In this document: positions 1-64,000 of the stretch, one piece after another
How the letters are laid out: each line of letters opens with the position of its first letter
Numbering within the stretch: position 1 is the first letter of the stretch
NCBI RefSeq assembly: GCF_003334385.1
Contig: NZ_QOWN01000002.1
Reading direction: 5' to 3' (one strand)
Origin: Escherichia coli
Lineage (GTDB): Bacteria > Pseudomonadota > Gammaproteobacteria > Enterobacterales > Enterobacteriaceae
DNA: 64,000 nt
The notes under the pieces: model-generated
The model's database searches: none
Seen by the model: the letters and a program-made list of their open reading frames with translations, nothing else
What the model was told of the DNA's origin: nothing
Made by a program: the position numbers and the translations under genes

Positions 1-11435: not shown

Positions 11436-12095
11436 ATGCGAATTTTACTGATAGAAGATGACATGCTGATTGGCGACGGCATCAAAACGGGCCTTAGTAA
11501 AATGGGTTTTAGCGTCGACTGGTTTACACAAGGTCGTCAGGGAAAAGAGGCGCTTTATAGCGCACCTTATGATGCGGTGATCCTGGATTTAACCTTACCA
11601 GGCATGGATGGTCGCGATATTTTGCGCGAATGGCGAGAAAAAGGTCAGCGTGAGCCGGTACTGATCCTGACCGCGCGCGATGCGCTGGCGGAACGTGTAG
11701 AAGGGCTGCGTCTGGGAGCTGACGATTATCTGTGTAAACCTTTTGCGTTGATAGAAGTCGCCGCCAGGCTGGAAGCTCTGATGCGCCGAACCAACGGCCA
11801 GGCCAGCAACGAGCTGCGCCACGGTAACGTCATGCTCGACCCCGGCAAACGTATCGCCACGCTGGCTGGCGAACCCTTAACACTGAAACCAAAAGAATTT
11901 GCCCTGCTGGAATTACTGATGCGTAACGCTGGTCGGGTACTGCCGCGCAAACTGATTGAAGAGAAACTGTATACCTGGGACGAAGAGGTCACCAGTAATG
12001 CCGTTGAAGTGCATGTGCATCATCTGCGACGCAAACTCGGTAGTGATTTTATTCGTACCGTGCATGGTATTGGTTACACATTAGGTGAGAAATGA
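11436..12095 (+). CDS. qseB: Two-component response regulator QseB (OmpR family)
   Basis: ORF track; 219 aa; receiver + winged-helix. Confidence 0.95.
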
Positions 12096-13441
12096 AATTT
12101 ACCCAACGTCTTAGTCTGCGCGTCAGGCTGACGCTAATCTTTTTAATTCTGGCCTCGGTGACCTGGCTGCTTTCCAGCTTTGTCGCCTGGAAACAAACAA
12201 CGGATAACGTCGATGAATTGTTCGACACCCAACTGATGCTGTTTGCCAAGCGGTTAAGTACGCTCGATCTCAACGAAATCAACGCGGCGGATCGCATGGC
12301 ACAGACGCCAAATAGATTAAAACACGGTCATGTTGATGACGATGCGCTGACCTTTGCCATCTTTACCCACGACGGCAGAATGGTCCTTAATGATGGCGAT
12401 AACGGAGAAGATATTCCCTATAGCTATCAACGGGAAGGTTTTGCTGACGGGCAACTGGTCGGTGAAGACGATCCTTGGCGTTTTGTCTGGATGACCTCAC
12501 CTGATGGCAAATATCGCATCGTTGTTGGCCAGGAATGGGAATACCGTGAAGACATGGCGCTGGCGATTGTTGCCGGGCAATTGATCCCGTGGCTGGTCGC
12601 ACTGCCGATTATGTTAATCATCATGATGGTACTACTGGGTCGTGAACTCGCGCCGCTGAACAAACTGGCGCTGGCACTACGTATGCGTGACCCTGACTCG
12701 GAAAAACCACTAAACGCGACTGGCGTACCCAGCGAAGTGCGGCCACTGGTTGAGTCGCTAAATCAACTGTTCGCCCGCACACATGCGATGATGGTTCGTG
12801 AACGACGCTTTACCTCCGACGCAGCTCACGAACTTCGTAGCCCGTTAACGGCGCTGAAAGTGCAAACCGAAGTTGCGCAGCTCTCTGACGATGATCCGCA
12901 GGCGCGGAAAAAAGCACTGCTCCAATTACATTCCGGGATCGATCGCGCTACTCGTCTGGTTGATCAACTGCTCACGCTATCGCGGCTGGACTCACTGGAT
13001 AACCTTCAGGACGTCGCGGAGATCCCGCTTGAAGATCTCCTGCAATCGTCGGTGATGGATATTTACCACACGGCGCAGCAGGCGAAAATTGACGTGCGAC
13101 TGACACTCAATGCCCACAGCATCAAACGCACCGGGCAACCGCTATTGCTAAGTTTGTTGGTGCGAAATTTGCTGGATAACGCCGTGCGCTACAGTCCACA
13201 GGGCAGCGTGGTAGACGTCACGCTGAATGCTGATAATTTCATCGTGAGGGATAACGGCCCCGGTGTGACACCAGAGGCACTGGCGCGAATTGGCGAACGC
13301 TTCTATCGCCCACCCGGACAAACCGCTACCGGCAGCGGGCTTGGGCTATCGATTGTCCAGCGAATCGCCAAATTGCATGGCATGAATGTTGAATTTGGGA
13401 ATGCGGAACAAGGTGGATTTGAGGCGAAGGTAAGCTGGTAA
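12092..13441 (+). CDS. qseC: Sensor histidine kinase QseC
   Basis: ORF track; 449 aa; 4-nt overlap with qseB (translational coupling); H-box AAHELRSPL. Confidence 0.95.
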
Positions 13442-13450
13442 CTTCTCTGT

Positions 13451-13486
13451 CTATGAGAGCCGTTAAAACGACTCTCATAGATTTTA
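13451..13486. terminator. Hairpin CTATGAGAG...CTCTCATAG between convergent qseC and ygiZ
   Basis: 9-bp perfect inverted repeat with 12-nt loop followed by atttta. Confidence 0.5.
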
Positions 13487-13819
13487 CTAATAGCAAAATA
13501 TAAACCGTCCCCAAAAAAGCCACCAACCACAAACCAGACAAATACCGAGCGAGAATACATATACCCAAAACTCGAACATTTCCCGCATAAAGAGTTTTCT
13601 TAAGATAAGAATAATAAGTGGCGTAAGAAGAAAAAATGCTGCAATCATTGCTTGCAATATACGATCTTCGCCTGAAACGGAAGGTATACTGCAAATATTT
13701 CCTCCCGACTCAAGCATCCAGTCATACTTATTGAAAGCAAAAAAAGAATCTATTAACCAATAAGTAAGCATTATATATAGCAATGCTTCAAATATTGTTT
13801 TAATTTTCTGCTTTAACAT
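13487..13819 (-). CDS. ygiZ: Inner membrane protein (110 aa, 3-4 TM helices)
   Basis: ORF track; hydrophobic; AT-rich codon usage. Confidence 0.8.
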   Translation of the reverse strand: MLKQKIKTIFEALLYIMLTYWLIDSFFAFNKYDWMLESGGNICSIPSVSGEDRILQAMIAAFFLLTPLIILILRKLFMREMFEFWVYVFSLGICLVCGWWLFWGRFIFCY

Positions 13820-14137
13820 ATATCAGTACGCTCATAAAAATCCATTTATAATTATCAACATGACACGTTGATACTTTCATCTTTTACTTATTCAAAGCCA
13901 TATTTTCAATCCCCAAAAAAACCGAACCAAACGTGTAAATTATTCCGGTGCGAGTAAGAATTATGAGGAATGGCTATCAGTATTGTCATTTTCAGAAAAT
14001 ATTTATCCTGCATCGGTGAGTCAGAGTAAGATCAGACTTTTGCTAAATTCGCAAAAGACTTTGCACATTTTGCTAATTTCACCGTACCGCTCTGTGACGT
14101 ACTATAGTCGGCAAACGTCTCACCTTGAGGTTAAAAA

Positions 14138-14719
14138 ATGAGCAACATCCTGATTATCAACGGCGCGAAAAAATTCGCCCACTCCAATGGTCAACTGAAC
14201 GACACCCTGACCGAAGTCGCGGATGGCACACTGCGCGACCTTGGGCATGATGTCCGCATCGTTCGCGCCGACAGCGACTACGATGTCAAAGCGGAAGTAC
14301 AAAACTTTCTCTGGGCTGATGTGGTGATCTGGCAGATGCCAGGCTGGTGGATGGGCGCGCCGTGGACAGTGAAAAAATACATTGATGATGTATTCACCGA
14401 AGGTCACGGGACGCTGTATGCCAGCGATGGTCGTACCCGCAAAGATCCGTCGAAAAAATACGGTTCCGGCGGCCTGGTACAGGGCAAAAAATATATGCTT
14501 TCTCTGACCTGGAACGCACCAATGGAAGCCTTCACCGAAAAAGATCAGTTCTTCCACGGCGTTGGCGTTGACGGTGTGTATCTGCCGTTCCATAAAGCAA
14601 ACCAATTCCTCGGTATGGAACCGCTGCCGACATTTATCGCTAATGACGTGATAAAAATGCCTGATGTTCCCCGCTATACTGAAGAATATCGCAAGCATCT
14701 TGTGGAAATTTTTGGTTAA
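14138..14719 (+). CDS. mdaB: NADPH:quinone oxidoreductase MdaB
   Basis: ORF track; 193 aa. Confidence 0.93.
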   Translation: MSNILIINGAKKFAHSNGQLNDTLTEVADGTLRDLGHDVRIVRADSDYDVKAEVQNFLWADVVIWQMPGWWMGAPWTVKKYIDDVFTEGHGTLYASDGRTRKDPSKKYGSGGLVQGKKYMLSLTWNAPMEAFTEKDQFFHGVGVDGVYLPFHKANQFLGMEPLPTFIANDVIKMPDVPRYTEEYRKHLVEIFG

Positions 14720-14749
14720 CTAGAGCTCAGGCTTTAGAAGGAGTTAACC

Positions 14750-15064
14750 ATGCTTACCGTAATCGCAGAAATCCGTACTCGTCCTGGTCAACATCACCGT
14801 CAGGCGGTATTGGATCAGTTTGCTAAAATCGTTCCAACCGTACTGAAAGAAGAAGGTTGCCACGGCTATGCGCCAATGGTGGATTGCGCAGCTGGCGTGA
14901 GTTTCCAGTCTATGGCACCGGATTCTATCGTGATGATTGAGCAGTGGGAAAGCATCGCGCATCTTGAAGCGCATCTGCAAACCCCGCACATGAAGGCGTA
15001 TAGCGAAGCCGTAAAAGGTGACGTGCTGGAGATGAATATCCGTATTCTGCAGCCAGGGATTTAA
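14750..15064 (+). CDS. ygiN: Quinol monooxygenase YgiN (ABM domain)
   Basis: ORF track; 104 aa; SD ggag upstream. Confidence 0.9.
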   Translation: MLTVIAEIRTRPGQHHRQAVLDQFAKIVPTVLKEEGCHGYAPMVDCAAGVSFQSMAPDSIVMIEQWESIAHLEAHLQTPHMKAYSEAVKGDVLEMNIRILQPGI

Positions 15065-15111
15065 TCCTGCCTTGTTTGCCCGGCCATCCTGACCGGGCAA
15101 TGTTCTTTCCT

Positions 15112-17007
<1,896 letters not shown>

Positions 17008-17032
17008 TTAAGTTAGTAATTCGAGTTGATCG

Positions 17033-17614
17033 TCAGAGATGGTGCAGACCAAGAAAATCGACGATCGGGTTGAAATAATCTTCGAAGCCCGTGAATGCGT
17101 GGTTGCCGCCTTCTATGACAGTCTGGCGGCAGGAAGCGTAGTACGCCACCGCCTGGCGGTAATCCAGCACTTCATCTCCCGTCTGTTGCAGCAGCCAGAT
17201 CAAATCCGGCGCTTCCAGCGGGTCAATCTGCATGACTTTAAGATCGTAAATATGGCGTGACTCTAGCACATATTGCTGCCCGGTGTAGGGGTTCTCGTTC
17301 TGACCGAGATAGTCCGTCAGCAGTTCAAACGGGCGCACCGCCGGGTTTACCACCACTGCGGGCAGCATAAAACATTGTGACAACCAGGTGGCGTAATATC
17401 CCCCCAGTGACGAACCGACAATACCCAGCGAATCACCGCCATGTTCCAGGACAATGGATTCCAGCAGCTCTGCCGCGTCGGAAGGATACGGCGGCAACTG
17501 CGGAATGATCATCTCAACGTCAGGGTGATGTTCCGCCAGCCAGTTTTTTAACAAGCTCGCTTTTGCAGAGCGCGGCGAGCTGTTGAAACCGTGTAAATAA
17601 AGAAGCGTAGACAT
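17033..17614 (-). CDS. yqiA: Esterase YqiA (alpha/beta hydrolase)
   Basis: ORF track; 193 aa; GSSLGG nucleophile elbow. Confidence 0.9.
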
Positions 17615-18441
17615 CAGTAGCCTTCTGAAGCGGTATCAGGTTGGAAACGTGTGTCCGCCAGGCGATGCACCTCGGTGGTCAGCGTGCCATCAGCATGTAA
17701 CTCGAGAGTACGCCAGCCGGGCGCGATGGTATCCAGCGTAAAGTTGGAACAGTGCGGCTTAAACTGCACACAGGTCGACGGCGTTGCCAGCAGGCGGCGA
17801 CCATTCCAGTCGAGATCCAGCTCCTGATGAATATGACCGCACAGCAAGTATTTGACGTGCGGAAACTTCGCCAGCACGGTATCCAGTTCGCCCGCGTTAC
17901 GCAGACTGTGTTGATCGAGCCAACTACAACCCGCAGGTAGCGGATGATGATGCAGCAGCAGCAACGTATGGCGTTCTGGCGCATCGGCCAGTTTACGTTC
18001 CAGCCACTCAAGCTGAAACTCGCTCAGCTCACCGTGCGGCACGCCAAACACCTGGCTATCCAGCAACAGGATTTGCCATTGCTCACCAATAAACACGCGC
18101 TTCGCCGGGGAGATACCCGCATCCTGTAACGCGCTGTACATCGCGGGCTGGAAATCGTGGTTGCCCGGCAGCCAGACGCAGGGCGCACGAAAACTTGCGA
18201 TGCCTTCAGCGAAATGCTGATAGGCCGCAGAGGATTGATCCTGCGCTAAATCACCTGTCGCGACAATCAGGTCGAATTCGTGCTGGTGTGGCCGAATCGC
18301 CTCCAGCACCGCCTGGTAACTCTCCCAGGTGTTTACCCCTAACAGGGCTTCGTGCTTTTGTGCAAACAGGTGAGTGTCGGTAATTTGTAAAATCCTGACT
18401 CTGGCCTCACCAGCCAGAGGAAGGGTTAACAGGCTTTCCAA
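17614..18441 (-). CDS. cpdA: 3',5'-cyclic AMP phosphodiesterase CpdA (metallophosphatase)
   Basis: ORF track; 275 aa; 1-nt overlap with yqiA. Confidence 0.93.
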
Positions 18442-18465
18442 ATGGTGTCCTTAGGTTTCACGACG

Positions 18466-18888
18466 CTAATAAACCGGAATCGCCATCGCTCCATGTGCTA
18501 AACAGTATCGCAACCAGTCCGCTAAAAACTGATTAATTTGATGCTTTTCGTCGCGTTGATGCAACTTTTTATTAGGATAATCATACCGCGCTTTGAAGCG
18601 AAAAATCTGCTGGCTTGAACACACTTCAGCCACCATCGCGTCATGATACAGACGCACCGTCATTGACGGAAGGCTCCAGTAACTGATCGCGGGCGCAGTC
18701 TGTTCTATTGTCACCAGGGTAGTGTATCGGGTCGATTCCACAATCGTCAGCCGATATTGTGCGTTTGCCACCTGATAGCTTACAGTTTCGCCGGGTGCGT
18801 CATTGCGCGGTAACAAACGGCGCAATTGTGAAAAGTTCATCTCGCACAGGCGCATCATTTCAGGAAAGTCAGGTGTGTAACGCTTCAT
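18466..18888 (-). CDS. yqiB: DUF1249 protein YqiB
   Basis: ORF track; 140 aa; directly abuts nudF. Confidence 0.85.
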
Positions 18889-19518
18889 TTATGCCCACTC
18901 ATTTTTTAACGCTTGATGATGCAGCTGCAGCCATTGCAAAGCGATGACCGACGCTGCGTTGTCGATTTTCCCCTCTTCTACCCACTGGTATGCCTGTTCC
19001 CGGCTTACCACATGAACGCGAATATCTTCGTTTTCATCAGCCAGACCGTGAATACCGCTTGCGGTCGTGGCGTCCACTTCGCCCACCATAATTGACGAAC
19101 GCTCACTGGTGCCCCCCGGGCTTGCCAGGAAACTTAACACCGGTTTGGTCCGTTTGACTATCAGTCCCGCCTCTTCAATCGCTTCGCGACGGGCAACATC
19201 TTCCACACTTTCACCCTCTTCAATCATCCCGGCAACCATCTCCAGTAGCCAAGGGGTTTCGCTGGTGTCGTACGCGGCAATCCGAATCTGCTCAATCAGC
19301 ACAACTTCATCACGCACTGGGTCAAAGGGTAGCAAGACTGCGGCGTGACCGCGCTCAAAAATTTCCCGCCGCACCTCATGACTCATTTGCCCGTTGAATA
19401 GACGATGACGAAATCTATAAAGATCTAATGAAAAAAAGCCGCGATAAAGTGTTTCTCGTGCAATAATTTCTACATCGTTTTTGCCAAATGTAACGGGCAG
19501 GTTGTCTGGCTTAAGCAT
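18889..19518 (-). CDS. nudF: ADP-ribose pyrophosphatase (Nudix)
   Basis: ORF track; 209 aa; Nudix box [22 protein letters not shown]. Confidence 0.93.
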
Positions 19519-19722
19519 TGTTAATGTCCTGGCACTAATAGTGAATTAAATGTGAATTTCAGCGACGTTTGACTGCCGTTTGAGCAGTCATGTGTTAAAT
19601 TGAGGCACATTAACGCCCTATGGCACGTAACGCCAACCTTTTGCGGTAGCGGCTTCTGCTAGAATCCGCAATAATTTTACAGTTTGATCGCGCTAAATAC
19701 TGCTTCACCACAAGGAATGCAA

Positions 19723-21204
19723 ATGAAGAAATTGCTCCCCATTCTTATCGGCCTGAGCCTTTCTGGGTTCAGTTCGTTGAGCCAGGCCGAGAACCTGATG
19801 CAAGTTTATCAGCAAGCACGCCTTAGTAACCCGGAATTGCGTAAGTCTGCCGCCGATCGTGATGCTGCCTTTGAAAAAATTAATGAAGCGCGCAGTCCAT
19901 TACTGCCACAGCTAGGTTTAGGTGCAGATTACACCTATAGCAACGGCTACCGCGACGCGAACGGCATCAACTCTAACGCGACCAGTGCGTCCTTGCAGTT
20001 AACTCAATCCATTTTTGATATGTCGAAATGGCGTGCGTTAACGCTGCAGGAAAAAGCAGCAGGGATTCAGGACGTCACGTATCAGACCGATCAGCAAACC
20101 TTGATCCTCAACACCGCGACCGCTTATTTCAACGTGTTGAATGCTATTGACGTTCTTTCCTATACACAGGCACAAAAAGAAGCGATCTACCGTCAATTAG
20201 ATCAAACCACCCAACGTTTTAACGTGGGCCTGGTAGCGATCACCGACGTGCAGAACGCCCGCGCACAGTACGATACCGTGCTGGCGAACGAAGTGACCGC
20301 ACGTAATAACCTTGATAACGCGGTAGAGCAGCTGCGCCAGATCACCGGTAACTACTATCCGGAACTGGCTGCGCTGAATGTCGAAAACTTTAAAACCGAC
20401 AAACCACAGCCGGTTAACGCGCTGCTGAAAGAAGCCGAAAAACGCAACCTGTCGCTGTTACAGGCACGCTTGAGCCAGGACCTGGCGCGCGAGCAAATTC
20501 GCCAGGCGCAGGATGGTCACTTACCGACTCTGGATTTAACGGCTTCTACCGGGATTTCTGACACCTCTTATAGCGGTTCGAAAACCCGTGGTGCCGCTGG
20601 TACCCAGTATGACGATAGCAATATGGGCCAGAACAAAGTTGGCCTGAGCTTCTCGCTGCCGATTTATCAGGGCGGAATGGTTAACTCGCAGGTGAAACAG
20701 GCACAGTACAACTTTGTCGGTGCCAGCGAGCAACTGGAAAGTGCCCATCGTAGCGTCGTGCAGACCGTGCGTTCCTCCTTCAACAACATTAATGCATCTA
20801 TCAGTAGCATTAACGCCTACAAACAAGCCGTAGTTTCCGCTCAAAGCTCATTAGACGCGATGGAAGCGGGCTACTCGGTCGGTACGCGTACCATTGTTGA
20901 TGTGTTGGATGCGACCACCACGTTGTACAACGCCAAGCAAGAGCTGGCGAATGCGCGTTATAACTACCTGATTAATCAGCTGAATATTAAGTCAGCTCTG
21001 GGTACGTTGAACGAGCAGGATCTGCTGGCACTGAACAATGCGCTGAGCAAACCGGTTTCCACTAATCCGGAAAACGTTGCACCGCAAACGCCGGAACAGA
21101 ATGCTATTGCTGATGGTTATGCGCCTGATAGCCCGGCACCAGTCGTTCAGCAAACATCCGCACGCACTACCACCAGTAACGGTCATAACCCTTTCCGTAA
21201 CTGA
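19723..21204 (+). CDS. tolC: Outer membrane efflux channel TolC; start trimmed to MKKLLPILIG
   Basis: ORF track frame; signal peptide; 493 aa. Confidence 0.97.
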   Translation: MKKLLPILIGLSLSGFSSLSQAENLMQVYQQARLSNPELRKSAADRDAAFEKINEARSPLLPQLGLGADYTYSNGYRDANGINSNATSASLQLTQSIFDMSKWRALTLQEKAAGIQDVTYQTDQQTLILNTATAYFNVLNAIDVLSYTQAQKEAIYRQLDQTTQRFNVGLVAITDVQNARAQYDTVLANEVTARNNLDNAVEQLRQITGNYYPELAALNVENFKTDKPQPVNALLKEAEKRNLSLLQARLSQDLAREQIRQAQDGHLPTLDLTASTGISDTSYSGSKTRGAAGTQYDDSNMGQNKVGLSFSLPIYQGGMVNSQVKQAQYNFVGASEQLESAHRSVVQTVRSSFNNINASISSINAYKQAVVSAQSSLDAMEAGYSVGTRTIVDVLDATTTLYNAKQELANARYNYLINQLNIKSALGTLNEQDLLALNNALSKPVSTNPENVAPQTPEQNAIADGYAPDSPAPVVQQTSARTTTSNGHNPFRN

Positions 21205-21351
21205 TGACGACGACGGGGCTTCGGCCCCGTCTGAACGTAAGGCAACGTAAAGATACGGGTTATCTGCCGCATTCTTCCCCCTTCTCGCTTCAATTTCGAC
21301 CAGCCATCCTCTATTCTGATGGGTATTTACCACTGGTCCCGGAAGACAAAA

Positions 21352-22023
21352 ATGAAACGGACAAAATCCATACGCCACGCATCGTTCCGCAAAAACTGGA
21401 GCGCACGCCATCTGACACCAGTCGCTCTCGCGGTTGCCACTGTTTTTATGCTGGCTGGCTGTGAAAAGAGTGATGAAACAGTGTCTCTCTATCAAAATGC
21501 TGACGACTGTTCAGCTGCAAACCCAGGCAAAAGCGCCGAATGTACCACCGCGTACAACAATGCGCTGAAAGAAGCCGAACGTACTGCGCCGAAATACGCC
21601 ACCCGTGAAGACTGTGTTGCTGAATTTGGTGAAGGTCAGTGCCAGCAGGCACCAGCCCAGGCTGGCATGGCACCAGAAAACCAGGCGCAGGCCCAGCAAT
21701 CCAGCGGGAGTTTCTGGATGCCGCTGATGGCCGGTTACATGATGGGGCGTCTGATGGGCGGCGGCGCGGGATTTGCACAGCAGCCGCTGTTCTCCTCGAA
21801 AAACCCAGCCAGTCCGGCTTACGGTAAATATACCGACGCGACGGGTAAAAACTATGGCGCAGCCCAGCCAGGCCGCACCATGACCGTACCGAAGACGGCA
21901 ATGGCACCAAAACCGGCGACCACCACTACCGTTACCCGTGGCGGTTTTGGTGAATCTGTTGCCAAACAAAGCACTATGCAGCGTAGTGCAACCGGTACCT
22001 CTTCTCGTTCAATGGGTGGCTGA
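21352..22023 (+). CDS. ygiB: DUF1190 protein YgiB; start trimmed to MKRTKSIRH
   Basis: ORF track frame; lipoprotein-like signal (LAGC); 223 aa. Confidence 0.85.
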
Positions 22024-22028
22024 TACCG

Positions 22029-23189
22029 ATGGAAAGAGTCAGTATTACCGAGCGCCCGGACTGGCGTGAGAAAGCCCACGAATACGGTTTCAATTTTCAC
22101 ACCATGTACGGCGAGCCGTACTGGTGTGAAGATGCTTACTACAAGTTGACCCTCGCCCAGGTTGAAAAGCTGGAAGAAGTCACCGCCGAACTGCACCAGA
22201 TGTGCCTGAAAGTGGTGGAAAAAGTGATCGCCAGCGATGAGCTGATGACCAAATTCCGCATTCCAAAACACACCTGGAGTTTTGTGCGCCAGTCATGGCT
22301 GACGCACCAGCCATCGCTTTATTCGCGTCTTGATCTGGCGTGGGATGGCACTGGTGAACCTAAACTTCTGGAAAATAACGCCGATACGCCAACGTCACTA
22401 TACGAGGCGGCGTTCTTTCAGTGGATCTGGCTGGAAGATCAGCTTAACGCCGGTAACTTGCCGGAGGGCAGCGACCAGTTTAACAGTCTGCAAGAAAAAC
22501 TGATCGATCGCTTCGTTGAGCTGCGTGAACAGTATGGCTTCCAGTTGCTGCATCTCACCTGCTGTCGCGACACGGTGGAAGATCGCGGAACCATTCAGTA
22601 TTTGCAGGACTGCGCAACGGAAGCTGAAATTGCTACTGAGTTCCTCTACATCGATGATATCGGGTTAGGTGAAAAAGGTCAGTTCACGGATTTACAGGAT
22701 CAGGTAATTTCCAACCTGTTCAAACTGTATCCGTGGGAATTTATGTTGCGTGAGATGTTCTCAACCAAGCTGGAGGATGCAGGCGTACGCTGGCTGGAAC
22801 CGGCGTGGAAGAGCATTATCTCCAACAAGGCACTTCTACCGCTACTGTGGGAGATGTTCCCGAATCACCCGAACCTGCTGCCCGCTTATTTTGCGGAAGA
22901 TGATCATCCGCAAATGGAAAAATATGTGGTTAAACCGATCTTCTCCCGTGAAGGCGCAAACGTGTCGATCATTGAGAACGGCAAAACCATTGAAGCAGCG
23001 GAAGGTCCGTATGGCGAAGAAGGGATGATTGTTCAGCAATTCCACCCGTTACCGAAATTCGGCGACAGCTATATGCTGATTGGTAGCTGGCTGGTGAACG
23101 ATCAACCCGCCGGAATTGGCATTCGTGAAGACCGTGCATTGATCACCCAGGATATGTCTCGGTTTTATCCACATATTTTTGTTGAATAA
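22029..23189 (+). CDS. ygiC: Glutathionylspermidine-synthase-like ATP-grasp protein YgiC
   Basis: ORF track; 386 aa. Confidence 0.88.
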
Positions 23190-23226
23190 GCCACGATACC
23201 GGATGGCACTCGCCATCCGGTAATTG

Positions 23227-24015
23227 TTAGCCTATCTGCACCGACAGCATACTCAGGCTGCCCATTTCTATACCCTCAACCGGAATGGTAATTGGCTCCT
23301 GCCCATCCCACGCACCTAACACATACAACAACGGCAAATAATGCTCTGGCGTTGGGTTCGATAACGTGCCACCTTCATGGTCGAGGTAATTCACCAGAGG
23401 ATGTTGTTCCACTGGCCCTTGCCACGTCAGATTCGCTTTCACATACTCATTAAACGACGTCGCCCACGGATACGGTGAACTATCACCGTGCCACTTCACT
23501 GTGCGCAGGTTATGCACCACGTTACCGCTGGCGACCAACATTATTCCTTCATCTCGCAGCGCTGCCAGTTTGCGCCCCATTTCGAAATGCCAGGCGGCAG
23601 GTTTGCTACTGTCGATACTCAACTGCACCATCGGGATATCAGCGTCAGGATACATCTTAATCAGCACGCCCCACGAGCCGTGGTCAAAGCCCCAGGCTTC
23701 TTTATCCAGCGTCACCGGGATCGGCGCTAACAGCTCAACCAGACGCTGTGCCAGCGCAGGCGAACCCGGAGCAGGATAATGCGTATCGTACAGCGCCTGC
23801 GGGAAGCCACCAAAGTCATGAATCGTGGGCGGCGTCTCCATCGCGGTCACTCCTGTTCCACGGGTAAACCAGTGAGCCGAAACCACCACAATCGCTTGCG
23901 GGCGTGGCAATGTCATCCCCAACTTCTGCCAGCTGCGGGTATACAAATTATCTTCCAGCACGTTCATCGGACTACCGTGACCTAAAAACAATGCTGGCAT
24001 ACGTGTTGAAGACAT
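23227..24015 (-). CDS. ygiD: 4,5-DOPA dioxygenase extradiol-like protein; start trimmed to MSSTRMPALF (alternative 24042)
   Basis: ORF track frame; internal Met chosen by family length. Confidence 0.85.
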   Translation of the reverse strand: MSSTRMPALFLGHGSPMNVLEDNLYTRSWQKLGMTLPRPQAIVVVSAHWFTRGTGVTAMETPPTIHDFGGFPQALYDTHYPAPGSPALAQRLVELLAPIPVTLDKEAWGFDHGSWGVLIKMYPDADIPMVQLSIDSSKPAAWHFEMGRKLAALRDEGIMLVASGNVVHNLRTVKWHGDSSPYPWATSFNEYVKANLTWQGPVEQHPLVNYLDHEGGTLSNPTPEHYLPLLYVLGAWDGQEPITIPVEGIEMGSLSMLSVQIG

Positions 24016-24157
24016 GATGATATCCTTAACTAAAGGTGTCATTTTGATATCCTCACAATACGCTTGTTCGGCGGAGTAAGAACCCGGATAACAATGATGA
24101 TGATCATCAGTTATTTTGACGATCTGCCTGAAGGTGAAGATTTATAAGGAGTTGTCG

Positions 24158-24931
24158 ATGTCAGTACCTCTCATTCTGACCATACTGGCGGGGGCAGCCA
24201 CGTTTATTGGCGCGTTTCTCGGCGTTCTCGGGCAAAAACCCTCGAACCGCTTACTGGCGTTTTCGCTAGGTTTTGCGGCGGGGATCATGTTGCTCATCTC
24301 ATTAATGGAAATGCTTCCTGCCGCACTAGCAGCTGAAGGAATGTCGCCTGTGTTGGGTTATGGAATGTTTATCTTCGGTCTGCTTGGCTATTTTGGCCTG
24401 GACCGCATGTTGCCACATGCTCATCCGCAGGATTTAATGCAAAAATCGGTGCAGCCGTTGCCAAAATCGATCAAGCGCACAGCCATTCTGCTCACTCTCG
24501 GCATCAGTCTGCATAACTTCCCGGAAGGGATTGCCACCTTTGTCACGGCGAGCAGCAACCTGGAGCTGGGATTTGGCATCGCACTGGCCGTCGCGTTGCA
24601 CAATATCCCTGAAGGTCTGGCAGTGGCAGGCCCGGTTTATGCGGCAACGGGGTCTAAACGCACCGCGATTCTGTGGGCGGGAATTTCTGGACTAGCAGAA
24701 ATTCTTGGTGGTGTGCTGGCGTGGTTAATCCTCGGTAGCATGATTTCCCCGGTGGTCATGGCGGCAATCATGGCGGCGGTTGCAGGAATTATGGTGGCGC
24801 TCTCGGTTGATGAATTAATGCCGCTCGCCAAAGAGATTGACCCTAATAATAACCCCAGCTATGGCGTACTATGTGGAATGTCAGTGATGGGATTCAGTTT
24901 AGTGCTGCTACAAACGGCGGGAATTGGTTAA
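24158..24931 (+). CDS. zupT: Zinc transporter ZupT (ZIP family); start trimmed to [10 protein letters not shown]
   Basis: ORF track frame (track start is TTG); ATG at 24158; 257 aa. Confidence 0.93.
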
Positions 24932-24940
24932 AAACAACAT

Positions 24941-24971
24941 CAGAAGTTGTCCAGCGCATGGACAACTTCTG
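24941..24971 (-). terminator. Hairpin CAGAAGTTGTCC...GGACAACTTCTG; U-run follows on minus strand (terminator of the small ORF)
   Basis: 12-bp perfect inverted repeat; plus-strand aaaacaacat upstream gives a U-rich tail in the minus transcript. Confidence 0.5.
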
Positions 24972-24988
24972 CCAGCTTCACGAAAGCC

Positions 24989-25159
24989 TTATTCTACCTT
25001 TTCGGCTGTCTCTTCTCTCGTACTGTTTAAGTATTTGTTCCGCGCTTCAAGCAGTGCGTCTCTGTCCTGGCGAAACGCCCGACAATAACGTTTCAAATGC
25101 AGGAAATAACCCACCACAACCAGAGCAATCAATACAATCCAGTACCAGGCGATAAACAT
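24989..25159 (-). CDS. Small single-pass membrane protein, 56 aa (MFIAWYWIVLIALVVVGYFLHLKRY...)
   Basis: ATG at 25157-25159 preceded by AAGGG Shine-Dalgarno; N-terminal TM helix followed by basic residues; own terminator hairpin; not part of any listed longer gene. Confidence 0.55.
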   Translation of the reverse strand: MFIAWYWIVLIALVVVGYFLHLKRYCRAFRQDRDALLEARNKYLNSTREETAEKVE

Positions 25160-25357
25160 CCTTTTACCCTTAATATTTAACAATACTAAACATTTAGCGT
25201 ATAAATTTCACATATCCTTTTTCGGATATATTCATATGGTCGCATAATAACGGAACAATTATATGATTTTGATCATAATGAAAAAGAATGCCTGATATTA
25301 ATGAAATTTTCTCATAGAAAGAGAAGCGGAATTAACATCTTGCATAGCAGGGAAAAA

Positions 25358-25390
25358 TAAAAACCGAAGCCTGCTACAACTTCGGTTTCT
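25358..25390 (-). terminator. Rho-independent terminator downstream of ribB
   Basis: Hairpin AAACCGAAG...CTTCGGTTT with U-run in minus transcript. Confidence 0.55.
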
Positions 25391-25420
25391 TGATTAAGGC
25401 AGTAAATTAAGCAGCGGTTT

Positions 25421-26074
25421 TCAGCTGGCTTTACGCTCATGTGCCTGACGGTATGCCACCAGGTCTTCAATAGTCACGAGCGCCATATTGTGTTTATTGG
25501 CAAACTCAATACACTCTGGTGCACGCGCCATCGTGCCATCGTCATTAGTCAGCTCACACAGTACACCAGCCGGTTTAAAGCCTGCCAGCGTCATCAGATC
25601 AATAGTTGCTTCAGTATGACCGCCACGCGTCAGTACACCACCTGCCTGAGCGCGAAGTGGGAAAACGTGGCCAGGACGATTCAGATCTGACGGTTTTGCG
25701 CCATCGGCAATCGCTGCGCGAACGGTCGTAATACGGTCAGCGGCAGAAACACCGGTAGTCACACCTTCAGCTGCTTCAATGGTCACGGTAAAACCGGTGC
25801 CATAGGCGCTGGTGTTATTTTCTACCATCATTGGCAGATCGAGTTGTTTACGGCGATCTTCAGTAATGCACAGGCAAACAATACCGCTACCGTGGCGAAT
25901 GGTCAGCGCCATCTGCTCAACAGTCATGGTTTCTGCCGGGAAGATCATATCACCTTCGTTTTCACGGTCTTCATCATCAAGCACCATTACACCGCGTCCT
26001 TCACGCAGCGCAGCCAGTGCATTTTCAACACGTTCGAAAGGCGTACCAAAAGAGGAAAGTAGCGTCTGATTCAT
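25421..26074 (-). CDS. ribB: 3,4-dihydroxy-2-butanone 4-phosphate synthase
   Basis: ORF track; 217 aa. Confidence 0.96.
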
Positions 26075-26159
26075 GGTAAAAAAACCTCACTAAAATTATG
26101 GTTACCAGAATCAGGGCAGTCTTAGGAGTGGCGGCATATAGCCAAAATAACGTGAGCGG

Positions 26160-26325
26160 GTCCATGCCCGACAGAATCGTTACTCTCTCCCATCCGGACT
26201 CTAACCGTCGGCCCCGGAATTACACCGGATCTGCTGTCCTTTGAGTTCGCACCCAAAGCGCTCGCGGGCTTTCAACTGAGTTGATTTACCGCCGGTGGGG
26301 AATTTCGCCCCGCCCTGAGAATAAG
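26160..26325 (-). promoter_or_regulatory. sroG: FMN riboswitch (RFN element) in ribB 5' leader
   Basis: Minus-strand sequence contains conserved RFN motifs (…GGGGCGAAATTCCCCACCGGCGGTAAA…GGATGGGAGAGAGTAACG…) in the ~250 nt leader upstream of ribB. Confidence 0.8.
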
Positions 26326-26447
26326 CGGATTCACTATAACGCTAATGATTAGCGGCAGCAACGCATAGCTTCACATAATTCTGGTTTATGACTTACCCTT
26401 ATCGCACTACAATGGCACTCAACACCTATCAGTACAGGGAAACTACA

Positions 26448-26738
26448 ATGATTGACCCGAAAAAAATTGAGCAAATCGCTCGCCAGGTTCACGAATCAAT
26501 GCCTAAAGGAATCAGGGAGTTCGGGGAAGATGTGGAGAAAAAAATCCGCCAAACCCTACAAGCGCAGCTGACGCGCCTCGACCTTGTAAGCCGTGAAGAG
26601 TTCGACGTCCAAACGCAAGTCCTGTTACGGACTCGTGAAAAACTGGCGCTGCTTGAACAAAGAATCAGCGAACTGGAAAATCGCAGTACTGAGATCAAAA
26701 AGCAGCCAGATCCAGAGACTCTCCCCCCAACGCTGTAA
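26448..26738 (+). CDS. ubiK: Ubiquinone biosynthesis accessory factor UbiK (YqiC); start trimmed to [11 protein letters not shown]
   Basis: ORF track frame; ATG at 26448; 96 aa coiled-coil protein. Confidence 0.88.
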
Positions 26739-27021
26739 ACATTCGTCTTTAATGCACTGTAAATTATGAATTAATCCTCTAATTTATAGTGCTTTCTATT
26801 ACCTTATCGCGTAATCCCATTCAGAAAACCATCACAAAAATGAATGAGTACAATTGAAAGTATAATTGCAATGTATTTTTTAAGTTTTACTTAATCGATA
26901 TTTAGATAAACTAATTTTATAAAAAACACAAAATAAAATATCATATTTCAATGATTAGTAGTCCTTAAATAACAGTTACTAATCATTCTCTTTTCTACTT
27001 ATCTTTATATAAAGGAATATT

Positions 27022-27573
27022 ATGTCCGCTTTTAAAAAGTCACTTCTTGTTGCTGGCGTAGCAATGATTCTTTCCAATAACGTGTTTGCTGATGAAGGTC
27101 ACGGTATTGTTAAATTTAAAGGTGAAGTTATCTCTGCTCCATGTTCTATTAAACCAGGTGACGAAGATTTAACTGTAAATCTGGGTGAAGTAGCAGATAC
27201 CGTACTGAAAAGCGATCAGAAATCTTTGGCTGAACCTTTCACTATTCACCTGCAGGATTGCATGCTGAGTCAGGGTGGAACTACTTATTCAAAAGCGAAG
27301 GTTACTTTCACTACAGCAAATACCATGACGGGTCAGTCTGATCTTCTGAAAAATACCAAAGAAACTGAAATCGGCGGCGCCACTGGCGTTGGCGTACGTA
27401 TTATGGACAGCCAGAGCGGCGAAGTAACTTTAGGTACTCCGGTAGTAATTACGTTCAACAATACCAACAGCTATCAGGAACTGAATTTCAAAGCTCGTAT
27501 GGAATCCCCAAGCAAAGATGCCACCCCGGGCAACGTTTACGCTCAGGCTGACTACAAGATTGCTTACGAGTAA
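27022..27573 (+). CDS. ygiL: Fimbrial major subunit (chaperone-usher pilin)
   Basis: ORF track; signal peptide; 183 aa; C-terminal beta-strand pilin motif. Confidence 0.85.
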   Translation: MSAFKKSLLVAGVAMILSNNVFADEGHGIVKFKGEVISAPCSIKPGDEDLTVNLGEVADTVLKSDQKSLAEPFTIHLQDCMLSQGGTTYSKAKVTFTTANTMTGQSDLLKNTKETEIGGATGVGVRIMDSQSGEVTLGTPVVITFNNTNSYQELNFKARMESPSKDATPGNVYAQADYKIAYE

Positions 27574-27623
27574 TCGCATTTGGCCGGGTTCGCCCGGCCA
27601 CATCATTAACGGATTAATGATAA

Positions 27624-30137
27624 GTGGATCAGATGTATAAAAAATTAAAATTAACCACAATAAGCGAATTGATTAAAAATATTTATTGTTCATTATCCGT
27701 TATCATCATTGGTTGTGCGTCAGCTTATGCCGTTGAATTCAACAAAGATTTAATCGAAGCCGAAGATCGTGAAAACGTTAACCTTTCCCAATTTGAAACT
27801 GATGGCCAATTACCCGTCGGCAAATATTCACTAAGCACTCTGATTAATAATAAGAGGACGCCAATCCACCTTGACCTCCAATGGGTATTAATTGATAACC
27901 AAACTGCAGTTTGCGTGACACCAGAGCAATTAACATTATTAGGATTTACTGATGAATTTATTGAAAAAACTCAGCAAAACCTGATCGATGGTTGTTACCC
28001 TATCGAAAAAGAAAAACAAATTACAACTTATCTCGATAAAGGGAAAATGCAATTATCCATATCTGCACCTCAGGCATGGTTAAAATACAAAGATGCAAAC
28101 TGGACGCCTCCTGAACTTTGGAATCATGGTATTGCTGGGGCATTTCTTGACTACAATTTATATGCCTCTCATTATGCACCACATCAGGGCGATAATTCGC
28201 AAAATATAAGTTCCTATGGGCAGGCTGGGGTTAATCTTGGGGCCTGGCGCCTGCGTACTGATTACCAGTACGATCAGTCATTTAACAATGGCAAAAGCCA
28301 GGCGACCAACCTGGATTTTCCGCGTATTTATTTGTTTCGCCCAATCCCAGCAATGAATGCAAAACTAACTATAGGTCAATACGATACTGAATCCTCTATT
28401 TTCGACTCTTTCCATTTTTCTGGCATTTCGTTGAAAAGCGATGAGAATATGTTACCGCCAGACCTACGTGGTTACGCACCGCAAATCACGGGTGTCGCAC
28501 AAACGAATGCAAAGGTCACTGTCTCACAGAACAACCGTATTATTTATCAAGAAAATGTTCCTCCAGGCCCATTTGCTATTACCAATTTATTCAATACATT
28601 ACAGGGGCAACTTGACGTCAAGGTTGAAGAAGAGGACGGACGCGTTACGCAATGGCAAGTTGCATCTAATAGTATTCCTTATCTGACGCGTAAAGGGCAG
28701 ATTCGCTACACCACTGCTATGGGTAAACCGACCAGCGTTGGTGGTGATTCCTTACAACAACCCTTCTTCTGGACTGGTGAATTCTCATGGGGTTGGCTGA
28801 ACAATGTATCCCTGTATGGTGGTTCAGTTTTAACAAACCGTGATTATCAATCTCTGGCTGCCGGCGTTGGTTTTAACCTTAACTCATTAGGTTCATTATC
28901 TTTTGATGTCACACGATCTGATGCTCAGTTGCATAATCAGGATAAAGAAACGGGTTATAGCTACCGCGCTAACTATTCAAAACGTTTTGAATCTACCGGT
29001 AGCCAACTCACTTTCGCTGGTTACCGTTTCTCTGATAAAAACTTTGTGACAATGAATGAATATATCAATGACACTAACCATTACACGAATTATCAGAATG
29101 AAAAAGAGAGTTATATTGTCACGTTTAACCAGTATCTTGAATCATTAAGGTTAAATACATACGTAAGTTTGGCTCGTAATACTTACTGGGACGCCAGCAG
29201 TAATGTGAATTATTCATTATCACTTAGCCGCGATTTTGATATCGGGCCATTAAAAAACGTCTCCACTTCTCTAACATTTAGCCGAATAAACTGGGAAGAA
29301 GACAACCAGGATCAACTGTACCTAAATATTTCGATTCCCTGGGGAACTAGTAGAACATTGAGCTATGGTATGCAACGAAATCAGGATAATGAGATTTCGC
29401 ATACTGCTTCGTGGTATGACTCTTCCGATCGAAATAATTCCTGGAGCGTTTCTGCTTCAGGCGACAATGATGAATTCAAAGATATGAAAGCGTCACTACG
29501 CGCCAGTTATCAGCATAATACCGAGAACGGTCGACTCTACCTCTCCGGTACATCACAGCGAGACAGTTATTATTCTCTGAATGCCAGTTGGAATGGTTCA
29601 TTCACTGCGACTCGCCACGGTGCCGCTTTCCACGACTATAGCGGTAGTGCTGACTCGCGTTTTATGATCGACGCAGACGGCACTGAAGATATTCCGTTGA
29701 ACAATAAACGCGCGGTAACTAATCGGTATGGCATCGGAGTTATTCCATCAGTCAGCAGTTACATAACAACATCATTAAGTGTTGATACCCGAAATCTGCC
29801 AGAAAATGTGGATATCGAAAACTCGGTTATCACCACCACCTTAACCGAGGGTGCTATTGGCTACGCCAAACTTGATACCCGCAAGGGCTACCAAATCATA
29901 GGGGTTATTCGCCTGGCAGATGGTAGTCATCCACCACTGGGGATTAGCGTAAAAGATGAAACCAGCCACAAAGAATTAGGACTGGTTGCTGATGGCGGCT
30001 TTGTATACCTCAACGGCATTCAGGATGATAACAAACTTGCTTTACGCTGGGGTGACAAATCTTGTTTTATTCAACCACCCAATAGCAGCAACTTAACCAC
30101 CGGAACGGCTATTTTACCGTGTATTAGCCAAAATTAA
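27624..30137 (+). CDS. yqiG: Fimbrial outer membrane usher, apparently intact (837 aa)
   Basis: ORF track; single uninterrupted ORF of usher size; no insertion sequence between ygiL and yqiG. Confidence 0.85.
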   Translation: MDQMYKKLKLTTISELIKNIYCSLSVIIIGCASAYAVEFNKDLIEAEDRENVNLSQFETDGQLPVGKYSLSTLINNKRTPIHLDLQWVLIDNQTAVCVTPEQLTLLGFTDEFIEKTQQNLIDGCYPIEKEKQITTYLDKGKMQLSISAPQAWLKYKDANWTPPELWNHGIAGAFLDYNLYASHYAPHQGDNSQNISSYGQAGVNLGAWRLRTDYQYDQSFNNGKSQATNLDFPRIYLFRPIPAMNAKLTIGQYDTESSIFDSFHFSGISLKSDENMLPPDLRGYAPQITGVAQTNAKVTVSQNNRIIYQENVPPGPFAITNLFNTLQGQLDVKVEEEDGRVTQWQVASNSIPYLTRKGQIRYTTAMGKPTSVGGDSLQQPFFWTGEFSWGWLNNVSLYGGSVLTNRDYQSLAAGVGFNLNSLGSLSFDVTRSDAQLHNQDKETGYSYRANYSKRFESTGSQLTFAGYRFSDKNFVTMNEYINDTNHYTNYQNEKESYIVTFNQYLESLRLNTYVSLARNTYWDASSNVNYSLSLSRDFDIGPLKNVSTSLTFSRINWEEDNQDQLYLNISIPWGTSRTLSYGMQRNQDNEISHTASWYDSSDRNNSWSVSASGDNDEFKDMKASLRASYQHNTENGRLYLSGTSQRDSYYSLNASWNGSFTATRHGAAFHDYSGSADSRFMIDADGTEDIPLNNKRAVTNRYGIGVIPSVSSYITTSLSVDTRNLPENVDIENSVITTTLTEGAIGYAKLDTRKGYQIIGVIRLADGSHPPLGISVKDETSHKELGLVADGGFVYLNGIQDDNKLALRWGDKSCFIQPPNSSNLTTGTAILPCISQN

Positions 30138-30152
30138 TTCAGGATGAAACTA

Positions 30153-30902
30153 ATGCGCTACTTAAATACAAAGAATATCATTGCAGCAGGAGTATTACTC
30201 TCCTGTATGAGCAGCATTGCCTGGGGTGCCATCATCCCGGATCGTACCCGTATCATAATGAATGAGTCAGATAAAGGCGAAGCATTAAAACTTACTAATC
30301 AAAGTAAAAACCTGCCCTATCTGGCCCAAACATGGATAGAAGATACGAAAGGCAATAAATCGCGTGACTTTATTGTCACTGTTCCTCCAATGGTGCGTTT
30401 AAATCCCAGTGAGCAAATTCAAATAAGAATGATAACTCAGGAAAAAATTGCTCAACTTCCTAAAGACAGAGAAACGCTCTTCTATTTTAACGTGCGAGAA
30501 ATACCGCCCAAAACAGATAAAAAAAATGTGATGCAAGTCACTATGCAGCACGCATTGAAACTATTCTGGCGGCCAAAAGCCATTGAATTAGAAGACGATG
30601 GGGTAATGACTTACGAAAAAGTTGAAATCATTCGTAGAAATGACGGTTCGATCCGCTTTAACAATAAGATGCCTTATCACGTTACGCTGGGTTATATCGG
30701 AACAAATGGGGTAACGATGTTACCACAAACGCAAAGCTTAATGGTAACCCCTTTTAGCTATGCAAATACGCAGTTTAAAAATGTTCCGTCAACTTTTCAG
30801 GTGGGTTATATCAATGACTTTGGTGGATTAAGTTTTTATGAAATAAACTGCCCTGTAGTAAATAACATTTGTAATATTTCTGTAGCCAACCGAGATCAAT
30901 AA
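30153..30902 (+). CDS. yqiH: Periplasmic fimbrial chaperone (PapD-like); start trimmed to MRYLNTK
   Basis: ORF track frame; signal peptide; chaperone size (~249 aa). Confidence 0.85.
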   Translation: MRYLNTKNIIAAGVLLSCMSSIAWGAIIPDRTRIIMNESDKGEALKLTNQSKNLPYLAQTWIEDTKGNKSRDFIVTVPPMVRLNPSEQIQIRMITQEKIAQLPKDRETLFYFNVREIPPKTDKKNVMQVTMQHALKLFWRPKAIELEDDGVMTYEKVEIIRRNDGSIRFNNKMPYHVTLGYIGTNGVTMLPQTQSLMVTPFSYANTQFKNVPSTFQVGYINDFGGLSFYEINCPVVNNICNISVANRDQ

Positions 30903-30903
30903 T

Positions 30904-31968
30904 ATGCGCTACTTGTTAATTGTTATTACTTTTTTTATGGGTTTTAGTTCATTACCTGCATGGGCAATGGACTGCTATGCTGAACATGAAGGTGGAAATA
31001 CCGTTGTCATTGGTTACGTACCAAGAATCTCTATCCCCAGCGATGGTAAAAAAGGTGATAAAATCTGGCAAAGCAGTGAATATTTTATGAATGTTTTCTG
31101 TAATAATGCACTACCAGGCCCATCTCCAGGAGAAGAATACCCATCTGCATGGGCAAATATAATGATGTTGTTAGCATCAGGTCAAGACTTTTATAATCAA
31201 AACTCTTATACTTTCGGTGTAACTTATAATGGGGTTGATTATGATTCTACATCTCCACTACCTATTGCAGCACCTGTATGTATTGATATAAAAGGAGCCG
31301 GAACCTTCGGGAATGGCTACAAAAAGCCCGCAGTCTGTAGTGGCGGTCCTGAACCGCAATTATCAGTAACTTTTCCAGTACGAGTGCAGCTATATATTAA
31401 GCTAGCTAAAAATGCCAATAAAGTAAATAAAAAACTTGTATTACCTGACGAATATATAGCACTTGAATTTAAAGGTATGAGCGGAGCAGGTGCTATAGAA
31501 GTAGATAAAAATCTGACCTTCAGGATTCGCGGATTAAATAACATTCATGTCCTTGACTGCTTTGTTAATGTTGATCTGGAACCAGCTGATGGCGTTGTCG
31601 ACTTTGGTAAAATAAATTCCCGAACAATTAAAAATACCAGCGTGAGTGAGACGTTTAGCGTAGTCATGACCAAAGATCCGGGTGCGGCCTGTACTGAGCA
31701 GTTTAATATTTTAGGGAGTTTTTTCACTACGGATATTTTGAGTGATTATAGCCATCTGGATATAGGTAATGGTCTGCTATTGAAGATATTTCATAACGAT
31801 GGAACAGCAACGGAATTTAACCGCTTCTCACAATTTGCTTCTTTTTCATCGTCTAGTGCGCCTTCGGTCACCGCACCATTCAGGGCAGAACTGAGTGCGA
31901 ACCCGGCAGAAACGGTTGTTGAGGGACCGTTTAGTAAAGACGTAATCCTGAAAATCACCTATAACTAG
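30904..31968 (+). CDS. yqiI: Fimbrial tip adhesin-like protein
   Basis: ORF track; 354 aa; signal peptide; last gene of operon. Confidence 0.8.
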   Translation: MRYLLIVITFFMGFSSLPAWAMDCYAEHEGGNTVVIGYVPRISIPSDGKKGDKIWQSSEYFMNVFCNNALPGPSPGEEYPSAWANIMMLLASGQDFYNQNSYTFGVTYNGVDYDSTSPLPIAAPVCIDIKGAGTFGNGYKKPAVCSGGPEPQLSVTFPVRVQLYIKLAKNANKVNKKLVLPDEYIALEFKGMSGAGAIEVDKNLTFRIRGLNNIHVLDCFVNVDLEPADGVVDFGKINSRTIKNTSVSETFSVVMTKDPGAACTEQFNILGSFFTTDILSDYSHLDIGNGLLLKIFHNDGTATEFNRFSQFASFSSSSAPSVTAPFRAELSANPAETVVEGPFSKDVILKITYN

Positions 31969-31985
31969 TATCTAATACAAACACT

Positions 31986-32008
31986 AAAACGGGCCATCAG
32001 GCCCGTTA
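31986..32008 (-). terminator. Hairpin AACGGGCC-atca-GGCCCGTT between convergent yqiI and glgS
   Basis: 8-bp inverted repeat with 4-nt loop immediately 3' of glgS stop. Confidence 0.45.
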
Positions 32009-32010
32009 TA

Positions 32011-32211
32011 TCAGTGCTCTAACTCCAGCTCTCTTGCCTGCATCATCTGTTGACAATACCAGGCATAACGTGCGCAAAACCAGGTTCTATGTTCTTCATC
32101 CATGTTACCAGTAACGGCCAGAATATCGACCGGGCGACCTTCTGCGTGCATTCTGGCAAAACTACGCGCCAGGAAATCGAAATTATTTAAAGAATTAAGA
32201 CTATGATCCAT
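32011..32211 (-). CDS. glgS: Surface composition regulator GlgS (66 aa); start trimmed to [10 protein letters not shown]
   Basis: ORF track frame; characteristic GlgS sequence. Confidence 0.9.
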
Positions 32212-32479
32212 AAGCACATCCTCCGGTTATCGCATACCTTTTAAGGCCATATGCTTTTTCTGATTTCAGTATTCCCCAATCAGTGTAGTGCCTTTAAACA
32301 TAACGTGCGTAAATATATTGTCCCCGATCACACTTTTTAGTGAAAAATAAAAAACCATATTAAAAGACTTTCTCTTCCAGAACTTCTCTAACCTGTGTTA
32401 TTATTAACACAGTTAAATGTAAGCAAGGAAACTATTACAAAGTAAATATTGCGTCACTAAATGGACATTGGAGTGATAT

Positions 32480-33109
32480 ATGATTTTATTCGCCGACTAT
32501 AACACCCCTTATCTTTTCGCTATTTCCTTTGTACTGTTGATCGGCCTGTTAGAAATTTTTGCGCTTATCTGCGGTCACATGCTCTCCGGTGCTCTTGATG
32601 CACATCTTGACCATTATGATTCTATAACCACAGGTCATATTAGCCAGGCACTTCATTATCTCAATATTGGAAGATTGCCAGCTCTCGTCGTTCTCTGCTT
32701 ACTGGCTGGTTTTTTTGGTCTTATTGGCATCCTGTTGCAGCATGCCTGCATCATGGTCTGGCAATCACCACTGTCGAACCTGTTCGTGGTTCCTGTCAGT
32801 TTACTGTTTACGATTATTGCGGTGCATTATACCGGTAAAATAGTTGCGCCCTGGATTCCACGCGACCATAGTTCAGCTATTACAGAAGAAGAATATATTG
32901 GTAGCATGGCGTTAATTACCGGTCATCAAGCCACTTCAGGTAATCCCTGCGAAGGAAAACTCACCGATCAATTTGGCCAAATACATTATTTACTACTGGA
33001 GCCTGAAGAAGGAAAAATTTTCACTAAAGGAGACAAAGTGTTAATTATTTGCCGACTTTCTGCAACGCGATATTTGGCGGAAAATAATCCCTGGCCCCAA
33101 ATATTGTAA
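32480..33109 (+). CDS. yqiJ: NfeD-like inner membrane protein
   Basis: ORF track; 209 aa; TM helices + C-terminal OB-fold region. Confidence 0.85.
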
Positions 33110-33135
33110 TTTATTAATCAAAAGGAAATTTAATA

Positions 33136-34797
33136 ATGGATGATATTGTTAATTCTGTGCCCTCCTGGATGTTTACCGCAATTATTGCCGTATGCATTCT
33201 GTTTATTATTGGAATTATTTTCGCCAGGCTCTATCGTCGCGCTTCGGCAGAGCAAGCTTTTGTTCGTACTGGTTTAGGTGGGCAAAAAGTGGTAATGAGC
33301 GGTGGCGCAATCGTGATGCCGATCTTTCATGAAATAATCCCCATCAATATGAATACTCTGAAGCTGGAAGTCAGCCGCTCAACCATTGATAGCCTGATTA
33401 CGAAAGATCGTATGCGCGTCGATGTAGTAGTCGCTTTCTTTGTGCGGGTAAAACCTTCAGTAGAAGGGATTGCCACCGCTGCCCAGACGCTGGGGCAACG
33501 CACCCTGTCGCCTGAAGACTTACGTATGTTGGTTGAAGATAAATTTGTCGATGCCCTCCGTGCAACAGCTGCGCAAATGACCATGCATGAGTTACAGGAT
33601 ACCCGCGAGAACTTTGTGCAGGGGGTGCAAAATACAGTGGCAGAAGACCTGTCGAAAAACGGTCTGGAACTGGAGAGCGTTTCACTTACCAACTTTAACC
33701 AGACCTCGAAAGAACATTTCAATCCGAACAATGCCTTTGACGCCGAAGGTTTAACCAAACTGACTCAGGAAACAGAGCGCCGTCGCCGCGAACGTAACGA
33801 AGTTGAACAGGATGTAGAAGTTGCGGTGCGTGAAAAAAATCGCGATGCGCTATCGCGCAAGCTGGAGATTGAACAGCAAGAAGCGTTTATGACGCTTGAG
33901 CAGGAGCAGCAGGTTAAAACCCGTACTGCCGAACAGAATGCACGTATTGCGGCTTTTGAAGCTGAACGTCGTCGTGAAGCAGAGCAGACACGAATTCTGG
34001 CTGAACGACAGATTCAGGAAACAGAAATCGACCGCGAACAGGCCGTCCGCTCAAGAAAGGTTGAAGCTGAACGTGAAGTTCGCATTAAAGAGATCGAACA
34101 GCAGCAGGTCACCGAAATCGCTAACCAGACGAAATCGATCGCTATTGCCGCCAAATCGGAACAACAGTCCCAGGCAGAAGCGCGTGCTAATCTCGCACTT
34201 GCAGAAGCGGTAAGCGCCCAACAAAACGTAGAAACCACTCGCCAGACTGCCGAAGCCGATCGTGCTAAACAAGTTGCCCTAATCGCTGCCGCGCAGGATG
34301 CAGAAACCAAAGCGGTTGAACTGACCGTGCGGGCGAAAGCAGAAAAAGAAGCCGCAGAGATGCAGGCGGCGGCTATCGTTGAGTTAGCCGAAGCTACACG
34401 TAAAAAGGGTCTGGCGGAAGCAGAAGCACAACGTGCGCTGAACGATGCTATCAACGTACTTTCTGATGAACAAACCAGCCTTAAATTCAAACTGGCCTTG
34501 TTGCAGGCGCTGCCTGCGGTAATAGAGAAATCCGTTGAGCCGATGAAGTCAATCGACGGTATCAAGATTATTCAGGTCGATGGTCTGAATCGTGGCGGCG
34601 CTGCGGGTGATGCAAACACGGGTAATGTGGGGGGCGGAAACCTGGCGGAACAAGCATTATCAGCCGCTCTCTCTTACCGCACACAGGCACCGCTGATTGA
34701 CTCCTTGCTCAATGAAATTGGCGTTTCAGGCGGCTCACTGGCGGCATTGACTTCACCCTTAACCTCAACAACTCCCGTCGAAGAAAAAGCAGAGTAA
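33136..34797 (+). CDS. yqiK: Flotillin-like SPFH/band-7 domain protein with long Ala/Glu/Gln-rich coiled coil
   Basis: ORF track; 553 aa; N-terminal TM, SPFH domain, repetitive coiled-coil. Confidence 0.88.
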   Translation: MDDIVNSVPSWMFTAIIAVCILFIIGIIFARLYRRASAEQAFVRTGLGGQKVVMSGGAIVMPIFHEIIPINMNTLKLEVSRSTIDSLITKDRMRVDVVVAFFVRVKPSVEGIATAAQTLGQRTLSPEDLRMLVEDKFVDALRATAAQMTMHELQDTRENFVQGVQNTVAEDLSKNGLELESVSLTNFNQTSKEHFNPNNAFDAEGLTKLTQETERRRRERNEVEQDVEVAVREKNRDALSRKLEIEQQEAFMTLEQEQQVKTRTAEQNARIAAFEAERRREAEQTRILAERQIQETEIDREQAVRSRKVEAEREVRIKEIEQQQVTEIANQTKSIAIAAKSEQQSQAEARANLALAEAVSAQQNVETTRQTAEADRAKQVALIAAAQDAETKAVELTVRAKAEKEAAEMQAAAIVELAEATRKKGLAEAEAQRALNDAINVLSDEQTSLKFKLALLQALPAVIEKSVEPMKSIDGIKIIQVDGLNRGGAAGDANTGNVGGGNLAEQALSAALSYRTQAPLIDSLLNEIGVSGGSLAALTSPLTSTTPVEEKAE

Positions 34798-34992
34798 ACC
34801 CTCTTCCAGGAATAATCCCTGGCCCAAAAAGCCGGGGATTTTTTATATCTGCGTTCCGCTAAAAAGTGCAAATGATCAGGTTGTTGCAGCATTTTGCGTG
34901 ACGGCTCGGGGAAGGCAAAACTGCATCAGAGAAAGCATTGCGTGGGGTCTGGCGCTCATCAACAATCGGGGAGTCAGCAGGGGGCTGAAACG

Positions 34993-64000: not shown

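Follow-up and report, generated by a model that had tools for sequence, protein, structure and literature searches.

A probable leaky 3'-end stem-loop of the tolC mRNA beside an internal Cpx-type ygiBC promoter in Escherichia coli

The strong stem-loop that follows tolC in Escherichia coli is likely to be a leaky 3'-end element of the tolC mRNA, probably linked to Rho, lying beside an internal Cpx-type promoter that serves ygiB and ygiC. The RNA 3' ends, the read-through, the effect of bicyclomycin, the internal start site and the CpxRA dependence in Citrobacter rodentium on which this reading draws are published data. The leaky 3' end, the read-through and the ygiBC start site were already known from published maps, and a CpxRA-dependent ygiB promoter had been reported earlier in C. 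rodentium, while the structure of the hairpin, its homology to elements of related genera, its covariation and its conservation come from the present analysis. Rather than as a plain operon, tolC-ygiBC is better viewed as a pair of overlapping transcription units, one of them tolC with leaky read-through and the other a Cpx-type ygiBC unit.

The stem-loop after tolC and the RNA ends behind it

The window, a stretch of 64,000 nucleotides, contains the tolC-ygiB-ygiC locus of E. coli K-12, and its positions are converted to those of NC_000913.3 by adding 3,158,392. The features of the upstream unit are the following:

19473, 19608, 19672 and 19681, plus strand: tolC transcription start sites (genome 3,177,865; 3,178,000; 3,178,064; 3,178,073; SMRT-Cappable-seq, PMC6131387)
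19723 to 21204, plus strand: tolC coding sequence, 493 amino acids, NCBIfam TolC equivalog (826 bits against a cut-off of 495)
21212 to 21231, plus strand: stem-loop GACGGGGC-UUCG-GCCCCGUC in the tolC 3' UTR, probable leaky terminator without a U-tract, at the 3' end of the tolC-only mRNA
21233 to 21236, plus strand: RNA 3' ends, 21233 by SMRT-Cappable-seq (genome 3,179,625, PMC6131387) and 21236 by Term-seq (3,179,628, PMC7815308)
21260 to 21319, plus strand: C-rich, G-poor untranslated tract, putatively rut-like on read-through RNA by analogy with PMC6061677, overlapping the ygiB promoter DNA

The tolC reading frame is closed by a TGA (21202-21204) that is directly followed by a second in-frame TGA (21205-21207), and the hairpin starts 7 nt past the stop. 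At the DNA level it consists of a 5' arm GACGGGGC (21212-21219), a loop TTCG (21220-21223) and a 3' arm GCCCCGTC (21224-21231), which form a stem of 8 bp with 7 G-C pairs. By itself the hairpin folds with -16.6 kcal/mol, and its 40-nt context folds with -18.6 kcal/mol (z = -3.9 against shuffles). The 10 nt past the stem, TGAACGTAAG, contain just 2 T, and the tail TGAACGTA, with 2 T in 8 nt and a longest T run of 1, lacks a U-run of 4-5 or more in the first 8 nt or so. This agrees with the initial annotation, which had noted a strong hairpin at about 21212-21231 without a T-run. Because only 2 T occur in the 10 nt that follow, a consensus terminator scan did not call the hairpin, and since both the hairpin and the ygiB promoter are off-consensus, such promoter and terminator scans are uninformative here. 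About ten distinct hairpins of this strength occur in the window, against 1.2 in dinucleotide shuffles, and with so few of them per window a position 7 nt past a stop codon is not due to chance.

The published 3' ends lie 2 and 5 nt behind the stem, which makes the element a stable U-less stem-loop with an adjacent steady-state end; both SMRT-Cappable-seq and Term-seq map steady-state ends rather than release sites. The Term-seq end at 3,179,628 was present in two growth conditions (4220 and 1585 reads), has an intrinsic-terminator score of 1.32, under the threshold of 3, and with a Rho score of 2.16 was flagged as lying inside a Rho termination region (PMC7815308). For the corresponding Rho-region entry, 3,179,617, the downstream/upstream coverage was 107/204 without and 194/161 with bicyclomycin (score 2.30, p = 1.6e-7), i.e., the inhibitor raised coverage downstream of the hairpin 2.3-fold (PMC7815308), although an action of bicyclomycin on the internal promoter could mimic read-through, since the 800-nt downstream window includes transcripts of that promoter. 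The Rho scores of 2.2-2.3 barely exceed the authors' threshold of 2 and are based on a few hundred reads (PMC7815308). The RNA downstream of the hairpin is C-rich and G-poor, with a GC skew of -0.59 over 21260-21319, and 115 nt remain untranslated before ygiB.

For the tolC transcript 3,178,000-3,179,625, 12 reads stop at the mapped end, another 5 do so within 50 nt of it, and the 11 that go further extend by a median of 1029 nt (PMC6131387), so that 11/28 full-length reads from this one tolC start site, or about 40%, go past the hairpin. The operon variants b3035/b3036/b3037 and b3035-b3038 were catalogued in the same SMRT-Cappable-seq study, and tolC-ygiB(-ygiC) variants start at 3,178,000, 3,178,064 and 3,178,073 (PMC6131387). 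Single RNA molecules therefore span the tolC-ygiB junction. The initial annotation had proposed partial read-through instead of a hard terminator, had suggested a read-through ratio from RNA-seq as a check, and had named a lack of junction-spanning transcripts as the result that would speak against it. The published genome-wide data settle these points in its favor, as tolC-only RNAs end at the hairpin and the passing reads enter ygiBC (PMC6131387).

The ygiBC promoter and its CpxR-type box

Behind the hairpin a second transcription unit begins, with the following features:

21237 to 21251, plus strand: CpxR-type direct repeat GTAAG-GCAAC-GTAAA, its centre some 80 nt before the ygiB start site
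21289 to 21317, plus strand: ygiBC promoter, -35 TTCAAT (21289-21294), 17-nt spacer, -10 TATTCT (21312-21317)
21324, plus strand: start site of the ygiB-ygiC transcript (genome 3,179,716, SMRT-Cappable-seq, PMC6131387)
21352 to 22023, plus strand: ygiB, DUF1190 (NCBIfam, 404 bits), predicted lipoprotein of 223 amino acids
22029 to 23189, plus strand: ygiC, peptide-spermidine ligase, homologue of the GspS synthetase domain (NCBIfam)
23197 to 23226, plus strand: terminal stem-loop TACCGGATGGC-ACTC-GCCATCCGGTA, where the ygiBC and tolC-ygiBC transcripts end

For tolC, ygiB and ygiC the NCBIfam and RefSeq annotations concur. The ygiB ATG lies at 21352, 1 base earlier than the initial annotation implied, and the gap between ygiB and ygiC is 5 bp (22024-22028), as stated there. 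The old ygiA (b3036) reading frame was rejected as a gene; it has been dropped from the current annotation, relatives have unrelated hairpins in place of its 5' part, and indels of 10-23 nt occur in the spacer. At the terminal stem-loop, 3' ends were mapped to 23225/23226 (SMRT-Cappable-seq 3,181,617/8, PMC6131387; Term-seq 3,181,617, PMC7815308).

The published ygiBC start site lies 7 nt past the -10 hexamer and leaves a 5' UTR of 28 nt with a Shine-Dalgarno sequence GGAAGA at 21341-21346. From this start, 195 and 175 reads end past ygiC (PMC6131387), which compares with 67 from the tolC start site in the same data. The promoter is too weak for the consensus promoter scan, which did not call it, and its -35 and -10 hexamers are kept in all 74 relatives compared. 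Upstream of this core promoter lies a repeat of the GTAAA-N5-GTAAA type, which is identical in 75/75 sequences except at its sixth base. The distance from box to promoter is 45-47, 56-58 or 67-68 nt, which makes three classes that differ by roughly one turn of the helix. Matches to the CpxR motif number 8 in the window where 3.1 are expected, and a match by itself is thus not significant. Readings of the conserved block as a sigma-E or sigma-54 promoter were dropped by eye because the -35 and the -24/-12 elements misfit.

In C. rodentium, a ygiB-lux reporter carrying a 300-bp fusion requires CpxRA, unlike a tolC reporter, and the region between tolC and ygiB has a putative CpxR site at the same position (Gilliland et al., bioRxiv, 10.1101/2021.12.13.472529, 10.1101/2022.08.05.503015). 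A search of the open literature found no report of CpxR binding or Cpx dependence for the tolC-ygiB site of E. coli; CpxR presumably binds the box in this species as well.

Turnover of the hairpin among relatives

The comparison covered 74 Enterobacteriaceae loci with a tolC-ygiB junction, or 75 sequences including the window. Order and orientation of tolC-ygiB-ygiC are kept in 74/74 loci, and ygiB and ygiC are separated by 5 or 2 nt in 73 of them. The tolC-ygiB spacer measures 139-217 nt save in one locus, where it reaches 626 nt; an Rfam scan of that spacer returned nothing meaningful. Some stable stem-loop lies between tolC and the CpxR-type box in every relative, and in 19 of them tolC is parted from ygiB by a canonical terminator with hairpin and T-run.

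To assess pairing in the hairpin family, a box-anchored count was combined with a covariance-model alignment. The model was trained on the relatives with a hairpin and T5 tract only, excluding Escherichia and Citrobacter, and it matches the window at 21210-21242 (E = 1e-6), at the tolC-ygiB junction only. Going by this match, the E. coli hairpin is homologous to the hairpin-plus-T5 terminators of Kosakonia, Phytobacter and others. In the alignment 99% of cells are paired, 4 of the 9 pairs have changed on both sides, and 0/500 shuffles reach the observed covariation score. Wobble G-T pairs are seen on the plus strand only, and the structure therefore resides in the sense RNA. What differs is the tail, since Escherichia and Citrobacter read GTCTGAAC where relatives of the Kosakonia/Phytobacter type read GTTTTTAC, and the distance from stop to stem, which is 7 nt in the E. 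coli/Citrobacter version and at least 15 nt in the relatives with a T-tract. The 7 nt themselves differ even between Escherichia and Citrobacter, i.e., the upstream flank is not conserved.

In other genera the same position is filled by unrelated terminators or by REP-like palindromes, the latter in Salmonella, Enterobacter, Lelliottia and some Citrobacter, and CCCTCTCC...GGAGAGGG repeats likewise hold it. The REP-like pattern, which recurs at other intergenic sites, gives no match to the hairpin of E. coli. The junction is a tidy case of terminator turnover beside a fixed promoter, with U-less hairpins, canonical terminators and REP-like repeats in turn.

These data also bear on how tightly ygiBC is tied to tolC. 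Coupling by read-through, as suggested in the initial annotation, does occur, but it does not supply the bulk of ygiBC RNA: the reads from 21324 outnumber those from the tolC start site, the promoter and its box are conserved in 74/74 relatives, the ygiB reporter of C. rodentium, in contrast to the tolC reporter, depends on CpxRA, and a canonical terminator stands between the genes in the 19 relatives mentioned.

Proposed mechanism, alternatives and known systems

In the proposed sequence of events, polymerases coming from the tolC promoters would be halted at the hairpin only partly, because the stem lacks a U-tract. Rho, loading on the C-rich and untranslated spacer behind the hairpin, would probably release the stopped transcripts; 3'-to-5' exonucleases would then trim the released RNA back to the stem, leaving a stable tolC-only RNA that ends 2-5 nt past the hairpin. 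This order, with Rho release preceding trimming, is one that we infer. The remaining 40-50% of transcripts would continue into tolC-ygiB-ygiC mRNA. The weak sigma-70 promoter right after the hairpin yields ygiB-ygiC mRNA independently, and because ygiBC has its own promoter with a CpxR-type box, it would be inducible by envelope stress apart from tolC. The two genes, 5 nt apart, are translated from one RNA.

If the hairpin were instead a weak intrinsic terminator, a fraction of transcripts would be released a few nt downstream, Rho would be irrelevant and the mapped 3' ends would be the release sites. The strong GC stem with its cUUCGg loop and the canonical look of the homologous hairpin-TTTTT elements in Kosakonia, Phytobacter and others fit this explanation, as does the leakiness reported for many terminators whose U-tracts are poorer (SMRT-Cappable-seq, PMC6131387). 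Against it stand the two T in the 8 nt past the stem, the silent terminator scan, the published terminator score below threshold and the significant shift of downstream coverage by bicyclomycin (PMC7815308). The position of the ends argues in the same direction, as +2 and +5 are nearer the stem than is usual for intrinsic release. Such release usually falls 7-9 nt past the stem. On balance we consider a purely intrinsic terminator unlikely. To judge from relatives that have a T5 tract, the element may be able to work as an intrinsic terminator, and some Rho-independent release in E. coli is possible.

The initial annotation had also considered attenuation. In a regulated form of it, the hairpin would be toggled by refolding of the RNA or by a factor that binds it, and ygiBC levels would thereby follow a signal. 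Read-through at some 3' terminators depends on conditions, and the tolC-only TTS entry appears in just one of two conditions (PMC6131387); in addition, a ribosome that terminates on the tolC stop codon, 7 nt ahead of the stem, would be expected to cover the 5' arm. Yet no structure competing with the stem and no conserved alternative (antiterminator) pairing or sensor domain were found in the tolC-ygiB spacer, which as a whole folds no better than shuffles (z = -0.34), an Rfam scan of the locus matched no family, and the stop-to-stem nucleotides vary as described. A specific sensor also fits poorly because unrelated hairpins or REP-like repeats replace the element in other genera. Regulated attenuation thus finds no support here, and we regard it as very improbable. 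Slightly less probable still is that the 20-bp perfect palindrome acts as a DNA site for a dimeric regulator of the ygiB promoter, or that it is a dispersed REP-type repeat without a local role. The perfect inverted repeat does lie 5 bp from the CpxR-type box, and REP-like and CCCTCTCC...GGAGAGGG repeats occupy its position elsewhere, but the arms covary instead of holding a fixed half-site sequence, the plus-strand G-T wobbles would turn into A-C mismatches in the opposite strand, and RNA 3' ends map right behind the palindrome. The hairpin 20-mer is moreover single-copy within the window, 3 mismatches allowed, and carries no REP consensus, which sets it apart from REP/BIME elements.

As a speculative extension that we think improbable, if a little less so than attenuation, the hairpin may act together with the box 5 bp further on as a single insulator that stress can switch. 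During envelope stress, CpxR~P on the box (21237-21251) would then activate the ygiBC promoter and also roadblock polymerases coming from tolC, hairpin termination would rise just when ygiBC is self-driven, uncoupling the pair from tolC, and the missing U-tract of Escherichia and Citrobacter together with the 7-nt stop distance would tune the residual coupling.

Returning to the leaky, probably Rho-linked 3' end beside its internal promoter, the arrangement is relevant to tolC deletions and insertions used as genetic tools, because these can alter ygiBC expression, and to the interpretation of phenotypes shared by tolC and ygiBC mutants; its importance beyond annotation is small.

Among known systems, Dar and Sorek (2018; PMC6061677) described a class of stable stem-loops without a U-tract that mark where Rho-dependent transcripts end at steady state, the rut sites following closely behind. 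The tolC hairpin shares with these protective elements the stable GC stem-loop without a U-rich tail or upstream A-tract, the steady-state end a few nt behind the stem, the tract of C over G that comes next and the bicyclomycin-sensitive read-through. It differs in that its Rho effect is modest, at about 2.3-fold, and confounded by a promoter 90 nt downstream, and in that about 40% of tolC transcripts read through. By analogy, it may shield the RNA from PNPase and RNase II, with release taking place downstream.

The intrinsic terminators of Kosakonia, Phytobacter, Kluyvera and Pseudocitrobacter occupy the same slot, past the tolC stop and ahead of the CpxR-type box, and those of Kosakonia and Phytobacter have a homologous stem of like length and energy; the tail and the distance from the stop set the E. 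coli element apart. REP/BIME and other extragenic palindromes are found in the same slot after tolC, whereas the E. coli hairpin is single-copy and lacks their consensus. Palindromes of the REP/BIME type stabilise upstream mRNA and can reduce read-through. With the CpxR-activated ygiB promoter of C. rodentium, finally, E. coli shares a repeat of the GTAAA-N5-GTAAA type in the tolC-ygiB spacer, some 90-100 nt ahead of the ygiB ATG. An independent ygiB start site is present in E. coli, and one half-site of its candidate box reads GTAAG.

The tolC-ygiB junction and its transcript ends

The locus is of E. coli K-12 type (the NC_000913.3 coordinate minus 3,158,392 gives the window coordinate), and the 251 junction bases were matched in 5,426 of 5,426 complete E. 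coli genomes, at an identity of at least 99% in 5,380 of the 5,426. Its features, with gene identities from NCBIfam, are the following.

19723-21204: tolC, confirmed as TolC
21212-21219: hairpin 5' arm, GACGGGGC
21224-21231: hairpin 3' arm, GCCCCGTC
21237-21251: CpxR-type direct repeat GTAAG-GCAAC-GTAAA, starting directly past the mapped tolC 3' end at 21236
17 nt upstream of the -10: ygiBC -35, TTCAAT
21312-21317: ygiBC -10, TATTCT, ending 7 nt before the start site at 21324
21352-22023: ygiB, confirmed as DUF1190
22029-23189: ygiC, similar to the synthetase half of glutathionylspermidine synthetase/amidase

The initial annotation had described a strong hairpin lacking a U-tract behind tolC, and a stem-loop was found exactly at that site (21212-21231), with a TTCG loop, 7 nt from the tandem TGA-TGA stop that closes tolC, and with TGAACGTAAG directly 3' of it, devoid of a T-run. 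Its 5-bp spacing of ygiB and ygiC was equally accurate, and this gap measures 5 or 2 nt in 73 of 74 related loci. The hairpin has a folding energy of -16.6 kcal/mol alone and of -18.6 kcal/mol in a 40-nt context (z = -3.9) and occurs once within the window; about 10 strong hairpins of this kind are present there, compared with 1.2 expected from shuffles. For want of a T-run, a consensus scan did not call it as a terminator, and an Rfam search matched no family to it. Five more strong perfect-stem hairpins without a T-run (2802-2828, 24941-24971, 27581-27600, 49768-49793 and 62733-62764) are candidate members of the same class of U-less 3' ends. The former ygiA (b3036) reading frame (21204-21464) spans the hairpin and the promoter and runs into the start of ygiB. 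It has been dropped from the current RefSeq annotation and is not conserved, since indels of 10-23 nt occur in the spacer and the 5' part is unrelated in other genera; the label 'internal to ygiA' persists for the tolC 3' end in some published tables.

In reviews, tolC-ygiBC is described as an operon. Term-seq mapped an RNA 3' end in two growth conditions to genome position 3,179,628 (21236), 5 nt past the stem (Adams et al., 2021). SMRT-Cappable-seq, which reads whole primary transcripts, recovered a tolC-only RNA from 3,178,000 to 3,179,625 (21233), where 12 reads end and a further 5 end at most 50 nt away, while 11 run on, by a median of 1029 nt; the operon variants tolC-ygiB and tolC-ygiB-ygiC are also tabulated (Yan et al., 2018). 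These variants and the 11 passing reads mean that junction-spanning transcripts exist and that the site is leaky, so the partial read-through initially proposed is borne out by data already in print, at roughly 40-50%. Term-seq also lists an 'orphan' 3' end at 19591 (genome 3,177,983), 132 nt 5' of the tolC ATG and just behind a small hairpin, GACTGC...GCAGTC. The main tolC start at 19608 is downstream of this end, which must therefore belong to RNA begun farther upstream, for example at 19473; early termination or a short leader RNA could account for it.

Exchange of gene-end hairpins among relatives

With YgiC as query, 80 Enterobacteriaceae loci were fetched, 74 of which include the junction, all 74 in the order tolC-ygiB-ygiC. 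Between the tolC stop and the CpxR-type box the sequence is not conserved and a stable stem-loop is always present. REP-like palindromes and the CCCTCTCC pattern recur at other intergenic sites in these loci and are therefore dispersed repeats.

Stem-loop groups behind tolC, assigned by inspection of the related-locus outputs (number of sequences in brackets)
CGGGG(G)C...GCCCC(C)G hairpin without T-run: Escherichia, many Citrobacter, Superficieibacter, Pseudescherichia-like (21)
The same hairpin followed by TTTTT: Kosakonia, Phytobacter, two 'Enterobacter sp.' (8)
Unrelated A-tract/stem/T-tract terminators: Kluyvera, Pseudocitrobacter (11)
REP-like palindromes: Salmonella, several Enterobacter and Lelliottia, some Citrobacter (14)
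CCCTCTCC...GGAGAGGG palindromes: other Enterobacter (10)
Other U-less GC hairpins: Leclercia, Silvania, Trabulsiella, Klebsiella, Raoultella (11)

A covariance model trained on only 11 sequences, none from Escherichia or Citrobacter, matched window 21210-21242 (E = 1e-6), and its matches in the 711 kb searched were confined to this junction. In its alignment, built to fit the structure and with four palindrome matches from the reverse strand among its sequences, 99% of cells are paired and 4 of 9 pairs have changes on both sides; the covariation score was reached by 0 of 500 shuffles, and slid controls pair at 38-65%. Counts anchored on the box gave C-G in 18 sequences, U-A in 2 and U-G in 3 at the first position, A-U in 21 and G-C in 2 at the second, and G-C in 9, A-U in 8 and G-U in 4 at the third. 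G-U pairs occur on the + strand only, so the structure works at the level of the tolC-sense RNA and not as a DNA operator. E. coli has GTCTGAAC where the Kosakonia version, with TTTTT directly behind the hairpin, has GTTTTTAC, and the sequence comparison as a whole argues that the E. coli hairpin is related to such terminators and under structural selection.

Hairpins with a T-run of at least 4 always start at least 15 nt past the tolC stop, and U-less ones mostly 5-10 nt past it (E. coli, 7 nt), within reach of the terminating ribosome. This pattern may be a phylogenetic coincidence, as T-runs are present in only about three independent lineages. In Enterobacter hormaechei subsp. hoffmannii (L047:2707-3332) the tolC-ygiB spacer measures 626 nt, with an insert of about 470 nt flanked by two CCCTCTCC...GGAGAGGG palindromes; this spacer gave no meaningful Rfam match and no convincing ORF.

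The internal ygiBC promoter and its CpxR-type box

The initial annotation missed an internal start site at 3,179,716 (21324), whose RNAs cover ygiB-ygiC only, with 3' ends at 3,181,617/8, past the hairpin at 23197-23222; its 195 and 175 reads in two conditions exceed the 67 from the tolC start site (Yan et al., 2018). The -10, the -35 and the CpxR-type repeat explain this separate start. The repeat fits the CpxR consensus with one mismatch, and the window holds 8 motif matches compared with 3.1 expected, which is not significant for the motif alone, so the case for the box rests on conservation, phasing and published reporter data. The last ~100 nt of the spacer are strongly conserved in the Enterobacteriaceae loci compared, the box being invariant bar its sixth base and the -35, -10 and ribosome-binding region also being conserved. 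Box centre and -10 are separated by 45-47, 56-58 or 67-68 nt, three classes only that differ by about one helical turn, a stepping that would be predicted for an activator site dependent on the face of the helix. In Citrobacter rodentium, Raivio's group found that a 300-bp ygiB-lux fusion needs CpxRA and a tolC-lux fusion does not; the authors inferred a separate ygiB promoter and pointed to a putative CpxR site in the tolC-ygiB interval. Another group later remade the reporter strains in a Mu-free cpxRA deletion mutant and reported independent replication of the original results.

Several observations concern the surroundings. The terminal hairpin behind ygiC, between convergent ygiC and ygiD, has no good T-run (tail ATTGTTAGCC) and is passed by 15-33% of ygiBC reads, RNA that would be antisense to ygiD. 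IS37 (GCGGCGCGGGATTTGCA), a published sigma-54 ChIP-seq site (PMC4591121), lies in sense orientation at 21761-21777 inside ygiB, 258 bp 5' of ygiC. The ygiB frame of Trabulsiella odontotermitis strain 01 (L079:3355-3729) ends 271 nt 5' of ygiC, either through an assembly error or because the gene is a pseudogene. An 'MG1655' genome from Boston (NZ_CP025268.1) lacks the whole of tolC, with nudF joined directly to the spacer at window 21218, within the hairpin, and looks like an engineered deletion that removed the 5' arm of the hairpin and retained the ygiB promoter.

Probable Rho-dependent release and trimming

Attenuation, the other option initially raised, is not supported: a regulated attenuator is unlikely, as no alternative fold was found (spacer z = -0.34), the flanks of the hairpin lack conservation and relatives carry other elements in its place. 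Termination by the hairpin without Rho may contribute at the site, and is improbable as the sole mechanism. The 3' end at 21236 has an intrinsic-terminator score of 1.32 (threshold, 3) and a Rho score of 2.16 (Adams et al., 2021). The same study lists a Rho termination region at the tolC end, where the downstream/upstream coverage changed from 107/204 to 194/161 on addition of bicyclomycin (score 2.30, p = 1.6e-7). The Rho score barely passes its threshold, and the internal promoter may have raised it. The 32 nt from the tolC stop codon to the mapped 3' end are too short for Rho loading and action, which makes release at a point beyond 21236 most likely, and the RNA would then be trimmed back to the hairpin, as described for 'primary' Rho regions in general (Adams et al., 2021).

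Taken together, the tolC hairpin is a genuine and functional element of an ordinary kind. Published data sets already contain the operon, the internal start site, the read-through and the 3' end with its link to Rho, and a Cpx-dependent promoter has been described for a close relative; the minor additions made here are the homology of the U-less hairpin to TTTTT-bearing terminators, the turnover at the gene-end position and the helical phasing of the CpxR-type box. The hairpin is best read as a member of the class of Rho-dependent ends described by Dar and Sorek (PMC6061677), in which steady-state transcripts end just past stable, U-less stem-loops that stop 3'-to-5' exonucleases, with a rut site just downstream. 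The E. coli spacer resembles this class in its GC skew of -0.59 over the 60 nt past the box and in being untranslated for 115 nt.

What the first reader, a model, noticed from the sequence alone, without database searches (positions are those of the whole stretch)
24989..25159. Unlisted 56-aa single-pass membrane protein gene between zupT and ribB
On the minus strand an ATG at 25159 is preceded by UAAGGGUAAAAGG and opens a 56-codon ORF: an N-terminal hydrophobic helix (FIAWYWIVLIALVVVGYFL), then a basic cluster (HLKRYCRAFRQDRD) and an acidic tail. A 12-bp perfect hairpin with U-tail (24941-24971) follows the stop. This looks like an independent small-protein gene rather than noise. It may correspond to a catalogued E. 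coli small protein, but I cannot confirm a name from memory.
Basis: seen in the sequence. Interest (0 to 1): 0.45.

Follow-up and report, generated by a model that had tools for sequence, protein, structure and literature searches.

The report
Known small membrane protein gene yqiD
The 56-codon reading frame between zupT and ribB is real, but it is the already catalogued and experimentally detected E. coli small membrane protein gene yqiD, whose function is still unknown.

Summary
Window 24989-25159 (-) is an ATG-started 56-codon ORF with a Shine-Dalgarno sequence, an N-terminal transmembrane helix, a basic juxtamembrane cluster and a hairpin terminator.

It is not new. RefSeq annotates it as yqiD ("protein YqiD", WP_000469266.1), UniProt holds YQID_ECOLI, and EcoCyc lists b4756. 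VanOrsdel et al. 2018 list this exact sequence at this locus among the small proteins they detected by chromosomal SPA tagging, and say it also scored in tetracycline ribosome profiling.

- The frame is intact in 30 of 30 species-level genomes (Escherichia, Citrobacter, Salmonella, Intestinirhabdus, Enterobacter sp., Phytobacter, Kosakonia).
- dN/dS over codons 1-43 is about 0.03-0.17, with synonymous sites near saturation.
- No other frame is conserved.

The gene has its own conserved promoter region. An RpoS-holoenzyme SELEX peak maps onto it.

The most likely role is a single-pass (N-out, C-in) inner-membrane protein that binds and modulates a larger membrane protein. The partner is unknown, and ZupT is only a weak candidate.

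By-products: two deeply diverged yqiD haplotypes in E. coli, and an invariant upstream palindrome. Verdict: already known, low interest.

The parts
24989..25159 (-). yqiD coding sequence (56 codons plus stop)
   Evidence: ORF and translation. RefSeq CDS 'yqiD: protein YqiD' WP_000469266.1 at the same place. Identical to the YqiD row in Table 1 of PMC6001520. Purifying selection.
25167..25171 (-). Shine-Dalgarno core AAGGG, 7 nt upstream of the ATG
   Evidence: Sequence. An AAGGG or GAGGAAGG purine run is kept upstream of the ATG in all 30 species.
25100..25156 (-). Codons 2-20, the N-terminal transmembrane helix FIAWYWIVLIALVVVGYFL
   Evidence: Hydropathy 2.33 over residues 1-19. Helical in the AF2 model, with block pLDDT 83-86. 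I3 and W5 are invariant, and Y6, W7, Y18 nearly so.
25046..25099 (-). Codons 21-38, the conserved juxtamembrane segment HLKRYCRAFRQDRDALLE, predicted to be cytoplasmic
   Evidence: R24, C26, A28, R30, D32, R33, D34, A35 are invariant in 20 diverse sequences. The core RAFRQDRDA is kept down to about 37% overall identity. Net charge +3, so positive-inside.
24992..25030 (-). Codons 44-56, a charged C-terminal tail that varies between species
   Evidence: Tail sequence and length vary; whole proteins range from 53 to 74 aa.
24931..24971 (-). Intrinsic terminator of yqiD: 13-bp stem with 5-nt loop (24941-24971) plus an interrupted U-tract, in the 57-nt gap between the convergent yqiD and zupT stop codons
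   Evidence: Kept in Escherichia with one compensatory pair (GAAGTT/AACTTC changed to GATGTT/AACATC). Replaced by other hairpins in most Citrobacter and Salmonella, and absent where the gap to zupT is only 10-23 nt.
25236..25244 (-). Predicted extended -10 element TG-C-GACCAT (hexamer 25241-25236), giving a predicted TSS near 25229. This is inferred, not measured.
   Evidence: TG-n-nAnnAT lies exactly 18 nt after the palindrome in 33 of the 35 loci that have the palindrome, despite leader-length differences of more than 40 nt. An RpoS-holoenzyme SELEX peak maps to about window 25227.
25263..25276 (-). Invariant inverted repeat ATGATCAAAATCAT, a candidate regulator-binding site. It marks the start of the cross-genus conserved upstream block.
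   Evidence: Single match in the 64-kb window, with 0.11 expected. Present in 35 of 42 loci against about 1% chance per upstream region. Half-sites are kept while the spacer changes in Enterobacter kpr-6 and L008.
25359..25390 (-). ribB terminator. It is not part of yqiD; it marks the boundary that separates yqiD from the ribB transcription unit.
   Evidence: Terminator scan. It lies just downstream of the ribB stop codon at 25421.

Best explanation
This is yqiD (b4756), a known, independently transcribed gene for a 56-residue protein.

Shown or published:
- The frame is translated in E. coli.
- It is conserved as a protein across part of the Enterobacteriaceae.
- It is a single-copy gene present in nearly all complete E. 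coli genomes.

Inferred from sequence:
- The protein is a single-pass inner-membrane protein. Its N-terminus lies at the periplasmic face (only one or two residues precede the helix). Its C-terminal 35 or so residues lie in the cytoplasm, following the positive-inside rule.
- The nearly invariant stretch KRYCRAFRQDRDALLEAR continues the membrane helix along or just below the inner leaflet. The tail beyond it is free to vary.

Inferred mechanism (weakest step):
- Like other E. coli single-pass small proteins (AcrZ, MgtS, KdpF, CydX, MgrB), YqiD most likely works by binding a larger membrane protein and tuning its activity or stability, with the conserved juxtamembrane helix as the contact surface. 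The partner is unknown.

Expression:
- Transcription comes from the gene's own promoter, which sigma-S holoenzyme binds in vitro.
- That promoter carries an invariant palindrome placed where a class II dimeric activator would sit.
For: Identity:
- RefSeq CDS yqiD at the same coordinates.
- Identical sequence and flanking genes in Table 1 of VanOrsdel 2018, which lists proteins detected by chromosomal SPA-tag immunoblot. The paper names YqiD among those positive in tetracycline ribosome profiling.
- UniProt name YQID_ECOLI and b4756.

Protein-level selection:
- 30 of 30 species genomes keep an intact ATG ORF of 56-70 aa.
- Only this frame is open in all 31 genomes.
- Over codons 1-43, pS is about 0.7 against pN about 0.1, and dN/dS is 0.03-0.17. 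Differences concentrate at third codon positions, for example 7/5/19 against Salmonella.

Near-universal gene:
- 4,424 plus 991 of 5,426 complete E. coli genomes carry one of the two allele types, with a median of one copy per genome.

Membrane topology:
- Hydropathy 2.33 for residues 1-19, then 5 K/R within residues 21-35.
- The AF2 model is one continuous helix, residues 2-55, mean pLDDT 72.

Own transcription unit:
- ribB terminator upstream and yqiD terminator downstream.
- A conserved 120-nt upstream block that does not depend on the upstream neighbour.
- An RpoS-holoenzyme SELEX peak in this 'type C' spacer that maps to about 25227.
- Natural upstream variants change reporter output.
Against: - No experiment on localisation, partner or phenotype was found in the searchable literature. 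The mechanism is by analogy only.
- No significant match to any characterised small-protein family or solved structure.
- Nearly every residue of positions 21-38 is conserved, not just one helical face. That fits a buried or multi-contact segment, but it could also mean homo-oligomerisation or lipid/headgroup contact rather than a hetero-partner.
- The AF2 confidence is modest, and a single helix is the default output for such peptides.
- The TSS, the sigma-S dependence in vivo and the role of the palindrome are unverified.
Confidence: 0.9

Rival explanations
1. YqiD is specifically an accessory or regulatory subunit of the neighbouring ZIP-family metal importer ZupT, modulating zinc or divalent-metal uptake. 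This would parallel MntS with MntP, or MgtS with MgtA. It is a sub-case of the best explanation that names the partner.
For: - yqiD is convergent with zupT, 10-75 nt away or overlapping, in all 30 species genomes and in nine other loci examined, while the upstream neighbour changes between ribB, a fimbrial operon and an assT-dsbL-dsbI island.
- Within E. coli the haplotype break falls exactly at the zupT stop codon, so yqiD always remains next to zupT.
Against: - Convergent genes are not co-transcribed.
- Adjacency among close relatives is expected from vertical descent alone.
- The two most divergent family members examined in context (L048, L050) have ygiC, not zupT, as the convergent neighbour.
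- The word-based search, the pattern-based genome scan and the exhaustive profile search returned no relative labelled Klebsiella, and only one labelled Enterobacter.
- No co-folding or interaction test could be run.
Confidence: 0.12
2. The transcript, not the protein, is the main functional product. Convergent transcription from the yqiD promoter would interfere with, or pair with, the 3' end of the zupT mRNA, and the ORF would be secondary.
For: - In several lineages there is no terminator hairpin and the two stop codons are 10-23 nt apart or overlap: 4 nt in L008 and 18 nt in L047. There, yqiD transcription must run antisense into zupT.
- The K-12 hairpin has a U-tract only on the yqiD strand.
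Against: - Strong protein-level purifying selection with near-saturated synonymous sites cannot be explained by an RNA role.
- The protein is detected.
- The leader has no conserved RNA fold: consensus energy -1.1 kcal/mol with essentially no covariation.
- An additional RNA-level effect is not excluded.
Confidence: 0.05
3. YqiD is a type I toxin-like small hydrophobic peptide that damages the membrane when expressed and is normally held in check by an antisense RNA.
For: - It has the size and hydrophobic N-terminus typical of such peptides.
- It sits at the edge of a variable, island-prone region.
- Ibs-family toxins occur about 10 kb away in strain 042.
Against: - It is single-copy and present in nearly all complete E. 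coli genomes.
- It is detected from its native locus in ordinary LB cultures, according to the paper.
- It has a highly conserved, charged cytoplasmic segment, unlike type I toxins.
- No antisense-strand ORF or conserved RNA structure was detected, and Rfam finds no antitoxin sRNA here.
- No PADLOC hit.
Confidence: 0.03
4. The ORF is a chance open frame in an AT-rich spacer and is not a gene.
For: An ATG-ORF of at least 56 codons arises in 16% of shuffles of the spacer. A 94-aa shadow ORF lies on the opposite strand.
Against: Published protein detection, an intact frame in 30 of 30 species, dN/dS well below 1, and stops in all other frames across species.
Confidence: 0.01

Closest known systems
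YqiD of E. coli K-12 (b4756; UniProt YQID_ECOLI; RefSeq WP_000469266.1; VanOrsdel et al. 2018)
   Same: Identical 56-aa sequence, same strand and same flanking genes (zupT and ribB). This is the same gene.
   Different: Nothing differs. The published record gives no function, localisation or regulation.
'DUF4051 domain-containing protein', the label some NCBI and UniProt entries give to Salmonella, Citrobacter, Shigella and E. coli homologues
   Same: The homologues so labelled are 63-80% identical orthologues at the same locus. The label is only a placeholder for this same small family.
   Different: The current Pfam-A library available here returns no DUF4051 hit for any of 19 members. The label could not be reproduced and adds no functional information.
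Small single-pass inner-membrane regulators of E. coli: AcrZ (AcrB), MgtS (MgtA/PitA), KdpF (KdpABC), CydX (CydAB), MgrB (PhoQ). This comparison rests on established knowledge.
   Same: Size class, one transmembrane helix, a short soluble segment, and a stand-alone gene with its own promoter. AcrZ in particular has an N-terminal TM helix followed by a cytoplasmic C-terminal segment, like the topology predicted here.
   Different: No sequence relationship: none of these families appears in the Pfam or NCBIfam scans. No partner is known for YqiD. The resemblance concerns how it may work, not family membership.
Type I toxins (Ibs, Ldr, Hok, TisB)
   Same: Small hydrophobic membrane peptides encoded in intergenic regions.
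   Different: YqiD is single-copy, present in nearly all E. coli genomes, expressed in normal growth, has a conserved charged cytoplasmic domain and has no detectable antisense partner.
C-tail-anchored ribosome-associated proteins ElaB, YqjD and YgaM. The name YqjD is easily confused with YqiD.
   Same: Small inner-membrane proteins of E. coli, reported as sigma-S dependent (own knowledge).
   Different: Those proteins are about 100 aa with a C-terminal anchor. YqiD is 56 aa with an N-terminal anchor, and no similarity was found in any scan.

Membership tests
YqiD (E. coli b4756) | Amino-acid sequence identical to the catalogued protein | tested here: met
   56 of 56 residues identical to Table 1 of PMC6001520. 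RefSeq names the CDS under a 100%-identical DNA match yqiD, WP_000469266.1. An exact-sequence look-up returns 'Protein YqiD ... YQID_ECOLI'.
YqiD (E. coli b4756) | Genomic position: between zupT and ribB, convergent with zupT | tested here: met
   Window order is zupT (24158-24931 +), yqiD (24989-25159 -), ribB (25421-26074 -). The paper gives 'zupT / rib, > < <'.
YqiD (E. coli b4756) | The protein is actually synthesised | not testable with these tools
   Literature only. YqiD is listed among proteins detected by chromosomal SPA-tag immunoblot, and the paper names it as positive in tetracycline ribosome profiling.
Pfam DUF4051 | Significant match to the family's profile HMM | tested here: inconclusive
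   No DUF4051 hit at E <= 10 for the query or for any of 19 homologues in the Pfam-A library provided. Several NCBI and UniProt records of orthologues nevertheless carry that label. The family may be absent from the current release.
   30 of 30 frames intact. dN/dS 0.03-0.17 over codons 1-43. All other frames are interrupted across species.
Single-pass (bitopic) membrane protein, N-out/C-in | One hydrophobic helix of about 19 or more residues, with the positive-charge bias on the cytoplasmic side | tested here: met
   Residues 1-19 have hydropathy 2.33. There are no charged residues before the helix and 5 K/R within the 15 residues after it. The model is helical. Experimental localisation was not available.
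Characterised small membrane regulators (AcrZ, MgrB, KdpF, CydX families) | Match to the family profile | tested here: not met
   The Pfam-A and NCBIfam scans list only sub-threshold DUF2621, DUF6526, DUF4381 and NF038143 hits (18 bits against a cut-off of 50). The PDB profile search returned 0 hits.
Type I toxin-antitoxin | Multi-copy or patchy distribution, plus an overlapping antisense sRNA | tested here: not met
   Median one copy per genome, present in 5,415 of 5,426 genomes. No Rfam sRNA at the locus. No conserved RNA structure in the leader. Toxicity itself is not testable here.
Rho-independent terminator | G+C-containing stem-loop followed by a U-tract just after the stop codon | tested here: met
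   13-bp stem with 6 G-C pairs, then AUGUUGUUUUU. z = -3.9. One compensatory pair within Escherichia.
Class II CRP/FNR-type activated promoter | TGA-N6-TCA palindrome centred near -41.5 relative to the TSS, with a weak or absent -35 | tested here: inconclusive
   The palindrome ATGAT-N4-ATCAT lies at a fixed 18-nt distance from a conserved TG-n-nAnnAT in 33 of 35 loci. This places its centre at about -41 if that hexamer is the -10. The TSS is not measured. The site matches the FNR and CRP cores at 8 of 10 positions, but the discriminating base is A/T in every species. No binding data were found.
Sigma-S-recognised promoter | Binding by RpoS holoenzyme | not testable with these tools
   Literature: RpoS genomic SELEX peak no. 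153, 'zupT > < ribB', intensity 10.0. My coordinate conversion puts it at about window 25227, 68 nt upstream of the ATG. The conversion is cross-checked by the neighbouring peak, which falls in the ubiK-ygiL spacer. The conserved C just upstream of the hexamer would fit a sigma-S preference (own knowledge).

The most novel reading that the evidence does not exclude
YqiD is a stationary-phase (sigma-S) and CRP/FNR-family-controlled membrane modulator of a specific transporter, with ZupT the most obvious candidate. This would link growth-phase or redox signals to divalent-metal uptake. E. coli would then maintain two ancient haplotypes of this modulator, which differ mainly in the cytoplasmic tail and the promoter.
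Probability: 0.08. Interest if true: 0.4.

Novelty: already known. Interest (0 to 1): 0.1.

Why it matters
For the scan, the answer is that this finding is a rediscovery. The gene is annotated, named and experimentally supported, so it should not be carried forward as a new gene.

It still shows that sequence-only reading can recover genuine small-protein genes. The SD, transmembrane helix, basic cluster and terminator were all read correctly.

What remains open is biology rather than annotation, because YqiD has no known function.
- the family boundaries (part of the Enterobacteriaceae);
- the invariant RAFRQDRDA core;
- a conserved promoter with a palindrome at an activator-like position;
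- a plausible explanation for a previously unexplained RpoS-holoenzyme SELEX peak in a spacer between convergent genes;
- two deep haplotypes in E. coli.

Tried and rejected
- Family scans. Pfam-A, NCBIfam, PADLOC, PHROGs and a PDB sequence-profile search gave nothing above threshold. The weak hits (DUF2621 at E 8e-4, NF038143 at 18 bits against a cut-off of 50, an Rz-like spanin at E 0.025, DndG at E 0.03) all cover the TM-plus-charged-helix stretch, and I treat them as compositional.
- Structure. AF2 gives a single helix at pLDDT 72. I ran no fold search because a lone helix would give meaningless matches. I considered a linker-fused YqiD-ZupT prediction and rejected it. The tool returns no interface metrics, and fused TM helices tend to pack regardless.
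- RNA element in the leader. The Rfam 'evalue' scan found only noise at 25162-25204. RNAalifold on 19 leaders gave -1.1 kcal/mol with no covariation, so this idea is rejected.
- Alternative start. The TTG at 25183 (64 aa) is rejected because of frame-shifting indels between species.
- Opposite-strand 94-aa ORF (24871-25155 +). Rejected because it carries stops in nearly all orthologues.
- ZupT linkage as proof of function. This is weakened by two divergent contexts that lack zupT.
- ZupT::YqiD 'fusion' protein P0146. It traces to a single 2-kb Logan contig with an 8-nt microhomology junction. I treat it as an inversion or assembly artefact, not as Rosetta-stone evidence.
- Literature. Most 'yqiD' hits refer to the unrelated B. 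subtilis yqiD (an ispA homologue). No supplementary tables were available for the ribosome-profiling, Mg-starvation, NAD-cap or VanOrsdel papers. The 'Cryptic Bacterial Microproteome' supplements had no hit. The Thomason TSS paper is not held.
- Failed or repeated jobs. 

Full report
**1. What is in the sequence**

On the minus strand an ATG at 25159 opens a 56-codon frame that ends with a stop at 24989-24991. It encodes MFIAWYWIVLIALVVVGYFLHLKRYCRAFRQDRDALLEARNKYLNSTREETAEKVE.

- The ATG is preceded by TAAGGGTAAAAGG. The AAGGG core is at 25167-25171, 7 nt from the start.
- Residues 1-19 have a mean Kyte-Doolittle hydropathy of 2.33. The next 15 residues carry five K/R.
- Between the yqiD stop and the convergent zupT stop (24931) lies a 13-bp stem with a 5-nt loop (24941-24971), followed by AUGUUGUUUUU. 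The 61-nt fold has dG -24.6 kcal/mol and z -3.9.

ORF length by itself is weak evidence. 16% of shuffles of the 489-nt spacer contain an ATG-ORF at least this long.

**2. It is a known gene**

- A megablast of 24900-25420 against 5,426 complete E. coli genomes shows the stretch annotated as 'yqiD: protein YqiD'. In one record the CDS coordinates coincide exactly with the ORF (WP_000469266.1).
- Table 1 of VanOrsdel et al. 2018 (Proteomics; PMC6001520), headed 'SPs detected in this study', lists yqiD with flanking genes zupT/rib, NC_000913.3 coordinates 3183381-3183551, 56 aa and this exact sequence.
- In that study, 3' SPA tags were inserted at the chromosomal loci and proteins were detected by immunoblot in LB cultures. 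[quoted passage not shown]
- The exact sequence is held in UniProt as YQID_ECOLI, and a 2026 paper cites it as b4756.

**3.

Three searches were run: a word-based protein search, a pattern-based scan of one genome per species and an exhaustive profile search of 1.84 billion representatives.

- Relatives were found only in part of the Enterobacteriaceae: Escherichia (coli, albertii, whittamii), about 20 Citrobacter species, Salmonella enterica subspecies, Intestinirhabdus, one Enterobacter sp., and Phytobacter and Kosakonia at 37-39% identity. A few more divergent unnamed members also appeared.
- All 30 species-level loci have an intact ATG-started frame of 56-70 aa behind a purine-rich SD.
- Across 31 genomes only this frame is open in all of them. 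The opposite-strand 94-aa shadow ORF (24871-25155 +) is broken nearly everywhere.
- Nei-Gojobori counts over the indel-free first 43 codons give pS about 0.7 and pN about 0.1 against Salmonella and Citrobacter, with dN/dS 0.03-0.17. Differences concentrate at third positions, for example 7/5/19.
- Invariant residues in 20 diverse sequences are M1, I3, W5, R24, C26, A28, R30, D32, R33, D34 and A35.
- The core R-A-F/Y-R-Q-D/E-R-D/E-A persists in the most distant members, although the cysteine does not.
- The tail after residue 43 varies in sequence and length.

This is a protein under purifying selection, not a chance frame.

**4. An independent transcription unit**

- ribB ends at 25421 and has its own terminator at 25359-25390.
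- The gene upstream of yqiD differs between lineages. It is ribB in K-12-type E. coli, C. freundii and others. It is a fimbrial operon in the other E. coli haplotype and in E. albertii. It is an arylsulfotransferase-dsbA-dsbB island in Salmonella, C. rodentium and C. amalonaticus.
- About 120 nt upstream of the ATG nevertheless stays with yqiD.
- That block begins at an invariant inverted repeat, ATGATC(A/G)AAATCAT (window 25263-25276). It has a single match in the window against 0.11 expected.
- The repeat is present in 35 of 42 loci, against about 1% chance per upstream region. In 33 of those 35, a TG-n-nAnnAT element starts exactly 18 nt after it.
- This holds even in Enterobacter kpr-6 and contig L008, where the repeat's spacer has changed and the leader is more than 40 nt shorter.
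- If that hexamer (25241-25236) is the -10, the TSS is near 25229 and the repeat is centred at about -41. That is the geometry of a class II CRP/FNR-type activator site, and there is no conserved -35.
- The half-sites match the FNR (TTGAT-N4-ATCAA) and CRP (GTGAT-N4-ATCAC) cores at 8 of 10 positions, but the discriminating base is A/T in every species. The comparison with those consensus sequences comes from my own knowledge. The identity of the regulator is open, and nothing here was checked against TSS or ChIP data.
- The leader has no conserved RNA fold.

**5. Independent published hints about expression**

- Shimada et al. 2017 (PMC5493296) list an RpoS-holoenzyme genomic-SELEX peak (no. 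153, intensity 10.0) in the 'type C' spacer zupT > < ribB. That is a spacer class lying downstream of both flanking genes, for which they predicted no promoter.
  - Converting their coordinate with the 1,977-bp length difference between the two MG1655 genome versions (own knowledge) places the peak at about window 25227. That is 68 nt upstream of the yqiD ATG and next to the predicted -10.
  - The same conversion puts their neighbouring peak correctly in the ubiK-ygiL spacer.
  - The yqiD promoter is a plausible explanation for that orphan peak.
- A 2025 preprint reports that natural non-coding variants upstream of yqiD change expression consistently in GWAS, a promoter model and GFP reporter fusions.
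- In EAEC 042 a 'DUF4051 family' gene, Orf3334, was one of only 3 of 23 tested genes that went up in an aar mutant.
  - By position, this is probably the yqiD homologue WP_001296421.1 next to zupT.
  - I could not verify the accession link.

**6. What it most likely does**

Shown: the frame is translated (literature), selected as a protein, and present in nearly all complete E. coli genomes.

Inferred from sequence:
- It is a single-pass inner-membrane protein, N-out and C-in by the positive-inside rule.
- It is modelled as one continuous helix (AF2 pLDDT 72).
- Its conserved juxtamembrane segment (residues 21-38) sits at the cytoplasmic face.

By analogy with other E. coli small single-pass proteins (AcrZ, MgtS, KdpF, CydX, MgrB; established knowledge), the most likely mechanism is binding to, and modulation of, a larger membrane protein. 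I put that at roughly one in three. The rest is spread over self-association, lipid-interface roles and the rivals listed in the report.

ZupT is the obvious candidate because yqiD is convergent with it in 39 of the 41 loci I examined. Three points weaken that:
- convergent genes are not co-transcribed;
- adjacency among relatives is expected by descent;
- the two most divergent contexts have ygiC rather than zupT as the neighbour.

I give ZupT about 0.12.

A primarily RNA-level role and a type I toxin role are both unlikely.

**7. Comparison with known families**

Membership in 'YqiD' is met by identity and position. The 'DUF4051' label carried by orthologues in public records could not be reproduced with the Pfam-A library provided. 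No characterised small-protein family, defence family, phage family or solved structure matches.

**8. By-products**

- E. coli carries two deep yqiD haplotypes.
  - The K-12 type is in 4,424 genomes. A second type, about 76% identical in DNA, is in 991 genomes, including the type strain ATCC 11775 and EAEC 042.
  - Their synonymous divergence (pS 0.69) equals that between genera.
  - Identity jumps from 96-100% to about 55-85% exactly at the zupT stop codon.
  - RefSeq names only the first type yqiD; the second is 'hypothetical protein'.
- IS1 insertions truncate the gene in a few strains.

**9. Verdict**

Novelty: already known. Interest is low (0.1). The residual interest lies in the unknown function and the conserved promoter architecture.

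Noticed in passing
window 24932-25290; compare L002 1480-1860 and L045 5670-5840: E. coli has two deeply diverged yqiD haplotypes. The K-12 type is in 4,424 complete genomes. A type about 76% identical in DNA is in 991 genomes, including the type strain ATCC 11775 and EAEC 042. Synonymous divergence between them (pS 0.69) is as large as against Salmonella. The flanking zupT is 96-100% identical, and the break falls exactly at the zupT stop codon. RefSeq names only the first type yqiD; the second is 'hypothetical protein'.
   Followed up: partly
window 25263-25276 (-) and 25236-25244 (-): An invariant inverted repeat, ATGATC(A/G)AAATCAT, contains a Dam GATC site. It is followed at a fixed 18-nt distance by TG-n-nAnnAT in 33 of 35 loci across genera. 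This places the repeat at about -41 of a predicted extended -10 promoter, which is the geometry of a class II CRP/FNR-type site. The regulator is unknown and the TSS has not been measured.
   Followed up: partly
window about 25227 (converted from map position 3181642 in PMC5493296): An RpoS-holoenzyme genomic-SELEX peak was published in 2017 in the convergent 'type C' spacer zupT > < ribB, where no promoter was expected. It coincides with the predicted yqiD promoter and may be explained by it.
   Followed up: partly
upstream of yqiD: window 25391-25420; L002, L004, L010, L011, L012, L045: The segment just upstream of the yqiD promoter is a rearrangement hot spot. Depending on lineage, the neighbour is ribB, a four-gene fimbrial operon, or an arylsulfotransferase-dsbL-dsbI island. 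In EAEC 042 the fimbrial operon lies between yqiD and ribB, whereas in this window the fimbrial genes lie beyond ubiK.
   Followed up: partly
L003 2762-3619; L043 1493-2324: IS1 insertions truncate the 3' end of yqiD in at least two E. coli strains (DLI.6n and AHB18). The gene is therefore dispensable in those backgrounds.
   Followed up: no
L008 3198-3201; L047 3208-3225; L020, L028, L033, L035, L038-L042 downstream of yqiD: In several lineages there is no terminator hairpin between yqiD and zupT. The stop codons are only 10-23 nt apart, or the genes overlap by 4 or 18 nt, so the two transcripts must overlap at their 3' ends.
   Followed up: no
L048 1498-1722; L050 3001-3162: The most divergent YqiD-like proteins examined in context (P0147, P0144) are convergent with ygiC (glutathionylspermidine-synthase family) rather than with zupT. 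The zupT-ygiD pair is missing from between them in those genomes.
   Followed up: partly
L049 1499-1876: A 125-aa predicted protein joins ZupT residues 1-72 to YqiD-like residues 13 onwards, with an 8-nt microhomology (GATGTTCG) at the junction. The inverted zupT 3' end follows. It comes from a single 2-kb Logan contig, so it is either an inversion or an assembly artefact.
   Followed up: partly
NC_017626.1 3555669-3555839 (L045 5670-5840): In EAEC 042 a 'DUF4051 family' gene (Orf3334, CBG36162.1) was one of only 3 of 23 qRT-PCR-tested genes that were up-regulated in an aar (H-NS-modulating) mutant. By position it is probably the yqiD homologue, but the accession link was not verified.
   Followed up: partly
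window 25352-25422 (-): A sub-threshold but full-length Rfam match to the enterobacterial sRNA STnc240 (29.1 bits against a gathering score of 55, E 0.24) covers the ribB stop codon and its terminator. This may be a 3'-UTR-derived sRNA, or just terminator similarity.
   Followed up: no
window 26178-26326 (-): An FMN riboswitch (120.9 bits) lies in the ribB leader, as expected for this locus.
   Followed up: no
window 27624-30137 (+): The fimbrial usher-sized ORF after ygiL is open for 837 aa. From memory, yqiG is interrupted by an IS element in MG1655, so the window may come from another strain carrying the K-12-type yqiD allele. This was not checked.
   Followed up: no

Follow-up and report, generated by a model that had tools for sequence, protein, structure and literature searches.

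The ribB locus and its leader

The element described here lies in a 64-kb stretch of Escherichia coli DNA, referred to as the window, in which ribB is encoded on the minus strand and has ubiK (divergent), yqiD and zupT as its neighbours (Table 1). The product of the ribB ORF scores 287.7 bits with the NCBIfam equivalog domain TIGR00506, for which the cut-off is 177.45. Downstream, the gene is closed by an intrinsic terminator, beyond which the small RefSeq ORF yqiD follows directly (24989-25159, minus strand). A sub-threshold match to STnc240 on the terminator hairpin (25359-25390, minus strand; 29.1 bits versus 55) was treated as chance.

Table 1. Features of the ribB locus in the window, with their positions in the leader RNA where applicable
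Feature	Leader position	Window position	Strand	Basis or remark
ribB promoter -35, TTGCTG		26356..26361	-	Read from the sequence; conservation
ribB promoter -10, TATAGT		26333..26338	-	17-nt spacer from -35; 6 nt upstream of +1
Transcription start +1 (G)		26326	-	Published numbering
FMN aptamer (RFN element, P1-P6)	1-149	26178..26326	-	RF00050; covariation; PGAP riboswitch feature
Aptamer helix P1	3-10 x 140-147	26324..26317 x 26187..26180	-	
Putative anti-P1, 5' partner, UCAGGGCGG	9-17	26318..26310	-	
Anti*-P1, 5' partner (P1 3' strand), AGAGUAACG	141-149	26186..26178	-	
Platform hairpin H1, CGGGCAUGGACCCG	157-170	26157..26170	-	Predicted folds
C-rich, G-poor stretch, candidate rut region	170-229	26098..26157	-	C/G ratio up to 2.0
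First pause region	175 and 181	within 26144..26152	-	PMC11571811
Anti*-P1, 3' strand, CGUUAUUUU	175-183	26144..26152	-	PMC11571811; unconstrained MFE fold
Platform hairpin H2	184-197	26130..26143	-	Sequence varies between genera
Invariant box CUCCUAAG	199-206	26128..26121	-	Identical in 29/29 Enterobacterales leaders
Putative anti-P1 (anti-sequester), 3' strand, CUGCCCUGA	208-216	26111..26119	-	Complementary to UCAGGGCGG
Sequestering stem, 5' strand, CUGAUUCUGGUAA	213-225	26102..26114	-	MFE and every constrained fold; RNAalifold
Shine-Dalgarno, GAGG	239-242	26085..26088	-	Sequence; inside the loop hairpin of the sequestering stem
Second pause region, just before the AUG	247-249	26078..26080	-	PMC11571811, PMC5234074
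Sequestering stem, 3' strand, UUACCAUGAAUCAG, with AUG and codons 2-3	248-261	26066..26079	-	Folds; RNAalifold
ribB CDS, 217 aa, 3,4-dihydroxy-2-butanone-4-phosphate synthase		25421..26074	-	ORF list; TIGR00506; RefSeq
ribB intrinsic terminator, 13-bp stem then T-run		25350..25390	-	Terminator scan

The ribB promoter was read from the sequence, and its hexamers are maintained in related genomes. TATAGT is nearly invariant across Enterobacterales and is found at a fixed distance to the aptamer, and TTGCYG is kept, with constant spacing, in almost every one of the 27 alignable upstream regions from this order, while the spacer and the sequence upstream of the hexamers vary. A scan of 25300-26800 for consensus sigma-70 promoters returned none, the -35 element being missed because just 8 of 12 positions match. 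Leader positions are converted to window coordinates by subtracting them from 26327, and a transcription start at 26326 is the sole register that fits the published features: leader positions 141-149 and 175-183 then read AGAGUAACG and CGUUAUUUU, respectively, and C175, G176 and U181 agree with the published mutant positions. In this register the AUG occupies leader positions 253-255, the published 282-nt construct corresponds to the leader plus 10 codons, and the leader is therefore 252 nt long (numbering checked against PMC11571811). This agrees with the leader of about 250 nt in the original prediction, which had also attributed the long untranslated gap before ribB to a cis-regulatory RNA; the gap, between +1 at 26326 and the ribB start codon at 26074, is indeed the riboswitch leader.

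The region is identical to that of K-12 MG1655, with 0 mismatches over the 1,146 nt from ribB through leader and promoter into the start of ubiK. The 1.5 kb round the riboswitch is present in all 5,426 complete E. coli genomes; an identity of 99% or more is reached by promoter and leader (317 nt) in 5,391 genomes and by the surrounding 1.5 kb in just 1,570, so that the leader is more constrained than its flanks. An 'FMN riboswitch' feature assigned by PGAP in other E. coli genomes converts exactly to 26326..26178 of the window (L001 1975-2123), and the feature table of the curated MG1655 record (NC_000913.3; L122 6468-6719) contains neither a riboswitch nor an sroG feature in the ribB leader.

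Several differences between genomes were noted in passing. One of the 5,426 complete genomes carries a second, plasmid-borne copy of the ribB leader, and in two others an IS1 or IS5-family element lies within the 1.5-kb ribB-ubiK stretch. In the window, the fimbrial usher gene yqiG (27624-30137, plus strand) is an intact ORF of 837 aa, and in K-12 MG1655 it is interrupted by IS2; sibD and ileX each lie about 1.3 kb closer to ribB than they do in MG1655. The strain from which the window derives is therefore not MG1655, despite the identical ribB region.

The FMN aptamer

All Rfam families were searched with covariance models between positions 24000 and 28500 of the window, and the FMN (RFN) family RF00050 was matched on the minus strand at 26326..26178 over the full model (1-138 of 138), with 120.9 bits and an E-value of 7.8e-29 in this 4.5-kb scan; the gathering score of the family is 66.2. 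At gathering thresholds, the same match is the sole FMN match of the whole 64-kb window (E = 1.1e-27), and an origin by chance is excluded by the E-value. Sub-threshold matches to AdoCbl-II (26180-26248; 22.3 bits versus 36.5), snoZ105 and mir-999 were treated as chance. When the window sequence is threaded on the model, canonical pairs are formed at 27 of the 28 consensus positions, the sole exception being a G-A pair at the base of P4. All residues of the core junction fit the consensus with a posterior probability of '*', and the conserved junction nucleotides are all present, surrounded by the six helices P1-P6. The aptamer is located on the same strand as a riboflavin gene and in its 5' leader, with the aptamer's 3' end 103 nt before the ribB AUG.

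The original prediction, an FMN riboswitch in the ribB leader with conserved RFN motifs on the minus strand, is thus confirmed by the full-length RF00050 match, the downstream RibB, the PGAP feature and the identity with K-12, and the covariance-model search that it had proposed as a check was strongly positive. The interval given for it, 26160-26325, contains the predicted element, and only its bounds need correction, as it starts 1 nt short of the RNA 5' end and runs 18 nt beyond the 3' end of the aptamer; the complete regulatory element, that is aptamer plus expression platform, extends further, spanning 26326..26066. We consider it nearly certain that the 252-nt ribB leader is an FMN riboswitch of the RF00050 family, which provides feedback control of riboflavin synthesis. 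The element is already known: it is the well-studied ribB FMN riboswitch of E. coli, and in comparison with the K-12 element P1, anti*-P1, the pauses at 175/181 and 247-249, the sequestering stem and the AUG at 253 map one-to-one, with no difference inside the element.

Comparative analysis of ribB leaders

Species-representative genomes were scanned with a plain sequence pattern made from the conserved P2-P3 core, which yielded 120 loci; the P2-P3 core is hence invariant by construction. Among these loci, found by aptamer sequence alone, 44 of 120 have a RibB homolog within 1.1 kb downstream, and they represent several phyla. The leader of the window was aligned with 28 further ribB leaders from Enterobacterales (29 in total). 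From this alignment, RNAalifold recovered P1 to P4 together with a long stem that covers the start codon, and it mispaired the invariant P5/P6 region. A structure representing the FMN-bound state, in which the Rfam aptamer is combined with the sequestering stem and two hairpins of the platform, has standard pairs in 96.5% of the alignment cells, versus 37-51% when the partners are slid by 1-3 columns. Two-sided changes occur at 14 pairs versus 7.6 in shuffles, and none of the 500 shuffles reaches the observed values on any measure. The covariation is located in distal P3 (changes on both sides at 4 of 5 pairs), in P4 (6 of 8 pairs) and in the platform hairpins H1 and H2, so compensatory changes within the aptamer are provided by distal P3 and P4. 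P1, P2, P5 and P6 are either invariant or changed on one side only, and always paired.

The ribB leaders of Kluyvera genomosp. 1 (L059 9647-9987) and of a Pseudocitrobacter MAG (L106 4926-5332) are longer, with 311 and 377 nt, respectively, versus about 255 nt. The additional 60-120 nt fall within the aptamer and separate the P2-P3 core from the GGAUGGGAGA junction; neither leader differs in its platform or sequestering stem.

The expression platform

Downstream of the aptamer, three invariant blocks stand amid variable sequence in the 29 leaders: CUCCUAAG (199-206), GCCCUGAUUCUGGUAA (210-225) and UUACCAUGAAUCAG (248-261). The second and third of these contain the strands of a predicted 13-bp stem, 213-225 x 248-261, which holds the AUG and encloses GAGG in a loop hairpin; in the predicted folds the Shine-Dalgarno lies in this inner hairpin, formed by 230-235 x 239-244. 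In the alignment, 12 of the 13 pairs of the sequestering stem are invariant and the remaining one shows a change of AU to GU, so that the stem is 100% paired. Codons 2 and 3 of ribB (AAT and CAG), which are part of the stem, are invariant at synonymous sites in 29 species, and codons 4, 5, 7 and 10 vary, a pattern that suggests a constraint at the RNA level. A CUGAUUC/GAAUCAG stem preceded by GCCCUGA is also found in the ribB leaders of Rodentibacter (Pasteurellaceae), Vibrio and Desulfobacterales. According to per-sequence folds, the upper part of the sequestering stem differs between distant taxa, with AUG/CAU in Desulfobacter versus UGGUAA/UUACCA in enterics, which suggests that this part may covary over larger distances. 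In RNase H assays, probe 218, directed against the strand 218-227, is protected by FMN (PMC11571811).

In the stretch that separates aptamer and sequestering stem, two smaller hairpins are predicted. H1 is paired in 93.6% of the cells and has GC-to-AU double changes at one pair within Enterobacterales, and H2 shows two-sided changes at 3 of its 5 pairs among the 29 leaders. The H2 region becomes more open to RNase H in the presence of FMN (PMC11571811). The loop of H1 contains the ATG of a 46-codon ORF (26165..26025) that is out of frame with ribB and overlaps its start, an arrangement that could point to control by a leader peptide through translational attenuation. This start codon, however, is present in just 8 of the 29 Enterobacterales leaders, where no other upstream ORF is conserved either; since the start codon is unconserved, we regard the leader-peptide explanation as effectively refuted.

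The terminated product of the ribB leader is the sroG of the E. coli catalogue. The leader is listed there under this sRNA name, which is also used for constructs and deletions, and premature termination would free a fragment containing the aptamer. It could accordingly be argued that the main product of the locus is a free sRNA, SroG, which acts in trans, and that it lies upstream of ribB only by coincidence. However, the conserved parts of the platform fit a role in cis, as the stem covers the AUG of ribB itself and the GCCCUGA box has its complement in the aptamer, and the linkage of aptamer and ribB in 44 of the 120 loci is maintained in several phyla. In addition, deletion of the leader derepresses ribB in cis (PMC9885008), and no trans target is named in the literature found on the ribB leader. 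A primary function in trans is hence very improbable, and a cis-acting riboswitch is much the better explanation of the conserved platform.

In contrast to the sequestering stem of the FMN-bound state, two further helices are reported for the FMN-free state, both of which involve strands of the aptamer. The first, anti*-P1 (141-149/175-183), has been described together with mutants (PMC11571811); about 90% of its cells are pairable in the 29 leaders, and the changes are one-sided only. The second, anti-P1, is published as engaging the 5' extremity of the aptamer and competing with the sequestering stem. Its exact pairs would be 9-17 x 208-216, as judged from complementarity and predicted energies, since the two segments form their most stable predicted duplex in this register (-18.6 kcal/mol). 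In the alignment, 99.2% of the anti-P1 cells are pairable with no double changes, and the changes of U-A to U-G also keep the sequestering stem paired. Within Enterobacterales, a search for two-sided covariation found none in the sequestering stem, in anti-P1 or in anti*-P1, all of whose strands are either invariant or changed on one side only. The three helices are thus supported by conservation and by the compatibility of the substitutions with pairing, rather than proven by covariation.

This switch is not captured by thermodynamic folding. Most of the sequestering stem is retained both in the unconstrained MFE fold (-88.1 kcal/mol) and in the fold in which anti-P1 is enforced (-82.7 kcal/mol). 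The putative anti-P1 pairs overlap just the lowest 4 pairs of the stem, and folding shows no release of the AUG; nearest-neighbor folds keep most of the sequestering stem in every state, and the unmasking of the AUG is therefore not reproduced in silico. The MFE of the leader is not below that of shuffled sequences (z = -0.48), and the plain MFE structure misses P1, P5 and P6; this z-score says nothing against a riboswitch because tertiary and ligand energies are left out of the model. The platform structures are not yet clear according to the authors of PMC11571811.

A further feature of the platform is the invariant CUCCUAAG box. Its CUCCU (199-203) is complementary to GGGAG in J6/1 of the aptamer (leader 136-140, 26191..26187), and in the unconstrained fold the CUCCU/GGGAG helix stacks on anti*-P1. 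We found no mention of the box in the sections of PMC11571811 consulted. Tentatively, CUCCUAAG could represent an extra, undescribed anti-aptamer helix of the FMN-free state, or else the core of the rut site, although we consider this proposal rather doubtful. If true, either reading would be a refinement of what is already described, not a novel type of element.

Proposed mechanism of FMN-dependent control

The aptamer match, its context, the identity with K-12, the conservation and covariation and the sequestering stem come from the present analysis, and FMN binding, Rho dependence and the transcriptional pauses are reported in the literature for the identical sequence. In the proposed mechanism, transcription begins at 26326 from a sigma-70 type promoter, and the first 149 nt of the leader fold into the six-helix FMN aptamer. 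Binding of FMN would close P1, by which the 5' and 3' ends of the aptamer would be barred from alternative pairings. The stem 213-225/248-261 would then form and bury the AUG and the Shine-Dalgarno region, so that translation initiation would be blocked, and the C-rich platform (~170-229) would be exposed, leading to Rho termination in the platform or the early coding region. Without FMN, the 3' strand of P1 would instead pair with 175-183 (anti*-P1) and the 5' segment of the aptamer with the GCCCUGA box (anti-P1), a box shared in part with the foot of the sequestering stem, and ribB would be transcribed and translated. Sensing is co-transcriptional, with the pauses at 175/181 and 247-249 as its bounds.

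In RNase H probing of nascent RNA, FMN has been found to protect the P1 3' strand, with a Kswitch of 176 nM, and the sequestering strand 218-227, with a Kswitch of 206 nM (PMC11571811). FMN is sensed most effectively by the complex paused at position 175 (23 nM) and poorly at the position-247 pause, which defines a transcriptional window for the response to FMN (PMC11571811), and the pause near the start codon is lengthened by FMN (PMC5234074). In vivo, deletion of 223 bp of the leader leads to derepressed riboflavin production (PMC9885008).

No intrinsic terminator was found in the ribB leader by the terminator scan, and this absence fits Rho-dependent control. Termination within the leader that depends on both FMN and Rho has reportedly been obtained by Hollands et al. 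2012, as cited, with purified components and no ribosomes. RNAP occupancy data identify ribB as Rho-dependent, with a termination score of 3.1 and loss of control in the rho R66S mutant (PMC5499598). With reference to Hollands et al. 2012, ribB has been classed as an example of direct control through exposure of a rut site, which is placed in the expression platform, as are the termination sites, upstream of any translation (PMC5499598; PMC11571811). The candidate rut region would lie within the C-rich stretch of the platform, to which we assign its extent from base composition and which contains the CUCCUAAG box. This stretch, the occurrence of anti*-P1 in the unconstrained MFE fold and the higher modelled unpaired probability of leader positions 150-212 in the FMN-bound fold are all consistent with the published mechanism.

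An alternative to direct control is that the riboswitch acts purely at the level of translation and that Rho termination is indirect polarity arising from the untranslated ribB message, with no leader rut exposed by FMN. Indirect control of this type is established for thiM of E. coli (PMC5499598), no other element of the platform is conserved as strongly as the sequestering stem, and the modelled gap in accessibility between the two folded states is modest, the unpaired probability of leader positions 150-212 being 0.57 in the FMN-bound fold versus 0.43 in the FMN-free fold. Against this stand the published classification of ribB as direct, with its termination sites in the platform, and the finding that FMN opens leader positions 184-193 (probe 184) to RNase H in nascent RNA free of ribosomes (PMC11571811). 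We therefore consider purely indirect control unlikely, if less so than an action of the leader in trans, and favor a mechanism in which FMN both masks the ribB start and exposes the platform to Rho.

Related riboswitches and significance

The ribB leader shares its aptamer family (RF00050), its ligand and the logic of riboflavin feedback with the founding RFN element, that of B. subtilis ribD, for which sensing has also been described as kinetically driven and pause-assisted (PMC11571811). The two differ in their platforms: ribD uses an intrinsic terminator and antiterminator, whereas E. coli ribB combines sequestration of the Shine-Dalgarno and AUG with Rho (PMC5499598; PMC11571811). The consensus core is shared with the FMN aptamers of known crystal structure (Serganov et al. 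2009 and Vicens et al. 2011, cited in PMC11571811); the distal loops of P3 and P4 are of other length and sequence, and they vary likewise within Enterobacterales. With respect to the platform, ribB resembles Salmonella mgtA, which responds to Mg2+, and the TPP riboswitches of E. coli thiC, thiM and thiB, in that control is translational, Rho lowers the mRNA and a pause is found near the start codon (PMC5499598, PMC5234074). The aptamers and ligands of these systems differ from those of ribB and, in contrast to the direct rut exposure described for ribB, thiM uses Rho indirectly via the loss of translation (PMC5499598).

As the sequence is that of the K-12 leader, which has been dissected by several laboratories, the window adds nothing new to the description of this riboswitch. 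The value of the assignment is one of annotation only, in that it accounts for the 252-nt untranslated gap upstream of ribB. The leader is the single FMN-sensing control point of E. coli riboflavin synthesis and also a target of roseoflavin-type antibacterials.

Other RNA genes in the window

Further RNA genes were detected in the window. Two tandem SIB RNA genes (RF00113) on the minus strand, at 35023-35172 and 35398-35547 (147.7 and 142.1 bits, respectively), correspond to sibD and sibE of K-12, and the ibsD and ibsE toxin ORFs are located on the opposite strand according to the K-12 annotation. The sib/ibs genes form type I toxin-antitoxin pairs. ARAGORN reported a tRNA-Met with the anticodon CAT at 55870-55945 on the plus strand, a position that matches ileX of K-12, which codes for tRNA-Ile(CAU); the tRNA-Met label is probably the usual miscall of a lysidine-modified isoleucine tRNA. 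Finally, naRNA4/CssrE (RF02564) was matched at 43467-43537 on the minus strand with 79.3 bits versus a threshold of 59.5 and, judged by its position, this match probably lies in the cca-bacA intergenic region.

Follow-up and report, generated by a model that had tools for sequence, protein, structure and literature searches.

The closest described relative of the locus analysed here is the ygiL-yqiGHI operon of Escherichia coli K-12 (b3043, b3046-b3048), which has been assigned to the pi clade of chaperone-usher fimbriae (PMC3032704, Table 5), a clade of the Nuccio and Baumler usher phylogeny. The same paper enters K-12 as IS2::yqiG and gives '+' for strains B, W, and Crooks. An association with phylogroups A, B1, D, and E has been described for the corresponding "Yqi-like" fimbriae, which are close relatives of the Yqi fimbriae and mutually exclusive with them (Wurpel 2013, PMC3559732). 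Yqi is also called ExPEC adhesin I (EA/I) or, in CFT073, 'Ygi'. The published data on adhesion, chicken-lung colonisation, and glycan binding concern EA/I only (PMC2771359, PMC8545135). In K-12, the yqiC(ubiK)-ygiL spacer contains an RpoD holoenzyme site and is an H-NS target (Shimada 2014, PMC3946193), yqiI is among the H-NS-silenced genes (Warman 2020, PMC7229825), and BolA overproduction induces ygiL (PMC4337573). Yqi-like transcripts have been detected in STEC isolates, at levels that vary among isolates (PMC6033998). The literature searched contains no demonstration of a surface fimbria made from the K-12-type operon.

The DNA analysed is a stretch of 64,000 nucleotides, referred to as the window. 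Positions 27022-31968 are the known E. coli ygiL-yqiGHI chaperone-usher operon in its usual uninterrupted form. The operon lies between ubiK (yqiC) and glgS, the same flanking genes as in MG1655 and BL21, and its DNA matches the K-12 and BL21 loci at 99.9% identity, which identifies it as the Yqi-like type. We consider it highly probable that this is the chromosomal K-12-type Yqi-like operon, a member of the pi clade, intact as it commonly is, and carried by a wild, non-K-12 E. coli with a K-12/B-like sequence type at the locus. The finding of an intact operon is correct but ordinary, and the IS2-broken copy of laboratory K-12 is the exception. Earlier publications already cover the contrast between intact and IS2::yqiG operons, the assignment to the pi clade, and the Yqi-like type.

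Gene products of the operon

The four genes are all intact and occupy the plus strand in the order pilin, usher, chaperone, and adhesin, as read from the ORFs of window 27022-31968. Pfam and NCBIfam profile searches find the expected domains complete across the four products. With ATG starts at 27633 and 30153, the gaps between ygiL and yqiG, yqiG and yqiH, and yqiH and yqiI are 59, 15, and 1 nt. The contiguous genes and short gaps described in a first-pass annotation are present where it placed them. A check of ORFs and annotation finds no dedicated regulator gene within the operon, and no insertion sequence is present at the operon locus in the window.

The ygiL gene (27022..27573, plus strand) encodes a major fimbrial subunit of 183 residues, which differs from the YgiL of K-12 and BL21 by one residue. 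It matches the Pfam Fimbrial domain (E=1.7e-21) and the NCBIfam equivalog PRK09733 (383.6 bits, cut-off 189). The translation reveals a FimA-like N-terminal donor strand, GIVKFKGEVISAPC, and a C terminus ending in YKIAYE with a penultimate tyrosine. YgiL thus combines the signal peptide, donor strand, and Fimbrial fold of a chaperone-usher pilin. A GC-rich hairpin, GGCCGGG-UUCG-CCCGGCC (27582..27599, plus strand), occupies the gap to yqiG. The surrounding sequence (27560-27640) folds with -25.1 kcal/mol (z=-2.5). The hairpin is not called an intrinsic terminator because it lacks a T-run. It may act as an mRNA-stabilising or attenuating stem-loop that tilts expression towards the pilin over the usher.

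The yqiG gene (27633..30137, plus strand) encodes an uninterrupted outer-membrane usher of 834 residues. The longest reading frame starts at GTG 27624 and spans 837 codons to 30137, in agreement with the single continuous ORF noted before. The true start is likely ATG 27633, judging from how RefSeq annotates the identical DNA of other strains and from a better Shine-Dalgarno spacing in the sequence; the yqiH start at ATG 30153 has the same basis. By our own estimate from base composition, DNA of 40% GC would stay free of stops for 837 codons by chance with a probability of about 1e-24, so the usher frame is not a chance ORF. The single 834-residue frame contains the N-terminal domain (PapC_N, E=1.6e-30), the β-barrel and plug (Usher, residues 195-747, E=1.8e-190), and the C-terminal domain (PapC_C, E=1.1e-10) of an usher.

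The yqiH gene (30153..30902, plus strand; longest ORF from 30144) encodes a periplasmic chaperone of 249 residues with the two domains of the PapD family (PapD_N, E=1.8e-35; PapD_C, E=3.2e-7). YqiH and YqiI are 100% identical to their K-12 counterparts.

The yqiI gene (30904..31968, plus strand) encodes a protein of 354 residues with a signal peptide, a receptor-binding domain (approximately residues 22-218), and a pilin domain (approximately 220-354). Residues 22-218 match PDB entry 9rwe, a 197-residue chain named 'Fimbrial protein', with E=3.6e-122. This structure, of a domain crystallised separately, is deposited, and no description of it was found in the literature searched. Residues 228-354 give a weak Pfam Fimbrial match. 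The best full-length PDB matches of the AF2 model in Foldseek are LpfD, FimH, PapG, and CupB6, with E of 1e-7 or better. The N-terminal domain is modelled at moderate confidence (mean pLDDT 74, several loops below 50). At that confidence in the N-terminal model, YqiI has the build of a two-domain tip adhesin, in which a receptor-binding domain is joined to a pilin domain and no donor strand of its own is present. Homologues of YqiI are at least 90% identical within Escherichia and Shigella, and identity then falls to 34-36% in other genera.

Two sites lie in or near yqiI on the minus strand. An antisense intragenic promoter motif, TTGACC-18-TATATT (31156..31185; 10/12 in a consensus scan), falls within the 'yqiI 2.2' fragment, whose primers map to 31227 to 31078 of the window. 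That fragment was reported as an active promoter inside an H-NS-silenced gene (PMC7229825). Between yqiI and glgS, which converge, lies a terminator-like hairpin (31988..32007), 20 nt past the yqiI stop. It looks like the terminator of glgS, and transcripts of the operon may end there as well.

By analogy with the family, a fibre would be assembled as follows. YgiL, the rod subunit, and YqiI, the presumed tip adhesin, would be exported by Sec. In the periplasm, YqiH would capture both by donor-strand complementation. The usher YqiG would then receive the subunits, polymerise them by donor-strand exchange, and secrete a fibre with YqiI at its tip.

Distribution, base composition, and expression

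The operon is carried on a presence/absence segment of 5,301 bp (26679..31979), delimited by blastn of empty-site loci against the window. Its boundaries, 26678/26679 and 31979/31980, are set by the empty sites of O157:H7 and of the UPEC strain 26-1. In both, the segment is replaced by about 72 bp, and ubiK adjoins glgS. The last ~20 codons of ubiK at the empty site are divergent, forming an alternative but untruncated end. The segment resembles a genomic island in its presence/absence and defined boundaries, but mobility signatures are lacking: no integrase or mobility gene, tRNA target, IS, or flanking direct repeat was found in 26679..31979. In a survey of 5,426 complete E. coli genomes, 3,247 cover at least 80% of the query, and the operon is absent from about 40%.

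Horizontal acquisition, as suggested at first, agrees with this polymorphism and with the clean empty site in O157:H7 and a UPEC strain. Gain and loss are both possible, because mobility genes, tRNA, and flanking repeats are absent. We regard it as fairly unlikely that the segment is ancestral DNA deleted in the lineages without it (O157:H7, B2) rather than an acquired island. Such an origin would suit a segment unmarked by integrase, tRNA, IS, or flanking repeat. It would also suit the related four-gene operons that other genera carry in this neighbourhood, between zupT and ribB in Enterobacter mori, and the close relationship and mutual exclusion of Yqi and Yqi-like fimbriae (PMC3559732). 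However, the GC content of the segment is 11 points under that of its flanks, and YqiI identity drops straight from the Escherichia/Shigella level to that of other genera. The clean empty site and the alternative ubiK end also fit allelic replacement by recombination better than simple deletion.

A tentative proposal, to which we give somewhat less than even weight, combines two parts. The intact operon would build a functional fimbria whose YqiI receptor differs from that of the ExPEC Yqi/EA-I adhesin, a difference proposed because the two adhesins are only 38% identical. In addition, since the left boundary falls within ubiK, genomes that carry the segment would also carry an alternative C-terminal tail of UbiK.

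A GC scan bears out the AT-richness reported for the operon and its upstream region. The segment has a GC content of 0.401, compared with 0.520 in the rest of the window, and no other 5.3-kb stretch falls below 0.477. The 283-bp ubiK-ygiL spacer (26739..27021, plus strand), the presumed regulatory and H-NS-bound region, has a GC content of 0.233. No stretch of equal size anywhere in the window is richer in AT, and only 2 of 3,186 such stretches are as low in GC, its own position among them. AT content well above background is expected of an H-NS locus, and the composition fits the H-NS silencing proposed in the first-pass annotation, while H-NS targeting of the spacer (PMC3946193) and of yqiI (PMC7229825) is known from K-12 only. 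Transcription probably starts in the spacer and is normally silenced by H-NS, as we infer from composition and the K-12 literature. A candidate σ70 promoter, TCGATA-17-TATAAA, taken from PMC3946193, is located upstream of ygiL at 26895..26923 on the plus strand.

Two known switches were considered for the spacer and rejected. A Pap/Std-type phase-variable promoter under Dam and Lrp requires paired GATC sites upstream of ygiL, but 26739-27021 contains none; the closest ones lie in ubiK (26693 and 26709) and in ygiL (27214). A fim-type invertible switch is likewise rejected, as no inverted-repeat pair brackets the spacer and no recombinase gene lies nearby.

The operon could also be a silent relic, never usefully expressed, intact in sequence and still to accumulate inactivating mutations. 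This appears improbable, a little more so than an ancestral segment. In favour of a relic, the operon is very AT-rich and H-NS-targeted, has no linked activator gene, is missing from about 40% of complete genomes, and has been struck in several others by independent insertions of IS903B, ISKpn26, IS1, IS2, or ISEc33. However, the four ORFs remain open across 4.9 kb of stop-rich DNA of 40% GC. The IS2-target site of yqiG is present in 3,277 of the 5,426 genomes, in 2,907 of which it is uninterrupted, while 363 have the K-12 IS2 junction. The three SNPs that separate yqiG and yqiI from those of MG1655 are all synonymous, consistent with purifying selection, and transcripts are reported in STEC (PMC6033998) and upon BolA induction (PMC4337573). 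The survey counts, together with the tabulation in PMC3032704, also place the first-pass annotation: its observation of an intact operon stands, and the novelty was over-rated.

IS2 site and source of the DNA

In MG1655, the IS2 element is 1,331 bp long (TAGACTGG...CAAATCCA) and oriented as the operon. It is inserted after codon 23 of the 834 codons of yqiG, in codon 24, 71 nt into the gene and 130 bp past the ygiL stop. The site lies in the signal-peptide codons. Direct reading of the MG1655 junctions places the 5-bp target, GTTAT, at 27699..27703 of the window, where it is unoccupied and present as a single copy without a scar. The insertion takes the place of the native usher start and of residues 1-22, and most of the protein is left untouched. 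In MG1655, RefSeq retains an 821-residue ORF that starts within the IS2 end, and over residues 23-834 YqiG and the MG1655 usher are 100% identical. In K-12, this lineage-specific IS2 stands between the ygiL promoter and the genes for usher, chaperone, and adhesin, and also parts these genes from the usher's own start and signal peptide.

Alignment to MG1655 thus upholds the earlier statement that IS2 is present there and missing from the window. The placement of the element between ygiL and yqiG needs correction, since the insertion point is within the 5′ end of yqiG. The claimed truncation of the usher holds for the native start and 22 residues but not as a large truncation.

The source of the DNA is a wild-type-like E. 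coli and not K-12. Once IS2 is removed in silico, the window and MG1655 differ by six SNPs in 8.4 kb, and over the 25 kb surrounding the locus many wild isolates of human, animal, and environmental origin match the window at ~100% identity; a source unlike MG1655 at this locus had been suspected before on the missing IS2. A K-12 derivative in which precise excision of IS2 restored yqiG would share the 99.9% identity of the flanks to MG1655, but is effectively refuted by the same six SNPs, far more than K-12 derivatives differ by, by the match to wild isolates, and by the single, scar-free GTTAT. The importance of a wild-type-like source is small beyond bookkeeping. The strain keeps a complete Yqi-like operon, whose expression could open to study a fimbria that is out of reach in K-12. 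The intact native operon is also the right starting material for work on the YqiI receptor, for which thousands of sequenced strains are equally suitable.

Comparison with known fimbrial systems

The ExPEC Yqi system shares with the window operon its four-gene architecture, usher lineage, and chromosomal neighbourhood. It occupies a different site, between yqiD and ribB, which is empty in the window (at ~25277-25423). The pilin, usher, chaperone, and adhesin of the window are 59, 55, 51, and 38% identical to the Yqi proteins of UPEC 26-1. Assignment to the ExPEC Yqi/EA-I type was rejected on the empty site and these identities.

Salmonella Std, Stf, and Ste and the E. coli P (Pap) pili have the usher gene before the chaperone gene, as in the window. 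The best NCBIfam profiles of YqiG are StdB, the StfC-type PRK15284, and PRK15273, and those closest to YqiH are StdC, SteC, and StfD. This gene order and the top usher profiles agree with the pi clade, the assignment itself being that of PMC3032704. Neither usher nor chaperone reaches the curated cut-off of any NCBIfam equivalog (YqiG scores 695 for StdB, cut-off 1289), and they are therefore not orthologues of StdB and StdC. Unlike Std and Pap, the window operon lacks minor subunits of the adaptor or terminator kind, regulators resembling PapB/PapI or StdE/StdF, and a promoter GATC pair. The modelled YqiI resembles the two-domain adhesins of the PapG type.

The K-12 operon remains the nearest system, sharing with the window its ubiK-glgS locus, gene order, and sequence. 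The two differ in the 1,331-bp IS2 and the GTTAT duplication in codon 24 of yqiG, which K-12 carries and from which the window is free, like BL21/B, W, Crooks, and most wild strains.

Gene content and the IS2 site of the operon

The ygiL-yqiGHI operon (27022–31968, plus strand) consists of four ORFs on the same strand, located exactly where the first-pass annotation had placed them. The ORF list gives ygiL at 27022–27573 (183 aa), yqiG at 27624–30137 (837 aa from a GTG start), yqiH at 30144–30902 (252 aa), and yqiI at 30904–31968 (354 aa); the entries for yqiG and yqiH are the longest ORFs. Other strains with identical DNA are annotated in RefSeq with an 834-aa usher starting at ATG 27633 and a 249-aa chaperone starting at ATG 30153. 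Both ATG codons read as having better Shine-Dalgarno spacing than the starts of the longest ORFs. Thus, 837 aa is the length of the longest ORF and not likely that of the protein. The usher is one continuous ORF as claimed, with a single open frame over 27624–30137, but the likely protein is 834 aa long. By our own estimate from base composition, the chance of 837 stop-free codons at 40% GC is about 1e-24.

With 383.6 bits, YgiL clears the cut-off of 189 of the curated NCBIfam equivalog for this fimbrial-like protein, and it carries the Pfam Fimbrial domain. YqiG contains PapC_N, Usher (E = 1.8e-190), and PapC_C, and YqiH contains PapD_N and PapD_C.

In the locus of the K-12 strain MG1655 (L001), an IS3-family IS2 transposase lies between ygiL and a shortened usher ORF of 821 aa. 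The usher of BL21 (L002) is uninterrupted and 834 aa long. Direct comparison shows that the MG1655 element is 1,331 bp in length (TAGACTGG...CAAATCCA), is oriented as the operon, and lies between two copies of GTTAT, the equivalent of 27699–27703 in the window. The window contains one copy of GTTAT and no insertion sequence at this site. The alignment confirms that IS2 is missing from the window and interrupts yqiG in MG1655. The first-pass annotation had put the element between ygiL and yqiG; its presence in MG1655 and absence here stand, but it lies 71 nt into yqiG, among the signal-peptide codons and 130 bp past the ygiL stop.

In the MG1655 usher, nine residues from the IS2 end replace the first 22 (MYKKLKLTTISELIKNIYCSLS), and the insertion parts the downstream genes from the ygiL promoter. 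The 821-aa ORF of RefSeq starts in the right end of IS2 (L001 3809–3840). The predicted chimeric N terminus, MSGNIGANP-VIIIGCASAYA, would have no basic residue before the hydrophobic core.

Distribution of the intact allele and source haplotype

Among 5,426 complete E. coli genomes, 3,247 cover 80% or more of the 5.4-kb locus and 3,277 match a 201-bp probe spanning the IS2 site. The match to this probe is contiguous in 2,907 genomes, and a probe over the left IS2 junction of MG1655 is matched in full in 363. Together, these two numbers nearly account for the 3,277 genomes with a probe match, so the uninterrupted allele is the usual one and the IS2 allele characterises the K-12 lineage. Laboratory derivatives of K-12, ER1709 for instance, are among the 363 junction carriers, and BW25113 is among the split-site examples from the 201-bp probe. 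In other genomes, IS903B, ISKpn26, IS1, or ISEc33 has inserted independently at other places in the operon.

An 8.4-kb comparison with MG1655, from which IS2 had been taken out in silico, shows six differences. Two of these fall in ygiL, two in yqiG, and one in yqiI, and the sixth is intergenic. At the protein level, YqiH, YqiI, and residues 23–834 of YqiG are unchanged, and YgiL has a single substitution. Many wild isolates of human, livestock, food, and environmental origin share about 100% identity with the window over the 25 kb surrounding the operon. Because of the six SNPs and this identity, the source is an E. coli with a K-12/B-like haplotype at the locus, and not K-12, in agreement with the earlier view that it was not MG1655-like here. 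The same SNPs and wild-strain matches rule out a K-12 revertant generated by precise excision of IS2.

The operon is an already known feature. A table in the E. coli W genome paper lists ygiL-yqiGHI as a pi-clade operon present in W, B, and Crooks and disrupted in K-12 as IS2::yqiG (PMC3032704). Operon type, clade, distribution, and K-12 disruption have all been published, and the novelty rating of the first-pass annotation was too high. Apart from small corrections that concern where IS2 lies, which start codons are likely, and how novel the feature is, its observation is confirmed and its interpretation supported.

A low-GC segment and its regulation

O157:H7 and UPEC 26-1 match the window up to position 26678 and resume at 31980 and 31982, respectively, so that glgS directly follows ubiK. 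The intervening segment (26679–31979, 5,301 bp) has a GC content of 0.401, against 0.520 for the rest of the window, and every other 5.3-kb window of the 64-kb stretch has at least 0.477. The GC3 of the four operon genes is 0.31–0.39. The 283-bp spacer before ygiL (26739–27021), with a GC content of 0.233, is the most AT-rich stretch of such size in the window. These values bear out the reported AT-richness of the operon and its upstream region. The second most AT-rich patch (13581–13781, GC about 0.28–0.31) overlaps ygiZ (DUF2645) beside qseBC. The gene coordinates there are approximate, as those of the reference strain VG48B2 fit only about 20000–57700 and indels relative to the window occur outside this range.

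The left boundary of the segment falls inside ubiK (26448–26738, affected part 26679–26738), and the C-terminal ending of UbiK therefore differs with and without the segment. UbiK is 96 aa long in strains with the operon and 99 aa in O157:H7 and UPEC 26-1, which lack it. The translated O157:H7 copy ends in ...SSELEARNNSVADLQSPPAIPPIDKAE, and UbiK of the window has another ending.

The presence/absence polymorphism of the segment is real and its composition is atypical, and the difference between strains may reflect either gain or loss. A classical mobile island is ruled out, as flanking direct repeats, a tRNA, and an integrase were looked for at the locus and all are missing. The suggestion of horizontal acquisition agrees with the presence/absence pattern and the low GC.

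The literature on K-12 also accords with the proposed silencing by H-NS. The spacer carries a TCGATA-17-TATAAA motif (26895–26923, plus strand), described between yqiC and ygiL as an RpoD-holoenzyme site and flagged as an H-NS target (Shimada et al. 2014, PMC3946193). An intragenic promoter of yqiI was one example taken from horizontally acquired genes that H-NS silences, and its fragment "yqiI 2.2" was active in vitro (Warman et al. 2020, PMC7229825). The yqiI primers of that study map to 31227 to 31078 on the minus strand. Within this fragment, a consensus scan finds a near-consensus antisense promoter, TTGACC-18-TATATT (31156–31185, minus strand).

Two phase-variation switches are unsupported. 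The spacer (26739–27021) contains no GATC site, which speaks against Dam-dependent variation of the Pap/Std type. Inverted repeats that bracket it and a recombinase gene nearby are likewise missing, which speaks against a fim-type invertible switch.

A strong hairpin, GGCCGGG-UUCG-CCCGGCC (27582–27599, plus strand), with a 7-bp GC stem and a UUCG tetraloop, lies right after the ygiL stop. It lacks a T-run and so does not qualify as a consensus intrinsic terminator. It may act as a stabiliser of the mRNA 3′ end or as an attenuator, and the analogy of other fimbrial operons suggests that it may shift the pilin-to-usher ratio upwards. Expression in nature is not zero, given that Yqi-like transcripts differ among STEC groups (PMC6033998) and ygiL is up on BolA overproduction (PMC4337573).

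Other RNA elements occur in the window. Two tandem Sib antitoxin RNAs (35023–35172 and 35398–35547, minus strand; Rfam SIB_RNA, 148 and 142 bits) face two ORFs annotated as ibs type I toxins; UPEC 26-1 has a single copy at this position. A 79-bit hit to the Rfam family naRNA4 (nucleoid-associated ncRNA 4) falls in the cca-bacA intergenic area (43467–43537, minus strand).

The YqiI adhesin and related operons

YqiI belongs to no NCBIfam family in a profile search, and its Pfam Fimbrial match is weak and C-terminal (residues 228–354). The adhesin assignment thus rests on a PDB sequence match, a fold search, and homology to ExPEC adhesin I (EA/I). Residues 22–218 match PDB chain 9rwe, a 197-residue "Fimbrial protein" (E = 3.6e-122), and three related chains are also matched. 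The 9rwe chain is the kind of construct expected of an isolated receptor-binding domain.

An AlphaFold2 model of YqiI built from an 11-sequence alignment has a mean pLDDT of 74, with the C-terminal domain at about 90 and a moderate N-terminal domain with disordered loops. In Foldseek, the model over its full length is matched best by the two-domain tip adhesins LpfD, FimH, PapG, and CupB6, and its C-terminal domain matches the pilins FimA, PapA, and FimG. 9rwe is not among the Foldseek PDB matches, either because the PDB copy lacks its coordinates or because the model is not precise enough in the N-terminal domain. The sequence and fold matches support the earlier description of YqiI as adhesin-like. 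YqiI homologues from Escherichia and Shigella share at least 90% identity, and the next, from Enterobacter, Trabulsiella, and Salmonella, only 34–36%.

The closest NCBIfam profiles of the usher and chaperone are StdB and StdC of the Salmonella pi clade. The scores are far under the curated cut-offs, so YqiG and YqiH are relatives and not orthologues of these proteins.

A related operon of four genes lies between yqiD and ribB in UPEC 26-1 and was identified as ExPEC Yqi (EA/I) from the B2/UPEC background and the four-gene architecture, both matching PMC2771359. Its products show 59, 55, 51, and 38% identity to YgiL, YqiG, YqiH, and YqiI, respectively. The different site and the 38–59% identity rule out that the window operon is ExPEC adhesin I itself. 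The functional data concern this paralogue (PMC2771359, PMC8545135).

The yqiD-ribB site is empty in the window (about 25277–25423), where UPEC 26-1 holds about 5.5 kb in the order pilin, usher, chaperone, and adhesin. The GC content is low beside the empty site (about 0.31 at 25081–25141). The expected, known FMN riboswitch upstream of ribB lies at 26178–26326 on the minus strand (Rfam, 120.9 bits).

Homologous operons occur between zupT and ribB in Enterobacter mori, which is the ExPEC-type site, and next to cellulose-synthesis genes on a Salmonella contig. Within E. coli, "Yqi" of phylogroup B2 and "Yqi-like" of phylogroups A, B1, D, and E have been described as closely related, mutually exclusive, and located at different loci (Wurpel et al. 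2013, PMC3559732).

Follow-up and report, generated by a model that had tools for sequence, protein, structure and literature searches.

In the window, by which we mean the whole 64-kb stretch of Escherichia coli DNA analyzed here, a divergent gene pair flanks a spacer of 268 bp with 34% GC: glgS lies on the minus strand with its ATG at 32211, and yqiJ lies on the plus strand with its ATG at 32480, followed by yqiK. Window positions are converted to MG1655 positions (NC_000913.3) by adding 3,159,728. The inverted repeat under study, CTGTGTTATTATTAACACAG, was found in this spacer at 32393-32412 by exact reading of the sequence, and the features considered below are the following.

32011 to 32211, minus strand: glgS, the divergent neighbor (ORF call; mapped start at 32262, with a -10 hexamer AATACT at 32273-32268)
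32314 to 32335, no strand assigned: CRP-like site TATATTGTCCCCGATCACACTT, the best in the spacer (center 32324.5; 11.1 bits with a rough matrix, rank 3 in the window)
32376 to 32381, plus strand: weak candidate -35 element TCCAGA, matching 3 of 6 positions, with a 17-bp spacer (inferred)
32393 to 32412, no strand assigned: inverted repeat, perfect 8-4-8, CTGTGTTA-TTAT-TAACACAG (repeat finder; MG1655 3,192,121-3,192,140)
32394 to 32398, plus strand: putative extended -10 element TGTGt, which fits TRTGn and has its key TG at 32396-32397 (-17 to -13 by prediction)
32399 to 32404, plus strand: putative -10 hexamer TATTAT, identical to TATAAT at 5 of 6 positions, including A2 and T6 (hexamer scan)
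32405 to 32412, plus strand: right arm of the repeat, the putative discriminator and predicted start, not conserved outside E. coli
32411, plus strand: predicted yqiJK transcription start, an A 7 nt past the hexamer (about MG1655 3,192,139; from promoter geometry only)
32480 to 34797, plus strand: operon of yqiJ (32480-33109) and yqiK (33136-34797), the presumed target of the promoter (ORF calls)

The original prediction had described a 7-6-7 inverted repeat with an ATTATT spacer, in AT-rich surroundings and about 70 bp from the start of yqiJ. The repeat itself is there, but its dimensions had to be corrected to a perfect 8-4-8 structure around TTAT; its setting agrees with the description, since local GC content is 31 to 36% and the repeat ends 67 nt upstream of the yqiJ ATG. 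As DNA it can form a hairpin with an 8-bp stem (-6.3 kcal/mol), a trivial property in a sequence that had been picked as a palindrome. A terminator or structured RNA was considered and rejected: the terminator scan called no intrinsic terminator at the repeat, the Rfam search gave no family match for the repeat region, and the predicted yqiJ 5' leader folds no better than shuffled sequence (z = +1.1). Within this leader, GTCACT...AGTGAT at 32452-32476 may form a 6-bp stem abutting the GGAG ribosome-binding site, and this stem is kept in all aligned Escherichia sequences (AGTGAT or AGTGAC, both of which pair). Directly after the repeat, position 32413 is T in the window strain and A in MG1655 and most E. 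coli, which is the sole difference between the window and MG1655 across the 401 bp compared.

Perfect inverted repeats with arms of at least 8 and spacers of at most 10 were counted against a null of dinucleotide shuffles. By this measure, the window holds 54 nested matches, compared with 13.6 +/- 4.5 in the shuffles, and these amount to about 30 separate places when counted by eye, mostly GC-rich terminator-like hairpins. When the 268-bp spacer alone was shuffled, an 8-bp-arm repeat appeared in 6% of cases and a 7-bp-arm repeat in 22%. Further copies of TGTGTTA-N4-TAACACA were not found beyond chance, as the 64-kb window holds two matches at up to 3 mismatches, including the repeat itself, for 2.04 expected. 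The repeat is real, yet by itself it is statistically insignificant.

Conservation was assessed across 19 yqiJ loci, comprising the window and five other Escherichia lineages, three Citrobacter, two Salmonella, and eight further genera or species (Superficieibacter, Intestinirhabdus, Kluyvera, Kosakonia, Klebsiella aerogenes, Yokenella, Phytobacter, and Erwinia). In the alignment of nine sequences (the window, five other Escherichia, two Citrobacter, and one Superficieibacter), the only invariant columns within the repeat are T32396, G32397, T32399, A32400, T32401, T32402, and T32404, which read TGnTATTnT, while positions of the arms vary. In the nearer relatives, the left outer arm CTGTG is replaced by ACATG, GCATG, or TTATG, and the right outer arm ACACAG by GCAAAG, GAAAAG, or A-AAAG. 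At the right arm, E. coli has TAACAC, the other Escherichia have TAGCAA, TAGAAA, or TAAAAA, and Citrobacter and Salmonella have AACG..; in Yokenella, Phytobacter, and Erwinia the bases are CCACC, TCCCC, or TTCTC. The sequence 3' of the hexamer varies freely among the genera in this way, which is in keeping with a discriminator and not with the second half of an operator.

At 17 of the 19 loci, TGnTAnnnT is found 50 to 75 nt ahead of the yqiJ start codon (mean of 4.2 and maximum of 10 in 2000 shuffles), the exceptions being Kosakonia and one divergent Salmonella locus. The stricter TGnTATn[AG]T is present in 8 of the 12 lineages at genus level (mean of 0.43 and maximum of 4 in 5000 shuffles). 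Several of the genera bearing the motif lack glgS and have flanks that cannot be aligned (Intestinirhabdus, Kluyvera, Yokenella, Phytobacter, Erwinia, and Superficieibacter). The gene upstream of yqiJ is there a codirectional EF-Tu-like 3' end in Superficieibacter and a codirectional PF04380 (BMFP) gene in Intestinirhabdus, Kluyvera, Yokenella, and Phytobacter. The yqiJ-yqiK pair is retained in all the enterobacterial loci with called genes listed, and the distance from the motif to yqiJ is roughly fixed, whereas that to glgS is not. Because it persists in genera that have no glgS and a different, codirectional gene ahead of yqiJ, the motif is tied to yqiJ rather than to glgS.

Within E. coli, the spacer was found in 5,419 of 5,426 complete genomes, and eleven sequences were compared closely. 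These fall into two linked haplotypes. The perfect repeat CTGTG...ACACAG (C..C) is present in the window, MG1655, and two other strains; the remaining seven carry an imperfect one, ATGTG...ACAAAG in six and ATATG...ACAAAG in O157. In the eleven together with the close relative Escherichia sp. MOD1 (L002), TGTTATTATTAACA at 32396-32409 is invariant, and the polymorphic positions are 32393, 32395, 32410, 32413, and 32414. The three of these that lie in the arms (32393, 32395, and 32410) are uncompensated within E. coli, and the G/A polymorphism at 32395 falls on the R of TRTGn. A search with 100 bp returned 4,171 matching records, 1,587 of them at least 99% identical to the window, and about 1,270 more genomes lacked a shared 28-bp exact word. 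About 29% of E. coli records belong to the class at least 99% identical to the perfect-repeat allele. Two records were sampled between 95 and 99% identity: the one at 98% (H36) has the perfect repeat, and the one at 95% (H37) does not. Thus, from the haplotype counts and the identity classes, the perfect palindrome is a minority allele, found in roughly a third of genomes. A separate rearrangement was seen in E. coli strain C10 (L040, NZ_CP195940.1), where an IS1 insertion some 16 bp ahead of the repeat, near window position 32377, takes the place of the -35 region and of all sequence farther upstream of the predicted yqiJ promoter; TGnTATTAT and the leader remain intact.

We consider it likely that the center of the repeat is a sigma-70 extended -10 promoter of yqiJK, and that the palindrome is a coincidence specific to one haplotype. 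Extended -10 (TGn) promoters are recognized through sigma region 3.0, galP1 being the classic example, and a weak -35 element is usual among them. The TRTGn form of the extension is said to have been described by Mitchell et al. in 2003. TATTAT at 32399-32404 is the only hexamer on the plus strand of the spacer that joins a 5 of 6 match with an upstream TGn, and its TG stands one base before the hexamer, at -15/-14 of the predicted promoter. A TGn precedes the hexamer in 17 of the 19 yqiJ loci, and although the orthologous hexamers read TATTGT, TATCGT, or TAGTAT in other genera, the A at position 2 and the T at position 6 are always kept, while the -35 element is weak in every genus (2 to 4 of 6 matches). 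The built-in promoter scan called no promoter in the spacer, because it accepts only -35 elements that match at 4 or more of the 6 positions. The likeness to known promoters of this class therefore includes a TG one base before a good -10 (TGtTATTAT), the T-R pair upstream (TGTG or TATG), and a poor -35 element; the candidate differs from them in having T rather than A at hexamer position 4 and in being predicted from sequence and conservation.

Under the promoter reading, TGTGt would be the TRTGn extension and TATTAT the -10 element, the -35 element being poor, and we infer that RNA polymerase would start transcription at this element, near 32411, which leaves about 69 nt of 5' leader. The left arm (-18 to -11) would then consist of the extended -10 and the first two bases of the hexamer, and the right arm (-6 to +2) of the discriminator and the start site. 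The palindrome would arise because AT-rich -10 sequences are partly self-complementary (TTA-TTAT-TAA), and in one haplotype the two extra bases C32393 and C32410 would by chance make the pairing complete. On this reading, no dedicated DNA-binding factor has to be invoked.

The data on start sites and polymerase binding are of unequal resolution. The dRNA-seq table of Romero 2014 for E. coli contains the glgS start and no forward-strand start in the spacer. The only reverse-strand start that it lists in the spacer is a primary start at U00096.2 position 3,190,012, which corresponds to window position 32262; the use of this older coordinate version was verified by the 375-bp spacing of the neighboring ibs/sib starts. 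For yqiJ, there is no start entry among the matches listed for the Mendoza-Vargas 2009, ROSE, Kim 2012, and Ramachandran 2012 (Salmonella) supplements, and the start-site paper on Shigella M90T has annotation matches only for yqiJ and no start. Genomic SELEX with RpoD holoenzyme, at low resolution, classes the glgS/yqiJK spacer as a constitutive promoter region flagged as H-NS-bound (PMC3946193); in this assay the holoenzyme alone, without accessory factors, binds the spacer. Broad, low-resolution ChIP-chip regions for RNA polymerase, sigma-70, and sigma-S also cover the spacer (Cho 2014, PMC3923258 supplement). Both data sets are too coarse to assign the binding to the candidate element itself. 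By computation alone, Shimada et al. placed a yqiJK promoter, TTTAAA-15-TATATT, some 85 bp upstream (PMC3946193), and this suggestion has no TGn. As a separate observation, NarQ overexpression in E. coli W upregulates yqiJK along with acrD, mliC, pgaABCD, and dgcT, a membrane-associated set (2026 paper, PMC13124679), which hints at envelope-stress control of the predicted promoter.

The repeat ends in TGTGT...ACACA, and it lies in a spacer recovered by CRP genomic SELEX next to glgS, a cAMP-CRP target (PMC3105977). It could accordingly be read as a weak or secondary CRP site, either of the proposed TGTGN-N8-NCACA class with an 8-bp spacer or as two overlapping registers with 6-bp spacers, each matching 8 of 10 core positions, that would contribute to glgS control or repress yqiJ. 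We hold this to be highly improbable. A rough matrix, built from 17 classical sites and yielding approximate scores, gives the training sites 7.4 to 17.5 bits, whereas the best register of the repeat reaches 7.1 bits, below every training site and 33rd of about 64,000 window positions. Unlike the TGTGA-N6-TCACA of CRP sites, its half-sites are 8 bp apart, and the C of ACACA is A in most E. coli. Its center at 32402.5 lies at -140.5 from the glgS start and at about -8.5 relative to the predicted start of yqiJ. Neither location suits activation, both being away from -41.5, -61.5, and the further upstream helical steps. CRP is accounted for elsewhere in the spacer, because the site at 32314-32335 scores far higher and is centered at -62.5 from the glgS start, a class-I-like position, while the repeat is both low scoring and misplaced. 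The site at 32314-32335 is probably the one behind the cAMP-CRP dependence of glgS, and the view that the repeat does not fit CRP is borne out. The conserved core could alternatively be a -10 element on the minus strand (AATAAT, 32405-32400), belonging to a promoter that would drive glgS from farther upstream or produce an antisense transcript. This strand does offer 5 of 6 matches in Escherichia (AATAAT) and in Citrobacter and Superficieibacter (TACAAT), and Hengge-Aronis and Fischer reportedly found two glgS starts in 1992. It is nevertheless a highly unlikely reading, ranked low because there is no TGn on that strand, the -35 match is poor (2 of 6), and the motif persists in genera without a divergent upstream gene; moreover, the motif keeps its roughly fixed distance to yqiJ and not to glgS, and the start at 32262 is the only reverse-strand one listed in the spacer by Romero 2014.

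The original prediction left room for an operator of an unassigned factor. In its most specific form, the palindrome would bind an unassigned dimeric repressor over the yqiJK -10 element and start, and would work as an operator in the K-12-type (C..C) haplotype. The perfect 8-4-8 symmetry, with its -6.3 kcal/mol hairpin, and a center near -8.5 relative to the predicted start, a location suited to repression, are in favor of such a site, as is the fact that both derived bases of the C..C haplotype make a new pair. However, repeats of this kind are expected by chance, and the 64-kb window, which was the extent of the search, holds no further copies beyond chance of the sort a regulon would have. 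Furthermore, the half-sites are neither conserved nor compensated: 32393, 32395, and 32410 vary, the repeat is imperfect in seven of the eleven E. coli sequences, only the class of about 29% of records is at least 99% identical to the perfect-repeat allele, and outside E. coli, in other Escherichia species as in other genera, the promoter motif is retained without the right arm. Among the accessible papers on yqiJ and yqiK, no regulator or factor for yqiJ was found. Conservation in relatives had been proposed as a check on the repeat, and the operator reading fails it, since close relatives do not keep the repeat; its center is explained by the promoter element, and we rate the repressor site as very unlikely. 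Slighter still is the chance that the K-12-type derived bases created either a working operator for an unassigned repressor or a noncanonical CRP site with an 8-bp spacer over the yqiJK -10 element and start; if this were true, the regulation of the flotillin operon would differ in about one E. coli strain in three.

Other known regulators were compared with the repeat. It shares with the LexA SOS box the terminal CTGT and ACAG tetramers, but it has CTGT-N12-ACAG where CTGT-N8-ACAG is required, and its first base is A instead of C in most E. coli; LexA was rejected on this spacing, as had been anticipated. The Zur box overlapping the znuC promoter reads TGTGATATTATAACA. Like the repeat, it is a palindrome around a TGnTATTAT extended -10, and the left halves are nearly identical; the repeat differs in having one extra base between its halves, which puts the half-sites out of register. 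The simplest explanation for the resemblance is that both are TGnTATTAT promoters. Among 39 papers mentioning yqiJ, no title relates to zinc or Zur. By eye against consensus sequences, Zur was unconvincing for being one base out of register, as were TyrR and GacA/UvrY (TGT-N12-ACA only), Fur, IHF, NarL/NarP, a LysR-type T-N11-A, an MqsA half-site AACCT just upstream, and an EvgA half-site TGTAAG downstream. A different element was seen in the three Citrobacter loci, where GTAAC-N5-GTAAA runs downstream from the last bases of the -10 hexamer (L007 2424-2438, L008 2424-2438, and L022 1424-1438). It resembles the CpxR consensus, GTAAA-N5-GTAAA, and is absent from Escherichia and the other loci.

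A full-text search of the literature with the repeat sequence and the CRP-like site returned no match. The repeat is an ordinary feature of a known kind, and a candidate orphan operator can be struck off the list. What the promoter reading provides is a concrete predicted position for the promoter of the yqiJ-yqiK flotillin operon, with a start near MG1655 3,192,139, which is of annotation value only and differs from the only published prediction found (TTTAAA-15-TATATT, PMC3946193). It also illustrates how a striking palindrome can result incidentally from an AT-rich extended -10 element.

Two further observations concern other parts of the window. The highest-scoring CRP-like sequence anywhere in the window, TAATTTGATTTAGATCGCAATT at 59431-59452 (17.4 bits with the rough matrix), sits in a divergent spacer between an ORF ending at 59348 on the minus strand and one starting at 59655 on the plus strand, which should be the aer/patA region according to the MG1655 offset. 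An identical palindrome, TATGATGAAGCTCGTCATCATA, occurs twice, 375 bp apart, at 35037-35058 and 35412-35433, about 230 to 300 bp downstream of two annotated Ibs toxin genes (about 34740-34800 and 35115-35175 by the MG1655 offset). Because the 375-bp spacing is common to both and the copies lie downstream of the Ibs genes, they belong to the duplicated ibs/sib repeat unit.

Follow-up and report, generated by a model that had tools for sequence, protein, structure and literature searches.

Escherichia coli carries, side by side on the same strand, a gene for a small membrane protein, yqiJ, and a gene for a flotillin-like protein, yqiK, which raises the question of whether the two products form an NfeD-SPFH pair and what such a pair might do at the inner membrane. 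We addressed this question in a stretch of 64,000 nucleotides from contig NZ_QOWN01000002.1 (hereafter the window). An earlier note on this DNA had delimited two open reading frames (ORFs) 26 bp apart and named them yqiJ and yqiK. The ORF list and the sequence agree on both coordinates and distance, and the names hold, with a 100% match to the annotated E. coli genes (Table 1). By using a 2601-bp query that covers both genes, we found 100% identity to many E. coli chromosomes, including those of the K-12 derivatives J53 and ME8067, in which yqiJ is annotated as "OB-fold-containing protein" and yqiK as "flotillin family protein". Of 5426 complete E. coli genomes, 5392 contain at least 80% of this query. 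Since both ORFs are long, conserved and annotated, a chance feature is ruled out. In MG1655, the equivalents are b3050 (yqiJ) and b3051 (yqiK), flanked upstream by the divergent glgS and downstream by sibD/ibsD, sibE/ibsE and hldE. The pair is already known and brings no new biology by itself: every E. coli genome has it annotated, and a study from 2009 treated it as an NfeD-SPFH operon. Taking our observations together, we consider it likely that this core-genome, two-gene operon encodes a flotillin-type SPFH scaffold, YqiK, and an NfeD-type partner, YqiJ, which would stabilise a YqiK cage on the cytoplasmic face of the membrane.

Table 1. Features of the yqiJ-yqiK locus, in positions of the window.
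Feature	Position	Strand	Details
yqiJ ribosome-binding site GGAG	32470-32473	+	6 nt ahead of the yqiJ ATG; read from the sequence
yqiJ CDS	32480-33109	+	ATG start, 209 aa; ORF; 100% identical to annotated yqiJ
Three YqiJ transmembrane (TM) helices, about residues 8-30, 68-94 and 100-125, with an acidic loop between helices 1 and 2	32501-32854	+	Predicted from hydropathy and AlphaFold (AF2)
YqiJ C-terminal NfeD-type OB-fold barrel (predicted), about residues 139-205	32894-33094	+	
yqiJ-yqiK spacer, 26 bp	33110-33135	+	Contains the yqiK ribosome-binding site AAGGA (33122-33126), 9 nt before the ATG
yqiK CDS	33136-34797	+	ATG start, 553 aa; ORF; annotated yqiK, flotillin family protein
YqiK N-terminal membrane anchor (predicted), about residues 10-33, then RLYRR	33163-33234	+	Hydropathy peak at residues 4-36; AF2 helix 10-33
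YqiK SPFH/Band-7 domain, residues 39-192	33250-33711	+	PF01145, E 2.1e-18; Foldseek; free of indels in E. coli/Salmonella alleles
YqiK long helical stretch of coiled-coil type (predicted), about residues 203-441, possible break at 363-369	33742-34458	+	AF2 and composition; prone to indels
YqiK Flotillin C-terminal domain, residues 406-530	34351-34725	+	PF15975, E 6.4e-41
Intrinsic-terminator-like hairpin and T-run	34814-34846	+	17 nt past the yqiK stop; 10-pair stem with 6 GC pairs, then TTTTAT

The anatomy of the two genes suggests that yqiJ and yqiK are co-transcribed. A terminator scan of the + strand returned no site in the spacer between them, and a terminator-like hairpin follows yqiK; the literature likewise treats both genes as a single operon (PMC2636767, PMC13124679). 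Scanning the 268-bp glgS-yqiJ spacer for sigma-70 promoters gave no + strand candidate upstream of yqiJ, and such weak promoter signals would fit the very low yqiJK expression reported (PMC10434171, PMC6788730). The same region holds a perfect 8+8 palindrome, 68-87 nt 5' of yqiJ (32393-32412), which is partially conserved in C. rodentium and absent from Yokenella. Prompted by a hint of DNA-damage induction in the literature, we considered this palindrome as a LexA box (CTGT-N8-ACAG) and rejected it, its spacing being N12.

On the other side, the operon had been described as lying directly upstream of an ibs/sib toxin repeat, which is borne out by two Rfam SIB_RNA matches on the minus strand (35023-35172, 148 bits; 35398-35547, 142 bits), at positions that the MG1655 record labels ibsD/sibD and ibsE/sibE. 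A direct repeat of 157 nt (34815-34971 and 35192-35348) is 92% identical between its copies. The terminator hairpin of yqiK is itself the first element of the ~376-bp ibs/sib tandem repeat (unit 1), and a copy of this hairpin is found after ibsD at 35192-35216.

YqiK is a member of the SPFH/Band-7 superfamily of the flotillin type, in which an SPFH domain, a long coiled coil and a Flotillin domain follow each other in this order. The SPFH/band-7 domain that the earlier note had proposed is found by Pfam. Its description of the following region as an Ala/Glu/Gln-rich coiled coil of ~250 residues is accurate too, given the composition of residues 196-445 (Ala 19%, Glu 17%, Gln 10%, Arg 10%) and their predicted helicity. 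The AlphaFold model of YqiK was built from 10 input sequences and has a mean pLDDT of 58.5 (62-77 in the SPFH region), with helices 203-362 and 370-441 predicted at low to moderate confidence, so that helix boundaries, and the subunit estimate given below, are rough. By comparing this low-confidence model with the PDB by Foldseek, we found as top matches the chains of the human flotillin-1/2 cage, 9l3g and 9bq2 (E ~1e-9, 418-467 columns aligned, identity 20-22%), followed at lower rank by prohibitin, stomatin, HflK/C and vault SPFH domains. Across the SPFH-fold matches to stomatin, prohibitin, HflK/C and flotillin, E-values lay between 1e-9 and 1e-4, and TM-scores against isolated SPFH targets were 0.7-0.8. 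A phmmer search of YqiK against PDB sequences gave nothing significant (sole match 1win, E 0.4); thus, the tie to the solved flotillin cages comes from Foldseek on the low-confidence model. As far as this model can be followed, YqiK and the human cage have in common the order SPFH, long CC1 and C-terminal cap. They differ in that human flotillins have no TM helix and attach by lipidation and a hydrophobic face, whereas YqiK has a predicted N-terminal anchor; in addition, the human cage is heteromeric (22+22) and has no NfeD partner. The positively charged cluster that follows the YqiK anchor suggests that most of YqiK lies in the cytoplasm, in agreement with published predictions (PMC10434171).

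For YqiJ, both domains of the YqiJ family (formerly DUF1449) were found by Pfam, in order: YqiJ_N (PF21001, residues 8-115, E 1.5e-15) and YqiJ_OB (PF07290, residues 139-198, E 2.7e-14). Among 1.84 billion representative proteins, 1013 relatives were collected at E<=0.001, and PF21001 and PF07290 are both present in all 103 homologues that we aligned. This alignment has no conserved stretch of 7-10 columns. An AlphaFold model built on the 103-sequence alignment (pLDDT 93) predicts helices at residues 6-30, 68-94 and 100-125, each with pLDDT above 90, and a five-stranded barrel at residues 143-202. Together, PF07290, this barrel and the three TM helices uphold the view that the yqiJ product is a membrane protein with an OB-fold C-terminus. 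Lys and Arg residues in the 103 homologues are found almost solely in loop 1 and directly after TM3, with none in the N-terminus or loop 2. This distribution fits an N-out/C-in topology, by which the OB domain would be cytoplasmic, like the SPFH domain of YqiK.

Whether YqiJ may be called NfeD-like, as the earlier note had done, received a mixed answer. First, no sequence test backs the label. Pfam NfeD (PF01957) did not match YqiJ even at E<=10, and against the 103 homologues it matched none at E<=0.001 and one at E<=0.1. When YqiJ was compared with YbbJ, a genuine NfeD protein of E. coli, BLASTP gave nothing significant, and hhalign returned a probability of 0.9% with YbbJ alone and 11.8% with a 14-sequence YbbJ profile. 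Neither phmmer nor an hmmsearch profile of YqiJ retrieved an NfeD chain from PDB sequences. Second, the label is supported by predicted fold, architecture and gene context: in fold comparison, the nearest solved relatives of the YqiJ OB barrel are the C-terminal domains of NfeD proteins, and YqiJ has the short-form NfeD architecture of about three hydrophobic helices followed by a C-terminal OB barrel, encoded next to a co-oriented SPFH gene. The C-terminus of YqiJ had already led Hinderhofer et al. 2009 to the same NfeD-like verdict through its NMR chemical shifts (PMC2636767).

The gene context extends far beyond E. coli: of 16 related loci, 15 have a yqiJ gene ahead of a flotillin gene, those of a jumbo phage and of an IncFII-linked contig among them. 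All eight loci found via YqiJ homologues (metagenomic contigs L004-L008, with L006 and L007 at one and the same place, C. rodentium L018, Salmonella L019 and Yokenella L020) have a Band_7+Flot gene immediately downstream on the same strand. Conversely, a YqiJ-family ORF lies directly upstream in seven of the eight flotillin-derived loci with upstream sequence, L017 being the exception; these loci come from phage Phosso and seven IMG/VR contigs, the viral contigs having been scanned with a YqiK alignment. By ORF coordinates, the gap between both genes is 0-72 bp across distant bacteria, viral contigs and the jumbo phage. In each of the 11 complete pairs, identity to the E. coli protein was lower for YqiJ (24-74%) than for YqiK (42-93%), so that YqiJ diverges much faster than YqiK.

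The pairs on mobile elements deserve a separate description. A yqiJ-yqiK-type pair is encoded by genes 491-492 of the Sinorhizobium phage Phosso, whose genome measures 469 kb, and recurs in IMG/VR contigs that are 104-543 kb long. On the phage-like contig L006, a PHROGs search gave no family match for YqiJ, YqiK and six neighbours, which leaves the viral nature of this contig unconfirmed. On the Salmonella contig L019, a second copy of the pair lies ~1 kb from an IncFII repA (identity to the E. coli proteins: 91% for YqiK, 64% for YqiJ), and PLSDB holds no near match to this plasmid-borne copy. We also considered an anti-phage defence function and rejected it, as neither YqiJ nor YqiK had a match in PADLOC-DB at E<=0.01.

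Among known systems, the closest is the yuaF-floT (yuaG) operon of B. subtilis, which represents the NfeD2-SPFH2 class; in 2009, Hinderhofer et al. expressly placed yqiJ-yqiK in this class (PMC2636767). The correspondence is one of family: the NCBIfam FloT equivalog model (NF058507) aligns with YqiK residues 15-490 at 86.3 bits, far below its cut-off of 700, so that YqiK is a distant flotillin-family protein and not an ortholog of FloT. In addition, Pfam places YqiJ in families of its own, PF21001 and PF07290, and E. coli lacks the yuaI gene. The E. coli genome encodes a second SPFH/NfeD pair, QmcA-YbbJ (SPFH1-NfeD1), which is also cytoplasm-facing and forms a 26-mer by cryo-EM according to Tan et al. 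2024, as cited in PMC12624060. Like YqiJ, YbbJ is small, with several TM helices and a C-terminal OB domain, but it matches Pfam NfeD where YqiJ does not. The gene order is reversed, with qmcA upstream and overlapping ybbJ by 4 bp, and QmcA (305 aa) has a short coiled coil, compared to ~240 helical residues predicted in the 553-aa YqiK.

A mechanistic template is offered by FloA-NfeD of S. aureus, likewise a flotillin and NfeD operon, in which NfeD binds the flotillin and stabilises its oligomer, and unfolded membrane clients are held independently of ATP (PMC11222466, Ukleja et al. 2024). FloA is of the short flotillin type, unlike YqiK, and FloA-NfeD function shows under oxidative stress with ATP depletion, beta-lactams and membrane-fluidising agents. 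Strong phenotypes under stress and in infection mark this system, but none has been established for E. coli yqiJK (PMC10434171). More generally, SPFH proteins build ringed membrane domes, as do the flotillin 44-mer, HflK/C, the QmcA 26-mer with YbbJ, prohibitin and erlin (PMC12624060), and binding of the NfeD partner has been demonstrated for other NfeD-SPFH pairs (PMC11222466; Tan 2024, cited in PMC12624060).

By analogy with the flotillin 44-mer, HflK/C, the QmcA-YbbJ 26-mer and S. aureus FloA-NfeD, YqiK subunits would assemble through their parallel helices, forming a large dome on the cytoplasmic side of the inner membrane that would fence off a membrane patch. The helices of YqiJ may sit in or at the fenced patch, as an integral-membrane stabiliser or adaptor, while its OB domain would bind YqiK, thereby stabilising the oligomer, capturing clients, or both. 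A published regression (subunits = 0.1782 x CC1 length + 10.22; PMC12624060), extrapolated here from the low-confidence model, predicts ~39-53 subunits for the YqiK dome, depending on whether CC1 is taken as 160 residues or, without the break at 363-369, as 239. The physiological role of the pair is probably the management of membrane proteins or of membrane stress under certain conditions. YqiK-GFP at native level was undetectable (PMC10434171) and YqiK was not found in detergent-resistant membranes (PMC6788730), in both cases because of its low expression (PMC6788730, PMC10434171). Neither the yqiK deletion nor the quadruple SPFH mutant had a growth, biofilm or stress phenotype (PMC10434171), and in a 3-hydroxypropionate screen overexpression or deletion of yqiJK had no effect, though the genes are upregulated by NarQ, with a dependence on NarQ/NarL reported (PMC13124679). 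A report on motility and ampicillin tolerance is cited in PMC10434171.

Instead of a general scaffold or holdase, YqiJ-YqiK could be a regulator of a membrane protease, in the manner of HflK/C caging FtsH or of the stomatin-cleaving, ClpP-like long NfeD proteins. Like YqiK, HflK/HflC of E. coli combine the SPFH fold with a single N-terminal anchor and form a cage, an interaction with FtsH is reported for both QmcA-YbbJ and HflK/C (PMC2636767), and some YqiJ homologues, 3cp0 among the entries, bear the database name [quoted passage not shown]. This name is an inherited annotation and not a tested function. Moreover, the HflK/C cage that encloses the FtsH protease faces the periplasm, whereas YqiK is predicted to face the cytoplasm, and it is heteromeric and has no NfeD partner (PMC10434171); its Foldseek matches to YqiK (~2e-5) are also weaker than those of the flotillin cages. 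The Pfam search of the 209-aa YqiJ found no protease domain, including the ClpP-type N-terminal domain of long NfeD and stomatin-operon proteases, and the adjacent genes (glgS, ibs/sib and hldE) include no protease gene. We thus regard regulation of a protease as an unlikely function of the pair.

The length of YqiK bears on another reading, which adds to the cage a means of changing its size. Protein databases contain many YqiK alleles of 518-575 aa, at least 91% identical, whose length differences lie nearly all in the helical region (about residues 254-425); the sole exception is found in Salmonella YqiK proteins, which are extended by 6 residues at their very C-terminus. The changes are in-frame duplications or deletions of 2 to 35 residues, with natural alleles of -35, -30, -26, +13 and +10 among them, and the SPFH and Flot domains are without indels among the E. 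coli and Salmonella alleles compared. A 14-nt direct repeat at 33956 and 34061 has a spacing of 105 nt, which corresponds to a 35-codon deletion allele. Subunit number in solved SPFH cages follows the length of the wall helix. On this basis, yqiJ-yqiK, a cassette that also occurs in jumbo phages and on an IncFII-linked contig, would be a mobile, size-tunable membrane-cage module: the wall helix would gain or lose segments by short-repeat recombination, the resulting alleles would build cages of different sizes, and phage copies would act on the host inner membrane during infection, either remodelling or protecting it. To this proposal we give little credence. Coil-length polymorphism as a common feature was rejected, since yqiK measures exactly 1662 bp in 55 of 60 evenly sampled genomes, indel alleles being rare.

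Still less probable is that the pair serves as a membrane-damage response module with PspA/ESCRT-III-type proteins, in which the dome would mark or stabilise stressed membrane and recruit repair factors encoded elsewhere. Genes for Band-7+Flotillin and YqiJ/YuaF proteins share operons with PspA, and the two-gene version was proposed to act with PspA encoded elsewhere (PMC11237479); in phage Phosso, a gene for a TelA-like "toxic anion resistance protein" lies two genes after the pair. However, no psp gene is found near yqiJK within the window, and yqiJK was not induced by general stress, osmotic or alkaline shock included (unpublished data quoted in PMC2636767). This reading also overlaps with a YqiJ-stabilised YqiK scaffold instead of excluding it. 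Finally, it is most improbable that YqiJ is no NfeD relative at all, in which case it would be a small, unrelated membrane protein whose OB or SH3-like barrel is of a generic kind and which merely adjoins yqiK.

The reading that we prefer, a YqiK scaffold with YqiJ as its NfeD-type partner, concerns the single SPFH protein of E. coli that is long and of the flotillin type. A structure of YqiJ-YqiK would reveal how an NfeD partner engages a flotillin-size cage. Handles for such work are the indels of the helical region, the fast-evolving YqiJ beside a slow YqiK, and the phage and plasmid copies of the pair. Conditional phenotypes, in turn, could connect flotillins of bacteria with a specific process in a Gram-negative model organism.

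By comparing the E. coli pair with 11 complete related pairs (L004, L006, L009, L011-L014, L016 and L018-L020, from metagenomic and viral contigs, phage Phosso, C. rodentium, Salmonella and Yokenella), we found that in all 11 the divergence of YqiJ is much faster than that of the YqiK it is paired with. Identity to the E. coli proteins is 24-74% for YqiJ versus 42-93% for YqiK, and the SPFH domain of YqiK is still 68-69% identical where YqiJ is only 28-29%. The two rates are unusually unequal for presumed binding partners. The genes also differ in G+C content, which is 42.5% in yqiJ versus 50.4% in yqiK and 51% across the whole window. Among 103 members of the YqiJ family, Glu25, which lies inside predicted TM1, is retained in at least 90%, and further near-invariant positions are G32, P67, F79, G83, A133, G141, D163, H169, Y170, P175 and G184.

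Features of the yqiJ-yqiK locus and of related loci
Feature	Sequence	Coordinates	Detail
yqiJ	window	32480-33109 (+)	209 aa
yqiK	window	33136-34797 (+)	553 aa
Perfect inverted repeat	window	32393-32412	68-87 nt 5' of yqiJ start codon
YqiJ Glu25 codon	window	32552-32554	predicted TM1
YqiK helical region with indels	window	33895-34410	codons about 254-425
Direct repeat TTGAAGCTGAACGT	window	33956 and 34061	105-nt spacing
yqiK terminator hairpin	window	34814-34846	unit 1 of tandem repeat
Second copy of hairpin	window	35192-35222	after ibsD
Both SPFH/NfeD pairs	L004	5001-9927	metagenomic contig
yqiJ-family + flotillin pair	L009	2293-4626	phage Phosso, genes 491-492
Second yqiJ-yqiK-like pair	L019	2995-5385	Salmonella serovar Legon

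The pair is also carried by an isolated jumbo phage, Sinorhizobium phage Phosso (PV764938), in which hhalign assigns gene 491, annotated as hypothetical, to the YqiJ family (probability 99.85%, E 1e-30) and a TelA-like "toxic anion resistance protein" gene is found two genes 3' of the pair. Six large viral contigs from IMG/VR (L011-L016, 104-543 kb) bear the yqiJ-family and flotillin genes in unchanged order, and a 145-kb JGI contig (L006) carries the pair as well; at a further related locus, L017, the flotillin is present with no recognisable YqiJ upstream. A contig of Salmonella serovar Legon (AAOTGI010000020.1) carries a second pair, whose proteins are 91% (YqiK) and 64% (YqiJ) identical to those of E. 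coli. An IncFII repA gene lies about 1.1 kb away from this pair, which suggests a plasmid-borne copy; PLSDB contained no near match for the pair. On the metagenomic contig L004, the yqiJ-flotillin pair lies at most 1.6 kb from a Band_7 and NfeD pair resembling qmcA-ybbJ, so that both SPFH/NfeD modules are clustered there, adjoined by a MerR-family regulator gene. In E. coli, yqiJ-yqiK and qmcA-ybbJ are far apart, and it is qmcA-ybbJ that adjoins cueR.

Upstream of the operon, the only perfect inverted repeat of the glgS-yqiJ spacer, CTGTGTTA-TTAT-TAACACAG, may be an operator. Its core, TGTTA-N3-TAACA, is retained in C. rodentium and not in Yokenella. A canonical LexA box was ruled out because the spacing is N12. 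Downstream, unit 1 of the approximately 376-bp tandem repeat holding ibsD/sibD and ibsE/sibE begins with the yqiK terminator hairpin. Since this hairpin heads unit 1 and recurs, the repeat boundary lies 17 nt past the yqiK stop codon, and the yqiK terminator was therefore copied by the ibs/sib duplication.

The operon is dispensable and lost now and then. yqiK is broken by IS1 in 2 of 60 sampled E. coli genomes (NZ_CP073988.1 and NZ_CP042901.1), small-colony variants adapted to macrophages acquired an IS5 insertion in yqiJ in parallel (PMC4999529), and a 13-bp frameshift in Salmonella yqiJ caused no phenotype (PMC6137255).

Finally, YqiK alleles of E. coli and Salmonella (identity at least 91%) span 518-575 aa. 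Nearly all the in-frame indels fall within the helical region (+2, +/-13, -35, -30, -26, -9, -4, +5/+10, +16 and +9 residues), the sole change beyond it being 6 extra residues at the very C-terminal end of the Salmonella proteins; no length differences were found in the SPFH and Flot domains of the compared alleles. The spacing of the two TTGAAGCTGAACGT copies equals the size of the 35-codon deletion. Such length alleles are rare, as yqiK is exactly 1662 bp in 55 of the 60 sampled E. coli genomes. Because the number of subunits in solved SPFH cages scales with the length of CC1, the cage-wall helix (PMC12624060), by analogy cage size might vary between YqiK length alleles.
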